Shown here piece by piece: positions 1-64,000 of a stretch of 64,000 nucleotides of DNA; position 1 is the first letter of the stretch, and each line of letters starts with the position of its first letter. This DNA comes from a virus, in IMG/VR virus record IMGVR_UViG_3300012931_000015, positions 64,001-128,000 of that record. One strand, 5' to 3'. The translations under genes and the position numbers were made by a program. A model generated the notes under the pieces. The model was not told where the DNA came from, searched no databases, and saw nothing but the letters and a program-made list of their open reading frames with translations.

Positions 1-646
1 TTAATGAATTATAATTTTTTATTTTATAACATGATACGGGTATTATGTGGTCAATGTTCCATTTCTTATTTTTATAATCTCTTATTTGTTTACCATAATT
101 ATTCCAATTCATCCAGTCTTCAAATTGGGATTCTAAATGTTGTTTTAGATCATTAAATGTATATTTTAGTATATGCTCACTTTTTTTATTGTTTTTATTT
201 TTTTTCAACGATTTATAAATATAAGATGATATATTACTATGTAATTTTAAATAAGGTTTTTCTTCTAATCTTTTTTTTATTCTTTTTACGTGTTTTTCTA
301 ATTTTTGTTTATGTTTAGAAATATTGTTTTTAGTATTATAGTAATATTTTTTATCATTTATTTTTTGTTTCTCTTTATTTTTAATTTTTTTTCTTCTTTT
401 TTTATTTTTCTCCATATTATTATATTTATTATAATATTCTAATCTTTTTTTGTGATTTTTAGAATTTGCTGTATAATTTAACCATGATTTTTGTAACTTT
501 TTATAATTTTCTAGCATACTATAATATTTTTTTCTTTGTATTTTTATACATTCTTTACATTGTGGTCTATATTTTTTAGTATCTTTTTTAAATTCAAAGT
601 TTTTTATATTTTTTTTCTTATTACATACAACACAAATTTTTTTCAA
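1..646 (-). CDS. HNH-type endonuclease, partial (runs off window start; not in ORF track)
   Basis: Manual translation: TTG start overlapping the upstream TGA, CxxC at the N-terminus, then HLESQFEDWMNWNNYG...WNIDHIIPVS; resembles 61094..62038. Middle of the frame not fully checked. Confidence 0.7.
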   Translation of the reverse strand, partial: MKKICVVCNKKKNIKNFEFKKDTKKYRPQCKECIKIQRKKYYSMLENYKKLQKSWLNYTANSKNHKKRLEYYNKYNNMEKNKKRRKKIKNKEKQKINDKKYYYNTKNNISKHKQKLEKHVKRIKKRLEEKPYLKLHSNISSYIYKSLKKNKNNKKSEHILKYTFNDLKQHLESQFEDWMNWNNYGKQIRDYKNKKWNIDHIIPVSCYKIKNYNSL

Positions 647-1491
647 CTTTTATTCCCCGTAAATTCATCCCAATTATTCATTACAGGATCGCGCTGTAAG
701 TATATAGGTAAATCAGATTTATTTATCTTAACAAGCGATTTCCAGCATTGTGATGCGCCTTGCGAGGGGTGTAAATTTCTCATTGTTGAAATAGTATTTG
801 AGTTTATTTTAAAAAATACTTCATTTAACCAATTTTTTGTAGAAGGACACCCGTCGGCTACAGGAATTGCAAGCGATTTACGTCTTATACTATCATCGTT
901 AGCTCTTACATAGCACATGTGGTGATATTTTACATCTTCAAAATGTTTTCGGTCAGTTACTCTGTTTACTCTAACTCCTGTTATTTCTTTTACTTTTTTT
1001 GGGTTTAAAGCAAATACTGGACTACAAGGTTCTGTTGGTTCAACTCTAAAAAAAACACTTGAAACATAGGTGAACATTTTACAACTATAACTTGTATGAC
1101 TTAAATTATCATCTTTTATATGTTGTATTGCTCTCTGTAAGTTCTCATCATCAAATATTTCATCCGTATCTAAAACTAATATTAAATCTGCTTCTGGATA
1201 ATGTCTTTTAGCAAAATCTACCGCATAGGTATAATGGTCTAATTGATTGTCCCAAGCTCCGGTTATATTAACTATTTTATCAGCGTGGTCATTTACTTTT
1301 TTCCATTCACTCATTATAGGTAAACAGGTATTGCCTATACTATCACTTTGACCTTTCCATGATACCATAGAATGAAAAAATAGCATTTTATAACAAGTAT
1401 TATAAATACTATCTGCCATTGCCTTTACAAAATCTTCACCCTGATATGTTGGCGAAATACTTATTATTTTCAAATCATTATTATTTGTCAT
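643..1491 (-). CDS. GT-A fold (GT2-like) glycosyltransferase
   Basis: LVLDTDEIF DxD motif and HHMCYVR C-terminal motif; paralogous to 33573..34427 and 39427..40254. Confidence 0.7.
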   Translation of the reverse strand: MTNNNDLKIISISPTYQGEDFVKAMADSIYNTCYKMLFFHSMVSWKGQSDSIGNTCLPIMSEWKKVNDHADKIVNITGAWDNQLDHYTYAVDFAKRHYPEADLILVLDTDEIFDDENLQRAIQHIKDDNLSHTSYSCKMFTYVSSVFFRVEPTEPCSPVFALNPKKVKEITGVRVNRVTDRKHFEDVKYHHMCYVRANDDSIRRKSLAIPVADGCPSTKNWLNEVFFKINSNTISTMRNLHPSQGASQCWKSLVKINKSDLPIYLQRDPVMNNWDEFTGNKS

Positions 1492-2759
1492 ACTTTTATT
1501 TAATTCTCCTTAAACTTTTTTATAAAAATAAGAAATGAAACCATAAAATAGATTACACATAATATTAGTAGTGGAGATAATAAAATCAAAATTATTATTT
1601 CAAGAACTTTCTTTATCATTTAAATTTTTCTATTTCTTTTTCTAAATCGAATATTTTATCTTTTAAATCTTCAATATTTTCTTCTAATTCTTCTATTTTG
1701 TTTTCTTTATCTTCAAAACAACTCTCACAATATACTACATCATTAGTTATATCGATAGGTAAATGACAATCATTACAGTTTATATAATCTTCTAAAATTT
1801 GTTTTATTACATTTTCGTTTACAGCTTCAATTTTACAACTGGCTAAACTTACATTGTCTTCAGTATCAATCTCTATTCTGCTAAAGCTAGTATTTGGAAG
1901 ATTAGTTATAGTAAAATCAGATTTTAGTATATCAATTCTAAATTTCATAATATCGTTTTTCCTCTTCTTCCAGATATTTTTTTAAAAAATCATATAATAT
2001 TTTTGTAACAGAAGAGGGCATACTTATTGTGGTTGGATCGCCTAAACTTGTAGCAGTTATTTTTAATTCTTGATTAAGTTTTAATTCAATTGTTCCAAAT
2101 CCTACAACTACAATTGGTTTTATTCCTTCTTCTACTTCTTGTATCATTTTTTCAATTTTTAACATTTTTTTCTCCTTCAAATTTTTGTATATGAGTATTC
2201 AGGTAATAAGCCTAAATAAACTTCTGGTCTTTCATCAATAGTTCTGTTTACAGTTTTAAGCCATACCCAACCCGTATTAGTTTTAACGGGTTTCCATGCA
2301 AACCACTTATCTTTTATTATATAATCCTTATTGTTTTTCATTTTATAACCTTTTTATTATATTAATTTATTTTTACTCAAAAAAGTATCTCTTTCGTATT
2401 TGGTATCAAATTCAAGTTTAAAATTACTCATGTACTTATTATGAGTATCAATGTTTAATTCAATTTTAACAAACTCTGAATTTAATAATTCTGTTATACT
2501 AAAATCTTTTTTTGTAATTTCTGCTGTTATTTTCATAATTTTTCTTTCAACTCTTTTATTAATTTTTCTAATTTTGCATTTCTTTGATAATTTTTAAGTA
2601 AAAGATAGCAATAATAAAAACTCAATATACTCATAAACCCTGCCGGAAAGTTTTTTGCTGAAAAGTAATAAATACTAAATCCTACTAAAAGTGCTAAAGT
2701 AATTATAAATGATGCTACATTAATGTTAAATACAAAGCTTCTTTTCATTTTTTTTACCT

Positions 2760-3416
2760 CTATACTCTTATGTTGTTAAACTGATAATAATAACTTAAAA
2801 CTTTCTCATCATAAGGTTTTATGTTTTTTACTCTATACATTACAGTTTTGAATTGTTCTATTTCACTTGATGAATTACAATTTTTTAAAATATTATGTCT
2901 TCCGGCATTATAAGCTAAGATTGTTTTTTTAAGATCACCATTAAAATAGGTATTCCACTTATTAACATATTTATACCACATTTTAGCTACATATAAAATA
3001 TCTTTTTCACTACCTTTTTTGTAATTATGCTCATCCTGCGTTACTTCCTGCCATGTCCCCTGCATAAACTGAACTGCTGTTATTTCTCCACTTGATCCAA
3101 TACTGTTATTATCAAAACCAGTTTCTACAAGGGCAGTTGCTATGAAAAGATTTGAGGACAGATGAGGGTATTTTTTTTCTAAATCATAAAGCAAATTAGA
3201 AAGTGTAATTTTTTGTTCGTTGTTTATATTTATGTTATACTTATTTAATATTGCTAAAGTTTTTTTAACATAATTATTTTTTTTAATTTGTTCTATTACT
3301 CTAAAATATTCATTTTTAAATTCATTATCCCTATCTCGATATTGTACGGAAGAACATAAAACAAACAGCAACACTATCGAAATAACTAATACAGTAAAAT
3401 TCTTTTTTTTATTCAT
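2760..3416 (-). CDS. Lytic transglycosylase (SLT domain) with N-terminal membrane anchor
   Basis: ALVETGF (catalytic E), AVQFMQGTW, ILAYNAG motifs; hydrophobic N-terminus. Confidence 0.85.
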   Translation of the reverse strand: MNKKKNFTVLVISIVLLFVLCSSVQYRDRDNEFKNEYFRVIEQIKKNNYVKKTLAILNKYNININNEQKITLSNLLYDLEKKYPHLSSNLFIATALVETGFDNNSIGSSGEITAVQFMQGTWQEVTQDEHNYKKGSEKDILYVAKMWYKYVNKWNTYFNGDLKKTILAYNAGRHNILKNCNSSSEIEQFKTVMYRVKNIKPYDEKVLSYYYQFNNIRV

Positions 3417-3460
3417 AATCTTTCTCCTATCAAAAAATATTTAAACAAAATAATATAATT

Positions 3461-4405
3461 TTACTGTTTTGTCAAGTTACTTTTTGAAATAATTTCATTT
3501 ATTTTACATTTGAGTTTATCCGAGAATTCAGCTTTGTATTTTTCAATTCTATCTTTATTTTGTTCTAAAATAGTACAATCCGGTTTTACAAAAACACCAA
3601 CCCTTTTAAAAAGTTTTATTCTGGGGGTTACCGGAATATTTTTATAAGTCCATGTAAAACAAACAGGTACATTATTACTAAGGCAAGCTATTGCTGTATG
3701 AACTCTATTTGTAATTACAAAACTAGCATTCTGATATAACTGATATAAACTATACCAATGACTTAAAAATAAATAATGATCTTTAAACTTCGGTATGTTA
3801 TGTTTTGTGGTTGAAGTATTTTCTATTATGTATACATATTTATAATGTTTTTTTAAATCATTTAAAGTATTTTTTATTTTAGGTATATTATCTTGTAAGC
3901 TATCAATATTAATTACTGCGTATCTTTTTTTATTATTCAATTTTTTATGAATATCACTAAGATAAAAAGCACAATCAATTCCTCTAAAGACATTATTATT
4001 TGATCTGTCAAAAGCTTTATATGTCTCATCATCCCTTATAAAAAAATAATTATTTGATACTTTTTCCATTTCTTTGCAGTAACTTATTTCTATTTCATCA
4101 TAATTAAACATACCTAAACCAAGCCATATCTTAATTGGTTTCAGGCTTAATATATTTCTTATTGCTTGTATCGCATATTCAGAAATTAAAGAACCACATG
4201 CTATAAATATTATATCATAGCTATTAAGTTCTTTCTGAAAAGGTTTTATAAAACTTTTATTATCTTGATTAACAGTTTCAAGAGCTTCAAATAAATCTAT
4301 GTGTTCGTTTGGAAATATTTGTTTTATTAGATATTCTGCGCCGATGTTAATAAATTCATTTCCGGCATTTAAAGAAGTCGGACAGGTCAATAAGGCTATT
4401 CTCAT
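3461..4405 (-). CDS. Polysaccharide pyruvyl transferase family protein
   Basis: NAGNEFI, FIRDDET, DCAF and VITNRVHTAIACL motifs. Confidence 0.8.
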   Translation of the reverse strand: MRIALLTCPTSLNAGNEFINIGAEYLIKQIFPNEHIDLFEALETVNQDNKSFIKPFQKELNSYDIIFIACGSLISEYAIQAIRNILSLKPIKIWLGLGMFNYDEIEISYCKEMEKVSNNYFFIRDDETYKAFDRSNNNVFRGIDCAFYLSDIHKKLNNKKRYAVINIDSLQDNIPKIKNTLNDLKKHYKYVYIIENTSTTKHNIPKFKDHYLFLSHWYSLYQLYQNASFVITNRVHTAIACLSNNVPVCFTWTYKNIPVTPRIKLFKRVGVFVKPDCTILEQNKDRIEKYKAEFSDKLKCKINEIISKSNLTKQ

Positions 4406-4794
4406 TATTCATTGCTCTTTAATTTTATTAGTTTAAATACTTTGTTTTCCATTATTCGTATTACACGGTGAACTTCTGTATCTACTTCTCTTTTTGATAT
4501 TTTTTTAGTTGTGTTACTTGAGAAATCTCTTAGTTTAGCTAGTAACAATTCTAGCACTTCGTGAAATGATGCTTTGTATATTTCTTCTTTTGTTGTAGTT
4601 TTATCTTCTATCCAATCCTTACCCCATGAAAAAATAACGTTTTGAGCTCCATTCATTTCATGCCAGCGAGTAGAAGCTATAGTGCCTTTTTCATCATCTT
4701 CTTCAAAATAGATTTCCCATTCGTGTAAGCTGAAGAAGTCAATGTATTTTGTTATGCTATCTTTAAATAATTTTACTTTTACAGCTTTTGTCAT
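4405..4794 (-). CDS. Hypothetical protein, possible zincin-like fold
   Basis: FHEVLELLL resembles HExxH with the second His replaced. Confidence 0.3.
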   Translation of the reverse strand: MTKAVKVKLFKDSITKYIDFFSLHEWEIYFEEDDEKGTIASTRWHEMNGAQNVIFSWGKDWIEDKTTTKEEIYKASFHEVLELLLAKLRDFSSNTTKKISKREVDTEVHRVIRIMENKVFKLIKLKSNE

Positions 4795-4801
4795 AAATAT
4801 T

Positions 4802-5593
4802 TTATCTATAATTTCTTTTTATTTCTTCACATAGTTTATTAAAATTTATACTATCCCAATCTTTCTTGCAATCGCTAAAACTGTATCCTACTTCTTTAAC
4901 TGCTTCTTGTACCCAAGCTTCTTTTTCTCTACATGTTTCACTAATAGTTCCGCTATGATCTCTGTAATAAAACATAGCATTAGGATTATTTACAATTTTT
5001 CCGGTTTTACAAATAAAAGCGTACAAAATTCCTTCAAAATAATACGACCAACTATTTTTATATTGATCTAAACCACTATTTAAAATAGCTTTTCTATTTA
5101 ATAAAAATCCACCCATATACATAGGGTGTTGACCAATAAATTGCTTAAAGTTTAAATTGCCATCATTTACTTTTCTTACATTACCATGATTATTATTATA
5201 ATTACTACAAAAACAAGCATTAGCATTAAATGATTTTATAGTTTGTAATTGAAAAGCACAACTTCTTCTATCTATGTAGTCATCATAAGAATTCCATTTC
5301 AAGTATTCACAATCACTTTCTTTCCAGCATTCCCATATTTTTTTCCATATACCGCCCGGTCTAAAATAGCTGTGTTTTGGAAAAGTTACAATTTTATGTG
5401 CATATTGTTTTACTATTTCTAGTCTGTCTGGTTGTAGGTTTTCATCTACAGCACAAGTTATTTTAACAGGAATTGTTTGTTCTTTTAATAAGCTTAGACT
5501 GAATTTTAAATAATCAATGTTTGGATTTTCCCAATTTTTACCGGATACACCGAGAGGCATTACTACTTCTATTTGAAAATTATTGTTGTTCAA
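4802..5593 (-). CDS. GT2 family glycosyltransferase
   Basis: VVMP start, SYDDY acidic motif, FYYRDHSGTIS C-terminal motif. Confidence 0.75.
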   Translation of the reverse strand: MNNNNFQIEVVMPLGVSGKNWENPNIDYLKFSLSLLKEQTIPVKITCAVDENLQPDRLEIVKQYAHKIVTFPKHSYFRPGGIWKKIWECWKESDCEYLKWNSYDDYIDRRSCAFQLQTIKSFNANACFCSNYNNNHGNVRKVNDGNLNFKQFIGQHPMYMGGFLLNRKAILNSGLDQYKNSWSYYFEGILYAFICKTGKIVNNPNAMFYYRDHSGTISETCREKEAWVQEAVKEVGYSFSDCKKDWDSINFNKLCEEIKRNYR

Positions 5594-5961
5594 AATATTA
5601 TACTCCTGTTGGTGCTGTAAACACTTTAAAAATATTATTATCAGTTTTTTCCCTACACTTAGTATTTATTGCAAAAATTACTAATTGTATTTTTGCTTTA
5701 GAAACTCTGCTTTGAAATTTTAATACTGATAAATCAATTGTTTTCCATCTTAGCCAGTTAAAAAATCCCTTTTTTAAAATGTGTTCAATATCTTTTAAAT
5801 CTTTAGTGGATAAGTGAGCATAATATATTGGTTTTAAGAAGGGTTGTTTATCTGTAATTATTTTAGTAAAATCATAAACTGTTAATTTTTTATTAGTTTT
5901 TTTATTTAACCAATCATCATAAGGAAAAGCCCATATACATATTTTATCACTAATCCATTTG

Positions 5962-6249
5962 TTATTTTTCATTATTACCCCGTTTTAGATAATCAATACT
6001 TTTTGCTTCCATAAATAATATATCATTTTTTGTGAAAACACTACCCGAAGCTTTAATTGAAATAGAAGGTTTTAAATATTTAAGACAAGTATCAGCTAGG
6101 GTATTATAAGTTTTTATTATCATTTCATTGATAGGTTTCTTATTGTATTTTAGATTGTCTGCTTTTATTATAAGATGAGTTTCTTTTTGATCTGGATTTA
6201 TATCATTTTTTACATTTATAATTTTTAATACTTTACCTTTTACTGTCAT
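5962..6249 (-). CDS. Short SSB-like OB-fold protein
   Basis: YNTLADTCLKYLKPSISIKASG resembles the SSB core; no acidic tail. Confidence 0.55.
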   Translation of the reverse strand: MTVKGKVLKIINVKNDINPDQKETHLIIKADNLKYNKKPINEMIIKTYNTLADTCLKYLKPSISIKASGSVFTKNDILFMEAKSIDYLKRGNNEK

Positions 6250-6275
6250 AACTTTTTTTTACCTTTTTAAAATAA

Positions 6276-6463
6276 GTAAAAGACAGAGTGATTTACATTT
6301 TAGACAAAAAGCTTGAAACAATGTGTACTGGCAACCATGTTTCCTTTATATTTACCCAAATTTAAAATAGTTAGCCACTTCAAGTAAAACTATATCCTTT
6401 TGTAATAAATCTACAAGTTACATATACTATTTATTTTAGCAACTATTTTTCTCTGCCTTCTAC
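6276..6463 (-). ncRNA. Candidate structured ncRNA or 5' leader, about 190 nt
   Basis: 13-bp closing stem with G:U pairs that work only on the minus strand; inner 9-bp stem; begins just after a promoter. Confidence 0.55.
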
Positions 6464-6474
6464 AAGTGAATTAT

Positions 6475-6503
6475 AATGTATCAAAATTAAACTTATAAGT
6501 CAA
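6475..6503 (-). promoter_or_regulatory. sigma70-type promoter
   Basis: TTGACT-17 nt-TACATT. Confidence 0.6.
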
Positions 6504-6540
6504 ATAAAATTTTTAATTATATAATATTTTTACAATTATA

Positions 6541-6825
6541 TTACATAAAGAAGTTTTTTAATTTAGTAATCATAATATTCCCGACTTCTTTTTTTATTTC
6601 ATTCCCATTATCATCTATTTTTAATAATGTAGGAACACTCATAATAGAATATTTTTCAATTAAATTAAAATTAGTTTCATCTGCTATATTTATGTTTTCT
6701 ATATTTTGTGATAAGTCTAATTCATTTAGATGTTTATTAAGCTGTTTACAAGGTATGCAAGTATCAGAATAAAATTTATATATTTTCATAATTTTTTTCC
6801 TTTTTATATAATTATAATTAACCAC
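6541..6825 (-). CDS. Thioredoxin
   Basis: CIPC redox motif and SVPT cis-Pro motif; directly downstream of the RNR. Confidence 0.9.
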   Translation of the reverse strand: MVNYNYIKRKKIMKIYKFYSDTCIPCKQLNKHLNELDLSQNIENINIADETNFNLIEKYSIMSVPTLLKIDDNGNEIKKEVGNIMITKLKNFFM

Positions 6826-9800
6826 ACAAACTATAAAAACAAGTAGGACATTTCATACACGATTCACTAAAAACTAATTTTTCACCACATTCAGGACAAA
6901 TTACTGATGATTTTTCCCCTACTTTGATATATTTTAAAAGAGCTTTTGCAATACTTTTTTCTAGTGATAAAATTGAGCCTTGTGCTTTCTGTAATTGTTC
7001 AACTATAAATTTTAGATCAATCTCATGTCTTAATGCTAACGATATTAATCTAGTCAACCCTTCATTTGTAGGATTATCATAATATTTATTAATATCTTCT
7101 ATTACAATTTTACCATCAATTTCAACTTGATATATTTTTTTACTTTTCTTTATTAAGAAACATTCTTCAACATTGTCTTCAATATGAACTCCATTTTCTT
7201 TTCCAGCAAAAATCTCAAAAGGTTTATTATCAACCAATCCTAAAAATATATTCCAGCGTTCGCCTTTAAAATTAATTTTATAAATTTTAGTTTTAACTTT
7301 AATAGGTCTTTTTTTAGCAATTCTTTTATCTTGATTATTATCTTCTCTTATTAAGATACCTTCTCTGCATCCATCTCTATAAACAGTTACCCCTATAATA
7401 CCTAATTTATGAGCTTGTAAATATACTTCTTCAATATCTTGTACAGTAGCATTAGAAGGTAAATTAATTGTTTTACTAACACTAAGACTTACATTATAGC
7501 TGACTTTACTTAAAAGTTGTAAATGTTCTAATGGTTTAATGTCGCTTGCAACAACAAAAATTTGTTTTTCTTTATCTGTTAGATATTTTGATTTCTGGCA
7601 TGAACCATTATTACTTGATACTTCTTCTAAAATGTTTAATTTTTTATCAGAATAATTATTATCTAAATATTTATCAAATACAGGATCAGTTATAAATATT
7701 TCATCATATTGTTTATTTAACTTTTCAATTTTACGTTTGTAGGCTAGAGCAAAGACAGGTTCAATACCTCCCGATGTTTCTGCTAAAAACGAAATACTGC
7801 CTGTTGGGGCTATTGAACTTATATAACTATTTCTACTCCCATATTTCTTTAAATCTTTTTGTAGTTGTATTAAATCAATACCCGCAAACTCGTATTCAAT
7901 TTCAAAAAATCTTTTATTTGCATTAATAAATAATTCATAATCATAGCTAGGGTAACTGCCATATTCTTTTGCTAATTTTACAGAAGTTTCCATTCCTTTT
8001 AATGTGAGATATTTAATAACTTTATCTGTGAACTGATAAGCTTCTTCAGAATTATAAGATATATTTAACTTATAAAGACAATGTGCTAAACCCATAATTC
8101 CCAATCCAATTGGTCTAATGTTTAATGTAACATTTTTTATTTTTTCTAATGGATAACTATTATTATCTAGCACACTATTGAGAAAAAAAACACCTTTTTT
8201 AATTAGATCAGCATATTTAATCCAGTCAAATTGATTATCTTTATTTACTAAGTTATATAGGTTTATTGAAGCAAGGCAACAACTAGAGTAAGGAGCAGAA
8301 ACGAATTCGTGGCAATTAGAAATATTAAAACCATAACACCAAAAAGTATGAGATAAATTATTAACTGTAATATCATAAACTTCTTGAATACCTAAAGATT
8401 CTATTTTTTTTATTTCAAATGATTCTTTAATTTTGTTTTTGTTTTTTCTTAATTCACATTTTTGTATTAAAATTTCTAATTTTTCCATTTTATATTTTTG
8501 TAAAAATCCTATTGATTCGTAAAATTTTTGTCTATCATTAGATATTGATAAATCATAAGATTGTTTACATTGATATTCGCCATTTCTGAAATTAACTTTT
8601 TTTGGTTTATTTGTTGTATAGTAAGTTCTTATACCTAAAGAAGATAATATGATCTGTAAAGATTTAATCATATTAAAAGAAGCAGATTTATATGTTATTC
8701 TATCTCCAACTATACTACTATTGGCAGAATATAAACCTCGTAAAAAAGAATATAAATCATCTTTGTTCAATTTTAAAAATCTTTCAGGAATTTGTCTATT
8801 ATATGTTTTGCATATTTCGTGAGGTGTAAGTGATGTTTTTATTTCATAACCATTTTTAAAAGCTTTTTGTCTATCTTTAATTATAAGCTTCTCGACTTCT
8901 GAATTAAAATAATCTTGGTCATTTTTTCCTATAATCAAATATATTAAATTATTACTAGCTTTATGTACTGCTCCATCCCCCAAAACTAAGCCATCCATTA
9001 TATAATCTGGGTTAAATTTTTTTAAAGGTTCATAATTTCCTGATAAAATATCTATACTTTTTGCATTTTTTATTTGTGTTTTTACACCGTTTGTTATTAT
9101 TTCGTGGTTATCTGTTGATTCAAAAGTTCCTGCTGTTGTATAATATCTAAAAACTTCTTTTTTACCTGTACAAAACTTATTTATAACTTTAGTCCAACCT
9201 TCCTTAGACCATATAATGTCATTTATCTCAATATCATTTAAATTTTTTATACCCTGTGGTGTTAATATTTTTGCTGTATTAAGTAAACAAGGATTACTCA
9301 ATACATAATCAGTTACATTCTTTATAGGGCATCTATTCCATGCTATTGAATAGTTCATGAGTCCCGGCTCTGCCGAATTCCAAGCATTTTTAACAATTTT
9401 AAGCCATAACTCACTAACAGTAACTTTATTATTATTTTTATCTATCAAATCTATATATTCACCCGATTTTAATTTTACTTGATGAATGCTTTTAGGATTG
9501 TTTTGTAATTTATTATAAAACTCATCAATTATTTTTACTGAAAAATTAAACCTATTAAATTTTGTTAAATCTTTTTTAGCTTCTATGAAATCTAATATAT
9601 CAGGATGTTCTATTGATAAGATACTTGCCCCTGCACCACGTCTTACTCCATTTTGCTGGATACCATCTAATACAGCATTAAATATATTTATAAAAGGAAG
9701 TGGCCCGGAACTATTTCTATTTAAACTTATTATATTTTCTTGTGAACTTCTAAGCTGGGAATGGTCATAACCGACTCCCCCCGATGCTTTTGTAACTATT

Positions 9801-10060
9801 GCACATTCTTTTAAAGCATCAAAAATACCTTCAATACTATCTTCAATTGCCATAGGAAAACAACTACTAAGAGTACCTTTTCTTTCATTATTTGTATTTG
9901 CGTTCATTAGGGTAGGAGATGAAGGAATAAAATTCATATCTCTTATATCTTCATAAATAGGTTCATATAATTTACTAACTCGTTTTGCTATATCATCCCA
10001 TTCTTTTTCATCTTTTAAAAAATATCTATCCTGTAATAGTTTTAGTATATTGTCATTCAT
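6818..10060 (-). CDS. nrdJ: Class II (B12-dependent) ribonucleotide reductase containing an intein
   Basis: PSSPTLMNA, LSSCF, GGVG, RRGAG, NPC..E, IAPTGSIS, VSKTIN, GVTVYRDG motifs; C-terminal TSCPD-like/Zn-ribbon region; no nrdB nearby. Confidence 0.9.
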   Translation of the reverse strand: MNDNILKLLQDRYFLKDEKEWDDIAKRVSKLYEPIYEDIRDMNFIPSSPTLMNANTNNERKGTLSSCFPMAIEDSIEGIFDALKECAIVTKASGGVGYDHSQLRSSQENIISLNRNSSGPLPFINIFNAVLDGIQQNGVRRGAGASILSIEHPDILDFIEAKKDLTKFNRFNFSVKIIDEFYNKLQNNPKSIHQVKLKSGEYIDLIDKNNNKVTVSELWLKIVKNAWNSAEPGLMNYSIAWNRCPIKNVTDYVLSNPCLLNTAKILTPQGIKNLNDIEINDIIWSKEGWTKVINKFCTGKKEVFRYYTTAGTFESTDNHEIITNGVKTQIKNAKSIDILSGNYEPLKKFNPDYIMDGLVLGDGAVHKASNNLIYLIIGKNDQDYFNSEVEKLIIKDRQKAFKNGYEIKTSLTPHEICKTYNRQIPERFLKLNKDDLYSFLRGLYSANSSIVGDRITYKSASFNMIKSLQIILSSLGIRTYYTTNKPKKVNFRNGEYQCKQSYDLSISNDRQKFYESIGFLQKYKMEKLEILIQKCELRKNKNKIKESFEIKKIESLGIQEVYDITVNNLSHTFWCYGFNISNCHEFVSAPYSSCCLASINLYNLVNKDNQFDWIKYADLIKKGVFFLNSVLDNNSYPLEKIKNVTLNIRPIGLGIMGLAHCLYKLNISYNSEEAYQFTDKVIKYLTLKGMETSVKLAKEYGSYPSYDYELFINANKRFFEIEYEFAGIDLIQLQKDLKKYGSRNSYISSIAPTGSISFLAETSGGIEPVFALAYKRKIEKLNKQYDEIFITDPVFDKYLDNNYSDKKLNILEEVSSNNGSCQKSKYLTDKEKQIFVVASDIKPLEHLQLLSKVSYNVSLSVSKTINLPSNATVQDIEEVYLQAHKLGIIGVTVYRDGCREGILIREDNNQDKRIAKKRPIKVKTKIYKINFKGERWNIFLGLVDNKPFEIFAGKENGVHIEDNVEECFLIKKSKKIYQVEIDGKIVIEDINKYYDNPTNEGLTRLISLALRHEIDLKFIVEQLQKAQGSILSLEKSIAKALLKYIKVGEKSSVICPECGEKLVFSESCMKCPTCFYSLCG
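8315..9289 (-). mobile_element. Intein (325 aa) with LAGLIDADG endonuclease in nrdJ
   Basis: Begins CLLNTAKILTPQG, ends VYDITV...FNISN followed by extein Cys; GLVLGDG and FLRGLYSANS blocks; removal restores NPCHEF. Confidence 0.92.
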
Positions 10061-10118
10061 ATTATATAATTCCTTAGTTTTACTTTTTTGAGAAATTTAA
10101 TAATTATTAATTTATTTT

Positions 10119-10502
10119 TTAGTATTGTTTTCCATGTAATCTTTCACGAGTTTTGTTATATTGCATCTTTAATTCAATATGTTTTTCTATGTCTATATTT
10201 AGACCCCCACACATATCGAATAGTCTAATGAAAGTATCACAAATTTCATCTTCCCAGCTATCTTTAATTTTATTTTCAAATTCTTTTTTAAAATTTTCTA
10301 ATGATTTTGATTCATCATGAATGGTAGTATTATATTCAAAAGATTCTAAATCTGCTGTTTTATTTTTTCTGTGAGCTTCAAGGCATTCACCTAATTCACT
10401 TGTAACAAGCATTAGCATTTCGCCAAAATTACGTTCTTTATCCCAAAACCCTTTATCTTTAGCAGTTTGATGACATTCTTTAACTAATTCTTTTAATTCC
10501 AT
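10119..10502 (-). CDS. MazG-like nucleotide pyrophosphohydrolase
   Basis: SELGECLEA...EDEICD...KMQYNKTR pattern. Confidence 0.85.
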   Translation of the reverse strand: MELKELVKECHQTAKDKGFWDKERNFGEMLMLVTSELGECLEAHRKNKTADLESFEYNTTIHDESKSLENFKKEFENKIKDSWEDEICDTFIRLFDMCGGLNIDIEKHIELKMQYNKTRERLHGKQY

Positions 10503-11162
10503 GTTTTTATTTATTCTCCTTATTTTCTTTTTTAAGTTTTTTTATTTCATTTTTTAGTTTTTCAATTTCTTCATTTTTTTCAAGCAGACATAATTCACAA
10601 AAAACATTTTCATTTTCTGAATTGATTTCAGTTAAACAATTATAACATTTTAATTCACGAGGCATAGTTATAAATAGTCCTTTCGTTTCAATAATGTGCT
10701 GTTAAATATAATTTATTGTCTTCTCTGTATTTTATATAACTAAATATATCAAAGAATTCGGAATTTGTTTCGGGATAATCTATATTTGGTTTTTTTATTG
10801 TTTTCCAATTATGTTCTGTAAAATATTTATCCTCTATTCTTTCAACAAAAATAGGAGAATTTCTATCAATATCATATTTATAAATATAATCTAATAAATC
10901 TTGAACTGTAAAACACCAAGGTTTTATTTCACTTTCTTTAGTAGTTAATAGTTCTTCTTTTATTTCATCATCTGTAATTATAGTACCCATTATATTTTAT
11001 TTCCTTTTACTTTTCATTTCAAGATATTTAAACTTAATGTAAGCAATCGGGTATTGTGTTATAAACCTAAACCATTGTTTAAATGTTACTGGCATAATGA
11101 ATCTTAAACTTTCTTTATAAAACCCTTTCCTCATAATTATTTTTCTCCTTAACTATTTTTTT

Positions 11163-11190
11163 ATTTTAACTTATAATTTTTTAATGTCAA
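11163..11190 (-). promoter_or_regulatory. sigma70-type promoter
   Basis: TTGACA-16 nt-TAAAAT in an intergenic gap. Confidence 0.5.
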
Positions 11191-11202
11191 GCAAAAATTA
11201 AA

Positions 11203-11985
11203 TTAATTTTTAAATATTTTTTCTTGTTCTATAATATCAAATTTAGTCTCAATTGGTAAATATATAATACCTGATTCTAATATTTCATCTGACATTTTGG
11301 CATTAGCAATACTCATTTTTGTTTTATTTTTTCTTTCAGTAAAAGAATCATCCATGTGGATATTTTTAATATATTTTTTACTACCTTTAAAATCGTACAA
11401 ATAATTTTCTCTGTTTAAAAAAGTATTAATTCTTTTTTGCACACAAAAATGCTCCAAGCCGTACTTTTCTGGTAACAAAGGAAATCCCCCAACATTTTCT
11501 ATTATATATTTATCTAGCATTATAAAATTACCATAAAATCTTGTAAAACAATCAACATCAATATTATTAAGTTTAATTGAAGTTTGATAATCACTATAAA
11601 CAGTAAAATCATTATGAAGATTTACATTATGAATATTACTTTTAATAAAATTTTCACAATAAAATTTATCCCAATCCCTATGAAATATGTTATCATTATC
11701 AGATAGTATTATTATATCACAATCACTTAATAATTGCAAGCCTTGATTTTTAACTGAAGCAATGCCGGTATTTATTTTATTTCTAACTGTTTTTATTCTG
11801 CTTTCAATAGATTTATAAAAACTGTAAACCGCTTGTAAAGTAGAATAGTCATCAATTATTACTATTTCATCAATTATATTAGCTGTATGAATAAGAGATA
11901 TTACAGATTTTTTAAGTATACTATAAGTAATTTCGTTTGTAACATAACTAGAAATGCAGAGTCCGACTTTTTTATTATCAATCAT
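11203..11985 (-). CDS. GT2 family glycosyltransferase
   Basis: IIDDYS, NTGIASVKNQG, LSDND, VGGF motifs. Confidence 0.85.
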   Translation of the reverse strand: MIDNKKVGLCISSYVTNEITYSILKKSVISLIHTANIIDEIVIIDDYSTLQAVYSFYKSIESRIKTVRNKINTGIASVKNQGLQLLSDCDIIILSDNDNIFHRDWDKFYCENFIKSNIHNVNLHNDFTVYSDYQTSIKLNNIDVDCFTRFYGNFIMLDKYIIENVGGFPLLPEKYGLEHFCVQKRINTFLNRENYLYDFKGSKKYIKNIHMDDSFTERKNKTKMSIANAKMSDEILESGIIYLPIETKFDIIEQEKIFKN

Positions 11986-11995
11986 TATACGGGTA

Positions 11996-12550
11996 TTAGT
12001 ATATAAAAATATTTTTTTTGTATAATTTGTAAAGTTCGTTTATATTCTTTAACCAACCTACTTTATCTCTCATATAATGGTTATAAGGAGTATTTTTATT
12101 ACTTATCATTGTGGAATAAATACCGTTTTTTCTATAGTCATTAAGGTGTGTTGGACAATCATCGATCCAAAAATCAGCTTTTAGTTTTTTTAACATACTT
12201 AATTTTGACTGATTAGGTTTTACAACAAAACAAGGAACATCAAATAGTTTTTCTACAAACTCTATGGTTTCGTTTGCTATATTTTTACTTCGAGCAGTAA
12301 TTATATAAATAGAAAATCCTTTATTTTTCAAAGATTTAATAAATTTTTTTGCATTATAGAAAGGTTTTAGCTTACACATTACATTACTATCTTTAAACAT
12401 TTCAAGAACTTCATTTTTTATATGAGCAGGATAATTACTTAGTTCCCAATCAAAAGCTGGTTGATATTTTAGTTTATGTTTTTTAAATATTTTTTTAATT
12501 GGTTTTTCTAAATCAACTAGAGTATTATCAAGATCAAAACATATAACCAT
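11996..12550 (-). CDS. HAD-family 5'(3')-deoxyribonucleotidase-like protein
   Basis: FDLDNTL, IITAR, WIDDCP, PYN motifs. Confidence 0.8.
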   Translation of the reverse strand: MVICFDLDNTLVDLEKPIKKIFKKHKLKYQPAFDWELSNYPAHIKNEVLEMFKDSNVMCKLKPFYNAKKFIKSLKNKGFSIYIITARSKNIANETIEFVEKLFDVPCFVVKPNQSKLSMLKKLKADFWIDDCPTHLNDYRKNGIYSTMISNKNTPYNHYMRDKVGWLKNINELYKLYKKNIFIY

Positions 12551-12796
12551 AATCTTTTATCCTTTACTTTTAAAATTAACTATTTTATTTTTTGCAATTC
12601 ATACCTGATAAATTTATTTACCTCTGAATTAAATATAGAAATAATTTCATAATTAAATATTTTTAATATAAAATTCAACATAGTTTTAAATTTTGGTTTA
12701 TGCCAGCTATTAATATATAAAGAACTTGTAAAATATAAATTATTATTCATATAATCTTTCCTTTTTTCAACTATCTGGAAATACCGGATAGTTCAT

Positions 12797-13525
12797 TTAT
12801 TTTTTACATTTATAAAAAATCCATAGTTGGTGATCTGAGCTCCATGCCTGACTTATTTGATAAGTTATATCTTTAAATCCGATTTCTGTCAAGTCTTTTA
12901 TCACTTCATCAGGATTACTTACAATTGTATCACACATAGCATTTGTACCATGAGCATCAATATAATCCTCATAATAATCATGGTATCGTACCCAATTAGT
13001 TATTTTATAGGTATCAGGATCATAACCCATTTGAAAGCTAAATAAACCATCATTTTTCATAACTCGATAAATATCTTTCATTAAAGAGAATCTTATGGTA
13101 TACACACAAATGTGTTCCATTACGATAGTCGACATTACAAAATCAAAAAGATTATCTGGAATATTTTCTAAATTTACACCATTACAAAGATACAATTTTA
13201 AATTATCTATGTTTTCAAATTTTTCAAAATAATTCTTTTCAGTATAATTGAGATTATTTTGTGATATATCTGTTCCAGCACAAATACCCCAATCAACTAA
13301 ATCTTGTGTATTTAATAGATTGCGCCCGCAACCCGCCCCGAAATCCAGAAAATTTTTCCCCTTCCAATATTCAGGATTATTTCTTACATCGCTTATAAGA
13401 ATATTGTAATAATCTGGGTTATTGTTATGCCCGCCGTGGTTACCGATTTGCATTAGATCAGCATTACCTTCATACCATTCCTTCTGCATTTTAGTATACT
13501 TGTTGTTTTCATCTAATATAGTCAT
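12797..13525 (-). CDS. Class I SAM-dependent methyltransferase
   Basis: LDFGAGCGRN, TDIS, FDFVMS, IYRVMKNDG motifs. Confidence 0.85.
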   Translation of the reverse strand: MTILDENNKYTKMQKEWYEGNADLMQIGNHGGHNNNPDYYNILISDVRNNPEYWKGKNFLDFGAGCGRNLLNTQDLVDWGICAGTDISQNNLNYTEKNYFEKFENIDNLKLYLCNGVNLENIPDNLFDFVMSTIVMEHICVYTIRFSLMKDIYRVMKNDGLFSFQMGYDPDTYKITNWVRYHDYYEDYIDAHGTNAMCDTIVSNPDEVIKDLTEIGFKDITYQISQAWSSDHQLWIFYKCKK

Positions 13526-13546
13526 TTTTTATTTCCTTTTTAAAAA

Positions 13547-14058
13547 AGATAGATAGCTAAATTTTATATTCTTATAATCTTTCTAAAGTTTTACCTTCAT
13601 TATTTAGTAAGTAAATATCCTCATTATTTCTATAACAAGCAACACGAAGATCATTACCATTACTAAAGTTAATATCAATGATTTTTATACCCCAATAAGC
13701 TCTGTCATTTTCTTCATCTAAATGATGTTGCTGTAATACTTCTTCAGGGTCAAGTATCATTTCATCAACTGGCATGATTACATCTAATAATACTCTATGT
13801 TTTCCCTGCAATGTACAGTTTTCACTCAACCCACATATTTGAAGGTATTTATCATTTTCGTTAAATTCAAATCCTTCATCTTCTAGTTTTGATTTTTGAG
13901 TTAATGCAAAATCAGCAGGTATTGATACATCTATTTTATTAATGTTATCAATATAAATCCAGTTATTGCCTTTTTTACTTTTCTTAATTTTTAAAATCAT
14001 ATTCTTTTCTACCTCTTTAATTTTTTGTCTAACTTTCTTTTTATTTGGCTATCTATCT
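13547..14058. repeat. 16-bp inverted repeat (13547-13562 and 14043-14058) flanking one gene
   Basis: AGATAGATAGCTAAAT versus ATTTGGCTATCTATCT, 15 of 16 complementary. Confidence 0.8.
13572..14000 (-). CDS. Conserved phage hypothetical protein
   Basis: ORF with SD; C-terminal YLLNNEGKTLERL motif. Confidence 0.6.
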   Translation of the reverse strand: MILKIKKSKKGNNWIYIDNINKIDVSIPADFALTQKSKLEDEGFEFNENDKYLQICGLSENCTLQGKHRVLLDVIMPVDEMILDPEEVLQQHHLDEENDRAYWGIKIIDINFSNGNDLRVACYRNNEDIYLLNNEGKTLERL

Positions 14059-14074
14059 ACTTGATATTAGTACG

Positions 14075-14605
14075 TTAATTTATTTTAAAACATTTTCCAT
14101 TTTCAGAAAATATTTCCTCAAATTTTTTATAATTTGTTCCTAAATATATCATACAACAAGCCATAGGCGCACCTTTTTTATTTTCTTTGCCTTTACTCCA
14201 AAACTTTAATCGTGTATCATTTAAAAAACAAATAGCAGTAGCATTTTTAAAAATTAAATTTTTAAAATGTTTTGTATTAGTTGCAACTGGTATTAATAAT
14301 AGTATTTCATTTTTGTACTGTATGAAAGTATTTATACATTTTTCTATCCAATCATAAATTGTTATTTTATTTTATTTATTTCTTCCATAGGGAGGATTTA
14401 CAAAAATTGTTTTATAATTCCATATTTCATTTAGTCCGTTCTTTTCTGGAAATATAAATTTTGTTTTAGCATTTATAAAACTATATTCATTACTACAAGG
14501 GTCAAGTTCAATATTATTATTAAAAAATTTATTAATTATTTGTACATATTTAGGAGGAGTGTTCCAATCCTTTTTATCTGTTATGTGCTTTCGTCCTGCT
14601 ATCAT
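14075..14605 (-). pseudogene. Phage Dam-like N6-adenine DNA methyltransferase interrupted by an in-frame TAA
   Basis: WNTP, LDPCS, FVNPPY, then TAA at 14372-14374; the same frame continues NKITIYDWIEK...LLIPVATNT...RLKF...GAP to a stop at 14075. Confidence 0.8.
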
Positions 14606-14805
14606 TGATTAGCTCTTGTGTTCCATTCAATAACTGCTTGTTCATCACTGCATTTATCACTAACCCATTTCTCACAACCGCAATTACATGCAAAATATCT
14701 TATTTTAGCCCCACAACATTCTTCTTCACATCTCACTATTTCTATTTCTTTGCTATTGCAAAATGGACAAGGTAGTAGTTGTTTTTTAATTTGTTTATCT
14801 TTCAC
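14602..14805 (-). CDS. Lar-like restriction alleviation zinc-finger protein
   Basis: LLPCPFC...CNCG...AVIEWNTRA. Confidence 0.7.
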   Translation of the reverse strand: MKDKQIKKQLLPCPFCNSKEIEIVRCEEECCGAKIRYFACNCGCEKWVSDKCSDEQAVIEWNTRANQ

Positions 14806-16314
14806 TTTATTTATTTTCCTATATGACTAAATCTTAAATCACAATATGTTGCATCTGAAGAATAATAATAATCTCCACCCTGTCTGTCATAAAGTTTTAC
14901 AACTTCATAATATACTTTTTCATTATTTTCAAGTTCTTTCATTACAACTTTTAATCCTAGTTTACAATTAATATAATTGTCATTTTTATCAAAAATAATA
15001 GGATACTTTCTTTCTTTATTCCACACAGTAACATTGTACCAAACATCTTTTATATATTTTGGACTTTTATTTTTTATTCTTTTTAAAAATTCTTTGAACA
15101 TATTAGTTTTTATCCTTTATTTTTTATAAATTTATAGCATTCTTCATAAGCTTTTAATTTACCTTTTGCATAATAGCCTAGTGTATCGTTTCCGTGTTTT
15201 TCAACTTCTTCTCTTTCTATTTGTATTCTCGTTTCTAAATCTGAAATATTTAAAATATCAGACATATCTTAATTCTCCTTTTCTTCCACATTATCAAGTT
15301 CATCCTGACACTCTATAATATCTAATAATAATTGTTTACCTTTATCTGTTAGCCAACTACATCTAATAGTACTTCCATGTTCAAGATAACCTTTGTGAGT
15401 AGCCCAATAAGCAAAAAACATATAAGGTAGATCAGCATAATCTTGATATTTTTTATTATCAAATACCATAAGCATAGCTTTTACATAATCCATTATTTCT
15501 TCTGGATTACCACAACCACAAAAATCTAGTTCATCTATCATTAAAAAATCACTTTTAGAATCCCAATGACACCCTGTTGTATCAATATAACCACTACCAT
15601 AATATTCATCTTTTTTTAATATTTCTAACATTTAGTTTGTCCTTCTAATAATTCATCTATTTCTTTTTTAGTAAAATATGTTTCAAGTTTTATAGGTTTA
15701 AAAATATTAAACATCATTTTATTGTAACTTGGTAATTTATCATACAAGTGTTCTGGATTTTTTCCTTGACAAATTAATTTAATATTTTTTTTACTATCTA
15801 AATCAATCACTTTGTTTCTAAAACGAAAAACTTTATCATTTCTATAAAAAAAGAAGTAAAAATTTAAGAACGAAAGTAATACAGCAACGCTAATAATAAT
15901 TGTAGTAAAAGTAGTAATTGTTGAAATCATGAATAAATCCTCCAATATAACTCTAAAGTATCATAATCTTTTAATTTAAATCTCCAATTTCTCAAATACA
16001 AATCTATAATTTTTCTATGCTCTCTTAGATCACAATATGTTCCATAATGTTTGTATTTTTTATGATATTTTTTGTAAATTTTTAATTCTTTTAATTGTTT
16101 CTTAAAACATTTTTTGTAGTTAAATTTCATACAATTACTTCCTATTCTTTTTTTAGTTCATCAAAATTTAATATAATTATATTAGCTTCAGGATCAAGAA
16201 ATGCTCCTCTATACTTTCCAGACATTTTGGAATAATACATTTCATTACCTACATTTAATATTATATCAGTATTTTCTTTAATATCTTTTATATAATTTAA
16301 TAAATCTTGTTTTT

Positions 16315-17088
16315 TCATATATTATATTTATAATTACCCTCTGTAAAATATTCTTTGTACCAATCTTTTGTTTTGAAAATTTCTAGCATACCCTTTTGCA
16401 TATCTTCGCCAGCTTTTTTATAATATTCTTGACGATTCTTAAATTCTTTGTCATTACCACTATCATAGGTGATCGAAGTTTGATGTGAAAGCAAAATGGA
16501 GTAATCAACTCCGATGGACAAACCTGCTTTTCTTACAAAATATGAAAAAAAATAATCCGATCCCCAACTTGGGAATCTTGGGTCTAATTTCCAATTAAAA
16601 GAATCCAAAGCGTCCTTAGAAAAAAATGGGGCGATAAAGTCCACCATTGAATGCCCTTTTGTAATCCCGTTAAAATTTTCTTTATTAGGAATTTTCACCA
16701 TATAATCATAACAATAATCCGGCACGGGTTTAATAAGAGAAGGATGCAAAACCCCGATGTCTGGATTTTCTTCTAAATGCTTTATCATATTAGCTAAAGG
16801 GTCAACATTTGGGTATTCAAATTTTATGTCATTTGTTAATAACCACGCTCGGCGTGGATTATATTCTTTAGCAATTTTTAATATTGAATTCATTCCCCCA
16901 GTCAATCTAGTGTTTTGTTCTATACGGTGTGTTGTGCTTTTGGCTATTTTATCTTTTTCACTTCCATTATCAAAGCATATAAGTGTATAAGGTATCTTGA
17001 CAAGTTGTTTAATTTGATTTACAAGAGCATCGGAAAGTGAGGGCATATTATACGACAATACTGCAATAATGTTATCAGAGCTATTCAT
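16315..17088 (-). CDS. GT2 family glycosyltransferase
   Basis: AVLSYN, FDNGS, WLLTNDI, WGSD motifs. Confidence 0.75.
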   Translation of the reverse strand: MNSSDNIIAVLSYNMPSLSDALVNQIKQLVKIPYTLICFDNGSEKDKIAKSTTHRIEQNTRLTGGMNSILKIAKEYNPRRAWLLTNDIKFEYPNVDPLANMIKHLEENPDIGVLHPSLIKPVPDYCYDYMVKIPNKENFNGITKGHSMVDFIAPFFSKDALDSFNWKLDPRFPSWGSDYFFSYFVRKAGLSIGVDYSILLSHQTSITYDSGNDKEFKNRQEYYKKAGEDMQKGMLEIFKTKDWYKEYFTEGNYKYNI

Positions 17089-17776
17089 TAATATTTTTCC
17101 TTAAATTTTTTATAACTTGTATTATTCTGGCTATCTTCTTTACTTTGCCCTATTATTTCTATGGTAACAGCTTCATCTTTATCTATATTTTCTAAAGTTT
17201 TATTTATTTCATTACCTGCTTTATTTAAAGCATCAACTAATTCTTTTTTATGCTTATACAATTTATTTACATACTGCAAAGCACCTAAACCATATATTGA
17301 ATTACATGTAATACACTTAAAATATTTACCATCCTCACTTATATTAAATATATCAGAACCACAACTACAATTTAAATTTTTAAACATAATATTTTATTCC
17401 TTTTCTTTTTCAAGGTTTGTTTTTATATCTATATTTACTAATTTCATTAAATATACAATTTCTTCTTCTCTTTCTATTATATCACATAATAACTCTTCTG
17501 CATCATCCGCTGATTCAGATGTTATTGTTTTCTTTAAATATTTAAGCCAAGCTAAAGTTTTATGTTTTATAAGTTCTTGATCTTTCATAATTAAATTTTT
17601 CTCCTATATTTTATAGCCGGATGAAAAAATGTGCTATTATGAATTTCTTCATATTTTTCAATAGCTTCTTGCTCCGACATAGCATAAATTATTTCTATAT
17701 TCTCATAATGCCCACCTACACAACTATATTCAGATTCAGTATCTATATAAGTTCCTACCCAAAATTTTGTCATAAG

Positions 17777-18544
17777 TTATTTCCCTTTCTTTATTTTAAT
17801 AATCTTACTACTAACCATTGTTCCACTTTCTTTAAATGCGCCACTATCTAAGTCAAATATTTCAGCATTGTTTATTTTTAAAAATTCTCTAAACTCATCA
17901 TTTATTTTTCTACTATTACTGAATGCTCCACTACTTAATATTCCAACCAAAATACCATTATCTGTTAAATGATCAAATGCTTTCATTGTATGAATAATAT
18001 CTTGATTTTTAGTAAATGGAGGATTCATTAATATTCTGTCAAACGAAAATAAAATATCGTAGTCTAAAAAATTACCATTTATTATATTAAAGTTAATATT
18101 ATTTGGTTTGTTATTTTCTAATAGTTCACAATTTTCTTTATCTAGCTCAATACAAGTTATATCAAGATTTAAATTAGGTAAATTAAGAATTATGTTTCCA
18201 ATTCCTGCGCTTGGTTCTAACAACCAGCAACCAGTATATAATTCTGCCAATTCTATCATTTCTTCTACAATTTCTATTGGAGTATAGTACTGTTGATATT
18301 CTTTTTTTATATCAATATATTCTCCGGTCTCTATTAAATTATTTATTGATTCTTTCAAATCTGTTTCTGTATTTTCACATACATGATATTTTAGTTTTCT
18401 ACCCCATTTTATGTTTAGGGTTTCTAATACTTTCATTAAATCTAAATATAGTTTTCTATCTAACTGTGTGTTTGGAAGATATAAGTTATTATCTTCAATG
18501 TTACAATTTGATAGTACATTAATTATTTCTTGTTTAATTTTCAT
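17777..18544 (-). CDS. N6-adenine DNA methyltransferase
   Basis: YYTP, LEPSAGIG, MNPPF, FKESGT motifs. Confidence 0.85.
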   Translation of the reverse strand: MKIKQEIINVLSNCNIEDNNLYLPNTQLDRKLYLDLMKVLETLNIKWGRKLKYHVCENTETDLKESINNLIETGEYIDIKKEYQQYYTPIEIVEEMIELAELYTGCWLLEPSAGIGNIILNLPNLNLDITCIELDKENCELLENNKPNNINFNIINGNFLDYDILFSFDRILMNPPFTKNQDIIHTMKAFDHLTDNGILVGILSSGAFSNSRKINDEFREFLKINNAEIFDLDSGAFKESGTMVSSKIIKIKKGK

Positions 18545-18583
18545 AGTTTAATTTCCTCTTATATTTTTTAATAAATAAAAAAA

Positions 18584-18673
18584 GACTCATTCCAACTGTT
18601 CCTGTTGGAGATACCTGTTAATTCAGGTCGACTGGTGCGCTTACGACTTGTAGTCTTTAGAGGCGTTCGAGTC
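18584..18673 (-). ncRNA. Candidate multi-stem structured RNA
   Basis: GC-rich island; GACTC/GAGTC closing stem around three hairpins; T7 run downstream on the minus strand. Confidence 0.55.
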
Positions 18674-18714
18674 ATTTCAAAAAACATTAAATGGAGGGGA
18701 GTCCATCTATAATT

Positions 18715-18981
18715 TTATAATATTTCCCTTTTTATAAACTGACTTATTATAAACTCTTCTTTTTTTGTGAAATCATTAAATTTTCTATAACCTTTGATAA
18801 TTACTCTATCACCTTTTCTTAAATCTGCCAAAGTTTCACCTATTTCTTCCCAGCCTATCAAAATTAGTTCTTCATCGTCATTTTTTATTTTTACTTTACT
18901 TAATAATTTACCAGAAGGTACATATTTAGTTTCAGGATCATGTTGTAATATACCATCTGTAAATTCATGTTCATAACTCAT
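18715..18981 (-). CDS. Short SSB-like OB-fold protein
   Basis: GILQHDPETKYVPSG and GWEEIGE...LRKGDRVIIKG match the SSB core; no acidic tail. Confidence 0.65.
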   Translation of the reverse strand: MSYEHEFTDGILQHDPETKYVPSGKLLSKVKIKNDDEELILIGWEEIGETLADLRKGDRVIIKGYRKFNDFTKKEEFIISQFIKREIL

Positions 18982-19440
18982 AATAATTTTTATTCCTTAA
19001 TTTTGATTTAAAAATTTTGCATCTTTTTCAGATAAATTACTATAAAAACCGCACTCATTAATTCCATTACTATTTAAACAAAATCCATTATATTCAAAAT
19101 TACATTGTATAGTAATATTTGCTGGTGTGTTTATATTGACAATACTTTCTGATTCATTCTTAGTACACATTTGCATATTTTCAACGTATTTCATATTTCC
19201 TCATCATGATTAAAATCTAAAATATTTGTATCTTCTAGTTTAAATTTTTTATTTTCAAAGTATCTACTTAAATCTTCACAATTAATTGCAATACAATTAT
19301 TATTTTCATCATTTTCTATGCTCTTAACATCCCAATAAGAAAAGCCTACATCAATCACTATACCTATGTTTATATCTTTATCTTGTATTTTATTTTTCTT
19401 AATAAATTTAATTAATTCTTTACCTGTCATATTTTTCCTT

Positions 19441-20184
19441 TCATCTAAAAAGTGGAATTCGTTCTCCGCTAAGTCTTATTATATGTAATTTTAAATCACT
19501 ATATTTCATCTGACAATCAAAATTTTTATTTTCTGATAGAAACATAGTAAAAGGAAATTCGCCTTCTATTACTTTATGTTTTCTAATAGAAACATCAAAG
19601 TATTTATCCATTATTTTTGGAAAATTTTCAATAATTTTTACAAATATATTACGAGAAATAATAATAAAAGAATCATGCCGAAGTGAATAATCTAAGGAAT
19701 GGGGGGATGGGATTATGTAAATTGTATTTGGGTTTTTAAAAACATCTTTTATCTCGTTCATGTTTATTTTAGTATTATAGAATAAATCATATCTAGTTTT
19801 AATAACTATATCAAACTGCATATTATTTTCTTTTTCATATTCAAGCATTAAGTTATAAGCTTGCTCTATTGAATACCACATTCCATGTACAGAATTATAC
19901 CCCCCAACTTCATTATAAAGGGGCTTATCCTTACATACAAAAACTTGTTCCTGTTCTATTAAAAGCTTAGTTGGTTTATAAAAAATAAAATTGTCTTTTG
20001 TAATAATTTTATTAGCCTTTTCTCCGTCTCCAGTTTTATTCCACCACACATGATTTTTATGACTAATTTTATTATAGGAGTGGCAAAATATTTTTGGTTG
20101 AAGATGAGCAAAAGCTTGATGAAATGATTCATAGGTTTGAATAGCTGATCTATAATGACCTGTTAGAAGTATTGCTATGTTCAT
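19441..20184 (-). CDS. Putative glycosyltransferase (viral type)
   Basis: IAILLTGHYR, MWYSI, FDIVIKTRYD pattern. Confidence 0.55.
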   Translation of the reverse strand: MNIAILLTGHYRSAIQTYESFHQAFAHLQPKIFCHSYNKISHKNHVWWNKTGDGEKANKIITKDNFIFYKPTKLLIEQEQVFVCKDKPLYNEVGGYNSVHGMWYSIEQAYNLMLEYEKENNMQFDIVIKTRYDLFYNTKINMNEIKDVFKNPNTIYIIPSPHSLDYSLRHDSFIIISRNIFVKIIENFPKIMDKYFDVSIRKHKVIEGEFPFTMFLSENKNFDCQMKYSDLKLHIIRLSGERIPLFR

Positions 20185-21276
20185 TCAAATTTTCCATTCA
20201 ACATTAAAATAGCCACTTTCTTTTTCAAACTTATTTCCGGTTATAATATTTATTCCTTTGAATTTTGTTGTACATAAATAAGCTGTACCTTTCAATCCTT
20301 TGCGTTTAGCACCATGATTTAAAATATCTTGTTCTATAATTTTCATTTTTCTATTTGTTTTGAATCTTGAAGCTGGCATACCTATAAAACTAAATTGTCT
20401 ATAACTTTGATCTTTTTGATACTCTTCTGTAAGTTTTTCATTTATTAAATCAGATATTTGATCGAGTGTTGAATTTATCGGAGCTTTCACATAATAAAAA
20501 CTGCCACAACCTTCTCTATCAACATTTCTTATTTGAAATTTTTTTATTTCTTTACTTAGTTTATTAATATAAGTTATATTTTTTAGAATAGATTTGCAAT
20601 AAGGGCATTCGGTTATTGTTTCTAAACAACCATGACAATCTTCTGATTTTTTAAATGAAGTATAAGTTTTTATATTATAGTTATTAATATTTTGTTTCAT
20701 ATCTTCACAAGGCACAAAAGTTTCTTCATCCCAATGACATTTGTTATCCATATAAGCACTCCTTTTAATACCAGTATTGCAAATAACCATATTTTATTTT
20801 ATAGTTTTCTTTTCCATAGTATTTATCTAAAAATTGAATAATGTTATAATGTTGTTTTTGAAAATTTTGAATAATTTCTGAAATATTTGTATCAGTTAAA
20901 TCAATTATTAAATCATTGTTTCCTATAAAGTTGGTATAATGAGGATATTCTATATTTAAGTAATAATAAATAAAATCAGGAGCATTTCCCATCTGTAATT
21001 TAATTATTTCTTCTTCGAGTTCATCTGTTATTTCATCCCAAAAATCATTTATTATATTTTGTGATTTAGAGATGGTTTTTACTTCTCCTCCACAAAGTTT
21101 ACAATATTTTCCCTCATAATTATATTTATTGTAAGTTTCATGACATTTTATATATTCAGTTTCAGTTATTTCAACATTTCTATATTGTGGTTCACATTTA
21201 AAATAAATGCCTAAATATTGATGTAAATCTAAACTCATAATTTTATCCTTTAGAAATAAAGATTTAATTTTTATTG

Positions 21277-21305
21277 AGTATAAAATATTTTAGCAGATTT
21301 GTCAA
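21277..21305 (-). promoter_or_regulatory. sigma70-type promoter
   Basis: TTGACA-17 nt-TATACT. Confidence 0.7.
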
Positions 21306-21341
21306 CAATTATTTTTAATTTTTTTTAAAGAAAATAAAAAT

Positions 21342-21425
21342 TGGGAGCCGTGTGAGTCGAACACACCGAGCCCGAAAGCACCAGATTTACAGTCTGACCT
21401 GCCTCCACTTACAGAATAGACTCCC
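21342..21425 (-). tRNA. tRNA-Tyr(GTA)
   Basis: Cloverleaf; loop CT-GTA-AA; long variable arm; TTCGACT T-loop. Confidence 0.9.
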
Positions 21426-21436
21426 ATTTAAAAAAA

Positions 21437-21510
21437 TAGCTTCGGAGGGATTTGAACCCATCACTACACAGAGCTTAAATCTGTTGACTCTTCCGTTGGT
21501 TTACGAAGCC
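21437..21510 (-). tRNA. tRNA-Leu(TAA), short variable loop
   Basis: ACAGA-TTTAAGC-TCTGT anticodon arm; GGCTTCG/CGAAGCT acceptor stem. Confidence 0.85.
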
Positions 21511-21518
21511 ATACTATA

Positions 21519-22451
21519 TTAATTAATTTTCAGTTTTCTTCCTTTTATAAATCCTAATGATATATAAGAATCAAAAGCATTTTTATTTATTGATAATGAT
21601 TTTTTTTCTTTATCGGAATATACCCAAATTTTTCCATAATTATTATTATTTTCTTTTTGTTGATGCCTTATCTTTTTAAATGTATCGTATACTTTTTTAT
21701 GGGGTCTGTGGATTTTTAAAAGTATTTTTTCGTTATCTTTTTTTATCTTACTATATTTTTTCATAATTTTAATTATCTTATGTATGTTTTCCAATTTTAG
21801 TATTTTATCATTTAATGCTTTTACTTCCGCTATTCTTTTAATATCATATTTTTCGATAAAATTTCTAGCTACTGAAATATATTTTTTTGTATCATTAAAT
21901 AATTGTTTCCAAGAAATTCTTAATATGTGCCATCCATTATTTTGTAAATACTCATCTTTTCTTTTATCTCTAATAATATGTTGAATATACCTGTGATGTT
22001 GAGCACCATCAATTTCTATAGCTAACATTTTATTTACCCATGCAAAATCTATATGATATTTGTGAACATGATAATTATATTCATAATTTTTATCTTCAAA
22101 TTCATTCTCTATCACTTTCATAAAAAATTGTTCAGGATATGAAGGTATTCCTTTCCAATGATTAAAACCAATATTTGAAGCTCGTCCTTCCTTATGAGCT
22201 TTTTTCATGCCATCTGAAACTTTTTTCTTAAAATATTTTGTAAAACATTCAGTATTTCCGCATGTTTTAGTATAATTTATATTATTTTTATTTATACAAT
22301 CTTTACCACAGATAGGACATTTGGGTATTATAAAATTATCATATTTAATTTTATATTCTAATAATTTAATATTATGTTTACTATATAGATGTCTACTAAG
22401 TGATTGCAAGTTATTATATTGTTTTATATTACAAATTTTACATACGCCCAT
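21519..22451 (-). CDS. Free-standing Vsr/DUF559-like endonuclease with N-terminal zinc fingers
   Basis: CKIC..H..H and CPIC; IDFAW...AIEIDGAQH...KDEYLQNNGWHILRISW. Confidence 0.8.
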   Translation of the reverse strand: MGVCKICNIKQYNNLQSLSRHLYSKHNIKLLEYKIKYDNFIIPKCPICGKDCINKNNINYTKTCGNTECFTKYFKKKVSDGMKKAHKEGRASNIGFNHWKGIPSYPEQFFMKVIENEFEDKNYEYNYHVHKYHIDFAWVNKMLAIEIDGAQHHRYIQHIIRDKRKDEYLQNNGWHILRISWKQLFNDTKKYISVARNFIEKYDIKRIAEVKALNDKILKLENIHKIIKIMKKYSKIKKDNEKILLKIHRPHKKVYDTFKKIRHQQKENNNNYGKIWVYSDKEKKSLSINKNAFDSYISLGFIKGRKLKIN

Positions 22452-22529
22452 ACATAATTTTTCTCCTTATAGTGAATGATAATAAATTAATTTTTATGAA
22501 TCATAGCTTCCTCACTATATAATATCATT

Positions 22530-22615
22530 CGGAAAACAGAGAACTCGAATCTCATACACTTATCATGTACAATCAGTTTAGCAAACTGTTTCTGCTCCTA
22601 GCAGATTTGTTTTCC
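22530..22615 (-). tRNA. tRNA-Ser(GCT)
   Basis: GGAAAAC/GTTTTCC acceptor, loop TT-GCT-AA, long variable arm, G73. Confidence 0.85.
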
Positions 22616-22617
22616 AT

Positions 22618-22689
22618 AGCCTTCAGTTTGGACTTGAACCAACACAAAATCCTTACAAGGGATTTATACTACCATTATATTATGAAGGC
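22618..22689 (-). tRNA. tRNA-Thr(TGT)
   Basis: GCCTTCA/TGAAGGC acceptor; AATCC-CTTGTAA-GGATT. Confidence 0.9.
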
Positions 22690-22696
22690 GTAAAAT

Positions 22697-22783
22697 CGGA
22701 AGATAGGTCTACTCGAAAGCCATGCTTTTTTCAGCACCTACCGATTTCAAGTCGGCGGTAGTACCCTGACTACTTTATCTTCC
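22697..22783 (-). tRNA. tRNA-Ser(TGA)
   Basis: GGAAGAT/ATCTTCC acceptor; GCCGA-CTTGAAA-TCGGT; long variable arm. Confidence 0.85.
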
Positions 22784-22789
22784 CAAATG

Positions 22790-22863
22790 GGTGTCTATGG
22801 AGAATTGAACTCCAACTATCAGAGCCACAATCTGACGTGCGAACCTTTAACACTTTAGACACC
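22790..22863 (-). tRNA. tRNA-His(GTG)
   Basis: TCAGA-TTGTGGC-TCTGA; G-1:C73 pair. Confidence 0.92.
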
Positions 22864-22895
22864 ACACATAAAGTCAAAATGATATTTGACTATAT

Positions 22896-22967
22896 CGGAT
22901 TTACGGAGAATTGAACTCACGACTTCAGGTTAGACAGACCTGCATACTACCTTTATATTATAAATCC
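22896..22967 (-). tRNA. tRNA-Asp(GTC)
   Basis: GGATTTA/TAAATCC acceptor; CAGGT-CTGTCTA-ACCTG; G73. Confidence 0.9.
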
Positions 22968-22969
22968 AT

Positions 22970-23042
22970 TAGCGGATAGTAGATTTGCACTACTGACCTT
23001 CAGCTTATGAGGCTGTCGAGCTAACTACTGCTCCAATCCGCT
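22970..23042 (-). tRNA. tRNA-Met(CAT), initiator-like body
   Basis: AGCGGAT/ATCCGCT acceptor; GAGC/GCTC D-stem; loop CT-CAT-AA; atypical TGCAAAT T-loop. Confidence 0.85.
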
Positions 23043-23047
23043 ATAAT

Positions 23048-23119
23048 AGCAATTAACCAGCAACGATCTGGTAATTTCAGCTTGGAAGGCTGATGTGTTG
23101 CCTATTACACTATACTTGC
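23048..23119 (-). tRNA. tRNA-Gly(TCC)
   Basis: TCAGC-CTTCCAA-GCTGA; U73; atypical ATCGTTG T-loop. Confidence 0.85.
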
Positions 23120-23143
23120 AAAAAATGTTTTCAAAGATCGTAT

Positions 23144-23214
23144 CAGTGGTTGAAGGTACTGCCCCTTCGCTTTGCGTGCCAAAAACGCAGGTACTACTTT
23201 TATACTAAACCACT
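23144..23214 (-). tRNA. tRNA-Gln(TTG)
   Basis: AGTGGTT/AACCACT acceptor, G73; TGCGT-TTTTGGC-ACGCA; atypical GGCAGTA T-loop. Confidence 0.8.
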
Positions 23215-23216
23215 CT

Positions 23217-23287
23217 TGGAGCTACTCAGAATTGAACTGAGATACTGAGCTTGAAAAGCTCATGTCCTGCCATTAGACGATAGCTCC
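23217..23287 (-). tRNA. tRNA-Glu(TTC)
   Basis: GGAGCTA/TAGCTCC acceptor; TGAGC-TTTTCAA-GCTCA. Confidence 0.92.
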
Positions 23288-23290
23288 ATA

Positions 23291-23337
23291 AAATAAAAAA
23301 GGCTTCAACACAACTTATAATAAATTATGTTAAAGCC
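23291..23337 (-). terminator. Intrinsic terminator immediately upstream of the tRNA array (attenuator)
   Basis: GGCTTTAACATAATTT/AAGTTGTGTTGAAGCC 16-bp stem with 3 G:U pairs, followed by TTTTTTATTTT. Confidence 0.85.
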
Positions 23338-23378
23338 CATATTGAGTTAATATCTCAATAAACTTATTTTAACATAAT
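23324..23378 (-). promoter_or_regulatory. Candidate antiterminator
   Basis: ATTATGTTAAA (23378-23368) pairs perfectly with TTTAACATAAT (23334-23324, terminator 5' arm) and encloses a TATTGAG/CTCAATA hairpin. Confidence 0.7.
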
Positions 23379-23506
23379 ATATACCTTTCATAATCTGTTG
23401 ATTGTAATCCAGATAATAAAAAAGCAGACCCCTGATATTGGAGTTCACTATTACTTGGATTATTTTTATAATTGTGTTTTGGCATAGCCTTTAATAAATT
23501 TTTCAT
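23369..23506 (-). CDS. Candidate attenuator leader peptide, 45 aa (not in ORF track)
   Basis: MKNLLKAMPKHNYKNNPSNSELQYQGSAFLLSGLQSTDYERYILC; lies between promoter and terminator; stop codon inside the antiterminator 5' arm. Confidence 0.65.
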   Translation of the reverse strand: MKNLLKAMPKHNYKNNPSNSELQYQGSAFLLSGLQSTDYERYILC

Positions 23507-23525
23507 AATCTTTTATTGTGTTTGT

Positions 23526-23554
23526 ATTATACACCTTTTATTTAATATTGTCAA
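23526..23554 (-). promoter_or_regulatory. Consensus sigma70 promoter of the tRNA operon
   Basis: TTGACA-17 nt-TATAAT, exact consensus. Confidence 0.9.
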
Positions 23555-24851
23555 TAGTATTAGTAAGTATTTTTACAATAAGTTTACTTTGTAATTTTAT
23601 AATTTTGTTACATCATTAAAGCTTACTGCTATCAAAATACCTGATATTAATCCTCCTATACCACCTATAAGCCAATATACCACAGGATGAATATTTGAAC
23701 CTGAAAGATTGAGAGCCAAGCCTATTAGACCACTTGTAATAATTATAAGAATTGCAAATATTAAGTATTTCATTGTTTAACTCCTTTTATTTTTTGTTTC
23801 TTTTTCTATAAGCCATAATACCACATAATATTTGAATTAAAAGAAATGTTATTTGTACTATAAAAAATATTAAATGATAATTGCTTGAAATAATGTTTAT
23901 TTTTTCTTCACTTATAAAACTTAACATGCCAAAACCAGCATTAAAAAACATAGCTATTAAACATATTATAAAATATTTTTTCATTTTTCATCCTTTAAAT
24001 TTATTAAAATATATTCTTTATCAGTTTTTATAATAATATCATACTTAAAACGATAGTTATCAAAATTTTTTTCAATTTCTTTTTCATTATCATCATCAAT
24101 TGTACTAAAAGGTCTAACTATTTTTATATTTTTTATTTTGCTATTTCCTTGCAATACATTTACACGAACAACATAAGATGAACAAGAAATAAACATAAAT
24201 AAAATTATAATTAAAACTAGTATTTTTTTCATTTTAAATTGCTCTCCTTTTGTTTGTTTCAATATGTTCTTTTTTGTCATGTCTTTCAAACAAATAAAAA
24301 ATAATTGCAGCAATAACACATACTCCAAGAAAAATACAGAATCCCATTATTTTAGCACCTCCGCTTTTATTTTAAATAAACTTCCTCTTATTTTTTCAGT
24401 TTGGGATAGACTATCAACTTTTTCTAAAATGTCTTTGAAATCATAAAGTAGCAGTTCTTTTGCATTCATTACTCGTAACTCTTTCTCTGCTTCTGTTAGT
24501 TCTTGTGTCATAACTTTTACTCCTTATATTAAACTATAATTGAAAACTAATTTAACAAAAACTTGTATTGCTATTATAAATGCTATGCCCCAAATTGCAC
24601 CGAAGATTAAACTTATTCTTATATTTAATTTTTCTTTGTCTGTCATATTTTATTCCTCTAGTCAATATTAGATAGTTTATAAATTTTAATTTTATCTGCC
24701 TTATATAAATTTCTTAATTTTTCAATTAAGGTATTTTTTTCATCCACATTACCTTCAACCTCTGAATAAAAAGTTTTTTCACTAAAAGCAAGATGGTCAT
24801 CTTTATAAACTTCAAATAAACAATTAAATATCATAATATATTACTCTCCTT

Positions 24852-25457
24852 TTATTTATAAAGCTGGTCAATAACATTATCAGGATAATTCATATCTTCC
24901 AATAGCTGTTTAAAATATTCTATCTCATCCGGCGCATATTTTTTAACCAGCATAGTTATTTTTTTAATATCATCAATAGTTTTTAATAAATAAACAATAT
25001 CTTTATGATCCTTACTTCTTCCAGCTAATAATTTATTTATAATTAAATAATAAACATTAAATACTCTTATTGTATTTCCATGATAATTAAACTTTGTTGC
25101 AGATAATATACCCTTTAAAGATATAACATCATCAACAACAGCTATGTCGACATTCTGGTTATCTTTTTTATAAACTAGCCAGTACATATCTTGAAAATAA
25201 TGATTATCTTTTAATTCAAAACCGATTGATTCCAATTCTTTTTTTAAATTATTAACTTCAGCTTTTGATACCATAATATCAATATCGTCAGGTGAAATCT
25301 TGCGAGCATTTTTTGAATAGAAAGAAACAGCAAAGCCCCCGATAAAAGCATAATTATATTTCTGTAAAATTGTTAATAATTGTTTTATGAGTTCCGGTCT
25401 ATTTGTTGATTCAATTATATAGCTTAGTAATTGTTTATTTATTTCTGTAAATTTCAT
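24852..25457 (-). CDS. Nucleotidyltransferase, AbiEii/MenT-like (Pol beta superfamily)
   Basis: IGGFAV...DDIDI and NKLLAGRSKDHKDI motifs. Confidence 0.75.
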   Translation of the reverse strand: MKFTEINKQLLSYIIESTNRPELIKQLLTILQKYNYAFIGGFAVSFYSKNARKISPDDIDIMVSKAEVNNLKKELESIGFELKDNHYFQDMYWLVYKKDNQNVDIAVVDDVISLKGILSATKFNYHGNTIRVFNVYYLIINKLLAGRSKDHKDIVYLLKTIDDIKKITMLVKKYAPDEIEYFKQLLEDMNYPDNVIDQLYK

Positions 25458-26112
25458 AATTTTATTTATTCCTTAATAAGTTTATTATCGACTTCCCAAT
25501 TTATATCATTTGCCCAATCTGTTAATATTTCATTAAACTCTGTAATTTTACCCTCTATCTCATATAGCTTTTCTGATGTTTGTTGTTTTACTATTTCTGT
25601 TGCTTCGTTTTTTACTTGGTCGGTATATTGCTCATATAATAATTCAAAAAATTCTTTTGGATTACAATCGTATCCATCTATTTTTAATTCAATATTTATT
25701 TGTTTTCTTTGGGTTTTTCTTGTTTTACCAGCAATTTTTTCAGCGTATCCCCCTATACAATTTAAAAATACATGAGATAAAATTTCATTATCATTTAACA
25801 ATATTTCTGATAAACTATATTTCATGTATTTTTGGATAAGTTCTTTAAATATTCCATAACGACACTTTACAACCGAACAAGAACAATCTTCACAAATTAA
25901 CTTTAAAACATTCTGCGACTCATTTATCAACTCTTCCTTCTCGGCTTGCTGTTTATCCGAGTGTTGTTTTATGAGTTCAATTATTTTATCTATTTCAGCA
26001 ACAATAATTGCATTTATAAATTTCTCTGAAATATTTTTAAATTGAACATTTGTACTTGAATTTTTTAACTCTTGTTTATAATCTTCAATCTCTTTTATAA
26101 TTTTCTCCATAA

Positions 26113-26391
26113 TTATCTCCATGTTATATTTTTTAAAACGGCGTATATTGTGGCTTGCGAAACATTAAACATTTTTGCTAGTTTTCTTGAACTAATTGTA
26201 TCTTTATTTTCTCTTATAAATTTTACTTCTTTATCTTTTAACTTACTGTTAGAATGTTGCTCTCCTTTTTTTCTTAATCCTATATCATAAGCATGTTTTA
26301 AGTTTTCGCCTTGAGTAACCCATTCAAGATTAGAGACATTGTTATTTAAAGGATTACCGTCAATATGATTAACTCCGAGTTTTCCTATTCC
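26113..26391 (-). pseudogene. 5'-truncated HNH homing endonuclease remnant
   Basis: [28 protein letters not shown]...SKL...[12 protein letters not shown]...TWR; in-frame TAA immediately upstream and no ATG/GTG/TTG start before the HNH motif. Confidence 0.8.
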
Positions 26392-27909
26392 TTAGTCTAT
26401 CTTTTTCATTTTTATCGAGAGCATCCCATTGATTATATTTATCAGCAAAATTGTTCCAAGCTTCTTTTGCCTGCTTTTCTGTTAATTTATTTTTACTCAT
26501 TTTTACCTCAATTTACAATTATTGTATTTTTGTCGGACTAATATGACTCTACTTTATTTTTGTTATCCGGTTTAACAGTTTTTGCATCCTGTTCAAACTC
26601 ATTTAAAAAGTACCCAAACATCAATGTTTTCTCATAAGGTGTCATAGCATTTACTTGATTAAGTGTCAACATAAGCTAACTCCTTAAAAATAAATTTTAC
26701 TTTGATATTATAATATTTTTTAGTAATTGTAAAATAGTTTTACATTTTTATTACACAGCTATTCAACGACCAGTCCAGTATCAATAACATAATCTAAAGC
26801 ATTTTTATCAATTTCAATTATAGTAGTAAAATTAGATTGTTCTGATCTAGTATAGCAAATATAATATTTTTCACCTAGTTTAAAATAGCAAGCATAAAAT
26901 TCAGCACTTTCATAAATAGGTTGTGTTTTTATTGTTGTCTTTTCAGTATGCAGTATGATAGAACCTCTAGGTAATACTTGAACAAAATAATTTTCAATTG
27001 GTGATAGTGTTGTCTTGGTTTTAACGGGCGAACTACAAGGTATCGATGCGGTAAATATTGCTAAAGCTAATATCATGAGTATCGCGACAATGCTTAATAT
27101 TAATTTAAATGGTGGCATAATTTACTCCTTTATACTTCTTCTTCTATAGGTTCTTCAGCTATATATTCTCCGACTGCTTTTCTAGTTCCGTCTTTGTAAA
27201 ATCTAATTTCAAGATTTTCAACTTCACCATAACTATCGGCATACCTTTCTGATATATCTGCGAGTTTATCTTGAAGCTCTTGAATATTCTCTTCTGTTAA
27301 AGTTAGAATTACTGGATTTTTTGTTTTGCTCATTTTATTCCTTATTTTAGTTTATCTAAATTACATTTTTTCATAAGTATTAAAATTGCTCTGTTTTCAT
27401 CAGCATAACCTTCAGAACATGAGTCTGCTGTTATATCAGATAATATACATTTAATTATTTTTGTTCTTCCAAAATCTTTTGATTCAGTATTTGAATAAAA
27501 TCTACAGCCTTCGTTACATTTCAATGTTATATCCTTTTTTAATATTTCAACATATAGCTATAAAGCCAGCCATTAACTTCTGTTTCTGGTACTTGCTTAC
27601 AAAGTTTTGCTTCAACCATTGCTTCTTGTCTATTGTAGAATTTATTCTTATCGTCTATAAAACCATAGTTTTTTTCTTTGTCTTCAAACAAATCATATCT
27701 GTCATTGTAATATAACATATTAATAATACTTTGGTGATTGACTCCAGTTCTTATTTCATTATTTTTTAACTTAATTGCAGGGCATTTTATCATATTATTA
27801 AACCTCTAATTTAAAAAAGATATTTCAATAAACTGTTTTTACATTGAATCCAATCATTACTATCTCTTGTTTTTCCTTTAAATTCATAAGTTCTCATAGT
27901 ATAAACTCC

Positions 27910-28164
27910 TTAACCATCAATATCTATTTCAGTATTATCAGAAATCATCATGGCAAAATTAGCAACATCGGCGCATTCTCTTTGTATATGAGAAATAGTG
28001 TAGTTATTTTTTATAGCTTCTTTTAATTCTAATATCTCTTGATCTAGCAATAGTAGCAGTTGAGTATTAGACAAAGTTCTCCAGTGAGGCTTCCGTAAGT
28101 TTTCATGTAGTTTTCCATCCATAATTTTTACAAACGTTTTTAATTCTTTTTTATACTTTGCCAT
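27910..28164 (-). CDS. Small MazG-like all-alpha NTP pyrophosphohydrolase
   Basis: QEILEL...RECADVANFAMMI (ExxE...ExxD). Confidence 0.6.
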   Translation of the reverse strand: MAKYKKELKTFVKIMDGKLHENLRKPHWRTLSNTQLLLLLDQEILELKEAIKNNYTISHIQRECADVANFAMMISDNTEIDIDG

Positions 28165-29727
28165 AATTTAATCCTTAATTAAATTTATCTTCATAAGACT
28201 TAATAGCTACATCAGTTCCCCAGATATAATACCCATCATTTTCTAGTTCTTCTCTTTTAGGTGGATTACTTATTGTTTTTGCTTGAGCTGAAAAATCAAA
28301 TTTTAACAAATCTAAATATTTGCCTTTCCATAATTTCCTTAATTCTCCAACATATCCAACCGGAGACATTATAATCTTGATTGTTCTTTCTTCAATTTTC
28401 AAACCACTATCATCACATCCGATGTCTTCTCCATAAATAAGACTAACCGAGTAATGTCCTAGCTGTTTGATTTTTTCTAGTTTGTTTATCATTTTTAACT
28501 CCTTACAATTAAATTTCCTCTTCAATAGGTTCTTCTGCTATCATAATATTTTATTAAATTTTGTAATAATTCTTCATCTTTTTTAAAATAATCACCTTCT
28601 TTTAAATTTTCTTTTATATTACAATATGGGTAAATATTATATCCATTCATTATAAACTCTTTCACCTGTTCATCAGTAGAAGGAGGCATAAAAGATATAG
28701 AAAATATTTTATGATCTTTATCTGTTATTATACACATTTATTTATCCCTTCTATTCACTTTTAGAAATAAATTGTATATTTTTTAATTTTTTAAAGAACA
28801 TTGAAGTTTCACCTATAGAACCAACACTCATAAAATCTAAATTTGTTTTTATTTCTTTTTCTGCATTTTTAAACCATTTTTTATCAAAAGGTTTATCATT
28901 TTCAATTTCATATTCACAACTAATAATTACTTTAGCTTTCATTATTCTCCACCTTGTTCCTTATATTCTTTTTTTGTTATCCTATCACAACTTTCATAAG
29001 TAATATGCCCACCATAAAGATTTCTTTTTGCTTCTTTTAAAGCTTCTTCTTTACTATTTGCTTTTACAACAAAATCTTCTGTGTCTATATATTCAATATA
29101 AACTTGGTAGTATTTTGTTTTATTTTTTATAGTCTTTGCTGGCTTTATCTCTCCTTCGCGAAGTATTCTTCCTTTTGGTGCTTTTGGGGTTTTTGATTTT
29201 TTATTAATCATATTTTTTCCTTTTATTCTAAAAGCTTATCCTTAATATTATTAAGAGATATATTTTCTTCTTTGATATATTGAAGAATTAAAACATTTTT
29301 CTCATTTTGAATTTCTTTACATAGAAGGGATATAAGAAAATTATTTTTATTTATTTCTTTGTCTATTTGGGTTTTGGTTATCAACATCTTTTGCCCCTTT
29401 ATTTTAGCATAAATTGATTTTCACAAGTACAATTAAAAGTATAACCATTAAATATTCTATAATACCCATAGCCCATACAAATTAACCACTCTACCTCTGA
29501 TAAAACAATTAACTCTTTAATTATAGGCAATCGTTTTCTAACTAAATAATGTGTCATTTGAATTTTTTCTGCTTCAGAAAGCTGTGTATTTATTAATTCA
29601 GTTATAATTTTTTTGGGCTTTTTTGTTGAAGATATTTTATCTAAAAGTTTATTAAATTCTCGTTTGTTTAACAGGGGGTAATCCTTTATCTTTTATCAAG
29701 CTATAATACCAAATTTATAGCAGAATG

Positions 29728-30366
29728 TCAACTATTATTTACATTTATTTTAATAAAATTTACAATATTTTCATAATTAACATCTTCAACTTTATCAACT
29801 TCTAATAACCAACCCCCCGAATTCTTAGCTGATTGAATACCATTAAAGTTATCTTCAAGTATAAGACATTCATCCGGTTTTAAATTAAGTTGTTTCATAG
29901 CTAATTGATAACAGTAAGGATCAGGTTTTGGTTTGCTTTTACCTTCTGTCATAAAATCTTCATTACCCAGAATAAAAGTCATATAATCATAAATACCAAT
30001 CACTTTTAATATTTTTTCTATTGTATCTCGAATGCTGTTACTCACACACGCTAAAATAAAGCCATTAGCAATCAAATTACAACACATAGATATTTTAATA
30101 GGGTCTAGTTGAAAATCATCAATCGCAAGCATTGTGTATTGTTGTTTCAATTCCCATATTTTTTCTTTATCGGATTCTTTAAGTAATCCTCTATTTTCAA
30201 GTATTTGTAGTTTTGTATTTGTAGTTTTTCCATCATAGTATTTCAGGTGGGTATCATAAGGTATTTCATAATCTATTACAGTTTTAAGAGCTTGGTTTAA
30301 ACATCTATAATGTTGATCTTTTAAATCAACAAGTGTACCATCGAGATCGAAAAATATTGCTTTAAT
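29728..30366 (-). CDS. HAD-family phosphatase (start extended beyond the ORF track)
   Basis: Frame continues upstream of 30150 to IKAIFFDLDGTL (motif I); VSNS, KPDP and LEDN..G motifs downstream; start uncertain (ATT). Confidence 0.8.
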   Translation of the reverse strand: MKAIFFDLDGTLVDLKDQHYRCLNQALKTVIDYEIPYDTHLKYYDGKTTNTKLQILENRGLLKESDKEKIWELKQQYTMLAIDDFQLDPIKISMCCNLIANGFILACVSNSIRDTIEKILKVIGIYDYMTFILGNEDFMTEGKSKPKPDPYCYQLAMKQLNLKPDECLILEDNFNGIQSAKNSGGWLLEVDKVEDVNYENIVNFIKINVNNS

Positions 30367-30760
30367 TTTATAATTAGAAGATAAAATGATGATAACCTTA
30401 GCATTACTTTTTTAAACTTATCTTTCATCATTTATCTTTCTTTGTTATTAGTATTTATAAAATTAAACTTTTAAATTGTTTATTTATCATCCTCTTTGAA
30501 ATAATAGCTTGTCTTATTATTTGAGTATAAACATATATAGTAAAATTCATGCTCTGTATTAAAAGAAGCTCTTATAGTATGAGGTAATCCTGTAATAGAT
30601 AATTTTTTTACAATTTTATCAATAAATATCTTTATTCTTTTTTCAATAGTTTCATCATCAAAATTCATTGGAAATTTAAGCCTAACTTTAAAATCAGGTG
30701 TTATCGTCAATCTTATATTATTTATATCTTTTTTAAAACATTCTAATGTATAATTCATAT

Positions 30761-32134
30761 TTATTCCTCAATAGTCTGGTCATCTTCAATATTTGTTATT
30801 CCTGTGTCTAATTCTTTTGTTTCGTGCTCTAAAAATTTTGTGGATTTTAATTTATAAGCTTCGATACCACTTTTTTCAATTCTTAACACAATACCTTCTC
30901 TTGGCACAACACAAGAAATATTCATTAGTTCGTTACCCTCAAGATAATCTTTTTTTAGTTTTTCAAGTAAATTTTCAGAAAATTCTTTACTAGAGTCATA
31001 TTCTTCACTATACCCCTGTTCAATCCAATCAAAAACTTTATAGGCAAACCCATAATATAATAATGGTACTGCCTTTATTCCATTTTCTTTGCACCAGTCC
31101 TGTACCTGTTTCATTGAGTATTCAAATACTTTACCATCAATATTTGTAAAAGTTATCCGATAAACATATATTTCAAATTGCCCCTGATTACAACCATAAT
31201 CATATCCTTTCTGAATATAACTGTTGTCCCCTAGATAACCAACTATTTCATAATAAATTGTCATGTTATTCTGCAATATTGGTAATAACCTGTCGTGAGC
31301 TCTTTTCCAAATATCTTCACTATAAAAGTCTGTAGGTTTCTTTGGGGTTTTATCATTATAAACAAACTGATTTTTTATAACACGGCGGGAAGCATACAAG
31401 TCTCTGTATTCTTTATCAACAATATTAACCCCAACTCTTTTTAGAATTTTCTCAAGAATGTTTAGTTTTTTGTTACATAAAATTTTACTTGATATAGAAC
31501 TTGTCCCGTGCATTTTTAAAGTTAAGGAAATTAAATCTTTTCCATTAGAATCAAGTTTATGTAAATTTCTTCCTAATTGTGAAGTATCTTCATGAAAATG
31601 AAATTGATTTTCAATAAGTAAATTAAATCTATTAAGATATTCTTTTCGTTTCTGCCCTGATCTCGATGTTGAATCATTTCTAACTACAACATATTTTTCA
31701 CATATTTTTATTCCGTTTAATTCATCAAACTCTGTACCTTCTATAAATCTATTATTATCAACATCTTCATATATTGCTGGAGAAGGAATATTTTTAAGAC
31801 TTTCAATAGGTATCCAAAACCCTTCTGATTTATTTTGTCGAAACTTAGCACACCTTATTCTTCCATTTTCTTCAAAGTAGCCTTTCTTTTCTTTATCAAC
31901 ATTTAGTTCCGGTTTTCTATAAAGATTATTATATGATAAAAATTCAGGTGATAGCTTTGTTTCAACAGGAAAAAATAACCCTAAATCACCAATTTTAACA
32001 TCTTTACTAACGATTACTAAATTACCAAAAATTGAGGTATGAACTACATTATCACAATTTGATAATGGGATAATATTTTTAATACTTACTACCACAGCGC
32101 AGTAATTTTTGTTTACGGGGTCTTTAATTCTCAT
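30761..32134 (-). CDS. ATP-dependent RNA ligase (Rnl2/DRB0094-like, N-terminal OB-fold)
   Basis: LKMHGTS adenylation motif, YYEIVG, REGIVL, YKLKS. Confidence 0.85.
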   Translation of the reverse strand: MRIKDPVNKNYCAVVVSIKNIIPLSNCDNVVHTSIFGNLVIVSKDVKIGDLGLFFPVETKLSPEFLSYNNLYRKPELNVDKEKKGYFEENGRIRCAKFRQNKSEGFWIPIESLKNIPSPAIYEDVDNNRFIEGTEFDELNGIKICEKYVVVRNDSTSRSGQKRKEYLNRFNLLIENQFHFHEDTSQLGRNLHKLDSNGKDLISLTLKMHGTSSISSKILCNKKLNILEKILKRVGVNIVDKEYRDLYASRRVIKNQFVYNDKTPKKPTDFYSEDIWKRAHDRLLPILQNNMTIYYEIVGYLGDNSYIQKGYDYGCNQGQFEIYVYRITFTNIDGKVFEYSMKQVQDWCKENGIKAVPLLYYGFAYKVFDWIEQGYSEEYDSSKEFSENLLEKLKKDYLEGNELMNISCVVPREGIVLRIEKSGIEAYKLKSTKFLEHETKELDTGITNIEDDQTIEE

Positions 32135-32154
32135 TTTATTTCCTTATTATTTTA

Positions 32155-33066
32155 TTAAAATTTATTCTTGCAATAGACATCTTGATTTACATTAAAAGTA
32201 AACAATCCTAAGCTCTGCCACATATCAAGAACTTTAGGACGATCATCAATTACAAATAATACATTGTATTTGTCTTTTATTTCATTTTCATATATTTCTT
32301 TTTTTATTATGTTGTCCGGTCTGTTGTCATCAGCTTTTCTCATTAATAGTTTGTCAAACGGAATGTTGTTTTTATCTAACCATCTGATAGTTTGTTCTTT
32401 ACAGGAATCTTTTCTACCTGACAATAGAATTTTTGTAACTTCCCTATCATTTTTAATATTGTTAAGTATAAATTTAACAGGATAAATAACTTGATCTTCT
32501 ATAACTTTTGTTTCATCAAATTGCTGTCTTGACACATTTTTTGCAAGTGTGCCATCTAGGTCAATTATAGCACAATCTGGTAAATAAACATTATATTTAA
32601 TTTTTGGTTTTGAATCTTCTACCATTCTTCTTAGTTCAATCTCGTATTTTCTCCAAGTATTTTTTAATACATTCTCCCCGATAGAAAATTCTCTATTTTT
32701 ATCTCGTTCAATAGCTTCACCAAGCGTAATCGGAAATTCTTTTATTTCAATATCAATAATAACCGAACTTAAAGCTTCTTTTATTTTTCTAATATCTTCA
32801 TTAAGGGTTGTGTTATTTAAATTCATTTTGTCAACAATAACATTATAATTGTTTTTTAAAAGAGTTATTATTGCTTGGTATTCTAATTCGGTAACAAGTT
32901 TTTCTGTTTCTTTAGAAAAGGAATAGTTATCAAGCATGTGTCTAAAAGCATCACGATTTACAATTCTGTAATCTTTATTGGTTTTTACAAATTCTTTAGC
33001 ATAAAAACTTTTTCCGCTTGCCTGCATGCCACGCAAATATATTATTTTCATATTTAATCCTTTCAT
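32155..33066 (-). CDS. pseT: Polynucleotide 5'-kinase/3'-phosphatase
   Basis: GMQASGKS P-loop, NRD, DLDGTLA HAD motif, SGR, IDDR. Confidence 0.92.
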   Translation of the reverse strand: MKGLNMKIIYLRGMQASGKSFYAKEFVKTNKDYRIVNRDAFRHMLDNYSFSKETEKLVTELEYQAIITLLKNNYNVIVDKMNLNNTTLNEDIRKIKEALSSVIIDIEIKEFPITLGEAIERDKNREFSIGENVLKNTWRKYEIELRRMVEDSKPKIKYNVYLPDCAIIDLDGTLAKNVSRQQFDETKVIEDQVIYPVKFILNNIKNDREVTKILLSGRKDSCKEQTIRWLDKNNIPFDKLLMRKADDNRPDNIIKKEIYENEIKDKYNVLFVIDDRPKVLDMWQSLGLFTFNVNQDVYCKNKF

Positions 33067-33071
33067 TAACT

Positions 33072-33100
33072 ATTATATGTATTTATTTTAATTAAATCAA
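33072..33100 (-). promoter_or_regulatory. sigma70-type promoter for pseT and the RNA ligase
   Basis: TTGATT-17 nt-TATAAT. Confidence 0.65.
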
Positions 33101-33572
33101 GTATTTTTTGAAGGGTAGTTAATAATTTACATTTTTTTTACAGTTATAGTCTAAAAGTTTTATCTTGAAGTATAATAAAAGTGCATATAAAAGTTCCTCC
33201 AATACATAAAGCAGACAATAATCTTAAACCTATATCTTGACCAGCAATAGAAAACAAAAACTCATGTCCTGATGTAAAACCTGCAAAAGTAAAATAGCAA
33301 AGCAGAAACATAAAGAATGAAGCTAATAAGCTAAGTCCAATTCTGATAAATAGTTCTGTAATTTTCATAATTTTTTCTCCTTCAAATACAATAAAATACT
33401 ATTGTTAAATTTTTCTAAATTAACTAATGTAATTTTTGAAATAACGAATAGCATAATAAAAGGTATACCTACTATAGACACTACAAAAAATATTAAGGTT
33501 TCTAATATTCTACCGAGTATGGTTTTTAAAAAGTACATCTCTTTATTATTTATAGGCATATTTTGCTCCTTT

Positions 33573-34427
33573 CTACAATTTAACCGGAATATTAAAATAA
33601 TTTGATACTTCTACTAGATCAACTTTACCCAGATATAATAACTCACAAAACTTTGGATGAAGCTTTAGATTATTTCTATTCAAACCTTCTATTTGTCTTA
33701 CTAAGAAGTCAATATTTTTAGTTATGCTTTCTAATTGTTGCGGATGAGCTTCCCATTTTTCCCTAAGATTTTTCCTAATGAAATTCATGTGCATCATTTG
33801 TATTTGATTATGAGGAAACAGATAAGGTATTGCATCCGTATTATTATATCCTCGACTTTTGTCAACACTACAAGTTTTACCATCAACCATTTTAGTACAA
33901 TACTCATGACCACCTTTCACTTCAAAGTTATCTGTTATTTTACAAATGAAAGGGCTGTATCTTGGTTGCTTAGGGTTTCTTACACCCTGTATGGTTGCCC
34001 ATTTATAGAAGTTTACATATTCACAAATTGAATAACTTATATTGTGATCCATGATATATTTTTTAGCTTTTAAGAATTCATCCGGTTTGAAGGTCTCATC
34101 ACAATCTAAATCCAAAAAATGTGTGCAACCGGCTTCTTTACATAACAACTTACCTTGATTTCGTTTTTGAGCTTCTATTTGACTGGCTTCAAGTTCGGTC
34201 TTAGCATAATTAGTTATCTCAAAACAATTTATTTTATCAACTATTTTTTGTCTTAAAAGATCGTTGATTAAGTTGAGGTCATCTTGTTTTATTTGCTTTG
34301 TACCATAATAATTTACTTTCTGGTAATTTATGAGAATGAAATCAACAAAAGGTCTGATTGGTTTTATCATATATGGTAATAGTTCTACACCATTACTGAA
34401 GACATTGTAACTAACACCCAATTTCAT
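33573..34427 (-). CDS. GT-A fold (GT2-like) glycosyltransferase
   Basis: HFLDLDCDETF, PFICKI, MMHMNFIRK; paralog of 39427..40254. Confidence 0.75.
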   Translation of the reverse strand: MKLGVSYNVFSNGVELLPYMIKPIRPFVDFILINYQKVNYYGTKQIKQDDLNLINDLLRQKIVDKINCFEITNYAKTELEASQIEAQKRNQGKLLCKEAGCTHFLDLDCDETFKPDEFLKAKKYIMDHNISYSICEYVNFYKWATIQGVRNPKQPRYSPFICKITDNFEVKGGHEYCTKMVDGKTCSVDKSRGYNNTDAIPYLFPHNQIQMMHMNFIRKNLREKWEAHPQQLESITKNIDFLVRQIEGLNRNNLKLHPKFCELLYLGKVDLVEVSNYFNIPVKL

Positions 34428-36022
34428 AATTTTCCTTTATAGCTTTATTTTATATTCTTGACTTTTAATGAACAATCACCCATATTCTGTTCCTAGCTAC
34501 ATTTACCTGAATAATACATACTTATTCCTTAATAATGTTTATAAATTATATATAGACCTAATGCCAATACCATACACATTCCCAATAGTTCCCAATTCAT
34601 TTTATTTTTTTCCTTTCTTTTCCATTTCATCGTAAAAGAAATAACCATTCATATTTAAATTTTTAAACTCTACTTCAAAAACTAATATACTATTATCAAT
34701 CCAATACCAATGTTTGAATATATCAACAATAATACCTGTTTCTTTCATAAAATTATTATATCTATCATAAGCCTCTTCAATACTTAAATTTATTCCTTCT
34801 TTATTTCTATCCATTCCGGCTTGATAACGCATTAGGCATTCATTATAAATATCAAATTCATCACTGGTTTTTATTTTTACTTCATCTCCAATTTTAAAAC
34901 TATTTTGTAAATCTATATATTTCTGATCCATCTAATTATCCTTTGTTGTTTCATTTTCAATCTTTTTAAAATATTCGTTTATTAAAACATTAATCTGCTC
35001 TAATGTCAAATTGTTTTTATTTCTATTTAAAAATTCATCAAACAGAGTATAACTAAAATAATCATTTATAAGCTTTATAGAAAAAACCCATTTATAAACT
35101 GCGTGTTTGTTATAAATGCAAAAGTTATGAAGAAAAGGGAACTTCTTTAAGATAGTTGAAATATTTGCTTTGGTGCTGATGTAATTATTAATCATAAATT
35201 TTTATTTCCTATTCTATCAAATTTATTTTCTAAAAATGTGTCTATTACAAAAATCATTATAAAAACAAACAAGGCAGAATAGAGCGCAGGTATTTGACCA
35301 TATTTTTCTAATAAAGTATAACAAAATATTGATAAAAATAACATTAAAACTATACTTAATATTCTTATAAATTTAAACACCTTTTAACTCCTTAGAAAGA
35401 AAGGTAATACTATACCTAAAAATTTATGACATATATTTTTTAATCTTACAATATAGTATCTCAAATTTTTCTTTTTAGATTTATTACAATAGTCTTTGCC
35501 TTTATGAGTATAAACGAACACTTCGGTAAAAATCCAGTAATCGTAGTTATTTTTAAATGGCTTATAAAAAGTTTTAGTTAAAAATTCACAATGTTTACAT
35601 TTTTCCATTTTAGTTGCCTTTTAATTTCGTTAGTTTTTCCACAGTAGTTAGTTCATACTTGGCTTTTGGTCTTTGTCTATTCAATTCACTTATTTTGTCA
35701 TCAATCATTATATCTTTTTTAAAGTCTTCACAACCACATTCATAATATTGTTCAAACTCTTCATAGCTTCTATCAATTTCTTTTCCACAATATAAACAAT
35801 AAACTTTACCATTCAGTCTTGTGTATCTTTTCATAACAATTTATCCTTTTTTATTCTCAAATAAAATTTTTGACTTATAAATGTTTGGAGCAAAAGGTTT
35901 TCTATGTTCTATTACATCAATAATTTCATAATCCATTTTATTTGTTTTTTCTGTAATAACTTCTAACCAGTATTCTTCAAATTCCTTCCAGTAAATCATT
36001 TTGCAATCCTTTATGTTTTATT

Positions 36023-36328
36023 TTAACCATCACTAAATAACCATTTTGGTTTATCATCAATAACCAAGTCCGGTATTATATTATAATTATCTTTTAAAAA
36101 TGGTAACTTAGCTTGTCTATTTGTATAATAAACAGGTATTCTTGTAGCAATATATTTTAAACCATCATCTGCTTCCTGCTCATATCTCATAGTAGCAAGT
36201 ATTACTTTATAGTTAAAATTTACTTGATTATTTATTATAATATTCATAAGTTCAGGGAATTCAGTATAAGTGCCGTCATAGTCTAATAAAATTGTTCTCA
36301 TAATATTTGTTACCTTTTTAACACTCAA
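36023..36328 (-). CDS. Minimal capless HAD-like hydrolase
   Basis: LLDYDGTY, ATMR, AK, VIDDKP. Confidence 0.7.
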   Translation of the reverse strand: MSVKKVTNIMRTILLDYDGTYTEFPELMNIIINNQVNFNYKVILATMRYEQEADDGLKYIATRIPVYYTNRQAKLPFLKDNYNIIPDLVIDDKPKWLFSDG

Positions 36329-37367
36329 AATAAAATTTTAAAAAATGTTTATCAGTAATAGGTACAAAAATATACCCCGAAAAATCATCACCCGTATATC
36401 CACAACTCTGATCTACATAGACACCTTTAAACCAATAAGGCTCTGTCTGGTATTCTCCAAACACCTTTCTTTTTCTTACAATACCTTCTATGCTGCAACC
36501 ACCGGATTCTTCTAAATATTCAAGAAGTTTATTATATCTGTATTTAGTCAAATGTTTTTTAATAACCGATAAATAACAATCATTTTCATCTGCTTTCTCG
36601 TGTTCTAAATCCATTAATAATCTATTGTAGTTATCAAATACTTCGTGTTCTTCAGCTTCGTTCATACTACTTATTATCCTTTAAATATTTTTTCAATTGG
36701 TTTCCACATTATAATTTGTTCCCATGTATTAATTCTTTTTGACCACGATTCTCCATCAAAAGCAGAAACATCATAAAGAAATATTCCATCTTCTTTATTT
36801 TTATTTTTTACTGCAACTAAAACAAGTTCATCTATATATCCATTATTTAAAGATGGTAAACTATCATTAATATTTATCCATGATTTATTCTGTGTTTGTT
36901 GTGCGAGTTCAAGTTTGGGAATAATCCAATCATATACATCTTTTTGACCAGCTCTAATAAGATTAGAATATATCTGATCTGGCTTCTTAGGAGAATCATA
37001 ATATTTTTGATTATTTTTTTGCTCTTTAATATCTTCAATTATTTTTTCTATTGTCATACTATTTACCCATTAAATAAACCATAATTCTTCCAAGTATTTT
37101 TTAATTTTACTAAATGATAATCACAATATAAACCATTAAGATTTAATATCTCGCAATTCTTTACTTCATTATCATTAAGTTCTTTTTTGCAATCTATACA
37201 ATATGCCATACTATTTACCTGCTTTTTCTTTATATTTAAAATAGTCTTTTAAAACTTTTTCAGCACACCCATAATATCCCATCCATTCAGTTCTTCCGGT
37301 ATCTTCACACCAAGTAATAAAAGCTTTTATATTTTTATATTCATCTGTGTACATCTTTTATTTCCTT

Positions 37368-37613
37368 TTATATTTTAACCGTTTCAAATTTATAAATATT
37401 TTCAGGTGTCCAGAATGAATGATAAAGAGGTTTATGATCCGGTAAAGGAAAACTTTCTTTACATTCAATTTCTAATATTATATTTCTACCTGTTTTCTTA
37501 TTCCAATTAATAGCTGATTGTAAATACTTCCAACCTCTAACCGGACTTATTATAAAACCTGTTTGTTTATATCTTAATAGTTTTTTATTGGTCGTGCAAT
37601 GATATAATTTCAT
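37368..37613 (-). CDS. Small protein, possible ADP-ribosyltransferase/Tpt1-like fold
   Basis: LYHCTT...GFI...IILEI pattern. Confidence 0.35.
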   Translation of the reverse strand: MKLYHCTTNKKLLRYKQTGFIISPVRGWKYLQSAINWNKKTGRNIILEIECKESFPLPDHKPLYHSFWTPENIYKFETVKI

Positions 37614-38362
37614 ATTATTTTTGTAACTTTGTCTTTGTCTTTTTCTTCTACTTCTGAATTATTATTAACATAATTAAGAGCTTCTTTTATAAAACTTACC
37701 ATAGCATCACATTCTTTTTTTGTTTCATAATCATAAACAAAAATTTTATTATCATATTGTTCTTCTACCCCCCTCATATAAAAACAATTCGAGGATAAAT
37801 ATGAAAATGATATTGATATTAACTTAAAACCGTCTTTTTCAAAGATACAATCTTTATCTCTTAAATTTTCATCCTGTTCTAAAATCTTGCCAAACAACAC
37901 ATTTTCATAGCGATACAATTCAATTTTTAATTTTTCTTTTGACATATTATTTCTCCTTTTTATTTTGGTTATTACCAATGATCCTTCACGTAACTTTCAA
38001 AATCTTCTATAAGACTATCATTATGAAAAGGGTCAATATTACTTCCTCTTATATGATTAGCTAAATCAGGATTCATATCATATAAAGTATTAAAATATGT
38101 TTGTCCTAATCTCCATTTAGGATTAGCCATGAAATTATATGATACTCTTTCTTTGTATTCTTCGATAATATTCATATTTATTTTTACCTCTACTTTTAAA
38201 ATGGATTAAAATTTAAATCAGTATAATACTTGCTATGATCTATTCTATTATCTATACCTTTTCTTATTTTTAATATTTCAAATATATTTTTGTTATTCAT
38301 ATTTATTGTTTTACAAATGTGTTTGTCTTTTAGAAATTTTATAAAAAGCTTTTTATCATCGT

Positions 38363-38776
38363 TCATAATAATTTTAAATGTCCTGTTATTTCATTAACAT
38401 TTTCATTCCAGCCTAAAATAGCACCACAGGTAATAGTTTTAACTCCATGAAATTCTGTTAAACCATTATCTTCAATAAGTGATGTATAAAGAAAATTTGC
38501 TTTTGCTCTATTTATTAAGTGTATGAGTTCCTGCTCTGAATCAACCTGTAAACATATTTTAGTAAATATTCCATTTAACCAATCATCCATTAAACTTCTC
38601 GAACCTTTAGTTATAATTATAGAATATTCTTTTTCTTTTTCCGTATTTATTCTTCCATCTGCCATTAAATCAAGAATTAATTTTAGAGAAGCATGACTCC
38701 CCATAGCCACCATTTTGCCTTTTCTCATATTGAGATCAGTTCTCATAAGAATTACCATTTTTGATTTACTTTCCAT
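38363..38776 (-). CDS. pth2: Peptidyl-tRNA hydrolase, Pth2 type
   Basis: KMVILMRTDLNMRKGKMVAMGSHAS, KICLQV, IEDNGLTEF, TGHLKLL. Confidence 0.93.
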   Translation of the reverse strand: MESKSKMVILMRTDLNMRKGKMVAMGSHASLKLILDLMADGRINTEKEKEYSIIITKGSRSLMDDWLNGIFTKICLQVDSEQELIHLINRAKANFLYTSLIEDNGLTEFHGVKTITCGAILGWNENVNEITGHLKLL

Positions 38777-39426
38777 TAGTCTAATCCTTTAAAAAATATA
38801 TGTTTTATCATCTTCAATTAATTCACCATTATCTAATTTGGTAATATTAAAAACATCTTTTAGGGTTTTTCCTTTCATTTGTGCATAACTTATACTACCT
38901 CGTTTTATATCTTTTTCTATATCCATATGAGCTTTGTTTATATTTTCTAATATTGAATTTGCGTGCACTTCATATTCTTGTTCGTTTAACATTTTTACCA
39001 GCTTCTATGTTTTTCATGAATAGTTTCAATTCCATCATATTCATCTATTACCCATTCTATATTATCTGGTATTTCAACTATTTCTAAATCAGCATATTTT
39101 GAATTTGCTTCTCCCCCTAATTCTTCAACAACTTTCACTAAAATAGGGTTTGATCTATTTTCATAACTATTAGCCCAAGTATCCCAATATCTGCCCAACA
39201 AAGAATAAGTTTTACTGCTTTCATTCAAATTATTGTCAAAAATTACTTTTTCATCATACAACGGATTTCTAATAACCAATCCGTTTTTATCTCTCTGTTC
39301 TTCTTCATATTTTATAACAGGTATTCCATATTCTATAAGCTTTTCATAAGCTTTTTCACTTAACCCAAAACCACCAAAACATTTATTCACTACTACCTTC
39401 ATTATCTTTCTCCTTTTTTTCTATTC

Positions 39427-40254
39427 TTACCAGCCATTATAATCAATATTAAATAAATTGTCAACAATTTTTACATTCACAACATGATTTATACCTGGTA
39501 CAGGTACATGAAATAATTTAAGATTTTTATCACATATAGCGTTTATATTACCCGTTATATTTATTATGCTATCATGGCTTCTATCCAAAACCGTTTGACT
39601 TGTACTTCGATACTTCAACTGCAAATCTCGTCTAACTGTTGTCATGTGGTGCATCAATAAATCTTCCGGCTTGAATATCCAATGCGGATTATGTCTATCA
39701 ATATTATATCCTCTAGTTGGATCAATAAAAACATTTTTTAAGCTATTTGTTCCAAGCTTCTTTTTCGGGTCAAGCTTACAAATGAAGGGAATATGTATTC
39801 TCGATACTTGAGTATTTTGATAGATAGGTAATTTGTGATATTCAATAAGTCTACAATAACTATATTGATATTTAGTTTCTTCAATAAAGTTTTTTGCTTT
39901 TATGAATTGATCTGTTTCAAATAGCTCATCCACATCAAGCATTAAAAAATGGTCATAGCCTCTATTATAGCAATGAGTTCTTAAATAGTTTCGTTTTTCT
40001 ATTTCGGTGTTTTTTGCTTCTCTGGAATTGTTAGCAAATAGTTTGATTGGAAAACATAGAAGTTCATCAATTAGTTTTTGTTTTTTTAAATCTTTTAGTA
40101 TATCGAGATCGTAAGGGCTTATTTTTGATTTTCCCCACCAATCCTGCTCGGAGTAACTGACAACTATCCAGTCAACATTTTCTCGTATTTGTTTTATTGA
40201 ATAGGGTAATAATTCACAACCACTAAAAACGCTATAAGCTACTGCTAATTTCAT
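39427..40254 (-). CDS. GT-A fold (GT2-like) glycosyltransferase
   Basis: HFLMLDVDELF, PFICKL, LMHHMTTVRRD. Confidence 0.75.
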   Translation of the reverse strand: MKLAVAYSVFSGCELLPYSIKQIRENVDWIVVSYSEQDWWGKSKISPYDLDILKDLKKQKLIDELLCFPIKLFANNSREAKNTEIEKRNYLRTHCYNRGYDHFLMLDVDELFETDQFIKAKNFIEETKYQYSYCRLIEYHKLPIYQNTQVSRIHIPFICKLDPKKKLGTNSLKNVFIDPTRGYNIDRHNPHWIFKPEDLLMHHMTTVRRDLQLKYRSTSQTVLDRSHDSIINITGNINAICDKNLKLFHVPVPGINHVVNVKIVDNLFNIDYNGW

Positions 40255-41871
40255 TTAGTTTTTACAAATTCATCAATTAAGCTATTAACCATTAATGTTA
40301 GTTTACTTCTAAAAACCTGATCTTGTTTCATTTGATTTAAAAGTTTGTCAACATTTCCATCAATGCCAGTTATTACTGTTCTAGCAATTTTATTTAATAA
40401 TGCTTCTTTAACATTTTCCCTAAACTCTATTGATGCTATTTCACTGCTTACTATATTATCAAAAACTGATTCTATTTCTTTTTGATATTTTGTTATTATA
40501 TTTTCTGCATATTTTTTCAAAGGAGAATTATAATCAACCAAAACTTTTTTTAAAGCGTCTCTTATAGAATCATTAACAGCATAAAGTACATCTTTTTCTA
40601 AAGTGATAGGTAATTCTTTTTTATCCACTTTAAGAATAATATCTTCTACTTGTTTTTTTACTTCTGCTTTAAAAAATTCATTTTCTCGTCTAATGTCTGT
40701 CATTAATTGCTGTATTTCTTTTAATGTTTGATTTTCTTTTTCTGTCATTCTAATTCTCCTTTTTATCTACCCATACTATAACTTCATTACAATCAGGACA
40801 ATTAGAATCTCCAATATCTATACCTCGTTTTCCTTGACATTTTGGACAAACAACAACATCAAGAAAGGGTATTAATCCTTTTTTATTTATTTCTATCATT
40901 CTATTTGTTTCTCCTTTTGCTTCTAATATATACTACAACTAAAATAACTTTTATTAAAATTGAAATTAAATATTTTTTCATACTATGAATTAAAAATTAT
41001 CAAAACAACTGCTGTTACCACAACTAGAGCAATAAGTATTACTCCGGCATGATCTTCTAATTTTCCTATAAACTTTAATGTTTTTAGTTTCATACTATTT
41101 TCCTTTTCACTCTAAACAATCTTCTGCTTTTATACCGAGTTTACTCTCCCATTTATCTACTATACTTTTTTTGTGAGTTATTGTTTGTTGATCTGCATAA
41201 CTCTTTTTGCTCTTCGGAACAATTATTAAACATAAAATCACAACCTTTGCACATATTTTCTGCTTCCATAACTATTTCCTTTCCCACACATTCAGATTTT
41301 TCATCACAGCTTTTACAAATACTACCTGTTAAATTTGCATCTACAAATACTTCCCATCCTGAATCATTGTTACTATTAATTGGTATACCACATCTTACAC
41401 AAAATTTAGTATTTAATGATTGAAATGGTTTTCCTTCTACTCCTAAAGTAAAATTATCCATTTCTTCTTCACATTGTTTAACATGTAACTCTTCAAATCC
41501 TATTTTTATATTTTTTCCACATGTTTTGCATTTACTACAACAAGGTGTAATATGAGTATATCTAATATTCATTCTTCCTGTTTCATCATGGCAATTACAA
41601 GTACATTCATAGAAATCCATTATATTACCCCCCTTTTAATAATTAAATATATATTATTTATTCTATTTTTTCAATATTTTTAATTATGTAATTAAATAAT
41701 TTTTTATTCATTTTGTGCCAATCACTATCACATAATAAATCATTAAATCGTAATGTATTCATCGCATCCTTACACTTATTAATATTATTTTTTCCCTTAT
41801 ATTTAAAACCTTGTTCTTCTAACTGAACAACTAAAGATTTTGATATTACACCAAAAGATAAATTAATAGTA

Positions 41872-42444
41872 TCACTCATAATGTGTATCCTTTTTCTTCC
41901 TCTCTAATACATTTATATATCTATTATCTTCATAATTATACATTTTTAATTTATATGTTTCAATCAAACTATAAAGCTGTTTTTTAAAATTACCAATTAT
42001 AACTTTTCCACTATAAATACAATTATTTTCATTCATTATAGAATCAAAACCAACCAAGTATATTTTTTCATACCCCCGATTCAAAGCTAAATTGATAAGC
42101 TCATTTCCAGTGCTAAATCCTAGATAAGTTGTAAGAGGTATTATTTCGTTAGAGGGAATTTTATATCGTTCAATAAAGTTTGAGGGGCAAGTTATGTCAA
42201 AGTGAATATTATTAAGTTGTCGATATTCACTAGCTTTTAATACTGCTCCATAATGAACAGAAGCCATCAATGATATTATACAACCAATATTTTTTTCTTG
42301 AAAACTATAATTACAAGCCCAGACAGGAATATTTTGATTATATATTTGATTTATAAATTGTTGAATATCAGGCTTTAATCGACTTGATCCATTACCTATT
42401 ATCAATACTGATTTTGTATCTTTTTCATCATTCATATCTTTCAC
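41872..42444 (-). CDS. Maf/MptE-like or sialyltransferase-fold transferase
   Basis: IIGNGSS, WACN, STG...ALNRGYEKIYLVGFD. Confidence 0.6.
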   Translation of the reverse strand: MKDMNDEKDTKSVLIIGNGSSRLKPDIQQFINQIYNQNIPVWACNYSFQEKNIGCIISLMASVHYGAVLKASEYRQLNNIHFDITCPSNFIERYKIPSNEIIPLTTYLGFSTGNELINLALNRGYEKIYLVGFDSIMNENNCIYSGKVIIGNFKKQLYSLIETYKLKMYNYEDNRYINVLERKKKDTHYE

Positions 42445-44330
42445 CGCTCATGCTAATTAGTAATTCAAACCATAAAAGGTTAAAAACACGAATTCTTTAT
42501 TTAACTTTAATTGAATACTGAATTTTTAAAACATTTTTTGTAAAATATACACATGTTTTATCTTTGTTTATTCTTGCTATTTCTTTTCCAGAACCATCTT
42601 TAAAAACGCCTTTATTATCTGAAAGAAATTCTAATCCCCAAATAGATAATAAACAATTCTTTAATTTTTTTACTGGTGTGTAAGATAATTTAATCTCTAG
42701 TTCATCTTCTTCTACAACTTCATTTGCATAATACTCTTTTTTCATAGGTTTTCTCCTTTTATATTTGTATCATTCATCTATTTCAAAGTCAACTACTATT
42801 GTCTTTTTAAATTTAAACTCAAAAGACTTATCTAACACACAAATTTTAAAGTTGTGTTTATCAACTTCATTATTATATTTTTTTAGATACTCGTAACACT
42901 TAACCTTTACGTTGTGCATAAAAGTAGGTTTGAAGTTTAATTTTTCATCAAATATATAATATCTAGGATACTTGTGTTCCATTATCAAAATACCATTATA
43001 CTTCATATCAACAGTAATTTCATCTGAATAGCTTATATCATAATTCTCTATTATATTACTATTTTCTTCTTGTTTTATTTTTCTATTTATTTCATCTAAT
43101 CTTCTTTCATTTTCTAACCAAGATATATTTCTTTTCTCATTTACATTATCACATTCAGAAAGGCATTCGTTACAATCTGAATGTTTTCCACACAACTGAA
43201 ATAATTTTGCATCGCTCATATTTTCTCCTTATTTCTTACTGCCATAGTATAATTTCCATCAGCAGATAATTTATCCAGTCTATTAGCTTCACCTTCTATT
43301 TCAATAGCAAAGTCTTTTTTAGATATTGTATCCTGATGATATGTATTATATTTTTTGCATTCATTAGAGTTACATTTTATTTCTTCACATTTGTAACAAG
43401 GGGATATTATTTTTAAAGGTTTTTCTGTCATAACTATTTCTCTTTATTTAATTTTGAAAAGTGAAATCTATCACCAATATTATATTGTTCTTTAGTGTAT
43501 AATACTAATGTTAGTTTATGAATATCACCGCCCTGATAATAGTAAGAATCATTTGATTCTACATATTCCTTCCGATAATGTATAAAAGTTACTTCATTTA
43601 CTTTTACAGAATCAACTTCAACTTGTGTGATACCAACTACCATAAAATAATCATTATCATATAGCTTTAAAGATTCCTTTGCATCACAACCAATAAAGAA
43701 TAAAATAACAACAAATAAAAACACTAATTTTTTCATAATATCTCCTTCTAATTATTTAAATATAAAATTTTTTAATCTTATTATCTGTATCTGGATATTC
43801 TTTTTCTTCTGCTAATAACTGAATAGTATTTAGTTGTCTATCAGAGCTAAAACCATAATCCTTATCTGTTAAATTATTTTTAACTTTTTCATAAGCTTCA
43901 GTTTCATTTTCAGCCACAACATAAAAATTGAAAGAAAATTTTTGACAAGTAACTAAATATAGTTTTTTCATTTACTTTCTCCTGCTTTTATTGCCCCTAA
44001 GTAAAAATCAAGTAATTCCTTACCAATATAGCAATTAAACTCACCAAAGTCAATACCGATGTATTTTACTACTTGACCTTCAAATCCCTTGTGGTAATCA
44101 TATTCACCTGATCCAATTTTTAGCTTTACAGCATGATTCCAAGTATCAAGTTCAAAAAATAAATCTTTTGTATATTGTAGTTTTACCCAGTTACCATGTT
44201 TTTTACTCTGCATCTCACCGTTTTTGCAAAGATAGTTTACAAACTCATTGTAAAGTTTTTTGATTTCCTCATCACTTTCATAATTAATGTTGTTCACAAT
44301 TTTTCTCCTCATTTTTTATCATCCTTTTTG

Positions 44331-45782
44331 CAAGGAAGCCCACGATTTTTGTCAAAGAATGAATTACATATTAAATATGTAACTTATTTAAGATTATTTG
44401 TCAAATAAATTTACAAATTTTTTAACTACTTTAAAAAATATAAGATACTAATAATAAAAGAAATGTTTTAACTAAATTATTTTAGGTAAAAAATGAAAGA
44501 AACTAAAAGACAAAACATTATTAAATCTCTTCAAGAAACGAAAGAAAAAAGAAAAACTCAAAAATGTTTGGTTTTTGAATTAAAAATAAATTATTCTAAA
44601 TTAAATAAAGTCCAAAAAGAAACATTAAAAATGTTTTTTGTAGAAGCTAAGTGGTTATATAATTTTTATTTATCAACAGATGATATTTTTAATCAATCAG
44701 ATAAAATAGAAAAAGTTATAATTAAAGATAAAGATAAAAAGGATATAGAAAAAAAATTACAATATTTACCCGCTCAAGTAAAACAAACAATTCTAAAACA
44801 ATTAAAACAAAATGTTTATAATTTAAGCAGAGCTAAAAAGAAAAATAATAAAGTTGGTAAATTAAAATTTAAATCTGAAATTAATTCTATTGATTTTAAT
44901 CAATATGGTAATACTCATAGAATAATAAATAATAATTTATTTAAAATTGGGAGAATAAAAAAATATATTAAAGTTCACGGTCTAAATCAAATCAAACCAG
45001 AATATGAGATTGCAAATGCAAAATTAATAAAAAAAGCAAGTGGGTATTATATTAAATTAACTTGTTTTGAAAATTTGAATAGTAAAGATTTTAACTTTAT
45101 AAATAATAAAAAAGGAGATGTAGGAATTGATTTTGGAATTAAAGATAATATTGTAACATCTGATGGAGAGTTTTTTAATATAAAAATTCAAGAAGATGAA
45201 CACTTAAAAAGATTGCAAAGAAAATTTGCAAGACAAAAAAAAGGTTCAAAGAATTTTTATAAAACAAAACAAAAAATTAAAAGATGTTATGAAAAAATAT
45301 CTAATAAAAAACAAGATCAAGTAAATAAATTAGTAAATTATCTTTGTACTAGTTACACATCAATTTATATGCAAGATGAGAATTTAAAAGGGTGGCATTT
45401 AGGGCTGTTTGGGAAACAAGTTCAGCATTCAGCATTAGGAAGTATAAAACAAAAACTTTTTAAACAAAAAAATGTAATAATTATTAATAGGTTTGAACCT
45501 ACAACAAAACTTTGTCATGAATGCGGAGCTATTAATAAAGATATAAAACTATCTGATAGAATTTTTAAATGTGCCTGTGGTTATGAAGAACACAGAGATA
45601 TTAAATCTGCTAAAACAATCAGATTTATAGGTAGATTTAAAAATAATTATATACCTACGGAACATAGGGATTTTAAGCCTGTGGAGAAATAAACCTCTAC
45701 TTTTTAGTGAATTTTTTCATTTAAAAGCAAGTTATGTTTCAATGAAACAGGAAGCTCATGAATTTATTCGTGGGTAGTTCAC
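44331..45782 (+). mobile_element. Non-autonomous IS200/IS605-family element (tnpB only)
   Basis: Left end CAAGGAAGCCCACGA..., right-end hairpin GCTCATGAAT/ATTCGTGGGT then AGTTCAC; removal restores an uninterrupted gene junction. Confidence 0.8.
44493..45692 (+). CDS. tnpB: TnpB RNA-guided endonuclease
   Basis: GIDFGIK (RuvC-I), MQDENL (RuvC-II region), TTKLCHECG...CACG zinc finger, HRD (RuvC-III). Confidence 0.92.
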   Translation: MKETKRQNIIKSLQETKEKRKTQKCLVFELKINYSKLNKVQKETLKMFFVEAKWLYNFYLSTDDIFNQSDKIEKVIIKDKDKKDIEKKLQYLPAQVKQTILKQLKQNVYNLSRAKKKNNKVGKLKFKSEINSIDFNQYGNTHRIINNNLFKIGRIKKYIKVHGLNQIKPEYEIANAKLIKKASGYYIKLTCFENLNSKDFNFINNKKGDVGIDFGIKDNIVTSDGEFFNIKIQEDEHLKRLQRKFARQKKGSKNFYKTKQKIKRCYEKISNKKQDQVNKLVNYLCTSYTSIYMQDENLKGWHLGLFGKQVQHSALGSIKQKLFKQKNVIIINRFEPTTKLCHECGAINKDIKLSDRIFKCACGYEEHRDIKSAKTIRFIGRFKNNYIPTEHRDFKPVEK

Positions 45783-45800
45783 CAATTATAGCGCATTCCT
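45640..45800 (+). ncRNA. Predicted TnpB omegaRNA (scaffold plus guide); boundaries approximate
   Basis: Overlaps the tnpB 3' end and right end; guide would start at 45783 (CAATTATAGCGCATTCC). Confidence 0.65.
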
Positions 45801-46387
45801 GTATTATTGCTATTTATTTTACAATTATACCACAAATTTCTATAATGATAATTATTTGCTATCTTTTTATCTAAAGCTTCCATTTTCATTTTATGAGCTT
45901 TTAATTCATATTCATTAGCAAAACTTTTTATCCACGAAATACTTTCTTTCATTTTTAATAACTTATTTTCTTTATCTATTTCTTTCTGAATAAGCTTTGC
46001 TCTATGACGTTGTATAAACTCTTCTGTTATCCACTTTACATTATTTAGATATTTTTGACATTGGTCAATTGTTAAATACTCCATACCTGAAAATAGACCC
46101 CTTAAAAAATGAAAGTTCTGTAAATTTTTTTCAGACTTATGCTTTTTAGAAATCATCCATTCATCTAAATGTATTGCTATATAACATAATAACTCCCTTT
46201 CATATCCTACCCACAATTTAGCATTTGGATGATTTATAACAGATCGCTTAGGTGTAATTAGTTTGTCATTTACATATAATAAACTAGCTAGGATATGGAT
46301 ATTTTCATATATGTTAGCTTGAAGTCTTTTTGTATCAAGCATAGAAGCACTTTTATAAAAATCTTTATCTACTATCCACGATTGCAT
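45779..46387 (-). CDS. Pyrimidine-dimer DNA glycosylase/endonuclease V-like protein
   Basis: MQSW...SASMLDTKRL...E...HPNAKLWVGYE...HRAKL. Confidence 0.7.
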   Translation of the reverse strand: MQSWIVDKDFYKSASMLDTKRLQANIYENIHILASLLYVNDKLITPKRSVINHPNAKLWVGYERELLCYIAIHLDEWMISKKHKSEKNLQNFHFLRGLFSGMEYLTIDQCQKYLNNVKWITEEFIQRHRAKLIQKEIDKENKLLKMKESISWIKSFANEYELKAHKMKMEALDKKIANNYHYRNLWYNCKINSNNTGMRYNW

Positions 46388-46404
46388 TTTAGTTTATTTC
46401 CTTT

Positions 46405-46887
46405 TTAAATCTTTATAATTTCATAAGTATTGTATAACACATTATTTTCAATAAATCTATCATAACTTAATTTTTTTAAATCTTTATTTATATGTTTCAA
46501 TCTTACCATTGATTCCTTATAAGCACTTTCTTCTAATTTATTTAATTGTTCAACAAATATTTCAATATCATTATGAGTATAATACTTTAATTCATTACTT
46601 CCTAAAGTTGTTGCTGTAAAGGCGTGATTTATATTATCCTTTTCTTTGAAGTCCGGTCTCCAATCAATTTGAATACCAAAATTATATTCTTGATTCACTA
46701 TTATATAATTGTCTGTTTTGTCTTTATACTTAGATATTATTTTATCAATACCCTTTTTTATAGTATTTATATAAATGTCTAATGTTTTACCTATTCTTTT
46801 ATTATACTGCTCTACTGAATGATTTATGTCAATTATTTTTCTATTTTTATAAGCAAAAACTTGTTTATAATATTCTTGTAAATACAT
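46405..46887 (-). CDS. Hypothetical protein, tandem paralog 1
   Basis: Shares D..H....R, RPD, TT.L and EI.VEQ with the next ORF. Confidence 0.6.
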   Translation of the reverse strand: MYLQEYYKQVFAYKNRKIIDINHSVEQYNKRIGKTLDIYINTIKKGIDKIISKYKDKTDNYIIVNQEYNFGIQIDWRPDFKEKDNINHAFTATTLGSNELKYYTHNDIEIFVEQLNKLEESAYKESMVRLKHINKDLKKLSYDRFIENNVLYNTYEIIKI

Positions 46888-46890
46888 AGT

Positions 46891-47388
46891 TTATATTTTT
46901 ACCTCTTTAAAATCTTTATAAGACTGCCCGTCTTCAAAATACAAATTAAACCATCTATCAATATAACTGTTCTCTTTGAAGTATCTAACTTTTTTATAGA
47001 ATCCTATTTTATTCTGTTCAACTATTATCTCAATTTCATTTTTTAAATTATGTTCATGTTCCGAGTTTTTAAGAACGGTTGTTATTACTGCAATCAATTT
47101 GTTTTTGTTGTGTCTATCTGGTCTTATTTCAATTGGAACTTTAAGATCATATTTTTTATTTATAAATACATAATTTTCCGCATAACTCTTTAAATTATCT
47201 ATATTTAATTTGTCAAGACCTTTTGATATGAGCTTATAAAAGATAATGTTTTTTAATTCAGGAAATCTTTCATGTAATCTGCCAATGGCGTGTTCTACAT
47301 CATATATTTCTATATTGTTATGTTTGAATAGTAGTTTAAAATTTTCCTGTAAATATTTACTTTCAAATAATAATGTTTTCTTTTTCAC
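46891..47388 (-). CDS. Hypothetical protein, tandem paralog 2
   Basis: DVEHAIGRLHERF, IRPD, ITTVL, EIIVEQ. Confidence 0.6.
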   Translation of the reverse strand: MKKKTLLFESKYLQENFKLLFKHNNIEIYDVEHAIGRLHERFPELKNIIFYKLISKGLDKLNIDNLKSYAENYVFINKKYDLKVPIEIRPDRHNKNKLIAVITTVLKNSEHEHNLKNEIEIIVEQNKIGFYKKVRYFKENSYIDRWFNLYFEDGQSYKDFKEVKI

Positions 47389-48403
47389 AATTATCCTACT
47401 TATCTTTTACAAAACTAGCAAATTCTTTTAATCCTATTAAAGTATCTATATGATAGCAATCAACATATCTTTCAAGTTTTATAATTCCTTTATTACATAA
47501 TTCACTTACTTTCCCAACATAGAGTTCATTTATATCTAAATTTAATTCATTAGCAATTTTTATTAATTCTTCATTAATAGGTTGTGCTCCGTATTCATCA
47601 GGCGATGGTGCGCCACAATGTCCTCCACTTCTTATAACACTTCCTAGAATTTTTATTCTATCAGAAGGTATAGGATAAAATTTATTGTGTAATTCTAAAG
47701 CATCTTTTAATTTTAAACCATGTTCTTGTAATTTAGTGTATGCAATCCAATAATTCCAACTACGGATAAATATCCAATTATTTAGTATACCTTTAAAATT
47801 ATATGCAACTTCCCCCTTATATTTTTCAGTTTTTACAACAGTAATGCCAGCTAAATATAATTCTTCATTAATATAATCATCACAATCCACAACTCCGGCT
47901 AGATTTTTCATTTTTTGTCTCCATTTAACCTTTCAAAAACTTTATTAATACCGTCTTCTCTGCCTCTTTGGTACATCTCTTTTATTTTAAAATATATCTC
48001 GTTTGATTTCATTTTTTCTATTTCAGCAATAGTTGGAAATATAATTTCATTTGACATTTTTTCTCCTATTTGCGATAATTGATATTATCTTAATTTAATA
48101 TGTTTGTCAAGAAAAATTTTAACATTATTTACAATTATTTTAATATTATCATTTACAATTTTATATCCACTTCTTAATAAATATGAAACATAATAGTAAG
48201 ATCGTACACTATCACGTGTTTTATAATAAGATATTAAAGGACATTGTATAGTAATTGCTTTGTTTAGCTTTTTATAGATTTTGTTAAAACGATATTTTCC
48301 GGCAGGGAGAATTAGTTTGCTTTCTTGATATAATAATTGTATAAGATCGTTAAGGTCATCTTGATATATATTTGTGATGTGTTTTGAATTAATTTTGTTT
48401 AGT

Positions 48404-49003
48404 TTATTTTTTATACTCATCATATTTTTGTATTCCAAATACTATTGCATAAAGACACCAGATAAAATGATATGTTTTTTCCATACAGGAATCTTCCCAG
48501 AAATCAGATAAATCTAAATATTCTGAACTAAAATTTCTATATGCTTCCACACAAGAATATTCATCTTCCGCATAAGCAAACATATTTCGTATTTCTTCTT
48601 TTACTTCTTTTATCTCTTCTAGGCTTGTTAAATTATAACTTAACCAATTCTTATAGTATTCTATAATTCTTTCTTTAAATCTTTTTACACTAAACTCTCT
48701 TATACCATTACCAAAAACAGATTCAGCTATACATTTTTCAGCCCAATAATAAGAGTTTATTTTTAATTCTTCATTTCTGAAAAAATTAAACATATCTGTT
48801 GTTCTTTGAAATAAGTAACTACCATAATCCCCCGTAATACATAAATGATTATCCCATGTAATTATATCGTATCTTCCACAATAATCACCATTTTTGTTTT
48901 GTAATCTAATATGACGATTTATGTCATTATCATAAATTATTGTAAGCTTGTGATCTTTTACTACTTCTAAAAATCTTTCTTTTGTACACTCATTATTATT
49001 CAT
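48404..49003 (-). CDS. Conserved phage hypothetical protein
   Basis: 199-aa ORF with ITGDYG, DMFNFFR, YWAEK motifs. Confidence 0.6.
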   Translation of the reverse strand: MNNNECTKERFLEVVKDHKLTIIYDNDINRHIRLQNKNGDYCGRYDIITWDNHLCITGDYGSYLFQRTTDMFNFFRNEELKINSYYWAEKCIAESVFGNGIREFSVKRFKERIIEYYKNWLSYNLTSLEEIKEVKEEIRNMFAYAEDEYSCVEAYRNFSSEYLDLSDFWEDSCMEKTYHFIWCLYAIVFGIQKYDEYKK

Positions 49004-49500
49004 GTCATTATCCTTTTTTATTATGTTTAGGTACTATAACTTTTACTTTCTTAAACCAACCTTGATACCACTTCAAATATTTAATATCATAAAAAACAGA
49101 AGGGTTAGAATATTTTTCAAGTATGTTATTTTGTATAAGAATACGCACGAAAGAAGATTTTATAGGAACAAAAATAATCACAACTTGTTTTATATAATCA
49201 TTTATAATGTAATATCTTTTAATTTCAAGTACATTCTCGATATAGTTTTCTATATTTTTTATAGTTATTAAACAATTTCTCATAATTTTATTCCTCCTAT
49301 TTTAATGAAATAACTCTTTTAATATATTAAATACTCCTTCTAATTTTTTTATGTTTTTTATAAGTGTTTCAATTTTGTATAATTCACTATTGTTTAAATT
49401 TTTTAAACCTTCTTCAATTTCTTTTAACAAGAATTCTTTTCTTTCTTTTTCCTGTTGTTTCAGGTCTTCTTCATATTGTTCAGAATAATGACTCATAATT

Positions 49501-49746
49501 TCATTCTCCTTTTTTATTTCTGTTTTTCCAAATACCGAGTGAACTTGTTATAAAATAAACACTAAACATAAATGCCGGAGAATAATGTTTAAAATATAAA
49601 TTATATCCTACCCAGAAAAAATTAGAAATTACCCATAAGATAAAAGCAATAAATCTGTATTTTCTATTTATGCTTGTTACTAGAAAATTTCCTATCAAAG
49701 AAACAGCAATAAAAATCCATGAGATATATTCTAAAATTTCTTTCAT
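49501..49746 (-). CDS. Small 3-TM membrane protein (PnuC/SemiSWEET-like)
   Basis: Three hydrophobic segments; LW.ISN..W and GIW pattern. Confidence 0.45.
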   Translation of the reverse strand: MKEILEYISWIFIAVSLIGNFLVTSINRKYRFIAFILWVISNFFWVGYNLYFKHYSPAFMFSVYFITSSLGIWKNRNKKGE

Positions 49747-51893
49747 TATTTTTTTACCTTTTTCTTATTTTTATTTATTTTCTTTAATTCTTTTTCTAGT
49801 ATTTTCTTATCTTCTTCGGATAACCCATTGTAAGCATCATTTACAACTTTACAAATTATATTCCCTAATTTTAAATACATTGTTGCTATTTTTTGCCAAG
49901 CTGTTTTTATTGCTTCTATATCTTTTTCGCTCAATTTATTTATTTTTTCTTTTTCCATACTTTTTACCTTTTTAAAATAATTTATATTTTGTAATTAATT
50001 CATGTATAATATAAATCATAACCGCATTTATTCCTATAAAAATTACAAAGTCTTGAATATATTTTGTGAAGATCAGTTTTTTATGTCTTAATTGAAAAAA
50101 CCCTACCATAAATAAACAATCTAGTAAACTTAAAATGATTAAATAAAATATATCCAGAATCATTTTATCTTTCTCCTTTATCTATTTGCTACCATAGTTT
50201 GAAACCTTTAAATTTATGGGTATTGGAAATTAAACATATTATTTCAGTTAGCAACCCAATGTAGCCAGAAAGCCCAATAACAATTGCGCATTTCATATCG
50301 TGGTAATAATGTTTTTTGGCAAGTGTTGGGTATTCTTTCTGATAATATGCAAAATCCATCATATAAGCTAATAACCCTGAAAACACATAAAAAATTACTA
50401 TTAATGTTACAATCATTTATTTCTCCTGTTATAATTTCCACACAAAAATAATAGCTAATACTTCTAGTGAAATACAAAGCAAAGTAGAAATAGTGCTTGT
50501 TATCTTTTCATCTTTTTTGAGTAAGCCTAAATATCTAACAATTGCAAAACTTAACATTACTGTAATAAATATTTTCATAATTTCTCCTTTTCACCATTTC
50601 CTCTGTTTAAACTCACTACAAAAAGTAATGCTTTTTAATTCGATTTTATCTTTATCATCAAGCCATTCCACAAACTTTCCACATTTATGCTCACAATTCA
50701 TACAATCTCTTGTATCTCTGTTAAACTTTAATTCGGATTCAATTTTTTCTATAATTCTTTCAACAATCTTTTTAATAAAATTATCTATTAGCTTCATTTA
50801 CTACCTGCTTTTTTAAATGCACTGTAACTTTCATCACATTCATAACAAGCAAACATGTCTGAAACATGAATACAGTTATTACAGTTGATCCCATTATTTA
50901 ATAGTTTTTTAAGTGCATATATTTTTGATGCTTTCTTCTTTATTTCTCTTTCTAGTTTTTCAACTTTTTTAAAAATAGCCTTATCTCTTAACACTTTACT
51001 TCCCTTTCCTTCTAGGTGTACCCGTATTACAATGCCATATAGACACACCAGCACCTTTTAACTGAATAAAACTAAAGCATTCATCACATTTCCAATTATA
51101 GTAGTTTTTTAGTATATTGTCATCAATTTTTATTTCTTTTTTACATTTAGGACACACAATTATTATCTCTTTCTTTTTAATATCTTTATTCATAACCTTA
51201 TTATTTTCTCCTTCATTCATTTTCATTTCAATATGCTCCCAAAAAGCCATAGGATCATTCTTACAATTTTTTCCTATGTGCCAGCCATTACACCTTCTAC
51301 AATGATATACAGAAGCTTTTATACCATACTTTTTCTGTAATCTTTTTAGAGCTATGTATGCTCCTTCTTTTGATTTATGTCTAACTTTTCTTTCACAACA
51401 AATATGACGTTTAGGCATAACAACCCGCTTTCTTTTATTTCTTAAAGTTTAAAATTTTCAACAATAGAACCTTTTGGTAATGTTATTTTTATTCTACCTT
51501 CTAAATCAAAGTCGGTATTTAATAAATCTAATTCATCATAACTTATTTTACGTATAGAATAACCTCTCATTGTAAATCTTATATTTGGGATAACTAAATT
51601 GTTTTCAATAATTTCACACTTACTTGTTAATAAATTAAATCTTACAAAAGCATTTCCGCTTTTTACAAAACCTGTATAATACTCTTTATTATCTATTGTA
51701 ATTGTGCCTATAAATAGGAAACAACTTCCATAAGCTTTATACTTATCTTTTATTCCAATAGATTTTAATTCATAAGATCGAGTATATTCTTTCATTTCTT
51801 TTTCTTCAAATAACTCTTTACAAGATACAGCAAACAACAATATATTTGCTGTTACTACAAATAAAAGCAATTTTTTCATTATTTTTCTCCTTC

Positions 51894-52088
51894 TTATTTC
51901 TTATAAAATTTTATCCACAACCATTCATGTGTTGCATAAGCAATAGCATTTATTAAGTTCAAAACAACTGTCAACACTACACTCTTAACAAACCCTAAGC
52001 CAAAAAACATACCCATGAAATAACTTGTTATTACTGCTAATATTCTCCATGTAATTGACTTATACAGTATAATTTTTTTACTCGACAA
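51894..52088 (-). CDS. DUF2061-like membrane protein
   Basis: KSITWRI...Y..HEWLW. Confidence 0.65.
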   Translation of the reverse strand: MSSKKIILYKSITWRILAVITSYFMGMFFGLGFVKSVVLTVVLNLINAIAYATHEWLWIKFYKK

Positions 52089-52951
52089 AATCTTTCTCCG
52101 CTTTAACTATAATATTTCTAAATTTTCCGTTTAGTTCAAAATAAAAATACAATTTATCCTCTTCTAACAGTATAATCTTTTCATTTATATTAATAATTGT
52201 CTTATAAGGAATTTTATTAACTGCACAAAAATTTAACAAATAATAAAAATTCTTTTCCGTTAAAACTTGTTGTCTAACAGCACCAAAAATAAACCCTACA
52301 AACAGTGATATAACTGCGACTAATACATACACCATATTCTTTACTCCTTGTTATTTTTTATAATTTTAATTATCTCATAAATAGAAACTACCGGAACAAT
52401 AATAGTATAACAATACAATATTGATATAACCACTAGCAAAACAATTTTAATCGACATAAAAGCTTTACCTCCTAGTTAAATTAAAATCTTATCTCCAGTT
52501 TAGTATTATATTTTTTCTCATAACTATCAATTGCATCTGCTAAATATCTTTTAGAATTATCTAAGTTCTGATATTTATCATTCAAGAGATTGTCGATAGT
52601 TTTAACAATTCTTTCCAGTTCAATTATTCTCTCATCCATATATAACTCCAGTATTAGGTAATCTTCTATCAAATTTTATTTCAAAAGTTCTATTATTTAA
52701 ACTTGAAATTGATCTCTTTTCCACTTTATACCAAACATCTTTTAATTCTAAGAAACATAACTTTGATGCTTCCGAAGGTGAAAATATTTTTAAAGCTATA
52801 TTATTTTTATCTGTTACTTCTTTGAATAAAAACCAACAATTGTTTTCCCTTAAATTAGGGCTTCTATGTATTGCTGGTTTAGTTGTTTTTCTAATTTTAA
52901 AAACTTTGTTATCATCATTCAAGATATACATTATAAATCATTCTCCAATTT

Positions 52952-53818
52952 TTATTTTCTTTTATAAATTACTTTCGTCATTAAACAAGTATTATTTTGC
53001 TCACAAAATCTATCTCCAAAAGTATAATCATTATAGTATTTTTCATTCACTATATCATAAGGACACTGTATTAATTTATACCCTATAAAATAATTAGCAA
53101 ATCTACATTTATTTATATTACTACATAAGGTACTCTCAAACACCCCTCTTTTAGAAATATGAATTTCACAGTTACCTTCGTATTTCTTTAAAAATTCATG
53201 AACTAACTCTTTATACCCGATCAGAGGCATTGTTAAGTTTGTATCTTCAAAAAAATCACCTTTATCAAGCTCTCTATAACTTGAAATAAAAAATACTTTA
53301 CTATCAAATTTTTTCTCAAAGTAATCACAAGCACTTAATAAATCATCAACTTTTGTTTTTTTGGAAACCATAAAATTTGGTTCTATTTTGTTTCGTACAG
53401 AAGGTATATTATAATTAGGTTTTATATTTAAATAATTTTTAGTTAAAGAATCTATTGATAATCTTATTTTTGCTTTTCCTATACTTGAATTATCATTTTT
53501 AATATTTTTTATTTCTAATCCATTTGTATAGATAGTTGTTTTAAGCTTATAACTTTCATTTATATTAATAAAATCTTCTATTTGAGGATGAAGTAAAGGT
53601 TCACCTCCTAATAAATTTATTTGTTGAACACCTTTTTTAACTGCATCTTCAATACAAGATTTATATTCTTTTATATGAATATCAGAATTTTTATCTTTTA
53701 TAATATTTCTTACAAAACAACCTTTACAGGATAACTGACATTTGTTTGTTATAAATATTTGAAGAGTATTTCTAGTTTTTACTGGAAGTTCAATATAATC
53801 TGTCCACGGAAAATACAT
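52952..53818 (-). CDS. Radical SAM protein
   Basis: CQLSCKGC, GGEPLL, YTNG; C-terminal Cys cluster. Confidence 0.9.
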   Translation of the reverse strand: MYFPWTDYIELPVKTRNTLQIFITNKCQLSCKGCFVRNIIKDKNSDIHIKEYKSCIEDAVKKGVQQINLLGGEPLLHPQIEDFININESYKLKTTIYTNGLEIKNIKNDNSSIGKAKIRLSIDSLTKNYLNIKPNYNIPSVRNKIEPNFMVSKKTKVDDLLSACDYFEKKFDSKVFFISSYRELDKGDFFEDTNLTMPLIGYKELVHEFLKKYEGNCEIHISKRGVFESTLCSNINKCRFANYFIGYKLIQCPYDIVNEKYYNDYTFGDRFCEQNNTCLMTKVIYKRK

Positions 53819-55052
53819 AATTTTTCTCCTTTTATTTTAACTCATATATTTCTTCTATTTCTGCAATCTCATGTTGAAGTATATCAATTTGCTCTCTTGC
53901 ATATTTTATATCTTTCATTACTTCGATTCCCTTAATAAAATTATATAAATCATCGAGAGTATCAAAATTCCAAACATCATTTTTTTGACTTTTATACTGT
54001 TTTTTTTCCTACTCTACATATTCCAAATAAAGTATAATATTCTTCATTTCCGTGATATTTATGATCTACTTTATATAAAATTGAAGTTCCTTTAGCAATA
54101 TTCTCATTACCTTTAGTAACAATGTATTTAATATCTTTTTCAATTATGAGTTTTTGTTTTTGTTTTAAAAAGTTTAATATTTTAATTTTATCCATTTTAT
54201 CCATTTTATTTATCCTCTTACTATTAATTTACTATAATCAATAAAATCATGCTGATCTGTATCTAGCTTATATTTTTTAACAAATTCCTTTATAGAAATA
54301 ATAATATTTTTAATATCTTCATTGTTTATATCTGCTTTACTATAAAATAAAATATCATCAAATCGTTCTAGTATTGCTTTTTCATTACTTGTTACAATCA
54401 TTTCTATCATAATTTTTCCTTTTCCAAAATACTTTATTTTAAATATTTTGTCAAGATAAATTTCACTTAAAATATTTACTTTTTCTTTTTTTAAGTTTTT
54501 GCTTTAATATCTCAAGCTCTTCATTATCTTTCATATTTTGAATAATATTAAATATATCCATTTTATCTCTTAGTATCAATTCCATTTTTGCTTTTTCTAA
54601 TTCTTGATTTATTATTCTTTCTATTTCTTTATTACTTTGACTTTTGTAATTATCATTCATACTTTTTTATTATTGTATATCAAACTACTTTTCTATATTT
54701 AGAATAGCATGATTTATAACACCTTCACCTTTATATTTTCCATTATGAATTAATCTAAATTCTTCTCCTCTACTATGACAAGAAATAACAATTTGAGCTA
54801 CACAGCCAGCCATAAATCCCGTAATTCCTCCAGCACTTATATTATCATCCGCTTTACAAATTATTCCGTGTGTTGTATGAATATCAGGGTAATAACCTTC
54901 ATGTAAAGGAGTCAAATCCTCATCTAATAATCGCATTACTTCTTTTGCTACATCAACACAACACTTACCATAAGCATCTTGATTATTACTTTCCCATTCT
55001 TTTAATGCTTCTAAGTTATTAATCATAATTTATTCTCCTTTTATATAAAAAA

Positions 55053-55081
55053 TGTATACTAAAAATTATTGTAAAAGTCAA
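55053..55081 (-). promoter_or_regulatory. sigma70-type promoter
   Basis: TTGACT-17 nt-TATACA. Confidence 0.5.
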
Positions 55082-55274
55082 GAAAAACTTTTAAAAACTT
55101 AAAAAATATTTACAATTTACACTTATCACATCTGAATATAAATATTTGATTTCTTTTTTCCCAAACACAACTACTAAGAATCTCTTTATGGTAATTACAG
55201 AAAGGAAAGTTTAATTCATTTTTTGATAGATTAGAACAGACAGGATTACAAAGTTTTGATTTATCCACAACATT

Positions 55275-56678
55275 TTATTCTTTAAAAATAGTAAACCTAA
55301 AATAATTACCATCATATATATATTTCAATTTACCACCAACTTTACCCCTATTATATTTTAATACTTTGATTTCAATAATAGGCAACCCCCCACTTTCAAT
55401 TTCTAAGTCTTTTAAATCTTCTTCAAGCTGGTCATAATCGCTTATAAAAGCTTGTCTCATATATTCAAAATTCCATATATACAAAACTAATCTACTACCT
55501 GACGCTATTTCTGCACCACCTTTTATTGATTGAATAGTAGGTCTGTAATATTGAAGGTCTTTTACTTTTATAGCTTTACTATTATTACGCCATATATTTT
55601 CATTTTCTTGACATATATTTAAAATGTGTGTTTCTGTACTTTTAACAAGTCTTTGTAATTTATATACACAATTTTTTATTACCTTTGCGTCATCACCTTT
55701 TTCTGCAAAATCTAATAACATAGTTAATACATCTATTACTATAAAAACATATTTTTTACCAGTAATTGTTTGAACTTTTTTTATTAACATTTCTACATCT
55801 TTTATATATAAATTAGGATCATCAACAAGAAAAAAATTATTATATTGTCTCATTGAATGTGATACTAATTTTACATTATTATACTCATCTCTTGTTTTAA
55901 AATTCCCCATAGAAATAGTATTAAAGGTAATATCGGAACGCATTGAAGCTATTTTTTCCATAACAATATCTTTTGAATCTTCAAGACTTATGTATAATAT
56001 AGGAATACCAGAAGGAATTAAACCATTTATTAAATGTAAAGAAAAACTTGACTTTCCTGATCCTTTCTGACCAAACAACGTTGTCATCTCTTTTGGTCTT
56101 GCAGGATAGTTTAATAAAGCATCTAAATCTCTATCACCATAACTTGTTTTTATAGTTATTTTATTTTTTTCTTCGAGGCTGTTTAAAAAAAAGTCTTGTA
56201 ATCTATTTGAGTCCCACAATAATTCATCTGTATTTTTAATTTTAACCAGAGCGTCTTTTATATTATCAAGAGATTCTTCAAATTTATCTAGCCCTGTTGT
56301 TTCTCTTAAATTATTTGAATTGGTTAAATTAAATAAATCACTAAGAAGCTCATCATTTATTTTAAATCGAATATGATCTTTTTTCAGTAAATCAATTGCA
56401 TTTTCTATATTATCAAAGTTAAGAATATTATTATATATATCAGATATATGATGCTTTTCAATTTCTTTTCCACTTTCAATAATATTATTATAAAGTGTAT
56501 CTATATCAAATTGTTCTATTTTTTTATCATAGAGTAATAGAATACCACTTGATATATTTTTTGATTGGGGAAGATTAAAATATTCATTGACTTGTAAAAG
56601 ATCAACCCATTTATCTGGATTGTGCATGAAGTAGCTTAATACTCGTTGTTCATTATCTCTATTAACTGATATGCTCAA
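55275..56678 (-). CDS. DnaB-like replicative helicase
   Basis: GQKGSGKS Walker A, ISLED, IVID, ICQEN, IKGGAEI, KYNRG. Confidence 0.88.
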   Translation of the reverse strand: MSISVNRDNEQRVLSYFMHNPDKWVDLLQVNEYFNLPQSKNISSGILLLYDKKIEQFDIDTLYNNIIESGKEIEKHHISDIYNNILNFDNIENAIDLLKKDHIRFKINDELLSDLFNLTNSNNLRETTGLDKFEESLDNIKDALVKIKNTDELLWDSNRLQDFFLNSLEEKNKITIKTSYGDRDLDALLNYPARPKEMTTLFGQKGSGKSSFSLHLINGLIPSGIPILYISLEDSKDIVMEKIASMRSDITFNTISMGNFKTRDEYNNVKLVSHSMRQYNNFFLVDDPNLYIKDVEMLIKKVQTITGKKYVFIVIDVLTMLLDFAEKGDDAKVIKNCVYKLQRLVKSTETHILNICQENENIWRNNSKAIKVKDLQYYRPTIQSIKGGAEIASGSRLVLYIWNFEYMRQAFISDYDQLEEDLKDLEIESGGLPIIEIKVLKYNRGKVGGKLKYIYDGNYFRFTIFKE

Positions 56679-56742
56679 ATTGTGTGATCCTTTATCTTTT
56701 ACCTTTAAAATAAAACAAGCACTACTATTTCTAATAATGCTT

Positions 56743-56770
56743 ATTATAAACTATAATGCTTTGTTGTCAA
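56743..56770 (-). promoter_or_regulatory. sigma70-type promoter upstream of the helicase
   Basis: TTGACA-16 nt-TATAAT. Confidence 0.7.
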
Positions 56771-56789
56771 GCAAAAATATTAATTATTT

Positions 56790-56999
56790 TTATTTTCCTC
56801 TTTTGCTTTTTAAATCTGACTTAGCTTTTTTAAGTTCTTCGTCATATTGCTTTTTTGTTGCTTCTTCAAACTTTATCCATTTCCTATATAATTTCATCAT
56901 GTCATGCCCTTCGCTACTAGTCTCAACTTTATAACGAATCTTATATACCAACAAAAACTGGAGATTTTCCCACGACTCTCTGTCCATCGGCAGGTACAA
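56790..56999 (-). CDS. Small ORF overlapping the baseplate chaperone 3' end (possible frameshift extension)
   Basis: 59-nt overlap in the +1 frame. Confidence 0.5.
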   Translation of the reverse strand: MYLPMDRESWENLQFLLVYKIRYKVETSSEGHDMMKLYRKWIKFEEATKKQYDEELKKAKSDLKSKRGK

Positions 57000-58014
57000 A
57001 CAATAAATTTTGAAAAAGTAACCTCCTTGACTTTATTTCATGGCAAACCGAGCATTCAAGCTCATAGTCCTCCTTGAAACCCATTTTAAGGTCATCCATT
57101 TTCATAAACAAATTAGTTGTTATAGCTGGATCAATTTTTAAAAATTCTTTATATTTTCTTTCTCGTTCTACTTCTATATCATTTATATGAGTTAAACATT
57201 GTGCTCTTGTATAATGTACTAAAGCTTTTAATTTTTCTTCATCTAACTCTCTCTGCATTTTTTTTGTAATGTCTCTAAGCTCATCTTTTGTAATTCCTGC
57301 TTTAGTAAAGTTATCTATTTTTTTCTGTTTAACACCATACAATTCTTGAACTTTCTGTTTTGCAAAAATTACATCATTTATTCTAGTAAATCTAAAACTA
57401 TATTTTATAGGATTAAGTTCTTGCGTATCAGAATTAAATATTTCATCTTCAACTGTAATAGGCTCATGTACATTATCCGGTACGTTATAAATAATAATGT
57501 TTTTAAGATTTAGTGTATATTTTTCAATAACTCTTTCATCATCATATTTAACTTTTTCTTGACATTCACACACCCATGGAATATCAATAGAAGTTCTCCA
57601 AAAATGTGCTAAAATTGTAGCAAGTATTTCTGTAAACTCTTCCTGTGTACAATTACCACAATCAAAATCTTCATAGCAATTTTCATTAAGTATTCTAACA
57701 AGATTTTCAACTGTATTAACTTCATTAGACAAAGTCAAATCATTAAGTTGAAGCGTTGTATAATCTTTATAGTGAAGTGTTTGAGGTGCTGAAAACTTAC
57801 CTAAGCTATGCAGATTAACAGTTATATAACTACTCGGTACTAGATTAACTGATTTAGTATTATCGTAAGCACTGTTGTTATTAATGTTGTTTCCGGTTTT
57901 ATTTGTAAAACTTTCTAATACTTTTTGTTTTGTTTCGGGGGGTAAATTTGATTTATTTATAAAATCATTAATATCATTTTTACCATTATTATTTTTTTTA
58001 TTATCACCATTCAT
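56941..58014 (-). CDS. T4 gp26/gp51-like baseplate hub or tail assembly protein
   Basis: LHSLGKF, CEC and CSVC motifs, FRFTRIND, C-terminal LFVP. Confidence 0.55.
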   Translation of the reverse strand: MNGDNKKNNNGKNDINDFINKSNLPPETKQKVLESFTNKTGNNINNNSAYDNTKSVNLVPSSYITVNLHSLGKFSAPQTLHYKDYTTLQLNDLTLSNEVNTVENLVRILNENCYEDFDCGNCTQEEFTEILATILAHFWRTSIDIPWVCECQEKVKYDDERVIEKYTLNLKNIIIYNVPDNVHEPITVEDEIFNSDTQELNPIKYSFRFTRINDVIFAKQKVQELYGVKQKKIDNFTKAGITKDELRDITKKMQRELDEEKLKALVHYTRAQCLTHINDIEVERERKYKEFLKIDPAITTNLFMKMDDLKMGFKEDYELECSVCHEIKSRRLLFQNLLFVPADGQRVVGKSPVFVGI

Positions 58015-58141
58015 ACTTTTTCTTTTCTCCTTAAACTTTTAACCATTTTATTTTAATTTTTTATTTTTTTACCATACTTTGTTTAGTATAATATATGTCA
58101 AATCAACTTGTCTGTATGTTTAAATTTCCATCTATTATTAC

Positions 58142-58915
58142 TCATATAACATATTTCCAAGAAAACCCAAAAATACATTTATTTTCTTTAATTGATTTAT
58201 AAACTCTTCTATAATATTTCTTGTTTCCATATATTTTTTCTGCTCCATAAGCTTGGCAATCAAAAATTTCATTAGTTTCTAAACATAGAACTTTTTTAGA
58301 CATTGGATTATTTGCACCGGTATGTTTTCCTTTTTGAGATTTACTCATTTTTTCTAAAACATATTTACTTCGTTTTTTTCCTCTATTAGCAATTCCTATT
58401 TTTTTAGCGTGCTCTTCATTTCTAATAGTATTTCTTATAGTTTCGTGTGCATTCAATAGACCCATTTTCATTCGTAATATTGAAACATCATTCATATTAT
58501 CATAACCAATTTTTAATTTTCTTTTACGATCCTCACTAAGCTTTTTACCAAACATAGGACTTTTTTCTCCTATTCTCTTTGAATTATTCTTACTTAATTT
58601 ATTTCGTATTTCTTTCATTTCTTCTTCTGTTTTTCCTAAAAAAGTATTACCTCCATCTCCACCACTAGCAATATTATAACCTATATTTCTATTTGTAGCA
58701 TTAAGCTCTTTAATCCAGAATTTTTCTAATTCATTTAATATATTATTATCTACTATATTATCTTCTAATATTTCTTTTTTAAAATTTTCTTTACCATATT
58801 TTTTAATAGCTTTATTAATATTAATACCAGACCCAAAATAATCAGGATTACAACAAGAGTCTTTACCAACATAAATTTTATTATTTATTAAATTTATTAT
58901 TTTATAAATTTGCAT
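58142..58915 (-). CDS. GIY-YIG homing endonuclease with NUMOD-type repeats
   Basis: QIYKIINLINNKIYVG, YFGSG, KYGKENF, GYNIASGG. Confidence 0.92.
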   Translation of the reverse strand: MQIYKIINLINNKIYVGKDSCCNPDYFGSGININKAIKKYGKENFKKEILEDNIVDNNILNELEKFWIKELNATNRNIGYNIASGGDGGNTFLGKTEEEMKEIRNKLSKNNSKRIGEKSPMFGKKLSEDRKRKLKIGYDNMNDVSILRMKMGLLNAHETIRNTIRNEEHAKKIGIANRGKKRSKYVLEKMSKSQKGKHTGANNPMSKKVLCLETNEIFDCQAYGAEKIYGNKKYYRRVYKSIKENKCIFGFSWKYVI

Positions 58916-58919
58916 AATT

Positions 58920-59600
58920 TTACCATATTTTTTCCAATATAGATATAATCAATATTATTTGTTTTTCAGAAAACTTCCAACGAATCCCATTCACTTTTGA
59001 AAACCATTCAAAAGGTGTATTATGTCTCTCCTCACTCATTGAGCAAAAATCTGCACACATTTCAGCAACATAAATATCAGGCATCTTGGTAGCATCTATC
59101 ATTCCATTAGGAATAGTAGTTCCATCACGACTATTAATATCTAAAATATTTTCTTTTCTATCTTGCCAATACTCCGGGTGGTGTGGGCTATTCGTTACGT
59201 GGTGCTCCGTTGCTTTATACAAATTTTTTCTAATATCATCTGAAATATCAAACTTAATTTTATTATCGTTGCAATAGTAATCCCAAGTAATAATTATATA
59301 AGGTGTTAATTCAGGTTCTTCTAATTTTAATTTATCGTGATACCTTGCATTTTCAATTAAACCTATAAATCTATCACCAAATTTATCTTGAATAATTCTA
59401 CAATATTTTTGAACTAAATTTATATGATTGTGTGTTCTTTTATAATACCAATTAGTCATTTCAGGTGTTATAATTTTAGAAAGGGGATTATCAACTGAAG
59501 ATACATAAATAATATCATTTTCTTTTAAATCAATATTATCTAATCGTATATTTTCTTTTATCTTTAATTTATAAAGTTTTTTCATTTTATAATATTCCAA
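58920..59600 (-). CDS. HD-domain hydrolase (DUF5662-like)
   Basis: H...YHDKLK...HH...HHPEYW...EMCAD. Confidence 0.7.
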   Translation of the reverse strand: MEYYKMKKLYKLKIKENIRLDNIDLKENDIIYVSSVDNPLSKIITPEMTNWYYKRTHNHINLVQKYCRIIQDKFGDRFIGLIENARYHDKLKLEEPELTPYIIITWDYYCNDNKIKFDISDDIRKNLYKATEHHVTNSPHHPEYWQDRKENILDINSRDGTTIPNGMIDATKMPDIYVAEMCADFCSMSEERHNTPFEWFSKVNGIRWKFSEKQIILIISILEKIW

Positions 59601-60015
59601 ATTCTCTTATACTTATCCATTTAGAAGTAGTTTTTTCTTTCCCATCATACACATCAAAGTATTTTATTACTTTATTATTAATTTCTAAAACATTACAATA
59701 GTGTCCTGTATTCAAATAAGGGACTTGAATTGCTAAAAAATTATTTCCTCTTGGCATAGGAATTTGAGGGGATAAATATTTTATCATAGAATATCCGGTA
59801 GCTTTCTGAAAAGCATTCCAAACAATATAACCATTATCAAAGCAACCACTTTTTTTAAGAAACTCTGCAAAAGTTTGAGGTGTATAATTGAATCCTTTAT
59901 TATTAAGCTCATTAGTAATAGTTGTTAATAAACAACCATAAACGCCAATTGAAGTTCCTTTATCATACTCATAATTTTTCCATAGGGGGTCTGACTGTAA
60001 ATATCTTGTTATCAT
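59587..60015 (-). CDS. C39-like papain-fold peptidase
   Basis: YLQSDPLW, GCLLT, GHY, FDVY (Q, C, H, D residues). Confidence 0.75.
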   Translation of the reverse strand: MITRYLQSDPLWKNYEYDKGTSIGVYGCLLTTITNELNNKGFNYTPQTFAEFLKKSGCFDNGYIVWNAFQKATGYSMIKYLSPQIPMPRGNNFLAIQVPYLNTGHYCNVLEINNKVIKYFDVYDGKEKTTSKWISIREFGIL

Positions 60016-60240
60016 ATATTTTTCCTTTTATTTTTTTACCATTTGAACATTATACAATGTATTACAAAAGCAACAAAACTAAAACCAAATACATAAAACA
60101 TCCACGGATAAATACTACCATCAATTGTCTTTTTAATGCTCAAATACAAATAAATTGCTGTTGAAAGCATTATACCACCAAACAACACTCTTACTAAGAA
60201 AGAAAGAATTTCCATAACTTTATTTTACCTCTTTTATACT

Positions 60241-60597
60241 TTAATTTATTTCTTCATAAGTTTCTTTAAAAATATCTGGTTTACAAGGATAAAATTCTCC
60301 GGCTATACCTTTAATTATATAATCTCCAATAGAAGCTAAATGATTCCCTTCCAAAGTAAATATTTTCAACCCGTTTTCTTTCACAACCTGTTCATAATCT
60401 TTCCATGACCATTTTTTTGCAGAATCATGTAAACCTGTAAAAGCAATAATTTCTTTTAAATTATCACCTTTCCAAATAATAAACTCTACCTTAACAGGTT
60501 TTTTTACAGCTTTGCCTATTTTAATACTACTACAAAACATTTCAATGCCTCTACAGTAGTAATAGGCGGAACAATTTTTACATTCATAATTAATCAT
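60241..60597 (-). CDS. Widely conserved phage protein
   Basis: KKPV...TLEG...GDYIIKG..GEFYPCKPDIF..TYE. Confidence 0.75.
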   Translation of the reverse strand: MINYECKNCSAYYYCRGIEMFCSSIKIGKAVKKPVKVEFIIWKGDNLKEIIAFTGLHDSAKKWSWKDYEQVVKENGLKIFTLEGNHLASIGDYIIKGIAGEFYPCKPDIFKETYEEIN

Positions 60598-60615
60598 TTT
60601 TATATCCTTTATATT

Positions 60616-61080
60616 TTATTCTACACCAAAAATGAATTTTATTCCTTTTGTTGCCAAAGCTTTTTGACCTTCTGAATTATCCTTTGAAGATATACGCATC
60701 GTGTCAAATTGATCTGGTTCTAACTGTCTAAACCTGTGGTAGTTATCAGTAGTATCTACTTTTCCATATTTATATCCATGATCTTTAAGCCAAGCTTTAC
60801 TTTCACCCACACTAAATTTGTTGACATCAAATAAAATTGATTGAACTTCAGAAGCCTCTTTTAACTTCATTTCAACATATAATACATCGCCTTTCTTCAA
60901 TGTCAAGCTTTTTTCTAAAAAAATATCTCTATCTGCTATAAGTTTTACTAACTTTTTACTTTCTATCATGCCATCTATAACATCTTTTTTCTTCTTTTCT
61001 GTGCCTTGATTTTCTGGAACATCCACTGACCCTGTAATATCGCTTGAAACTTCTAATTCATTTAAGTTTTTATTTTTCAT
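60616..61080 (-). CDS. Probable virion/head-associated protein
   Basis: Start re-chosen at MKNKNLNE; (L/I)xE motifs; VQSILFD...WL..H...VD....RFRQ domain. Confidence 0.45.
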   Translation of the reverse strand: MKNKNLNELEVSSDITGSVDVPENQGTEKKKKDVIDGMIESKKLVKLIADRDIFLEKSLTLKKGDVLYVEMKLKEASEVQSILFDVNKFSVGESKAWLKDHGYKYGKVDTTDNYHRFRQLEPDQFDTMRISSKDNSEGQKALATKGIKFIFGVE

Positions 61081-61093
61081 AACTTTATAGTCC

Positions 61094-62038
61094 TTATTTA
61101 TTATTTTGGTTAAAAATGTAATCAAAAACATTAGCAGATATTTTTTCTGGTAGAATATCATACAAATTATATTCTAAGACAAAATTCCAATCTAGTTTAT
61201 CTAGTTTTTCTAAATTTTCTTTTTTAGGTATTAGTCTTAGATTCTTTAAAGACCAACAATTTTTAAAGTCTAAATCATTCATAGAAGTATATTCGTATTT
61301 TGAATGAGGAATAATATGATCCACGTGCAAAACATCTTTTTTAAGAAAATCATCAACAGTATAACCATAAGGAAGAGTAGATAATAGATGATTAATTAAT
61401 TCTTCGGGTGTATAAGACAGAGCTTCAAAAGTTGGTTTTTCTTTTGATTTACCTTTTAGTGCATCTCTTATATTTTTGGAAGTTCTTCGCTTAATTTTAA
61501 ACACTAAATCTTCTTTATATTTCTCATTTCTTCGCTTATTGTTTCTTTTATTAACCTCTTTTCTATTTTTCTTTTTATATTCTTTACTTTTTTCTATAAG
61601 TTCTTTTCTATTTTTTTGATAATATTTCTGTCTGTATTCTTTTTCTTTTTCTTGAGTTTCTGGACTTTGCCTGTATTTTCTTTTTCTTTGCAAAATAATT
61701 TCTCTATTTTCTTCATAATATTGTTTTGACTTTTCTTTATTATTTTTATGATACTCTCTATCTCTTTCATTTAATTTTTCTTTGTTTTTTTCTCTATACT
61801 GTTTTGCATAATTAAGTTTTTTATCTCTATTATTCTTATAATATTCTTTTTGTTTTTCTGATATTTTATTTTTATTTTTGTTATAAGATTCTTTTTTCTT
61901 TTGTTTTACTTTATCATTATTTTCTAATCTATATTTTTTATTATATTCTTTTGCCCATGCTTTAAGTTTTTCTTTATTTTTTTCCTTATATTTTTTTTGG
62001 GATTCTTTTCTTTTAATTTTTCTTTCTTCTTCTGTCAT
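61094..62038 (-). CDS. HNH-type endonuclease with a Lys/Glu-rich helical N-terminus
   Basis: LHVDHIIP...CWSLKNLRLI...ENLEK. Confidence 0.8.
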   Translation of the reverse strand: MTEEERKIKRKESQKKYKEKNKEKLKAWAKEYNKKYRLENNDKVKQKKKESYNKNKNKISEKQKEYYKNNRDKKLNYAKQYREKNKEKLNERDREYHKNNKEKSKQYYEENREIILQRKRKYRQSPETQEKEKEYRQKYYQKNRKELIEKSKEYKKKNRKEVNKRNNKRRNEKYKEDLVFKIKRRTSKNIRDALKGKSKEKPTFEALSYTPEELINHLLSTLPYGYTVDDFLKKDVLHVDHIIPHSKYEYTSMNDLDFKNCWSLKNLRLIPKKENLEKLDKLDWNFVLEYNLYDILPEKISANVFDYIFNQNNK

Positions 62039-62049
62039 ATATTTTCTCT

Positions 62050-62553
62050 TTAAGGAATTTGAAGAGCACCATATCCATTTAAAGGAAACATTGGAAAAAT
62101 TTCACTGACACTGAAATGCGCTGAAATTAATAATGTATCATCCCCACTATAATCTAAACTTAATGTGTCTCTACCCATATAACGAAGTCCCGTGAATCGA
62201 AAAGAAATAGTTGGTATTCCTATATCAAGGTCATCCATCATTAAAATTGCTGTTTGCTTTGCCAGTCTCTGGTTATCACGAAACACTTTTGTCTCAAAAT
62301 TCCATGAAAGGGCTTCCAGTGTCCCCAAAAACATCTGAATAGTTCCAAGTGTATCTTCTATAAATGTAATTGTTATATCTTCTAAAAATTCAAAACCTGT
62401 AATACATTTAGTTTGTTCATCAACAGTAAAATTATAAGTAGGTATGCTACATTGTGTAATATACGGACTTACGAAAGGAAAGGTTGGAAAAAGCATAACC
62501 CATCTATTTTTATTTTGATCTTGAATGCTATATTGTACATCTAAAATATTCAC
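62050..62553 (-). CDS. Tail-tube-like (T4 gp19/gp54-like) structural protein
   Basis: Beta-rich; NRW, CSIP, ITITFIED, LDYS...AHF pattern. Confidence 0.55.
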   Translation of the reverse strand: MNILDVQYSIQDQNKNRWVMLFPTFPFVSPYITQCSIPTYNFTVDEQTKCITGFEFLEDITITFIEDTLGTIQMFLGTLEALSWNFETKVFRDNQRLAKQTAILMMDDLDIGIPTISFRFTGLRYMGRDTLSLDYSGDDTLLISAHFSVSEIFPMFPLNGYGALQIP

Positions 62554-62603
62554 AAAATTATACCTTAAAGTAATTATATATACTTTTATTAGTATCTAAA
62601 AAC

Positions 62604-62641
62604 AAAAAAACTTCCATCTACAAATAAATATAGACAGAAGC
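62604..62641 (-). terminator. Intrinsic terminator
   Basis: GCTTCTGTCTATA/TGTAGATGGAAGT stem followed by a T run. Confidence 0.8.
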
Positions 62642-62686
62642 TTTTTAAAACATAAAAATACTATTAAACAGAAAACTTAATCTAAG

Positions 62687-62965
62687 TTAAGCTTTTTCCC
62701 AGAAAAGTACCGTTATAATATCACCAGCAGTTAAATTAGCACTACCAGCATCACCAATTGTTATACTACCAGTAGTAGTAGAAAAACTAGCTGTAAAGCC
62801 CGGTATATCAACGCCTGAACGTCTTACCTGCCAGATAAAACTAATATCTGCTATTGTAACATACTCTGTAGGATCATATAAATTAATAACGATAGCATTT
62901 GCCGAAGCTTCTGCTGAAGTTACTGTGTCCTCAAAAGTAATAATATCTCTATAACTCTTTGCCAT
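62687..62965 (-). CDS. Probable small virion structural protein
   Basis: Ala/Thr/Ser/Gly-rich beta composition, strong SD, own terminator. Confidence 0.5.
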   Translation of the reverse strand: MAKSYRDIITFEDTVTSAEASANAIVINLYDPTEYVTIADISFIWQVRRSGVDIPGFTASFSTTTGSITIGDAGSANLTAGDIITVLFWEKA

Positions 62966-63593
62966 TTTTATTGTTCTCCTTAAAATTTTAAATTACAGTT
63001 TTTCACTTTGTTATATTAGTAATCTATTTTAATAAAAGTTAAAAACTATTTTTCTTTGTTATCCGAAATAACTCTTTTTAAATCATCAATAGTTCTTTTG
63101 AACTTTCTAAAATTAGTTTTGTAATAAGCATCTTTTTCTTCTTTTGTAATGTCAAGTTCAAAAGCAATCTTTCCATTAACTGTCTCATCTGATAAAACAT
63201 AATCTTTTTTTAAAACTACTACACAATAAGCTACTAAATCTAAATCAGTTGTTGTTACCATTTTTTATTTTCCTTTTATCTATTTATTTTAAATATATAA
63301 TTTTAATATTTTATTTTTTTTGAATTTTTTTTGATAAATCAATAGCTTTATTTAATATATCAATTATATTTTTGTATTTTCCATTAAAATCTGTTATATT
63401 TAATCTCATTATAACATAAGTAAGAGTTTCTATCATTGCTGGTATATCACTATACTTAAACAATTCATCTTCAAGTCTTGCAATAGTATCATAATTTTCT
63501 TTTATTCTTAATTTACTTTCGAGTTTATTTATTTCTTCTTTTATTTTGTTGATTTCTTCTAAAGATTTTTTCATATTTTTATTTTCCTTTTTG

Positions 63594-64000
63594 TTAAATA
63601 CCTGTTCCACTAAAATCAACCGTAAGCGGAGTATTATCTAAATCATTACTTGCAATACTTATAGTTGCTGTTTTTAATCCTGTTGATAATGGTTTAAATC
63701 TAATTTTTAGAATCTGAACACCATCAGGTATAGTCTCTTCCTGTAATAGATCACCACTCTTAACAAAAGTAAAATCGGTTGTATCTCCAGTCATTGTTAC
63801 TTTATCGGGTGTTCCTGTAAATTTCAATATACCACTACCAGTATTTGATAATTTTAATTCAACAAAGGTTATAGTATTAACTTCTTTGCTACCAAAAGCA
63901 TAACTATCGCCATCAATGATATTTTTATTTCCAATTTCTACTGTAAGTTCCGGTACAACACGAACTACATCACCTACAAATTTACAATATCCTTCTGTAC
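63594..64000 (-). CDS. Virion protein with an Ig-like (ASH/choice-of-anchor D-like) domain, partial
   Basis: Frame open to the window end: YAFG...LSNTGSGIL...IRFKP...KTATISIASND. Confidence 0.7.
   Translation of the reverse strand, partial: TEGYCKFVGDVVRVVPELTVEIGNKNIIDGDSYAFGSKEVNTITFVELKLSNTGSGILKFTGTPDKVTMTGDTTDFTFVKSGDLLQEETIPDGVQILKIRFKPLSTGLKTATISIASNDLDNTPLTVDFSGTGI

Follow-up and report, generated by a model that had tools for sequence, protein, structure and literature searches.

Introduction

Several enterobacterial amino-acid operons are controlled by leader-peptide attenuators, some of which are multivalent, such as those of ilvGMEDA (Ile/Val/Leu) and thr (Thr/Ile), with trpL, hisL, leuL and pheL as further members of this group. 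In attenuators of the ilvGMEDA/thr type, a short promoter-proximal ORF places its regulatory codons just upstream of a segment that pairs with the 5' arm of a terminator, a single leader samples several amino acids, and antiterminator and terminator are mutually exclusive, with the position of the ribosome being read as termination or read-through. Each of these properties has a counterpart in the phage locus described here, where the reading of the ribosome position is a prediction. The same locus departs from the ilvGMEDA/thr type in being phage-encoded and in its proposed control of tRNA genes instead of biosynthetic enzymes, in sampling about ten amino acids, the majority of them with one or a few codons, in place of repeating those for one to three amino acids in tandem, in carrying the stop codon within the antiterminator arm and not before it, and in having neither a 1:2-type anti-antiterminator nor a Shine-Dalgarno sequence. 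The T-box riboswitches of Firmicutes (RF00230) are comparable in another respect, as in their case the choice between terminator and antiterminator in a leader reports on the status of a tRNA and governs genes for components of the translation apparatus. T-boxes, however, bind uncharged tRNA directly by means of a specifier loop and a conserved T-box bulge and do not involve translation, whereas the leader of our locus is an ORF.

The tRNAs of phages are currently explained either as compensation for differences in codon usage or as replacement of host tRNAs that were lost to defence nucleases. To our knowledge, the control of their expression has hardly been studied, and from a literature search that was not exhaustive we know of no leader-peptide attenuator in phage T4. 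The tRNA cluster of T4 is interrupted by segB, which encodes a homing endonuclease of the GIY-YIG family (PMC2330249). The tRNA array of the phage described here is equally broken by the gene of a homing-type endonuclease, which is of a DUF559/MTES_1575-like instead of a GIY-YIG type. In the following, we characterize the region preceding this array, which on balance we are inclined to regard as a multivalent leader-peptide transcription attenuator of the trp/ilv type that gates the tRNA operon.

Results

Organization of the tRNA operon

The analysed window encompasses 64,000 nucleotides (bases 64001-128000) of a 163.6-kb phage contig from IMG/VR with an estimated completeness of 74%. The contig has a GC content of 26%, its genes are mostly located on the minus strand and most of them are equipped with AGGAG-type Shine-Dalgarno sites. 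In searches of phage, viral-contig, metagenome and genome collections, we did not find a close relative of the phage, and a relative of the tRNA-operon locus was equally absent from all collections searched. String searches for the exact terminator and tRNA-Glu or tRNA-Gln sequences in viral, metagenome and genome contigs did not yield anything useful, and three matches in metagenomes were dismissed as unrelated arrays that have only the T-arm of a tRNA in common. The neighbouring proteins of the locus are without relatives in IMG/VR or the phage collection, a 201-aa nucleotidyltransferase is an orphan among 5.8 billion proteins, and homologues of an RNA ligase (with at most 60% identity) and of a 157-aa downstream protein (with at most 56%) are found on contigs without tRNAs nearby. 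The phage is a representative of a new and isolated low-GC lineage, and its case comes without comparative support of its own.

Table 1. Features of the tRNA operon and its leader. Positions refer to the window.
Feature	Position	Strand	Description or basis
Promoter P1, TTGACA-17-TATAAT	23526..23554	minus	12/12 match
Leader ORF	23369..23506	minus	45 codons + TAA; ORF list, codon content
GC-rich 5-bp hairpin inside the ORF (codons 21-27)	23428..23444	minus	terminator-like, -4.1 kcal/mol; followed by CUGCUUUUUU
Antiterminator 5' arm, AUUAUGUUAAA	23368..23378	minus	11 Watson-Crick pairs with 23334-23324
Inner hairpin in the antiterminator loop	23340..23360	minus	folds in both conformations
Shared segment, UUUAACAUAAU	23324..23334	minus	antiterminator 3' arm and part of the terminator 5' arm
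Intrinsic terminator	23289..23338	minus	18-bp stem with 3-nt loop (23338-23300), T-tract (23299-23290)
tRNA genes 1-9: Glu-UUC, Gln-UUG-like, Gly-UCC, Met-CAU, Asp-GUC, His-GUG, Ser-UGA, Thr-UGU, Ser-GCU	22530..23288	minus	ARAGORN, Rfam, cloverleaf fold (Gln)
DUF559/MTES_1575 endonuclease-like ORF, 310 aa	21519..22451	minus	own Shine-Dalgarno; PF18741 3.5e-12, PF04480 3.6e-9
tRNA-Leu-UAA and tRNA-Tyr-GUA, end of array	21341..21511	minus	ARAGORN, Rfam; T-run after tRNA-Tyr
Next promoter, TTGACA-17-TATACT	21277..21305	minus	11/12 match; directly after tRNA-Tyr and T-run

The features of the locus are compiled in Table 1. An initial annotation, which was made from the letters of the DNA alone, had described an array of 11 tRNAs. 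Ten of them are called by established tools: seven by ARAGORN with default settings, with tRNA-Asp added by Rfam and Asp, Ser-UGA and Ser-GCU called by ARAGORN at a threshold of 90%. The eleventh, Gln(UUG) at about 23214-23144, was called by neither ARAGORN nor Rfam and is proposed from its minimum-free-energy fold, a clean 7/4/5/5 cloverleaf with the anticodon loop UUUUGGC and non-canonical D and T loops. The endonuclease-like ORF splits the array ahead of tRNA-Leu and tRNA-Tyr, and the promoter that follows the latter begins the next unit and marks the boundary of the operon.

Promoter P1, which had been recognized as an exact consensus sequence at the outset, is one of only five such TTGACA-17-TATAAT elements in the 163.6-kb contig, all five of which are located on the minus strand and hence in the orientation of the genes. 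Its spacing predicts a start of transcription near 23519, and consequently a 5' UTR of about 13 nt. The first tRNA gene, tRNA-Glu, starts at 23287/23288 and is separated from the terminator stem by 12 nt, confirming the close succession noted previously. A separate promoter downstream of the terminator, which according to the initial annotation would speak against regulation at this site, was not detected, with no promoter-like site on the minus strand exceeding a 9/12 match between the terminator and the Ser-GCU tRNA. P1 is thus the sole good promoter for the first nine tRNAs, and their transcription must therefore cross the terminator. The fact that P1 is the natural promoter and that every transcript of tRNA-Glu would have to pass the terminator constitutes the strongest structural argument for a control point as opposed to a mere gene end.

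A terminator with a competing upstream helix

The terminator had initially been described as a 16-bp stem with a U-tract that shares its partner with the antiterminator. Both the tract and the shared partner are present, while the stem was found to contain 18 pairs closed by a loop of 3 nt and is followed by TTTTTATTTT. This hairpin on its own folds with -20.4 kcal/mol, and a scan of every T-run of the contig identifies it as the strongest combination of hairpin and T-run, with -18.8 kcal/mol compared to -14.2 kcal/mol for the runner-up. The proposed antiterminator, whose 11 perfect pairs over the end of the ORF and its stop we could reproduce, has a 5' arm (...A UUA UGU UAA A) that begins with the third base of codon 43 and extends through codons 44-45 and the stop codon TAA to one base beyond. 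When compared to the opposing stretch of the terminator 3' arm (GUUGUGUUGAA), this arm is equal at 8/11 positions, with all three mismatches being of the A/G type. The antiterminator ties up 11 nt of the terminator 5' arm, and the two helices are mutually exclusive.

The length of the antiterminator distinguishes it from chance pairings. In shuffles or random genomic segments, the 120 nt preceding the terminator arm contain a perfect 11-bp complement to it with a probability of 0.002-0.003, and none of the 28 other terminator-like hairpins of the contig is preceded by a complement of more than 8. In energetic terms, the helix is AU-rich and weak, with a duplex energy of -7.7 to -9.1 kcal/mol that is reached by 16-18% of random sequences (p 0.16-0.18). 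A greater stability of the antiterminator relative to the competing part of the terminator could be ruled out (-7.7 vs -8.1 kcal/mol).

At equilibrium, the terminator prevails. In folds of the region 23400-23289, it reaches -27.5 kcal/mol, compared to -19.2 kcal/mol with the antiterminator enforced, and it accounts for 99.6% of the ensemble (pair probability 0.996). In folds of the growing transcript from its predicted start, the antiterminator is the minimum-free-energy conformation for 3' ends from 23324 to 23306, and the terminator takes over from a 3' end at 23300, once its last 6 nt and GC-rich base (GAAGCCU) emerge. If a ribosome footprint is placed on the stop codon, in line with the folds with a blocked stop region that the initial annotation had proposed, the terminator alone forms. 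At the level of the RNA, the locus combines two hallmarks of an attenuator, an intrinsic terminator located between the promoter and the first gene to be regulated and an earlier-forming helix that excludes it, in this case one of 11 bp that is weak.

The leader folds far better than its shuffled counterparts (z -3.7). A 1:2-type anti-antiterminator is absent from it, and transcripts that are not translated should therefore read through, so that with poor initiation the range of regulation would be narrowed. The assignment to a T-box or another known RNA family was rejected, as Rfam searches of 20500-24500 at E-values up to 1 retrieved only tRNAs and no known riboswitch. Inside the ORF, the small hairpin listed in Table 1 and the subsequent CUGCUUUUUU together span 23444-23418 and could serve as a pause site of RNA polymerase from which the enzyme would be released by a following ribosome.

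Properties and codon content of the leader ORF

The ORF that fills most of the leader matches the initial annotation in position and length. ORFs of at least 45 codons starting from ATG are expected by chance with p 0.013-0.017 in 231 nt of the same composition. The codon-usage score of the leader (0.325) is close to the value of gene windows (0.36 +/- 0.12), compared to 0.006 +/- 0.20 in spurious ORFs of the same size, 5.6% of which reach the score of the leader.

Within codons 21-40, 17/20 are cognate to tRNAs of the array (p 0.0006 vs gene windows and 0.0012 vs random sets of 11 tRNA families), with such codons making up 40-47% of all gene codons. With the tRNA-Gln-like gene omitted, 14/20 codons remain cognate (p 0.019) and no run exceeds 5. 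The enrichment of regulatory codons for the tRNAs of the genes to be regulated, as it would be expected for an attenuator, is thus found and becomes weaker without the non-canonical tRNA-Gln. The initial annotation had pointed out an uninterrupted run of 11 readable codons (codons 30-40), which holds if TCT is read by tRNA-Ser(UGA) and shrinks to 8 with strict wobble rules. Runs of at least 11 cognate codons are indeed rare, with p 0.005 and five cases in 43,200 gene codons. All eleven codons that had been assigned to the 11 tRNAs are present in the ORF, and a representation of the complete set is found with p 0.03-0.08. The joint probability of a run of at least 11 and of all 11 tRNAs being represented is about 0.001-0.002, where it should be considered that all statistics on the codons of the leader are post hoc, as they were chosen after the ORF had been noticed. 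The commonest codons of the leader are those for Lys and Asn, neither of which has a tRNA in the array. The length of the ORF, its gene-like codon usage and the enrichment in array-cognate codons are each unlikely to occur by chance, and we have therefore counted them in favour of an attenuator.

Evidence against translation comes from the start of the ORF. As had already been cautioned in the initial annotation, a Shine-Dalgarno sequence is absent, with the 18 nt before the ATG pairing with the anti-Shine-Dalgarno sequence at an energy of -1.5 kcal/mol, which equals that of random positions and is weaker than in 84% of called genes. Strong AGGAG sites are found at the two other exact promoters that have an identifiable start codon downstream. 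A search of 5.8 billion proteins did not retrieve a homologue of the leader peptide, a result that fits a leader peptide and equally fits a non-gene. In this lack of homologues and a Shine-Dalgarno energy at random level, the ORF differs from an ordinary small protein gene.

The end of the ORF is arranged in a manner that would allow a ribosome to act on the RNA switch. The stop codon (23371-23369) resides inside the antiterminator 5' arm and all codons up to 39 are located at least 12 nt upstream of this arm, and the geometry is thus one where a ribosome at the end of the ORF masks the antiterminator while one stalled upstream does not. Considering textbook footprint sizes, a ribosome whose A site has advanced no further than codon 39 would end at least 12 nt before the arm and leave the antiterminator free to form.

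These properties of the ORF bear on an alternative explanation, in which the locus is a genuine attenuator of the tRNA operon that is blind to translation of its leader. Read-through would in this case be set by an RNA-binding or antitermination factor of phage or host, by the speed of the polymerase or NTP levels at U-runs, or by a fixed leak that determines the dose of tRNAs, and the ORF would be fortuitous. Such a mechanism would account for the confirmed succession of promoter, leader, terminator and promoterless genes and for a fold as pronounced as in structured regulatory RNAs, and it draws support from the missing Shine-Dalgarno sequence, which speaks against efficient translation of the leader. 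It would, on the other hand, leave it to coincidence that an ORF of 45 codons fills the leader (chance p of about 0.015), that its codon usage resembles genes, that its stop sits within the antiterminator arm and that its distal codons match the array (p of about 0.001). We have also not identified a candidate factor or a binding repeat, and the lack of Rfam matches other than tRNAs at E-values up to 1 speaks against the T-box and known riboswitches as sensors. We thus regard a regulation that ignores translation as rather unlikely.

A similar arrangement in the Caulobacter phage phiCbK

An independent view of the layout was obtained from the Caulobacter phage phiCbK (JX100813), whose record contains rho-independent terminators annotated by the depositors, at distances of 11-23 nt from the following tRNA block in two cases and of 128 nt in a third. 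The block encoding tRNAs for Pro, Lys, Leu and Ser is preceded by gp083, an annotated protein of 45 aa with 23/45 residues (51%) being Ser, Leu, Pro or Lys. The ORF in front of the Phe/Val/Ile/Gln block reads MSKTYRQFVRQIQVVRNI..., including ...QFVRQIQVVRNI..., and starts 7 nt past a TTGACA-17-TAGGGT promoter. Within this ORF, CCGGGCGGGCC agrees with the terminator 3' arm CCAGGCGGGCC at 10/11 positions. The paper describing the phiCbK genome makes no mention of these units of small ORF and terminator (PMC3556154).

In both phages, a promoter is followed by a short ORF that favours the amino acids of the tRNA block behind it, a terminator immediately precedes the first tRNA, and the 3' arm of this terminator is found as a near-copy within the ORF. 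They differ in that phiCbK, which bears no sequence relationship to our phage, has a GC content of 66% and an alphaproteobacterial host, in that its leader is apparently leaderless, with the ATG following 7 nt after the -10 element, and in the distribution of the tRNAs, which in phiCbK form several blocks with a leader each and in our phage an array of eleven with a single one. The occurrence of the layout in an unrelated phage raises the prior for a real and recurrent design.

The comparison is relevant for a second alternative, which considers the segment from P1 to the terminator as an autonomous cassette whose product is either a small orphan protein or a small and stable RNA with a length of about 220 nt, similar to those known from the vicinity of the tRNA genes of T4. 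In this case, the tRNAs would originate from leak-through of this and upstream transcripts, and the match of the codons and the pairing would be coincidental. Small ORFs are ubiquitous in this phage, an exact consensus promoter combined with the strongest terminator of the contig would yield an abundant short RNA, and both the dominance of the terminator at equilibrium and the lack of homologues of the peptide are compatible with such a cassette. It would imply, however, that none of the eleven tRNA genes has its own promoter, and it offers no explanation for the perfect 11-bp complement (p 0.002-0.003) and the stop codon therein, for the 17/20 cognate codons or for the recurrence of the layout before tRNA blocks of phiCbK, where different peptides match different arrays. 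In light of these discrepancies, we consider a self-contained cassette to be distinctly improbable. Finally, we assign a close to negligible probability to a chance assembly, where the hairpin would end the upstream operon, the promoter be incidental in DNA of 26% GC and the ORF be non-coding, since despite the ease with which weak AU helices arise and the 81 promoter-like sites found in this AT-rich DNA, compared to 61 expected in shuffles, 12/12 promoters are limited to five sites in 163 kb, all of them on the strand of the genes, and several independent features of low probability coincide within 270 nt.

Discussion

The interpretation as an attenuator operated by leader translation, which had been put forward in the initial annotation, is in part supported, by the anatomy and geometry of the locus, the folds of the nascent RNA, the length and codon usage of the ORF and its cognate codons, while the absence of a Shine-Dalgarno sequence, a predicted 5' UTR as short as about 13 nt, an AU-rich and weak antiterminator that yields to the terminator at equilibrium, the lack of array tRNAs for the commonest leader codons and the dependence of the codon statistics on a tRNA-Gln that is not called by any program count against it. 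In the mechanism that we propose, the ribosome would trail RNA polymerase, and the small hairpin and U-run within the ORF may keep the two in step. During smooth decoding, it would reach the stop codon and cover the antiterminator arm, so that the terminator could form and little tRNA precursor would be made. A shortage, lack of charging or cleavage of any tRNA that the leader samples (Leu, Ser, Gly, Gln, Thr, Asp, Tyr, Glu and others) would instead cause the ribosome to stall within codons 21-39 and leave the arm accessible, which would allow the antiterminator to form and the array to be transcribed. The newly synthesized phage tRNAs would then restore decoding and shut the switch, thus closing a feedback loop between supply and demand.

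As triggers of the switch, we envisage a defence of the host by anticodon nucleases, a mismatch in codon usage or a general stress of translation. The first would be in line with the vicinity of enzymes of RNA repair. At 33066-30761, 7-9 kb upstream of the attenuator locus and on the same minus strand as the tRNA operon, a polynucleotide kinase-phosphatase (HAD_PNKP, 1.5e-39) adjoins an RNA ligase of 457 aa. T4-type pairs of PNKP and RNA ligase repair tRNAs that were cut by anticodon nucleases. The presence of this pair shows that the phage invests in the integrity of tRNAs, which is distinct from showing what triggers the attenuator, and it supports the suggestion that tRNA cleavage by anticodon nucleases of the host may be a cause of induction. 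If the mechanism applies, the combination of both systems in one phage would offer a testable link between tRNA-targeting immunity and the counter-measures of phages.

A phage equipped with such a switch would measure decoding capacity directly and make tRNAs on demand, which would extend a textbook mechanism of amino-acid operons to the translation machinery itself and provide a compact and portable sensor of tRNA availability. The initial annotation had not known of a phage tRNA array controlled in this manner and our literature search, which covered searchable texts, equally found no description of attenuation or of a leader peptide before phage tRNA genes. It is conceivable that tRNA arrays of phages are commonly self-regulating sensors of decoding, where an ORF written in the codons of the array is combined with a switch between terminator and antiterminator and where slow decoding, of which a tRNA-cleaving defence of the host would be one cause, turns on tRNA synthesis. 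The AT-rich phage described here, with a host that uses Shine-Dalgarno sequences, and phiCbK would then be independent instances of a widespread class of which our literature search found no description, a generalization towards which we remain slightly more reserved than convinced.

Small reading frames are also encountered next to tRNA genes elsewhere. Such ORFs are said to have been discussed in papers on the tRNA region of T5 from the 1980s, and in the tRNA region of one T5-like phage the tRNAs are interleaved with many small coding sequences.

Further elements of the tRNA array and its leader

Several features inside or next to the tRNA array and elsewhere in the virus record accompany the leader region and are collected in the table below. 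The inner hairpin enclosed in the loop of the antiterminator has the shape of an anticodon stem-loop, with a stem of 5 bp and a loop of 7 nt carrying U at its second and A at its sixth position, a form that may have arisen by chance in AT-rich RNA. Within the array, the tRNA-Gln(UUG)-like gene lacks both the conserved GG of the D-loop and the UUC of the T-loop and was called neither by ARAGORN, at thresholds down to 70%, nor by Rfam; its product may be a functional but divergent tRNA, or else a mimic of one. The array is also interrupted by a DUF559/MTES_1575 reading frame with a zinc-finger-like N-terminus, which our analysis suggests is probably an inserted homing endonuclease, reminiscent of segB in the tRNA cluster of T4.

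In the unrelated Caulobacter phage phiCbK, each of the tRNA blocks is preceded by a short ORF matching the amino acids of the block and by an annotated terminator. The ORF of block 3, which appears to be leaderless, includes a 10/11 copy of the terminator 3' arm.

Coordinates of the described features (window positions unless stated otherwise)
Feature	Position	Strand	Remark
Ribonucleotide reductase large subunit, 1080 aa	6818-10060	-	
Restriction-endonuclease-like ORF (DUF559/MTES_1575), 310 aa	21519-22451	-	between tRNA-Ser-GCU and tRNA-Leu
tRNA-Gln(UUG)-like gene	about 23144-23214	-	perfect cloverleaf stems, 7/4/5/5
Inner hairpin of antiterminator loop	23340-23360	-	UUGAG-AUAUUAA-CUCAA
TACTAATA copy	23565-23558	-	abuts -35 of tRNA operon promoter P1
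PNKP and RNA ligase genes	30761-33066	-	PNKP directly upstream of ligase
Exact TTGACA-16-TATAAT promoter and hairpin	56770-56700	-	ahead of DnaB-like helicase gene
Canonical tRNA-Gln(UUG)	16619-16691 (contig)	+	second locus, outside array
phiCbK (JX100813), upstream of tRNA blocks	4310-4510; 2541-2770		

Other promoters and genes

The promoter ahead of the helicase gene is immediately followed by a 10-bp hairpin (AAGCAUUAUUA...UAGUAGUGCUU) and then by GUUUUAUUUU; this hairpin could be a second promoter-proximal terminator or attenuator, or a stem-loop stabilising the 5' end. Across the whole contig, 28 copies of the motif TACTAATA lie on the minus strand and nine on the plus strand (about 19-20 expected per strand). 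Since it is frequently located 20-45 nt upstream of a Shine-Dalgarno sequence and ATG, and in some cases 17-18 nt downstream of TTGACA, the motif has the appearance of a variant -10 element in phage promoters.

PNKP (303 aa), combining a kinase with a HAD_PNKP phosphatase domain (1.5e-39), and the RNA ligase (457 aa, PF09414/PF21189) form a tRNA-repair pair of the T4-like kind. For the ligase there are >2,500 homologues at ≤60% identity, many from phage-sized contigs (200-300 kb). In the ribonucleotide reductase large subunit, a LAGLIDADG domain sits midway through the barrel domain, and the protein therefore probably contains an intein.
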